From IMG/VR virus record IMGVR_UViG_3300045988_007202, positions 1 through 6,406 of that record: a DNA stretch of 6,406 nt; one strand, written 5' to 3'. How positions within the stretch are numbered: position 1 is the stretch's first letter; every line of letters begins with the position of its first letter. Origin of the DNA: a virus. The notes under the pieces were generated by a model. The model did not search any database and was not told the origin of the DNA. It saw only the letters and a list, made by a program, of their open reading frames with translations. Both the position numbers and the translations under genes were made by a program. Below, in pieces: positions 1 to 6,406 of this stretch.

Positions 1-119
1 ATTTTTTTGGTATTTCTCGTTCTGAAGGTTTTAAAAAACTTGTTAGTTATTTGGGATATGGTGAAACTTCGCCTGAAAAGTATGTTGACAATCTTCGTTG
101 TAGTGCTTTCCCCCTTTAC
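1..119. repeat. Terminal redundancy: copy 1 of an exact 119-nt direct repeat, identical to 6288..6406. It marks a circular 6,287-nt genome.
   Basis: A base-by-base comparison of 1-119 with 6288-6406 shows identity. The repeat lies inside the VP1 reading frame and keeps the frame. Confidence 0.95.
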
Positions 120-1460
120 GCTTATCAGAAAATTTATCAGGATTACTTCAGACATTCGCAATGGGAAAAGAGTAAGCCATGGACTTACAATTGTGATTTT
201 TGGAACGGCGAGGATTCTACGCCTGTTACTGCTACAGTTGATTTGTTTTCCCAGAACCCCAATGATTCTGTTTTTGAGTTACGTTATGCTAATTGGAATA
301 AGGATCTTTGGATGGGATCTTTGCCTAATAGCCAATTTGGCGATGTTGCTGGTGTTTCTGTTGGTTTTGACACTTCTTCTGCTAAAGTTTCTATTTCCGG
401 TGAGGCTCGTGTTCGTGGTATGTTGCCTGTTGTTAATGCTCAAGAAGATGGTACTTTGTTTGAAAATCAGATTGGTATTCGTGGTCGTGTAGAAGGTGCT
501 CCCTCTAATGGTCAGACTGTTACTGTTTACCCTAATGCTACCTCTGATTCTGCTCGTCCGTATCTTTTTGCTCAGGCTACGGATAAAAGTCCTATTTCTT
601 CTATTTCTGACCCTGCTTCTATTAGTGGTTCTTCCCTTTCTGGTTCTTTGGCTGGCGAATTGAATGCTCAATTTTCTGTTCTTCAGCTCCGTGCTGCCGA
701 AGCTCTTCAGAAATGGAAAGAGATTGCGCAAGCTAATGGTCAGAATTATGCGGCTCAGGTAAAGGCTCACTTTGGTGTTTCTACGAATCCTATGCAGTCC
801 CATCGCTCGACCCGTATTTGTGGCTTTGATGGTTCGATTGATATTTCTGCTGTCGAAAATACTAATCTTACTTCTGACGAAGCTATTATTCGTGGTAAAG
901 GTCTAGGAGGTCAACGGATAAATGATCCGTCTGATTTTAAGTGTACAGAACATGGTATAATTATGTGTATTTATCATGCTACTCCGTTGCTAGATTATGT
1001 TCCTTCCGGTCCTGACTTGCAGTTGATGTCTACTGTTAAGGGCGAGTCTTGGCCTGTTCCTGAGTTTGATAGTTTAGGAATGGAGTCTTTGCCTATGCTT
1101 TCGTTGGTTAATTCTAAAGCCATTGGTGATGTTGTTGCCCATTCTTATGCTGGTTATGTTCCTCGCTATATTAGTTGGAAAACTTCTGTCGATGTTGTGC
1201 GCGGTGCTTTTACTGATACTTTGAAGTCTTGGGTTGCTCCTATTGATTCTGCTTATATGCATGTATTTTTCGGTGATGTTGTTCCAGATGGAAGTTCTTC
1301 TGTACTTTCTTATACTTGGTTTAAGATAAATCCTTCCGTCCTTAATCCTATTTTCGGCGTTGCTGTTGACGGTACTTGGAATACAGATCAATTGTTGTGC
1401 AATTGTCAGTTCGGTGTAAAGGTTGCTCGTAATCTTTCTTACGATGGTATGCCTTATTAG
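1..1460 (+). CDS. VP1: Major capsid protein VP1 (Microviridae F-like jelly-roll), C-terminal part of about 485 aa. It is 5'-truncated by the window edge, and the N-terminal part lies at 5879..6287 across the circular junction.
   Basis: The frame is open from base 3 (the same frame as track ORF 51..1460) and stops at TAG 1458-1460. It joins in frame to 5879..6406 through the 119-nt terminal identity. It carries the conserved microvirus capsid block FSVLQLRAAEALQKWKEIAQANGQNYAAQVKAHFGV. Codon usage is T-ending, as in the other genes. Confidence 0.93.
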   Translation, partial: FFGISRSEGFKKLVSYLGYGETSPEKYVDNLRCSAFPLYAYQKIYQDYFRHSQWEKSKPWTYNCDFWNGEDSTPVTATVDLFSQNPNDSVFELRYANWNKDLWMGSLPNSQFGDVAGVSVGFDTSSAKVSISGEARVRGMLPVVNAQEDGTLFENQIGIRGRVEGAPSNGQTVTVYPNATSDSARPYLFAQATDKSPISSISDPASISGSSLSGSLAGELNAQFSVLQLRAAEALQKWKEIAQANGQNYAAQVKAHFGVSTNPMQSHRSTRICGFDGSIDISAVENTNLTSDEAIIRGKGLGGQRINDPSDFKCTEHGIIMCIYHATPLLDYVPSGPDLQLMSTVKGESWPVPEFDSLGMESLPMLSLVNSKAIGDVVAHSYAGYVPRYISWKTSVDVVRGAFTDTLKSWVAPIDSAYMHVFFGDVVPDGSSSVLSYTWFKINPSVLNPIFGVAVDGTWNTDQLLCNCQFGVKVARNLSYDGMPY

Positions 1461-1483
1461 TTAATTTAATTTAATTTAATTTA
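1461..1483. repeat. Pentanucleotide tandem repeat (TTAAT)x4 plus TTA. It fills most of the 36-nt VP1/next-ORF spacer.
   Basis: The sequence ttaat ttaat ttaat ttaat tta is read directly, immediately after the VP1 stop codon. Confidence 0.9.
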
Positions 1484-1496
1484 GTATATATTGATT

Positions 1497-1994
1497 ATGA
1501 AAGAAGATATTGTTAAAGGTTTCGCGAAATATTCGCTTAATCGTTCTAATCAATTACATGAATGTTCTTGTCACGGTGTTCATTGTGCCGCTGTTGCTCT
1601 TTCTGGTGTATTACGTGAACAATCTCCGGTTGAGGATTTCCTCTTTGATAAAAATTTTGATGGTTCGCTTACGTTTGTTAGTGACTATGGTATTATCGCT
1701 GGTCAAACTGCGATTGATCAGATGAACTCGACGCAACTACGTCGTTATTTAAACGGTTTACGTCCTTCTTCTTCTCCTTATACTCGCCATTATGACGATA
1801 AGTTTCTTTTAGAGTATTGTAAGGATCGTAATATTCAGTCGTATACCGAAATGCAAGCTTGGCTTGAACATTTGATTTCAGAAGGTCAGTCTCTTGAAGG
1901 CGATGTTGCTGCTTATCAGGCTGCTGAGTTGGCTAAACAACAACAGCAACAGCAACAGCAACAACAACAATCTGCCCCGTCTTCTTCAGAATGA
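1497..1994 (+). CDS. Hypothetical 165-aa protein with a C-terminal Q11 tract. It sits between VP1 and VP2, so it may be an internal scaffolding-type protein; that function is not recognised from the sequence.
   Basis: The first ATG is at 1497 (the track ORF begins at TTG 1491). Codon bias is T-ending, like the neighbouring genes. Its stop TGA 1992-1994 overlaps the VP2 ATG 1991 as ATGA. Confidence 0.7.
   Translation: MKEDIVKGFAKYSLNRSNQLHECSCHGVHCAAVALSGVLREQSPVEDFLFDKNFDGSLTFVSDYGIIAGQTAIDQMNSTQLRRYLNGLRPSSSPYTRHYDDKFLLEYCKDRNIQSYTEMQAWLEHLISEGQSLEGDVAAYQAAELAKQQQQQQQQQQQSAPSSSE
1938..1970 (+). repeat. CAA/CAG trinucleotide repeat encoding 11 consecutive glutamines.
   Basis: The codons CAA CAA CAG CAA CAG CAA CAG CAA CAA CAA CAA are in frame with ORF 1497..1994. 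Confidence 0.95.
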
Positions 1995-3088
1995 TAGGTG
2001 CTGCTATTGGTGCCGCTGGTTCATTGGCCAGCGGTGTTGTTAATGCTATTGGAAATAATCGTCAGGGTTCTAAAAACAGGAAACATCAGCTTCAGATGCA
2101 AAAGATCCAGAACGAATGGGCAAGTTCTGAATCGCAAAAATCTCGTGATTTTGCTAAGTCTATGTTTGACGCTTCTAATGAATGGAACTCCGCTAAAAGT
2201 CAGCGTGCACGATTGGAGGAAGCTGGTTTAAACCCCTATTTAATGATGAATGGTGGTAATGCTGGTACGGCTCAGTCTACTTCTGCTCAGTCTGTTTCTG
2301 GTTCTTCTGGTTCAGGCGGTGCGCCTTATCAGTATACGCCTACTAATGTGATTGGTGATGTTGCTTCTTTTTCTGGTGCAATGAGGTCTCTTTCTGAAGC
2401 TCGTAAGTTTGGTACTGAAGCTGATTTACTTGATCGGTATGGTGATTCTGATTATTCTTCTCGTATTGCGAATACTGAGGCTGACACTTTTTTTAAACAA
2501 CGTCAATCTGATGTTGCTACTGCTCAGCGAGCTAATTTGCTTTTGTCTGCCGATGCACAAGAAGTTATGAATTCTTATCTTCCTCAGGAGAAACAGATCC
2601 AGCTTTCTACGCTTGGCTCTCAATATTGGAATCTTATCCGTGATGGTTCAATTAAAGAAGAACAGGCTAAAAATCTTCTTGCTACTCGTTTAGAGATTGA
2701 AGCCCGTACGGCTGGTCAACATATTTCTAATAAGGTTGCTCGTTCAACGGCTGATAGTATTATTGATGCTACTAATACTGCTAAGATGAATGAAGCTGCT
2801 TATAATCGAGGTTATTCTCAATTTTCTAATGATGTTGGTTATCGTACAGGTAAGATGGACCGTTGGTCTCAGGATCCTGTGAAGGCTCGCTGGGATAGAG
2901 GTATTAATAATGCTGGTAAGTTTATCGATGGTCTTTCTAATATCGTTGGTTCTGTTACTAGGTTTGGTTTCTTAAAGAATGCTAGGAATTCGTTAAAAGA
3001 ATCTAAACGTCAATTTGATCGAGGTACTGTTGACATCTTCGACGATAATAGAGGTTATTCTTGGACGCGTCAACATCGCGGACGTTAG
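1991..3088 (+). CDS. VP2: VP2 minor capsid / DNA pilot protein (functional analogue of phiX174 H), 365 aa.
   Basis: The N-terminus is Gly/Ala-rich and hydrophobic (MIGAAIGAAGSLASGVVNAIG). The motif RLEEAGLNPYLMM is typical of microvirus VP2 proteins. There is a Ser/Gly linker and a coiled-coil-like Q/A/E-rich centre. The start is coupled to the upstream stop as ATGA. Confidence 0.85.
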   Translation: MIGAAIGAAGSLASGVVNAIGNNRQGSKNRKHQLQMQKIQNEWASSESQKSRDFAKSMFDASNEWNSAKSQRARLEEAGLNPYLMMNGGNAGTAQSTSAQSVSGSSGSGGAPYQYTPTNVIGDVASFSGAMRSLSEARKFGTEADLLDRYGDSDYSSRIANTEADTFFKQRQSDVATAQRANLLLSADAQEVMNSYLPQEKQIQLSTLGSQYWNLIRDGSIKEEQAKNLLATRLEIEARTAGQHISNKVARSTADSIIDATNTAKMNEAAYNRGYSQFSNDVGYRTGKMDRWSQDPVKARWDRGINNAGKFIDGLSNIVGSVTRFGFLKNARNSLKESKRQFDRGTVDIFDDNRGYSWTRQHRGR

Positions 3089-3112
3089 TTGTCTTTAGTT
3101 TTTACTCCTTTC

Positions 3113-3146
3113 AAGGGATTGGCTTTAATTAGTCAGTCCCTTTTTT
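3113..3146 (+). terminator. Intrinsic-terminator-like hairpin plus T tract, 25 nt after the VP2 stop.
   Basis: AAGGGATTGGCT (3113-3124) pairs with AGTCAGTCCCTT (3131-3142). This gives 12 bp including 2 G-T/U wobbles, with the loop TTAATT. The T run 3141-3146 follows the stem. Confidence 0.55.
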
Positions 3147-3219
3147 GTATGGCCCTCCTGCTTCACTGCACTTCCTATCCCCTTCTATCTGTCCAGCCCA
3201 GCTGGGGGGCCCCTCTGGG

Positions 3220-3234
3220 GGGAGCAAGGCTCCC
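3220..3234 (+). other. Hairpin GGGAGC-AAG-GCTCCC (6-bp stem, triloop).
   Basis: Perfect inverted repeat read directly from the sequence. Confidence 0.55.
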
Positions 3235-3283
3235 TAAATCTCTATGTCGAGCGGTAGCGAAGAATGAAAAAAACGTCGGCTGT

Positions 3284-3302
3284 CCACGGGCCGAAGCCGT
3301 GG
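3284..3302 (+). other. Hairpin CCACGG-GCCGAAG-CCGTGG, a 6-bp GC-rich stem whose loop contains CGAAG.
   Basis: Perfect 6-bp inverted repeat. On the complementary strand the same element reads as a C(UUCG)G-type loop. Confidence 0.55.
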
Positions 3303-3320
3303 TCCCCCGGAAGGGTCTTA

Positions 3321-3327
3321 GCGAAGC
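3321..3327 (+). other. Exact GCGAAGC mini-hairpin heptamer, copy 1.
   Basis: Exact match to the d(GCGAAGC) sequence known to form an unusually stable GAA-loop DNA mini-hairpin. Confidence 0.5.
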
Positions 3328-3359
3328 GTTGATCTGCATAGTTTATAATTTTTATTGGT

Positions 3360-3414
3360 ACGAAGTTCTTAGACTTTCGTGCGAAGCAAACCGGATTAAT
3401 TGTAATCTCCGGTT
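3360..3414 (+). other. Cluster of three adjacent hairpins upstream of the rep gene: 3360-3380, the GCGAAGC mini-hairpin 3381-3387, and 3389-3414 with an AT-rich loop.
   Basis: ACGAA (3360-3364) pairs with TTCGT (3376-3380) and the stem can extend. GCGAAGC at 3381-3387 is exact. AACCGGA (3389-3395) pairs with TCCGGTT (3408-3414). Alternatively AACCG/CGGTT plus GATTA/TAATC form a 10-bp stem with a 2-nt bulge and an ATTG loop. Confidence 0.6.
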
Positions 3415-3487
3415 CAAACTCCCTTGTTCACGATTGGCGAAAGTCACATGACTATATAAAGGTATTGTGTTATTGAAATAAAGTTAT

Positions 3488-3495
3488 TATGTTTG
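3488..3495 (+). promoter_or_regulatory. Bacteroidota-type -7 promoter element TAnnTTTG (TATGTTTG), 4 nt upstream of the VP4 ATG.
   Basis: Motif match read directly. ATTG at 3464-3467 lies 20 nt upstream as a weak -33 TTTG-like element. No Shine-Dalgarno sequence is present. Confidence 0.35.
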
Positions 3496-3499
3496 CAGC

Positions 3500-5119
3500 A
3501 TGATTAATGAACGAAGTAAAACATATGGTTCTTGTCTTCATCCTCGTGTGATAAAGAATAAATATACCGGTGACCCTGTATATGTTCCTTGTGGCACTTG
3601 TGAATTTTGTATCCATAATCGTGCTGTTAAGTCAGAACTTAAATGTAATGTTCAGCTTGCTGCTTCTAAGCATTGCATGTTTGTTACGCTTACTTATTCT
3701 ACTGAGTATTTGCCCGTAGGTAAGTTTTATAAAGGTCCTGCTGGCGAGGTTCGTTTTCGTTCATTACCTCGTGATTTTGTTTATTCATATAAAACTGTTC
3801 AAGGTTATTTACGTAATATATCGTTTAATGATGAGACTTTTGATTTTTCTACTCAATTGTCTTGGGAGTCTGCACGATTATTGCAAGAAAAGACACATTT
3901 ACATTATACTGCTTTTCCTGACGGTCGGCGTGTTTATAATCGACCTTATATGAAAGGTCTTATTGGTTATCTTAACTATCGTGATCTACAGCTTTTTCTT
4001 AAACGTTTAAATCAAAATATAAGGAGTATTACAAATGAAAAGATTCACTACTACGTTACAGGAGAATATGGACCAGCAACTTTCCGTCCGCATTTCCATC
4101 TCTTATTTTTCTTCGACTCGGACAGGCTCGAACAAAGTTTTGGACAGCTTGTTTCTAAGAGCTGGCGATTTGGTGATTCAGATACGCAATCTGTCTGGTC
4201 TTCCGCTTCATGCTACGTTGCGGGATATGTTAATAGTACTGCGTGCCTTCCCGACTTTTTTAAGAATTCTCGGCATATTAAGCCGTTCGGGCGCTTTTCT
4301 GTCCATTTTGCGGAATCCCCTTTTGACGAGATCTTTAAACCGGAAGAAGATGCGGCGTTATTCTCTTTATTCTATGCTGGTCGATTCCTCGATCTTGGTG
4401 GAAAGCCTACGGCGGTCAAACCTAAGAGGTCGCATATCAATCGATTATACCCCCGACTTAATAAGTCTAAGCATGCGACTGTGGATGATGATATACGAGT
4501 TGCTTCAGTTATATCAAAGCTCCCCCAAGTCCTTGCAAAGTTTGGCTTCATTGACGAAGTGAGTAATTTTGAGCTTTCGAAGCGTGTTTATTATTTAATT
4601 CGTCGATATTTGGAAGTTGATCATTCTTTGGATTATGCGCCTGAGGAGCTTCGTGTTATTTATAATGCTTGTCGTCTGTCGCTTTATATCAACTTTTCAG
4701 ATGAAAGTGGTTGCTCTGCTATTTATCGTTTATTACTTCAATATTGTAATTTGGTTAATTATTGGATAACTGCGCCTGTTGGATCTGTTGCTTTTGTTGG
4801 TCAGTTGCGTAAAGCTGTGAGGACTATTCATGCTTTTTATGATTATTTTGAACGTCGGTCTTTGCGTGATCAGCTTGTACAGGTTGAAAAGTATTCTAAT
4901 GATTCTTATGTGCGTGATAATTTATCTATATATTATTTTTACCCTTTGACTGATGTAGATATAATGAAGAAATCTTATTCAGATTTTGTGCTTGGTAGTC
5001 CTGTTCTTCGAGCCAGCTATGCTGATTACGCGGCGGATAATCGTGAACGTATCAAGCACAAGTATTTGAATGATCAGAATGCTTTATTGATTGCTGAGGT
5101 TGACAAAAAACCTATTTAA
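3500..5119 (+). CDS. VP4: VP4 rolling-circle replication initiator (HUH endonuclease, analogue of phiX174 protein A), 539 aa.
   Basis: N-terminal Cys cluster CLHP...VPCGTCEFC. RCR motif I is FVTLTY (3680-3697). The HUH motif is PHFHLLFF, with H-F-H at 4091-4099. The two-tyrosine motif YVAGYV (4214-4231) matches the YVAKYV arrangement of phiX174 A. Confidence 0.93.
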   Translation: MINERSKTYGSCLHPRVIKNKYTGDPVYVPCGTCEFCIHNRAVKSELKCNVQLAASKHCMFVTLTYSTEYLPVGKFYKGPAGEVRFRSLPRDFVYSYKTVQGYLRNISFNDETFDFSTQLSWESARLLQEKTHLHYTAFPDGRRVYNRPYMKGLIGYLNYRDLQLFLKRLNQNIRSITNEKIHYYVTGEYGPATFRPHFHLLFFFDSDRLEQSFGQLVSKSWRFGDSDTQSVWSSASCYVAGYVNSTACLPDFFKNSRHIKPFGRFSVHFAESPFDEIFKPEEDAALFSLFYAGRFLDLGGKPTAVKPKRSHINRLYPRLNKSKHATVDDDIRVASVISKLPQVLAKFGFIDEVSNFELSKRVYYLIRRYLEVDHSLDYAPEELRVIYNACRLSLYINFSDESGCSAIYRLLLQYCNLVNYWITAPVGSVAFVGQLRKAVRTIHAFYDYFERRSLRDQLVQVEKYSNDSYVRDNLSIYYFYPLTDVDIMKKSYSDFVLGSPVLRASYADYAADNRERIKHKYLNDQNALLIAEVDKKPI

Positions 5120-5121
5120 AT

Positions 5122-5268
5122 ATGGAAAAGAAATATTATTTTGCTATTATTCATTTTGGTGAGGATTCTTCAAAAGTGGTTATCTCTTCGGACCAAATTG
5201 ATACGCTTTTGTGTCGTGGTTATATTGTTGAGTTGATTGAGAATGTTAAATTTTTATTTTTGAATTGA
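5122..5268 (+). CDS. Hypothetical small protein, 48 aa (MEKKYYFAIIHFGEDSSKVVISSDQIDTLLCRGYIVELIENVKFLFLN).
   Basis: This ATG ORF is below the track cutoff and was translated by hand. It exactly fills the gap between the VP4 stop (5119) and the peptidase start (5270). It has no recognisable domain. Confidence 0.45.
   Translation: MEKKYYFAIIHFGEDSSKVVISSDQIDTLLCRGYIVELIENVKFLFLN
5255..5262 (+). promoter_or_regulatory. TAnnTTTG motif (TATTTTTG), 7 nt upstream of the peptidase ATG.
   Basis: Motif read directly. It has the same geometry as the motifs before VP4 and VP1. Confidence 0.3.
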
Positions 5269-5269
5269 T

Positions 5270-5674
5270 ATGTATAAGCCTAAGTATTTTTCTCTGTTGG
5301 AACTTATTGATACAAGTCATACGGTTCTTCAGAATAATGTTCCTTCTTGGTGTTCTTTGGAAAACCTCCTTTCTTTGTGTGAAAAGGTTCTTGATCCTTT
5401 GCGTGAGGCCTATGGTAAGCCTTTATTTGTAAATTCAGGTTATCGTTCTAGTTTTGTGAATAAATCTGTCGGTGGTGTTTCCATTTCTCAGCATTTGGTA
5501 GGTTGTGCTGCTGACATTTCTGTTTCTTCTGATTGTTCGCTGCCTGCGTTGTTTGATCTTGTTCAGGAGTTACACTTGCCTTTTGATCAGCTTATTTATT
5601 ATAAGGTTCGGAATTTTATTCATATTTCGTGGTCTCCTTACCCGCGGTCTCAGGTTATTGTTAGAAATGCTTAA
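5270..5674 (+). CDS. Peptidase M15 family zinc peptidoglycan hydrolase (VanY / D-Ala-D-Ala carboxypeptidase fold, Peptidase_M15_3-like), 134 aa. Probable endolysin.
   Basis: It carries the SGYRS...N..VGG..SQH......AADI block, with H75-x6-D82 (CAT 5492-5494, GAC 5513-5515). The third zinc ligand is in FIHISW (CAT 5621-5623). This is the canonical H-x6-D...H signature of the family. Confidence 0.85.
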   Translation: MYKPKYFSLLELIDTSHTVLQNNVPSWCSLENLLSLCEKVLDPLREAYGKPLFVNSGYRSSFVNKSVGGVSISQHLVGCAADISVSSDCSLPALFDLVQELHLPFDQLIYYKVRNFIHISWSPYPRSQVIVRNA

Positions 5675-5882
5675 TTTTGATGTCGGTTCTTTTCCGTCTA
5701 TTCATAATGATATAGTAGACGGGATACCTGAAAATTATGTTTGTTATTATAAAAAGTATTTGTATGAAATTGAATTTATCCGTTTTAAAAAAAGTGATTC
5801 TGTTTATTTACGACATTATAACGTTTCTGCTACAGAGAAAGAAAAACAATTAGTTATTAATTTTAAATTTGATGGAAAATGA
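5667..5882 (+). CDS. Hypothetical 71-aa protein (MLNFDVGSFPSIHNDIVDGIPENYVCYYKKYLYEIEFIRFKKSDSVYLRHYNVSATEKEKQLVINFKFDGK).
   Basis: ATG 5667 overlaps the peptidase stop by 8 nt. Its stop TGA 5880-5882 overlaps the VP1 ATG 5879 as ATGA. The part of track ORF 5505..5882 upstream of this ATG looks like a frame artefact. Confidence 0.5.
   Translation: MLNFDVGSFPSIHNDIVDGIPENYVCYYKKYLYEIEFIRFKKSDSVYLRHYNVSATEKEKQLVINFKFDGK
5864..5871 (+). promoter_or_regulatory. TAnnTTTG motif (TAAATTTG), 7 nt upstream of the VP1 ATG.
   Basis: Motif read directly. Together with the hairpin at 3113-3146 it would define a transcription unit covering VP1, the 165-aa ORF and VP2. Confidence 0.3.
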
Positions 5883-6406
5883 GTAGTTTATTTTCGTATG
5901 GAGATATTAAGAATTCTCCCCGTCGCTCTGGTTTCGATTTATCGAACAAATGTGCATTTACAGCTAAGGTAGGTGAGTTACTTCCTGTCTTTTGGAAGTT
6001 TTGTTTACCTGGTGATAATTTTAATATTTCTCAGGAGTGGTTTACCCGTACGCAGCCTGTGGATACTTCTGCTTTTACTCGCTTGCGTGAGTACTATGAA
6101 TGGTTCTTTGTGCCATTGCATTTGCTTTATCGTAACAGTAACGAGGCTATTATGTCTATGGAGAACCAGCCTAACTATGCTGCTTCTGGCTCTTCTTCAA
6201 TTAGTTTTAATCGGAATTTGCCTTGGGTAGATTTGTCGACTATAAACACTGCTATTGGTAATGTTCAATCTTCTACTTCGCCACTTAATTTTTTTGGTAT
6301 TTCTCGTTCTGAAGGTTTTAAAAAACTTGTTAGTTATTTGGGATATGGTGAAACTTCGCCTGAAAAGTATGTTGACAATCTTCGTTGTAGTGCTTTCCCC
6401 CTTTAC
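5879..6406 (+). CDS. VP1: Major capsid protein VP1, N-terminal 176 codons. It runs off the window end and continues at base 120 of the window through the circular junction.
   Basis: Hand translation gives MSSLFSYGDIKNSPRRSGFDLSNKCAFTAKVGELLPVFWKFCLPGDNFNISQEWFTRTQPVDTSAFTRLREYYEWFFVPLHLLY... This shows the microvirus capsid N-terminal pattern R.FDLS...G.L.P....LPGD...FFVP. There is no stop before the window end. The ORF is missing from the track because it is open-ended. Confidence 0.93.
   Translation, partial: MSSLFSYGDIKNSPRRSGFDLSNKCAFTAKVGELLPVFWKFCLPGDNFNISQEWFTRTQPVDTSAFTRLREYYEWFFVPLHLLYRNSNEAIMSMENQPNYAASGSSSISFNRNLPWVDLSTINTAIGNVQSSTSPLNFFGISRSEGFKKLVSYLGYGETSPEKYVDNLRCSAFPLY
6288..6406. 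repeat. Terminal redundancy: copy 2 of the exact 119-nt direct repeat, identical to 1..119.
   Basis: Direct comparison with bases 1-119. Confidence 0.95.

What the first reader, a model, noticed from the sequence alone, without database searches (positions are those of the whole stretch)
3151..3340. GC-rich, structure-dense island in the only long non-coding gap of a T-rich microvirus genome
The genome is packed almost to the base, with overlapping starts and stops, yet 411 nt (3089-3499) between VP2 and VP4 lack a convincing gene. Within that gap, 3151-3340 is about 59% G+C (113/190 by hand count), while sampled coding lines are 33-45%. The island is strand-asymmetric: a CT-rich stretch (3151-3200) is followed by G runs. 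It is saturated with palindromes and hairpins. In phiX174 and G4 the complementary-strand origin (the primosome or primase recognition hairpins) lies in an intergenic region. A minus-strand origin is therefore the leading hypothesis. Alternatives are a structured ncRNA, a recombination/attachment site, or a foreign insertion or assembly chimera.
Basis: partly seen in the sequence, partly recalled or inferred. Interest (0 to 1): 0.7.

Follow-up and report, generated by a model that had tools for sequence, protein, structure and literature searches.

The report
Conserved single-stranded-DNA replication element in gut microviruses
The G+C-rich island is real, non-coding and the best-conserved stretch of this Bacteroides microvirus genome; with an adjacent three-way-junction element found in 98 of 100 related gut microvirus sequences searched, it most likely marks where the single-stranded genome is copied, probably the long-missing complementary-strand origin of this virus group.

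Summary
Window 3151-3340 is 113/190 = 59.5% G+C against 39% genome-wide. It lies in the only long non-coding gap (3089-3499) of a 6287-nt phiHBP1-like Bacteroides microvirus. It is neither a chimera nor a foreign insert: all 27 close relatives carry it, and 3203-3302 is the most conserved 100 nt of the genome (91.6% against 67.4%).

The feature is larger than reported:
- a terminator-like hairpin (3113-3148);
- a clade-specific G+C island, "module A" (3151-3327);
- a variable spacer;
- "module B" (3356-3455), a mini-hairpin plus three-way junction.

A covariance model of module B hits 98 of 100 related microvirus loci, once each, always on the coding strand.

Module B pairing is 95.8% Watson-Crick and only 1% G-T. 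Its loops are mostly GNA triloops, the "GCGAAGC" DNA mini-hairpins known from the phage G4 complementary-strand origin. These motifs are about tenfold enriched on the viral strand only.

There is no Rfam match, no conserved ORF and no promoter inside. I read it as a single-stranded-DNA replication region. The island is the probable minus-strand origin, and module B is either its core or the VP4 nick site. Function is inferred, not shown.

The parts
3113..3148 (+). Terminator-like hairpin (AAGGGATTGGCT / AGTCAGTCCCTT) followed by a T run, 25 nt after the VP2 stop codon (3086-3088)
   Evidence: Pattern scan. The helix is kept with compensatory and G-T changes in relatives. In type-2 genomes the T run is only 3 T.
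3151..3200 (+). Pyrimidine-rich 5' part of module A (GGCCCTCCTGCTTCAC...), 76% C+T. Near-invariant GGCCCTCCTGCTTCAC with only C-to-T changes.
   Evidence: 76.4% identity to type-2 genomes. Pairing partner not established.
3203..3302 (+). Core of module A, the most conserved 100 nt of the genome (91.6% identity against 67.4% genome-wide)
   Evidence: Clade-specific: nhmmer finds nothing in other clades.
3204..3215 (+). Small G-run hairpin GGGGG / CCCTC (contains G-T pairs)
   Evidence: No double changes, so weakly supported.
3220..3234 (+). Hairpin GGGAGC-loop-GCTCCC. The loop varies in length (AAG, TCGCAG, AGGCAC, AAGCAT).
   Evidence: One compensatory C-G to A-T change (L027).
3229..3246 (+). 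Near-invariant GCTCCCTAAATCTCTATG (one A-to-G change in two of 27 sequences; its 3' 12 nt are unpaired)
3251..3258 (+). GNNA mini-hairpin GC-GGTA-GC. Variants are GC-GGGA-GC and GAC-GGGA-GTC.
3264..3277 (+). Invariant ATGAAAAAAACGTC with an A7 run (3267-3273)
   Evidence: The mini-ORF that starts here is cut by TAG in 3 relatives.
3277..3302 (+). Tentative H-type pseudoknot. S1 is CGGC 3277-3280 with GCCG 3290-3293. S2 is CCACGG 3284-3289 with CCGTGG 3297-3302. Loop position 3295 takes all four bases (C-GNA-G).
   Evidence: all cells paired. S1 has one linked compensatory change in L001 and L031. S2 is invariant, so it is untested.
3306..3315 (+). Mini-hairpin CCC-GGAA-GGG. It covaries with CTC-GGA-GAG, GCC-GGA-GGC and CTC-GGGA-GAG.
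   Evidence: read from the alignment.
3321..3327 (+). GCGAAGC mini-hairpin at the 3' edge of module A (GCGGAGC in L019; this block is replaced in about half of the relatives)
3328..3355 (+). A+T-rich variable spacer, partly deleted in many relatives (37.5% identity over 3316-3355)
3356..3455 (+). Module B, a universal element: a mini-hairpin plus a three-way junction
   Evidence: Covariance model R1 hits 98/100 loci, one copy each, on the coding strand. Covariation. The DNA minimum-free-energy fold reproduces it (z -1.97).
3360..3366 (+). Mini-hairpin 1, AC-GAA-GT. The loop is GNA across the family: GAA 76, GTA 9, GGA 5, GCA 1, GAAA 5.
3372..3445 (+). P1, the closing helix: GACTTTCG (3372-3379) with CGAAAGTC (3438-3445)
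   Evidence: 6 of 7 model pairs show double changes. Examples: AGTTGTG/CACAACT, TCACTTTTC/GAAAAGTGA.
3380..3388 (+). P2, mini-hairpin TGC-GAA-GCA. The stem covaries (TCC/GGA, TAC/GTA, CCC/GGG, CGC/GCG).
3389..3414 (+). P3 hairpin AACCGGA-TTAATTGTAATC-TCCGGTT. All 8 model pairs covary, and the loop begins with a conserved TTA(T/A).
3421..3430 (+). Unpaired junction strand CCCTTGTTCA holding the family-invariant CTTGT(C/T)
   Evidence: consensus CTtGTcc. A candidate recognition or initiation site (inference).
3443..3449 (+). Conserved GTCACAT (family consensus TcACAc), spanning the last three P1 pairs and the four bases 3' of P1
3488..3495 (+). Bacteroides-type -7 box TATGTTTG, 4 nt before the VP4 ATG (3500). 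It marks the 3' limit of the untranscribed stretch.
   Evidence: Conserved in relatives.

Best explanation
The island is the clade-specific half of a two-part, cis-acting replication region. This region acts as folded single-stranded DNA of the viral (+) strand, not as a gene or an RNA.

Proposed mechanism:
1. After injection the circular ssDNA is coated by host single-strand-binding protein (SSB).
2. The G+C-rich hairpin cluster stays folded. It comprises module A (3151-3327) with its GNA/GNNA mini-hairpins, plus the neighbouring three-way junction with two GNA triloops (module B, 3356-3455).
3. That folded region offers the Bacteroides priming machinery (primase, primosome or RNA polymerase) a landmark at which to start the complementary strand, as the hairpins of the G4 and phiX174 intergenic origins do.
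4. Module B is universal in this microvirus lineage. Its invariant unpaired CTTGTC is either the core start site of that reaction or the site where the Rep protein VP4 nicks the viral strand (the plus origin). In the second case both origins sit side by side in the only non-coding stretch.

Shown here: the region is non-coding, extremely conserved and strand-specific; module B has a covariation-backed fold; its pairs are Watson-Crick only; its loops are GNA.

Inferred: that the folded molecule is DNA, and that the function is priming or initiation of replication.
For: 1. Not coding. ORFs are not conserved, substitutions are even over codon positions (76/86/82), there are 1-nt indels and stop codons, and there is no Pfam hit.

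2. Strong selection. 3203-3302 is the most conserved 100 nt of the genome (91.6% against 67.4%); module B is 84.6%.

3. Family-wide. R1 finds module B in 98/100 loci with VP4 identity down to 26%, single copy, always on the coding strand. Mean G+C is 0.50-0.56 just upstream, against about 0.38 elsewhere. The genome's G+C maximum lies within 400 nt upstream of the mini-hairpin pair in 76% of the 66 genomes that have the pair.

4. Structure. In module B 92.6% of cells are paired, against 72% in shuffles and 22-43% for slid partners. 18/21 pairs show double changes; 0/500 shuffles reach the observed percentage paired, double-change cell count or covariation score.

5. DNA signature. Paired cells are 95.8% Watson-Crick, 1.0% G-T and 0.1% A-C. 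Loops are mostly GNA triloops, with all four N. The review PMC13037366 states that GCGNAGC/GCGNNAGC DNA mini-hairpins are far more stable than their RNA counterparts (r(GCGAAAGC) Tm 39 C) and bind SSB poorly. It places them at the G4, St-1 and alpha3 complementary-strand origins, RSF1010 ssiA and phage N4 hairpin promoters.

6. Strand-specific enrichment of such motifs. The window gap has 5 against 0.5 expected (0/2000 shuffles), 1 on the other strand, and 4 in the remaining 5876 nt. Across the family: 7.25/kb on the + strand against 1.62/kb on the - strand, and 1.2-1.5/kb elsewhere.

7. Probably little transcribed. A terminator-like hairpin lies at 3113-3148. The -7 box sits at 3488-3495. No TAnnTTTG or sigma-70-like promoter lies between them on either strand.

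8. Direct analogue. The annotated G4 origin of complementary-strand synthesis lies in a 136-nt intergenic gap of 0.59-0.61 G+C, with three hairpins, one holding GCGAAAGC.

9. Bullavirinae pattern. G4 and phiX174 share an identical 30-nt plus origin (544 records), while their complementary-strand origins differ in kind (primase-primed against PriA primosome; textbook knowledge). This matches a universal module B beside a clade-specific module A.
Against: No experiment and no read or transcript data exist, so function is pure inference.

Single-sequence folding of the island is no better than composition-matched shuffles (z about 0 with DNA parameters).

Within module A most helices never vary, so they are untested. 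One of them holds many G-T pairs.

There is no sequence or model similarity to the G4 origin.

No host promoter-like motif fits an RNA-polymerase-primed origin.

The primase initiation site of Bacteroidales is unknown.

The scarcity of G-T pairs would also fit a structure needed on both strands.

Some of the covariation counts reflect few clade-level events, and A6 was fitted to the model.

Read-through transcription past the terminator cannot be excluded.
Confidence: 0.5

Rival explanations
1. The gap holds the viral-strand (plus) origin. VP4 (Rep) binds the module B hairpins and nicks the unpaired, invariant CTTG|TC. The G+C island is an accessory Rep-binding or melting-control region rather than a priming site.
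For: Module B is universal across VP4 divergence down to 26% identity, as expected for a Rep-matched site.

Its most conserved unpaired bases are CTtGTcc. This is loosely like the CTTG|ATA nick core of phiX174 and pC194 (30-mer confirmed; nick position from memory).

A hairpin followed by about 10 nt and then the site resembles Rep and relaxase origins (general knowledge).

No phiX-type origin exists elsewhere in the window, and this is the only non-coding region.

Cassette mosaicism and a gene-order break lie at the gap edge.
Against: The similarity to CTTGATA is only 4 nt.

The long-range helix P1 can form only in single-stranded DNA, whereas phiX-type initiation acts on supercoiled duplex.

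G+C-rich stable hairpins and SSB-resistant mini-hairpins are hallmarks of priming sites, not of regions that must melt.

In Bullavirinae the plus origin lies inside the Rep gene.

Module A, the reported island, is not shared between clades.
Confidence: 0.17
2. The region works as RNA: a structured 3' UTR of the VP1-VP2 transcript, a 5' leader of VP4, or a small non-coding RNA made by read-through or from an unrecognised promoter.
For: The structure is on the mRNA-sense strand.

Some loops are GNRA tetraloops (GGAA, GGGA, GAAA).

G-T (G-U) pairs occur in the terminator hairpin and in one module A helix.

A pseudoknot is possible.

The terminator is weak in type-2 genomes.
Against: There is no Rfam family at E up to 1 on either strand.

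No promoter motif lies inside, and a terminator-like hairpin lies upstream.

Module B pairs are 95.8% Watson-Crick with 1% G-T, and C-G to U-A switches occur without wobble intermediates.

Triloops far outnumber tetraloops, and these are much less stable in RNA (PMC13037366).
Confidence: 0.15
3. It is a recombination or attachment site (dif-like XerC/D substrate), possibly folded in ssDNA as in CTX phage.
For: Bacteroidales microvirus proviruses lack integrases. They are flanked by dif-like sites that lie on the VP2/VP4 side of the genome (PMC3091885). Cassette-like mosaic variation occurs in the gap.
Against: No prophage copies were found with two exact-pattern scans of 185,579 species genomes.

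The helices are 3-9 bp, too short for a 28-bp dif duplex.

300 nt of conserved structure is far more than a dif site needs.

phiHBP1 was isolated as a plaque-forming phage (PMC13064476).
Confidence: 0.05
4. It is protein-coding: a read-through extension of VP2 (ORF 3089-3451 is in frame behind the TAG), the hypothetical CDS annotated in phiHBP1, or the MKKT mini-ORF at 3264.
For: A 120-codon open frame lies in phase with VP2. GenBank annotates a 136-aa CDS across the region in phiHBP1. ATGAAAAAAACG is invariant.
Against: Frame and extent are not conserved. Single-base indels occur in G runs.

Substitutions are even across codon positions. The mini-ORF is cut by TAG in 3 genomes. There is no Pfam hit.
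Confidence: 0.03
5. It is an assembly chimera or a recent foreign insertion.
For: The composition is atypical for the genome.
Against: The island is present at the same place in 27 independent assemblies and in a cultured, Sanger-checked phage (PMC13064476). Analogous islands occur in about 100 more distant genomes. There is no plasmid match, and two exact-pattern scans of bacterial genomes found nothing.
Confidence: 0.01

Closest known systems
Complementary-strand origin of phage G4 (primase-dependent; also St-1, alpha3)
   Same: It lies in an intergenic gap of the viral strand, just after a structural gene and before the next gene. It is a local G+C peak (G4 0.59-0.61; here 0.60-0.62). It is a cluster of stable hairpins and contains GCGAAAGC/GCGAAGC-type DNA mini-hairpins (PMC13037366).
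   Different: There is no sequence or model similarity. The element is about 300 nt in two modules, against 136 nt with three hairpins. It has a three-way junction closed by a long-range helix. The host is Bacteroidales, whose primase specificity is unknown. No primer has been mapped.
phiX174 n' (PriA) primosome assembly site in the F-G intergenic region
   Same: A hairpin region of the viral strand in an intergenic gap that survives SSB coating and recruits host priming proteins (PMC9865509, citing Shlomai and Kornberg 1980).
   Different: That site is a single hairpin of about 55 nt (length from memory) recognised by PriA. No similarity was tested or is expected. PriA dependence cannot be assessed here.
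RNA-polymerase-primed single-strand origins (M13/f1 minus origin; ssoA/ssoU of rolling-circle plasmids)
   Same: Orientation-specific, highly structured non-coding regions of 150-300 nt that convert ssDNA to dsDNA. ssoA has a conserved TAGCG(T/A) loop motif (from memory). TAGCGA occurs at 3253-3258 and 3319-3324.
   Different: No promoter-like -33/-7 or -35/-10 motifs are presented by the helices. There is no match in 72,556 plasmids.
Other GNA-triloop ssDNA recognition sites (RSF1010 ssiA with CCGAAGG for RepB' primase; phage N4 virion-RNA-polymerase hairpin promoters)
   Same: Short G-C stems capped by GAA or GGA triloops serve as landmarks for a primase or polymerase on single-stranded DNA (PMC13037366).
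   Different: Those are single hairpins recognised by element-encoded enzymes. This microvirus encodes no primase or polymerase.
Conserved intergenic hairpins predicted in reekeekee- and roodoodoo-microviruses
   Same: Conserved non-coding hairpins with compensatory substitutions near Rep, tentatively linked to negative-strand synthesis (PMC9865509).
   Different: Those are one or two simple hairpins in much smaller genomes. No G+C island, GNA-loop pattern or three-way junction was reported.
phiX174/G4 30-nt viral-strand origin (gpA site)
   Same: It is universal within its subfamily, as module B is here. It shares a CTTG core followed by an A/T-rich stretch.
   Different: It lies inside the Rep gene and is unstructured. 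No match was found in the window.

Membership tests
G4-type primase-dependent complementary-strand origin | Lies in a non-coding gap of the packaged (+) strand between two genes | tested here: met
   Gap 3089-3499 is non-coding. The G4 origin is annotated in the F-G gap.
G4-type primase-dependent complementary-strand origin | Cluster of stable hairpins forming a local G+C and stability peak | tested here: met
   G+C 0.60-0.62. ssDNA stability ranks 6/315. All proposed pairs are kept in 27 genomes. However, the z-score against composition-matched shuffles is about 0.
G4-type primase-dependent complementary-strand origin | GCGAAAGC-class DNA mini-hairpin within the origin | tested here: met
   GCGGTAGC 3251, CCGGAAGG 3307, GCGAAGC 3321 and 3381, ACGAAGT 3360. 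This is 5 against 0.5 expected. G4 hairpin I has GGCGAAAGCC.
G4-type primase-dependent complementary-strand origin | Sequence or structure homology to the G4/St-1/alpha3 origin | tested here: not met
   The nhmmer profile of module A and covariance model R1 find nothing in G4.
G4-type primase-dependent complementary-strand origin | Primase starts an RNA primer at a defined site next to the hairpin on SSB-coated DNA | not testable with these tools
   Needs biochemistry or 5'-end mapping.
phiX174 n'/PriA primosome assembly site | Hairpin bound by PriA with ATPase activation | not testable with these tools
   No sequence definition is available to test.
RNA-polymerase-primed ss origins (M13 minus origin, plasmid ssoA) | Promoter-like hexamers presented in duplex stems | tested here: not met
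   No TAnnTTTG lies within 3143-3487 on either strand. No sigma-70-like site lies in the gap.
RNA-polymerase-primed ss origins (M13 minus origin, plasmid ssoA) | Conserved CS-6 motif TAGCG(T/A) in a terminal loop (motif recalled from memory) | tested here: inconclusive
   TAGCGA occurs at 3253-3258 and 3319-3324. It overlaps the mini-hairpin stems and is not in a terminal loop. The second copy is absent in half of the relatives.
phiX174-type viral-strand origin | 30-nt gpA recognition sequence CAACTTGATATTAATAACACTATAGACCAC | tested here: not met
   Its first 18 nt find no match with up to 3 mismatches. CTTGATA occurs only once, on the other strand, at chance level.
HUH-Rep origins in general (hairpin plus nearby unpaired nick site) | Conserved unpaired nick motif beside a Rep-binding hairpin, co-distributed with the Rep | tested here: inconclusive
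   The invariant unpaired CTtGTcc lies 3' of hairpin P3 in all 98 genomes. Cleavage is untested.
Described structured RNA families (Rfam 15) | Match to a covariance model | tested here: not met
   No hit in the gap at E up to 1, both strands. No tRNA or tmRNA.
dif-like XerC/D attachment site of Bacteroidales microvirus proviruses | 28-bp dif-like site at the provirus junction | not tested
   The att sequences are not given in the text of PMC3091885. No prophage copies were retrieved.
Intrinsic terminator (for 3113-3148 only) | G+C-containing hairpin followed by a T run on the sense strand | tested here: met
   12-bp stem, 6-nt loop and TTTTTTG tail. The helix is kept with compensatory and wobble changes.

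The most novel reading that the evidence does not exclude
The universal three-way junction with two GNA triloops, together with the clade-specific G+C island, is an undescribed bipartite replication origin of the gut-dominant Alpavirinae-like microviruses. In this reading, DNA mini-hairpins that resist SSB are the recognition code for the Bacteroidales priming machinery. VP4 nicks at the invariant unpaired CTTG|TC of the same element. Both strand origins would then be fused in one region of about 300 nt that works only as folded single-stranded DNA.
Probability: 0.25. Interest if true: 0.75.

Novelty: new variant of a known kind. Interest (0 to 1): 0.6.

Why it matters
Alpavirinae-like microviruses are among the commonest phages of the human gut. 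Yet no cis-acting replication signal has been defined for any microvirus outside the phiX174/G4 group.

This work gives a precise, family-wide candidate: coordinates, a fold, invariant bases and a covariance model. A close relative, phiHBP1, can now be grown on Bacteroides fragilis, so the origin question is directly testable.

It also matters for three further reasons:
- It is a clean natural example of selection on single-stranded DNA structure (Watson-Crick-only covariation, GNA triloops).
- It flags probable false gene calls over this region in at least two GenBank microvirus records.
- It provides a marker for finding and orienting such genomes in metagenomes.

Tried and rejected
- Rfam scan of the whole window at E up to 1 and tRNA/tmRNA search: nothing in the gap. 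The one Rfam hit (pestivirus 3' UTR, 4919-5085, E 0.98) is chance.
- Coding readings: rejected on frame, indel, codon-position and Pfam grounds. These covered VP2 read-through, the phiHBP1 hypothetical CDS, the MKKT mini-ORF, and -1 frameshifting at the A7 run plus pseudoknot.
- Structure-blind mutual information over the 27-sequence alignment: dominated by linked cassette haplotypes and uninformative.
- 17-mer hits in two large phage contigs (L013, L014): chance, only 18-20 nt.
- Two exact-pattern scans of bacterial genomes for prophage or host copies: empty. Plasmid search: empty.
- Most-shared k-mers across 83 genomes, to locate a plus origin: dominated by coding conservation. For example CCTTATTAA is the VP1 C-terminus.
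- A hairpin in the 'second gap' (CCGTCTA...TAGACGG, about 5699-5727) as plus-origin candidate: the region is coding-like.
- nhmmer profile of module A against other clades and G4: no homology.
- A crude control for G-T content of terminator hairpins (30% G-T) is biased by the way the stems were picked. It is not used as evidence.
- Helix GTACGAAGT/ACTTTCGT, suggested by the first 7-sequence fold: dropped in favour of mini-hairpin 1 plus long-range P1.
Full report
WHAT THE WINDOW IS. The window is a complete circular microvirus genome of 6287 nt, with an assembly overlap (1-119 repeats at 6288-6406). It is 81.6% identical to Bacteroides phage phiHBP1, the first cultured Bacteroidota microvirus (PMC13064476). 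All genes are on the + strand. They are VP1 (Phage_F; 5879 across the junction to 1460), ORF 1491-1994, VP2 1991-3088, VP4/Rep 3500-5119 (PF23343) and an M15 peptidase 5270-5674.

CHECK OF THE OBSERVATION. The count is exact: 113/190 = 59.5% G+C in 3151-3340, against 39.0% for the genome. 3151-3200 is 76% pyrimidine, and G exceeds C afterwards. The genome's G+C maximum (0.62 over 150 nt) starts at 3179.

The 411-nt gap is the only long non-coding stretch. The apparent gap at 5675-5878 varies with period 3 and is covered by ORF 5505-5882.

The open frame 3089-3451 (in phase with VP2) and the CDS annotated over this region in phiHBP1 are not real genes:
- Frames and extents differ among 27 relatives.
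- Single-base indels occur in conserved runs.
- Substitutions fall 76/86/82 on the three codon positions.
- A TAG cuts the mini-ORF at 3264 in three genomes.
- There is no Pfam match.

The claim of exceptional folding is only half right. Against dinucleotide shuffles the z-scores are -1.32 and -0.73 (RNA, whole gap) and 0.03 and 0.10 (DNA, 3147-3320). Against other windows of the same genome the island is very stable (-25.4 against -12.8 +/- 4.6 kcal/mol, rank 6 of 315). Its stability is therefore what its composition gives.

CLOSE RELATIVES. DNA-pattern and protein-guided searches gave 27 distinct phiHBP1-like genomes, all 6.1-6.9 kb gut microviruses. All carry the region in the same place.

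Against seven 'type-2' genomes that average 67.4% identity genome-wide, the most conserved 100-nt window of the whole genome is 3203-3302 (91.6%). 3356-3455 scores 84.6%, while the stretch between them (3316-3355) scores 37.5%. That rules out a chimera or recent insertion. It also shows two conserved modules, A (3151-3327) and B (3356-3455), separated by a disposable spacer.

Upstream, 3113-3148 is a terminator-like hairpin with a T run. Downstream, a Bacteroides-type -7 box (TATGTTTG, 3488-3495) sits 4 nt before the VP4 ATG. No such box and no sigma-70-like site lies between 3143 and 3487 on either strand.

STRUCTURE IN THE CLOSE CLADE. RNAalifold and hand inspection give a set of helices for which all 1107 sequence-by-pair cells are standard pairs. 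Ten pairs carry changes on both sides (0/500 shuffles; slid controls 33-50% paired).

Most of the informative changes are in module B. In module A the helices are almost invariant:
- hairpin 3220-3234 has one compensatory change;
- helix 3277-3280/3290-3293 has one linked compensatory change, and could form a pseudoknot with the invariant hairpin 3284-3289/3297-3302;
- the 3-bp stem at 3306-3315 switches among CCC/GGG, CTC/GAG and GCC/GGC;
- 3251-3258 switches between GC-GGKA-GC and GAC-GGGA-GTC.

Module A also contains long runs that are invariant or nearly so and mostly unpaired: GCTCCCTAAATCTCTATG and ATGAAAAAAACGTC.

THE WIDER FAMILY. The next VP4 relatives in GenBank are only about 30% identical. 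Four of them (Dulem viruses) also have a non-coding gap right after the pilot-protein gene. In three of the four a hairpin with a T run (clearest in two) precedes a G+C island (0.55-0.62) studded with GCGAAGC-like hairpins; the fourth gap opens directly with the island.

A VP4 profile then retrieved 75 further genomes. In 66 of 80 genomes a pair of C-GNA-G mini-hairpins 18-22 nt apart marks a conserved context homologous to window 3356-3455.

On a 56-sequence alignment the proposed fold is strongly supported. The fold is mini-hairpin 1, closing helix P1, mini-hairpin P2 and hairpin P3, with an unpaired junction strand.
- 88.8% of cells are paired, against 75% in shuffles and 22-48% when slid.
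- 15 of 21 pairs have double changes.
- 131 cells have double changes, against 36 (0/500 shuffles).

P1 is made of quite different sequences in different clades: GACTTTCG/CGAAAGTC, AGTTGTG/CACAACT, GAGTTTGC/GCAAACTC, TCACTTTTC/GAAAAGTGA.

A covariance model built from this alignment (R1) hits 98 of 100 microvirus loci at E 5e-20 to 1e-4. It hits once per genome, and on the VP4 strand in every locus that had been oriented by VP4. It hits nothing in G4 or in two unrelated phage contigs. On the model-fitted alignment 92.6% of cells pair and 18/21 pairs show double changes. That alignment leans towards the model.

The DNA minimum-free-energy fold of the window's own module B is this same three-way junction (z -1.97).

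Module A has no detectable homology outside the phiHBP1 clade. Its equivalent is nevertheless there. Averaged over 98 genomes, G+C is 0.50-0.56 from 200 to 50 nt upstream of module B, against about 0.38 elsewhere. The genome-wide G+C maximum lies within 400 nt upstream in 76% of the 66 genomes that have the mini-hairpin pair.

DNA OR RNA, AND WHICH STRAND. Three observations point to folded single-stranded DNA of the viral strand.

(i) In module B 95.8% of paired cells are Watson-Crick, 1.0% G-T and 0.1% A-C. Pairs flip between C-G, U-A and G-C with almost no wobble intermediates. That is unlike typical RNA families (general knowledge).

(ii) The loops are mainly GNA triloops closed by C-G. 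Mini-hairpin 1 has GAA 76, GTA 9, GGA 5, GCA 1; P2 has GAA 63, GAAA 13. According to the review by the discoverers of these motifs (PMC13037366):
- d(GCGNAGC) and d(GCGNNAGC) are extraordinarily stable;
- their RNA versions are not (r(GCGAAAGC) Tm 39 C);
- they bind SSB poorly;
- they occur at the complementary-strand origins of G4, St-1 and alpha3, at RSF1010 ssiA and in phage N4 hairpin promoters.

(iii) The motifs are strand-specific and local. The window gap has 5 on the + strand (0.5 expected, 0/2000 shuffles) and 1 on the - strand, against 4 in the other 5876 nt. Across the family the figures are 7.25/kb (+) and 1.62/kb (-) in the region, and 1.2-1.5/kb elsewhere.

Together with the flanking terminator and promoter and the empty Rfam scan, an RNA function is the less likely reading. 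It is not excluded: module A tolerates C-to-T changes opposite G, and one of its helices has many G-T pairs.

COMPARISON WITH KNOWN ORIGINS. In the G4 record the origin of complementary-strand synthesis (3998) and its RNA primer (3970-3997) lie in the 136-nt F-G gap. That gap is a G+C peak of 0.59-0.61 with three hairpins, the last being GGACGGCGAAAGCCGCCGTCC.

The present element shares the setting, the composition and the mini-hairpin. It shares no sequence or model similarity, and it is larger and differently built.

The 30-nt viral-strand origin of phiX174 is identical in G4 and in 544 records, while phiX174 and G4 prime their complementary strands in different ways (established knowledge). 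By analogy, the universal module B could be the Rep (VP4) site. Its invariant unpaired CTtGTcc loosely recalls CTTG|ATA, and no phiX-like origin exists elsewhere in the window. The clade-specific island would then be the minus origin.

Equally, module B with its two SSB-resistant triloops could be the core of the priming site. The data do not decide between these.

VERDICT. The finding is real and more general than reported. It is a conserved, strand-specific, non-coding replication-type element of the viral ssDNA, present across an entire lineage of gut microviruses.

The main rivals are a VP4-dependent plus origin (0.17) and an RNA role (0.15). I found no description of this element in the searchable literature. 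Only generic intergenic hairpins in other microvirus clades have been proposed as possible minus origins (PMC9865509).

Noticed in passing
window 1-119 and 6288-6406: The two ends of the window are identical. The genome is a 6287-nt circle with an assembly overlap, and VP1 (ATG 5879) runs across the junction.
   Followed up: yes
window 3488-3495 and 5864-5871: Bacteroides-type -7 promoter boxes (TAnnTTTG) lie 4-7 nt before the ATGs of VP4 (3500) and VP1 (5879). The VP4 box is kept in relatives (TAtaTTTG, TAtcTTTG). This suggests leaderless or near-leaderless mRNAs.
   Followed up: partly
L001 (PV598014.1) 2326-2736; L035 (PP511330.1) 3581-3784: GenBank records annotate hypothetical proteins over the non-coding element (phiHBP1) or over module B (Dulem virus 257). 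These are probably false gene calls caused by the stop-poor composition.
   Followed up: partly
window 5505-5882: This ORF overlaps the 3' end of the M15 peptidase gene (5270-5674) in another frame and fills the apparent second gap. Variation among relatives is 3-periodic, so it is probably a real overlapping gene. It has no Pfam hit.
   Followed up: partly
window 1861-2074: This is the most stable predicted ssDNA fold of the genome (-28.6 kcal/mol over 174 nt), at the junction of ORF 1491-1994 and the start of VP2. It is even more stable than the island.
   Followed up: no
window 3244-3263 and 3303-3355: Variation in the gap comes as two or three alternative blocks, reassorted among genomes (e.g. 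TCGAG-CGGTAGCGAAGA / ACGAGACGGGAGTCGAGC / TGAGAGCGGKAG-CGAAC). This is a recombination mosaic.
   Followed up: partly
window 3456-3500; L034-L037: Gene order differs between clades. Here it is VP2-gap-VP4-small ORF-peptidase-VP1. In three of the four Dulem viruses fetched it is VP2-gap-small ORFs-peptidase-VP4-VP1; the fourth has no annotated peptidase. The rearrangement point is the 3' edge of the gap.
   Followed up: no
window 3089-3451: A 120-codon open frame follows the VP2 TAG stop in the same phase, which looks like a read-through extension. It is not conserved in relatives.
   Followed up: yes
L097 549-648 and 6685-6784; L025; L044: Some contigs carry two module B copies one genome length apart. 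These contigs are longer than one genome unit (concatemer or assembly overlap).
   Followed up: no
L034-L114, about 10-30 nt after module B: In the dominant clade module B is followed by a small fourth hairpin (e.g. CTACGGTAG or CCATCACAAATGG) and an A run of 7-9. The window lacks this and instead has its A7 run inside module A (3267-3273).
   Followed up: no

Follow-up and report, generated by a model that had tools for sequence, protein, structure and literature searches.

The DNA analysed here (the window, 6,406 nt) is a complete circular microvirus genome with 82% (81.6%) identity to Bacteroides phage phiHBP1. The pilot gene VP2 ends with its stop codon at 3088 and the Rep gene starts with its ATG at 3500, leaving a gap of 411 nt that holds a cluster of CGAAG motifs. 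At the upstream edge of this untranslated gap, just past the VP2 stop, a terminator scan picked up a terminator-like hairpin with a T-run (3113..3148, + strand), the stem of which covaries in the relative L003. A hairpin of this kind ended within 100 nt upstream of the conserved core (described below) in 34 of 67 related genomes, at a density of 5.1 per kb upstream of the core versus 0.53 per kb genome-wide. On the Rep side, the sequence TAtgTTTG (3488..3495, + strand), 5 nt ahead of the ATG, corresponds to the Bacteroidota -7 promoter box. In 70 genomes, TAnnTTTG was found within 76 nt past the core end in 39, with a density there of 4.3-7.4 per kb versus 0.68 per kb genome-wide, and only one occurrence fell in the 300 nt preceding the core end; both the terminator and the promoter calls are consensus matches only.

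Flanked by these two signals is a conserved non-coding structured element (3150..3456, + strand), composed of an upstream domain and a three-way-junction core. In phiHBP1, whose host is B. fragilis, the element is 92% identical to that of the window (81.6% for the genome as a whole) and the core 97% identical. The window was scanned for tRNA and tmRNA genes, of which there were none, and against Rfam (E up to 5), which gave no match in the gap and two chance matches elsewhere; a scan of four related loci at the gathering scores of Rfam 15 also gave no match. An open reading frame at 3089-3451, which corresponds to a CDS of phiHBP1 (XTK89949.1), was rejected as protein-coding because the frame is not conserved among relatives. 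The longest stop-free frame was shorter or frame-shifting in 10 of 16 relatives, and in L139 and L140 each of the three frames is interrupted by 5-7 stops. Over the same region the amino-acid identity (64%) is lower than the nucleotide identity (92%), the element contains 1-nt indels, and searches of the frame against Pfam and PHROG gave no match. The 'hypothetical protein' annotation in phiHBP1 and similar genomes is probably spurious.

Six motifs in the gap had been singled out in an initial, sequence-only reading, and their positions were confirmed by counting: CGAAG at 3258, 3292, 3322, 3361 and 3382, and CGAAAG at 3438 (motifs 1 to 6). That reading had estimated about five further copies of CGAAG; there are exactly five (698, 878, 3512, 4555 and 4578), and five copies in ~190 nt versus five in ~6.2 kb give a local enrichment of ~33-fold, close to the ~30-fold first put forward. 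The two exact copies of GCGAAGC (3321 and 3381) occur nowhere else in the genome, from which the reverse complement GCTTCGC is absent. The density also withstood comparison with a null model, since dinucleotide-preserving shuffles of the whole genome or of the local region are expected to hold 0.4-0.6 motifs. Six motifs were reached in none of 5000 local dinucleotide shuffles, and none of 2000 whole-genome shuffles had six in any 190-nt window. When the post hoc choice of the 5-mer was corrected for by scanning all 5-mers, an equally extreme cluster arose in ~10% of Markov simulations, and CGAAG was the second most clustered 5-mer of the genome, behind a coding CAACA repeat. The cluster statistic of this single genome is by itself suggestive rather than decisive, and the case for a putative signal is made by the comparative evidence. 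Mini-hairpins of the form N-C-G(N)NA-G-N' were counted in 76 genomes, with 9.4 per kb on the + strand of the element, versus 1.0 per kb on the remainder of that strand and 1.45 per kb when the element was read on the - strand. In the window, G-N-A or G-N-N-A loops closed by two G-C pairs are present at 3321 and 3381 (GCGAAGC) and at 3251 (GCGGTAGC), and looser N-C-GNA-G-N' variants at 3360 and 3307.

A covariance model of the core was built from 16 close relatives and used to search viral contigs fetched by Rep similarity (Rep identity 28-35% in most). The core was found on the Rep strand in 64 of these 75 microvirus loci, typically a few hundred nt upstream of Rep or wrapping round the circular contig. 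It was also found in four provirus-like loci from Prevotella, Paraprevotella, Muribaculaceae and unclassified-bacterium assemblies (mostly metagenome bins), the bacterial-genome loci having been obtained by a Rep-profile scan. All 84 model matches below E = 0.01 were on the Rep-encoding strand, and each genome examined had the element ahead of its Rep transcription unit. A 14-base exact pattern listed 86 loci among viral contigs; blastn with the gap matched three (L043, L079 and L082), all already found via Rep, and an exact 27-base pattern of the majority clade had zero matches in bacterial genomes. As judged from these matches, the element is conserved across a large group of Bacteroidota microviruses, and the comparison with ~85 relatives upholds the earlier suggestion that the packaged strand carries a conserved non-coding signal specific to that strand.

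The core consists of a 2-bp mini-hairpin (P0) followed by a three-way junction (P1, P2 and P3). In 83 distinct sequences, 99.9% of the 1602 pair cells of P1, P2 and P3 were standard pairs, a percentage inflated by the fitting of this large alignment to the covariance model. Sixteen of the 20 pairs were changed on both sides, with 364 such cells versus 106 in shuffles, and in a shifted pairing register the pairing of the core dropped to 22-42%. P1 is an 8-bp helix of a 5' strand (GACTTTCG, 3372..3379) and a 3' strand (CGAAAGTC, 3438..3445), with five of eight pairs changed on both sides and 99.7% of cells paired. Motif 6, which had been taken for a near-miss mini-hairpin, is instead the 3' strand of this covarying helix, and is replaced by CAAAAGTG, CGCAAATG or CGCAAGTG together with matching changes in the 5' strand. 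P2 (3380..3388) is a 3-bp mini-hairpin, TGC-GAA-GCA, that holds motif 5 and its GCGAAGC. Its closing C-G pair was invariant (83/83 sequences), and the other two pairs covaried (UA 67, CG 16; CG 40, GC 40, AU 3). The P2 loop was mostly GAA, sometimes GGA, GTA or a 4-nt G-N-A-N, and CCGAAGG is a common form of the hairpin. P3 (3389..3414) is a 7-bp hairpin (3389-3395 with 3408-3414) with a 12-nt loop; all seven pairs were changed on both sides, 100% of cells were paired in the 83 sequences, and the loop sequence is clade-specific. The strand joining P3 to P1 (J3/1, 3415..3437) is unpaired and pyrimidine-rich, carries a conserved CTTGT(T/C) or CTCGTC, and is conserved in length (22-26 nt) and composition across clades. 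Directly 3' of P1 there is a conserved ACA(T/C) (3446..3449); most of the 83 sequences have (G/C)ACA(C/T) after P1, and a few differ in the last base or add CA.

P0 (AC-GAA-GT, 3360..3366) contains motif 4 and is found family-wide. Its outer pair was GC in 55 sequences, AU in 23 and UA in 1, its closing pair CG in 76 and UA in 3, and its loop GAA, GTA or GGA. Most relatives have GCGAAGC, GCGGAGC or GCGTAGC at this place, and the consensus of the largest clade is the exact heptamer GCGAAGC. Across 83 sequences, P0 and P2 retained a G-N-A loop while their stems covaried, a pattern of selective maintenance. On this comparison, motifs 4 and 5 are family-wide conserved GNA-triloop mini-hairpins with covarying stems in ~85 phages. 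Motif by motif, the earlier reading was borne out in part only. A switch pairing of ACGAAG (3360-3365) with CTTTCGT (3374-3380) was rejected, as CGTAG variants break it without compensation, and so was a hammerhead-like three-way junction, which lacks a CUGANGA core and an Rfam match.

P1, P2 and P3 were recovered independently by RNAalifold and by a DNA minimum-energy fold. P0 was not predicted by nearest-neighbour folding, a model that does not include the stability of sheared G·A pairs. Single-sequence folding of the whole gap was close to that of shuffles (z = -1.1 for DNA and -1.3 for RNA; z = -1.9 for the core alone), and folding energy alone would therefore have missed the element.

L139 and L140, with a Rep that is only 34% identical, share 82-85% identity with the window over the upstream domain. 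This domain contains a hairpin, H_a (GGGAGC-AAG-GCTCCC, 3220..3234), with a stem that is invariant in 15 sequences and a loop of variable length, replaced in relatives by AGGCAC or TCGCAG (containing G-GCA-C or C-GCA-G). H_b (GC-GGTA-GC, 3251..3258), an exact GCGNNAGC, is a mini-hairpin whose stem covaries between GC/GC, GAC/GTC, GCAC/GTGC and GACC/GGTC, with GGTA or GGGA as the loop. Motif 1, which is not itself conserved, is the 3' flank of H_b. It is followed by an invariant unpaired tract (ATGAAAAAAACGTC, 3264..3277), identical in 16 of the 19 sequences of alignment A8, L139 and L140 included; the remaining three (L163, L172 and L206) have a different, non-aligning upstream domain. The hairpin with the inverted repeat CCACGG/CCGTGG that had been described for motif 2 was confirmed (H_c, 3284..3302; stem 3284-3289 with 3297-3302, loop GCCGAAG). 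The H_c stem covaries to AGTCGG/CCGACT and AGCCGG/CCGGCT, and motif 2 is part of a real hairpin loop, the sequence of which is variable (GCCGNAG or GCGGNAG). The CGGC at 3277..3280 is a candidate pseudoknot or alternative partner of the GCCG (3290-3293) in the H_c loop. G3278 and C3292 change together (to C and G) in phiHBP1, L137, L139 and L140, and no mixed states were seen among 15 sequences; 3277-3280 may thus pair with 3290-3293.

Further downstream, the mini-hairpin H_d (CCC-GGAA-GGG, 3306..3315) has the counterparts CTC-GGA-GAG, CTC-GGGA-GAG and GCC-GGA-GGC at the matching place in relatives. Motif 3 is present as the mini-hairpin GCGAAGC (3321..3327), and is a lineage-specific, swappable module (type A) rather than a fixed part of the element. 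Type A was found in the window, phiHBP1, L002, L003, L132, L134, L137, L146 and L126, and is missing from some close relatives, another module taking its place in L043, L006, L135, L125, L147 and L148. Two other structures were discarded: a long-range pairing of 3211-3231 with 3295-3315 (repeat I1), which is lost in relatives, and a G-quadruplex formed from two G6 runs, for which the G-tracts are too few.

We regard a complementary-strand (minus-strand) origin, comparable to G4 oric, as the best reading of the element by analogy, and give it a probability of about 0.5. First-strand copying in microviruses is known largely from coliphages. The element is non-coding, orientation-specific and located on the packaged strand, with conserved intrastrand structure, which are properties of complementary-strand origins. 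The reading is suggested by precedents, namely the mini-hairpins of G4, phiX174 and RSF1010 ssiA and the hairpins upstream of Rep in other phages. The occurrence of such mini-hairpins in the two coliphage origins had been pointed out in the earlier reading and was verified: GCGAAAGC is at 3977-3984 of G4, inside the annotated primer site (3970-3997) of the complementary-strand origin, and GCGAAGC is at 2358 of phiX174, in the F-G intergenic region, in agreement with a review (PMC13037366).

The primase-dependent oric of G4 (and of its relatives St-1 and alpha3) is, like the element, non-coding, built of hairpins and on the packaged + strand. In G4 the mini-hairpin at the primer site is of the GCGNNAGC type, and a role in the exclusion of SSB is proposed for both. 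The G4 origin, with three hairpins in ~140 nt between F and G, has no sequence or model similarity to the element. The latter spans ~300 nt, combines five to seven G-N-A or G-N-N-A mini-hairpins with a three-way junction, and is found in Bacteroidota phages, between VP2 and Rep. A search of G4 and phiX174 with covariance model R1 found nothing (best 10.4 bits, E = 1). Homology to a G4-type oric (three hairpins and a CTG start 3' of hairpin I) was rejected, as there is no R1 match and the architecture differs. As proposed for the element, the n' site of phiX174 is a folded region of the + strand that starts complementary-strand synthesis, and GCGAAGC is present in the F-G intergenic region around it. 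It differs from the element in consisting of one hairpin region, which E. coli PriA recognises, and no homology between the two was detected; Bacteroidota are not known to have the E. coli partners PriB, PriC and DnaT. The F-G intergenic region of phiX174 holds the complementary-strand origin (PMC9865509).

The mini-hairpins d(GCGNAGC) and d(GCGNNAGC) of Hirao and colleagues, which as DNA have a sheared G·A pair and an exceptional resistance to heat and nucleases, have exact matches in the window. The mini-hairpins of the element also differ from that type, in having many other closing pairs (AC/GT, CC/GG, TCC/GGA and AT/AT) and in being embedded in a larger fold. Orientation-specific, structured, non-coding regions that prime the lagging strand on single-stranded DNA are also found in ssiA and ssiB of RSF1010 and in the sso of rolling-circle plasmids. 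RSF1010 ssiA contains CCGAAGG, and mini-hairpins are poorly bound by SSB (PMC13037366). CCGAAGG is the common P2 sequence noted above; unlike the element, ssiA is a 40-nt hairpin read by the plasmid primase RepB'. An ssoA is defined by RSB and CS-6 (TAGCGT) and primed by RNA polymerase, and an ssoA was rejected for the window because TAGCGA (3255 and 3319) lies outside any loop and has disappeared from relatives, with RSB and CS-6 not conserved. A precedent in the same place of the genome is that of the reekeekee- and roodoodooviruses, small microvirus clades in which conserved hairpins upstream of Rep were already proposed as minus-strand origins (PMC9865509). Those hairpins share with the element its position, compensatory substitutions and a tentative negative-strand assignment; they are one or two in number, simple and 13-64 nt long, they belong to a different clade, and neither a three-way junction nor mini-hairpin loops have been reported for them.

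As a minus-strand origin, 3150-3456 would act in cis by folding in the packaged single-stranded (+) DNA into a series of small G-N-A- or G-N-N-A-capped hairpins, followed by the P1/P2/P3 junction, which would keep a pyrimidine-rich strand of ~23 nt unpaired. After ejection of the DNA into the cell, the genome would be covered by host SSB, and the very stable mini-hairpins and the junction would resist melting and remain SSB-free. At this exposed landmark the first primer would be begun by the Bacteroides priming machinery. DnaG primase could act there directly, following the example of G4 oric, or a PriA-type primosome could do so, following that of the n' site of phiX174, and the single strand would then be converted to the double-stranded replicative form. 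SSB exclusion, the recruitment of primase or primosome and the priming start site are proposed steps, and J3/1 is a candidate priming template.

A broader and less probable reading is that of a combined control region, in which a structured-DNA family, equivalent for ssDNA to a family in Rfam, would be recognised through its three-dimensional fold by replication proteins of Bacteroidota and would couple minus-strand priming, Rep nicking and, in temperate relatives, an adjacent XerC/D site. This reading includes the three-way junction, the possible pseudoknot (3277-3280 with 3290-3293) and the five to seven mini-hairpins.

A structured RNA (belonging to the late operon as its 3' UTR, to the Rep operon as its leader, or acting as a small RNA on Rep expression or transcript stability) is in our view a doubtful alternative. 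The + strand has the sense of mRNA, and the structural signals are thus also present in any read-through transcript; covariation by itself is blind to RNA versus DNA, and GGAA, GGGA and GTAA (tetraloops of the G-N-R-A type) and the C(TTCG)G loop of L142 and L143 are classic RNA loops. Structured RNAs usually have several percent of wobble pairs. G·T wobbles were nearly absent from the core (~7 of 1602 pair cells, the reference level for RNA being a typical value rather than a computed control), and the variants GAAC, GAAT, GTAT and GGAT are not GNRA tetraloops. P0 is conserved and covarying with only 2 bp; such a hairpin is stable as d(GCGAAGC), and RNA versions melt far lower, with a Tm of 39 C for r(GCGAAAGC) versus ~80 C for the DNA form (PMC13037366). 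A match to an Rfam family was not obtained, and the -7 box is downstream of the element and the terminator-like hairpin upstream. From the near absence of wobbles, the 2-bp stems and the position of the terminator-like hairpin and the promoter box we infer that the element probably acts as ssDNA rather than RNA.

That the element is, in whole or in part, the viral-strand (+) origin with a binding and nicking site for Rep is unlikely. A nick in a hairpin loop upstream of rep is the arrangement of CRESS-DNA viruses and rolling-circle plasmids, and the constant position of the element upstream of the Rep transcription unit is in line with it. The P3 loop is conserved within clades and differs between Rep clades, as expected from co-evolution with Rep, and proteins could bind to the unpaired tracts that are conserved (ATGAAAAAAACGTC, and GTSACA on the 3' side of P1). 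Rep, however, nicks the double-stranded replicative form, for which five to seven mini-hairpins and a junction on one strand would be unneeded. The + origin of phiX174 is annotated inside gene A and is not known to be a hairpin, and no similarity to it was detected. The Ff phages have both origins in one intergenic region; a + origin and a minus-strand origin are not mutually exclusive.

Very unlikely is an accessory structure for XerC/D integration of the single-stranded genome at host dif, similar to the folded attP(+) of CTX-phi. Microvirus proviruses of Bacteroidota carry dif-like sites at their flanks, upstream of Rep (PMC3091885), and in the provirus L229 only ~70-90 nt separate the 3' side of the element from the crossover core TGTAAGTTATAAGAAAAATATT, which adjoins a dif-like arm of the host (ATTTAACATAA). 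All four provirus-like loci have an intact copy of the element at their right end, so that it is not the crossover site; no inverted dif-like pair was seen inside it (read by eye), and phiHBP1, in which a search for lysogeny had a negative outcome (PMC13064476), has the element conserved to the same degree. A folded attP of the CTX-phi type was rejected, as the att core of L229 is outside the intact element and no inverted dif-like pair was read within it. In a by-eye comparison, the window had no convincing match to the dif-like sites of L224 and L229 on the 3' side of the element. A mere strong or bidirectional terminator or insulator between the late and early operons is highly improbable, since, although the element is at the end of the VP1-VP2 operon and hairpin clusters can terminate transcription (PMC8355165), a separate canonical hairpin with a T-run is already present upstream, the mini-hairpins are without T-runs, and the conserved identity of the G-N-A loops, the three-way junction and the long unpaired tracts would be left unexplained.

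In the human gut, Bacteroidota microviruses rank with the most abundant phages; we know of no cis-acting replication signal or mapped origin in them. The element is a precise target defined by covariation, and its 97%-identical core in phiHBP1 provides a cultured model in B. fragilis. If a minus-strand origin is present here, the association of DNA mini-hairpins with single-strand origins that was first noticed in G4 and phiX174 would hold for distant phages with hosts of another bacterial phylum as well, and would suggest that mini-hairpins are a general means of keeping a landmark exposed on SSB-coated DNA. Should the combined control region be real, it would be the first defined minus-strand origin for the dominant human-gut microviruses and a new architecture of priming signal. 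The covariance model can serve as a marker for this group of Bacteroidota microviruses in metagenomes, and also points out the doubtful CDS annotation in phiHBP1 and similar genomes. With ~300 nt, the element is larger and more complex than G4 oric or the n' site of phiX174, and other functions, such as a Rep nick site or support of integration, are possible.

At 6406 bases, the window makes up an entire circular Microviridae genome, and all genes lie on the + strand. VP1, the major capsid gene, spans the window ends (about 5980 to 1460) and is followed by an unassigned ORF (1491-1994), the pilot gene VP2 (1991-3088), Rep (3500-5119) and an M15 peptidase gene (5270-5674). The unassigned ORF ends in a CAA/CAG-type repeat in which CAACA, the genome's most clustered 5-mer, occurs seven times within 32 nt of coding sequence (1938-1969). 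VP2 and Rep are separated by a 411-nt gap (3089-3499), and it is here that the CGAAG cluster falls. Among deposited phages the closest was Bacteroides phage phiHBP1 (PV598014), a cultured microvirus of B. fragilis (PMC13064476); 97% of the genome aligned with it, at 81.6% nucleotide identity.

The sequence-only reading had correctly placed CGAAG at 3258, 3292, 3322, 3361 and 3382 and CGAAAG at 3438 (motifs 1 to 6), and its two exact GCGAAGC heptamers, at 3321 and 3381, were confirmed as the sole copies in the window, with none on the opposite strand. Five more CGAAG were counted across the rest of the genome. The claimed enrichment held against composition, with six motifs seen and 0.4-0.6 expected from dinucleotide shuffles (global or local), and six were reached in 0/5000 local shuffles. 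When all 5-mers were scanned to correct for the post-hoc choice of motif, an equally clustered 5-mer turned up in about 10% of Markov simulations, so that the cluster as judged from a single genome is only suggestive. We consider that comparative evidence, not the single-genome statistic, settles whether it is real.

The element (3150-3456, +) was 92% identical between the window and phiHBP1, and its 3355-3456 part 97%, against 81.6% for the genome overall; single-base indels were present in the alignment of the region. A protein-coding ORF at 3089-3451 was considered and rejected: the longest stop-free frame was shorter or frame-shifting in 10 of 16 relatives, and two distant relatives carried 5-7 stops in each of the three frames. 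The window ORF and its phiHBP1 counterpart were 64% identical as 'proteins' and 92% as DNA, and searches of the Pfam and PHROG families with the ORF gave no match. The phiHBP1 paper reckons the region among the genome's proteins (PMC13064476), and the 'hypothetical protein' over it (CDS XTK89949.1, phiHBP1 3584-3994) is probably not a real gene, since relatives do not keep the frame and the translation is less conserved than the DNA. The element was kept in contigs with Rep 60%, 37% and 30-34% identical to that of the window, 3' of VP2 and 5' of Rep or of small ORFs preceding Rep. In two contigs with Rep just 34% identical (L139, 3243-3322; L140, 1612-1707), the upstream domain of the element (GCTGGGGGGCCCCTYTGGGGGGAGC..GCTCCCTAAATCTCTATG...ATGAAAAAAACGTC; window 3200-3299) was 82-85% identical, which equals the conservation of the Rep catalytic-motif region and reflects either very strong constraint or horizontal exchange.

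The 3' part of the element is a three-way-junction core of helices P1, P2 and P3. P1 pairs GACTTTCG with CGAAAGTC in the window and takes the compensatory forms CACTTTTG/CAAAAGTG, CATTTGCG/CGCAAATG and CACTTGCG/CGCAAGTG in relatives; P3 retains 6-8 pairs despite wholly different sequences. A covariance model was built from 16 close relatives, in whose alignment 100% of cells were paired and 10/20 pairs had changes on both sides. It matched the core in 64/75 microvirus loci (fetched by Rep similarity, most with 28-35% Rep identity), all on the Rep strand, and in four provirus-like loci from Prevotella, Paraprevotella, Muribaculaceae and unclassified-bacterium assemblies, mostly metagenome bins. 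Among 83 distinct sequences, in an alignment fitted to the model, standard pairs made up 99.9% of 1602 cells, and both-side changes occurred in 16/20 pairs (364 cells vs 106 ± 7 in shuffles); when the register was shifted, pairing fell to 22-42%. RNAalifold, run on a MAFFT alignment, and DNA minimum-energy folding of the window sequence each recovered P1, P2 and P3 independently. A 72-kb Paraprevotella contig (L228) has Rep-like stretches at 124-639 and from about 5868 onward, ~5.7 kb apart, with the element directly before the second; the arrangement may reflect proviruses in tandem or a partial copy.

Motif 5 (3382) forms P2, in which a GAA triloop caps a stem of 3 bp. The closing C-G of this stem was invariant (83/83) and the other two pairs covaried (TGC-GAA-GCA in the window; CGC-GAA-GCG, CCC-GAA-GGG and TCC-GAA-GGA in relatives); the loop was mostly GAA, at times GGA or GTA, or four-base G-N-A-N. 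Motif 4 (3361) corresponds to P0, which lies about 6 nt 5' of P1 and has just two stem pairs under a G-N-A triloop (GAA, GTA or GGA). Its stem covaried (GC 55, AU 23, UA 1; closing pair CG 76, UA 3), and its consensus in the largest clade is the exact heptamer GCGAAGC. Motif 2 (3292) does sit, as had been proposed, in the loop of the CCACGG/CCGTGG hairpin (H_c), whose stems covary (AGTCGG/CCGACT in L139) and whose loop reads GCCGNAG or GCGGNAG across relatives. In four sequences G3278 and C3292 were jointly replaced by C and G, and mixed states were absent; 3277-3280 (CGGC) may thus pair with 3290-3293 (GCCG, in the H_c loop), as a 4-bp pseudoknot or an alternative or competing helix.

Motif 3 (3321) is an exact GCGAAGC in a module that some close relatives swap for another. 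When window 3303-3354, 3' of H_c, was compared with the homologous stretch in six related loci (L043, L006, L125, L135, L147 and L148), two alternatives were seen: type A carries GCGAAGC, type B GCC-GGA-GGC. Their distribution departs from overall relatedness, a pattern suggestive of recombination inside the element. Two motifs had been misread: motif 6 (3438), taken for a near-miss mini-hairpin, is the 3' strand of P1, and motif 1 (3258) is unconserved and merely flanks a conserved mini-hairpin that had escaped notice, GC-GGTA-GC (3251-3258; GAC-GGGA-GTC, GCAC-GGGA-GTGC or GACC-GGTA-GGTC in relatives). Another conserved mini-hairpin, CCC-GGAA-GGG (3306-3315), is CTC-GGA-GAG or GCC-GGA-GGC in relatives. 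Mini-hairpins recurred in related phages: across 76 genomes, N-C-G(N)NA-G-N' hairpins reached 9.4 per kb on the + strand of the element (2-7 per element), 1.45 per kb on its opposite strand and 1.0 per kb elsewhere. Other clades have different upstream domains, likewise rich in mini-hairpins (e.g. GCGGAGC or GCGAAGC, GCAC-GGA-GTGC), with six in L175, one such genome.

VP2 is followed by a terminator-like hairpin and T-run (3113-3148), and a comparable hairpin ended at most 100 nt upstream of the core in 34/67 genomes (5.1 vs 0.53 per kb genome-wide). Among 70 genomes, the Bacteroidota -7 box, TAnnTTTG, was present a single time in the 300 nt leading to the core end but was enriched directly past it, within 76 nt in 39/70 (4.3-7.4 vs 0.68 per kb genome-wide); the window copy (3488-3495) lies 5 nt before the Rep ATG. 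The element thus appears to be situated between transcription units, terminator and promoter being consensus matches, not mapped transcript ends. In the window (3488-3502), L125 (2556-2569) and L183 (69-84 nt past the core end, about 2023-2038), the box stands 3-4 nt ahead of the start codon of Rep or of the first post-element ORF, and an mRNA started from it would be leaderless or nearly so.

Any microvirus requires a place on the incoming + strand for the host's first primer, and we know of none in this microvirus group. From the mini-hairpins common to G4, phiX174 and ssiA, we propose, with a probability of about 0.5, that the element is a minus-strand origin. The mini-hairpins and junction would persist through SSB coating by excluding SSB, and the unpaired, pyrimidine-rich J3/1 strand between P3 and P1 (3415-3437; conserved CTTGT or CTCGTC) would be offered to primase or a PriA-type primosome; the conserved ACA(T/C) immediately 3' of P1 may be an alternative start site. 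The mini-hairpins noted for the G4 and phiX174 origin regions were found in both phage records. In G4, GCGAAAGC (3977-3984) falls in hairpin I and within the annotated primer (3970-3997), the complementary-strand origin being annotated at 3998; in phiX174 the F-G gap, which contains a primosome-recognised hairpin (PMC9865509), carries GCGAAGC at 2358. SSB is reported to bind mini-hairpins poorly, and RSF1010 ssiA to contain CCGAAGG (PMC13037366), which is a frequent P2 sequence in the element family. A CCGAAGG mini-hairpin is also present in phiX174 at 4333-4339, inside gene A, 27 nt to the 3' side of the viral-strand origin annotated at 4306.

The sequence-only reading had suggested that the cluster is an ssDNA-level signal rather than a protein-coding or RNA feature. 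Conservation, strand specificity and the non-coding character stood; covariation cannot separate DNA from RNA, because the + strand is both the packaged and the mRNA-sense strand. The element probably acts as DNA. G·T wobbles are nearly absent (about 7 in 1602 cells, vs 364 double changes), and structured RNAs usually tolerate several percent G·U. DNA is also favoured by the conserved 2-bp P0, a form far more stable as DNA, with d(GCGAAGC) and d(GCGAAAGC) melting near 76-82 C and r(GCGAAAGC) at 39 C (PMC13037366); by the four-base loops GAAC, GAAT, GTAT and GGAT, which are non-GNRA; and by the inter-operon position and an Rfam search with the element that gave zero matches. Against DNA stand GGAA, GGGA and GTAA and, in one clade, C(TTCG)G, all of which resemble RNA loops. 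On the whole, a structured RNA element is unlikely.

A nicking origin for Rep would agree with the invariable position upstream of Rep and the clade-specific P3 loop, but the replicative form can be nicked without any one-strand fold, and we regard it as rather doubtful; the two functions could coexist, as they do in the Ff intergenic region. An accessory role in XerC/D integration is improbable: proviruses of this group are bordered by dif-like sites (PMC3091885), and in the Muribaculaceae provirus L229 a repeated core, TGTAAGTTATAAGAAAAATATT, lies ~70-90 nt 3' of the element, adjoining the host ATTTAACATAA arm, but the element is intact in provirus-like loci and equally conserved in phiHBP1, where lysogeny was sought and not found (PMC13064476). 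At the L229 junctions (7107-7140 and 13745-13801), TGTAAGTTATAAGAAAAATATT forms a 22-nt direct repeat; the dif-like ATTTAACATAA arm lies on the host side, and the phage side carries TCATGTTAAAT twice in direct orientation. The structured element occupies the right end of this provirus, which measures ~6.66 kb. That the element is a plain terminator cluster is highly improbable.

As regards a minus-strand origin, structured examples with mini-hairpins are established in G4, phiX174 and ssiA, and for other microvirus clades, simple hairpins lying 5' of Rep were previously proposed as such (PMC9865509). No description of the present element was found in Rfam, the phiHBP1 paper, papers on Bacteroidota microviruses and proviruses, or full-text literature searches. 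New are the strength of the covariation, the phage group and host phylum, and the architecture, which combines a three-way junction with five to seven mini-hairpins and a possible pseudoknot.

A second non-coding gap, from the peptidase gene to VP1 (5675-5979), is AT-rich (GC down to 0.24) and 92% identical with phiHBP1, and its last ~90 nt can still be recognised in distant relatives. This gap is a candidate for a late promoter or viral-strand origin. In a 9602-nt contig (L142), an opposite-strand VapE-like gene abuts and overlaps the VP2 end (5723-6575) and a VP2-like C-terminus recurs at 1-309, an arrangement compatible with an integrated copy, with a concatemer or with chimeric assembly.
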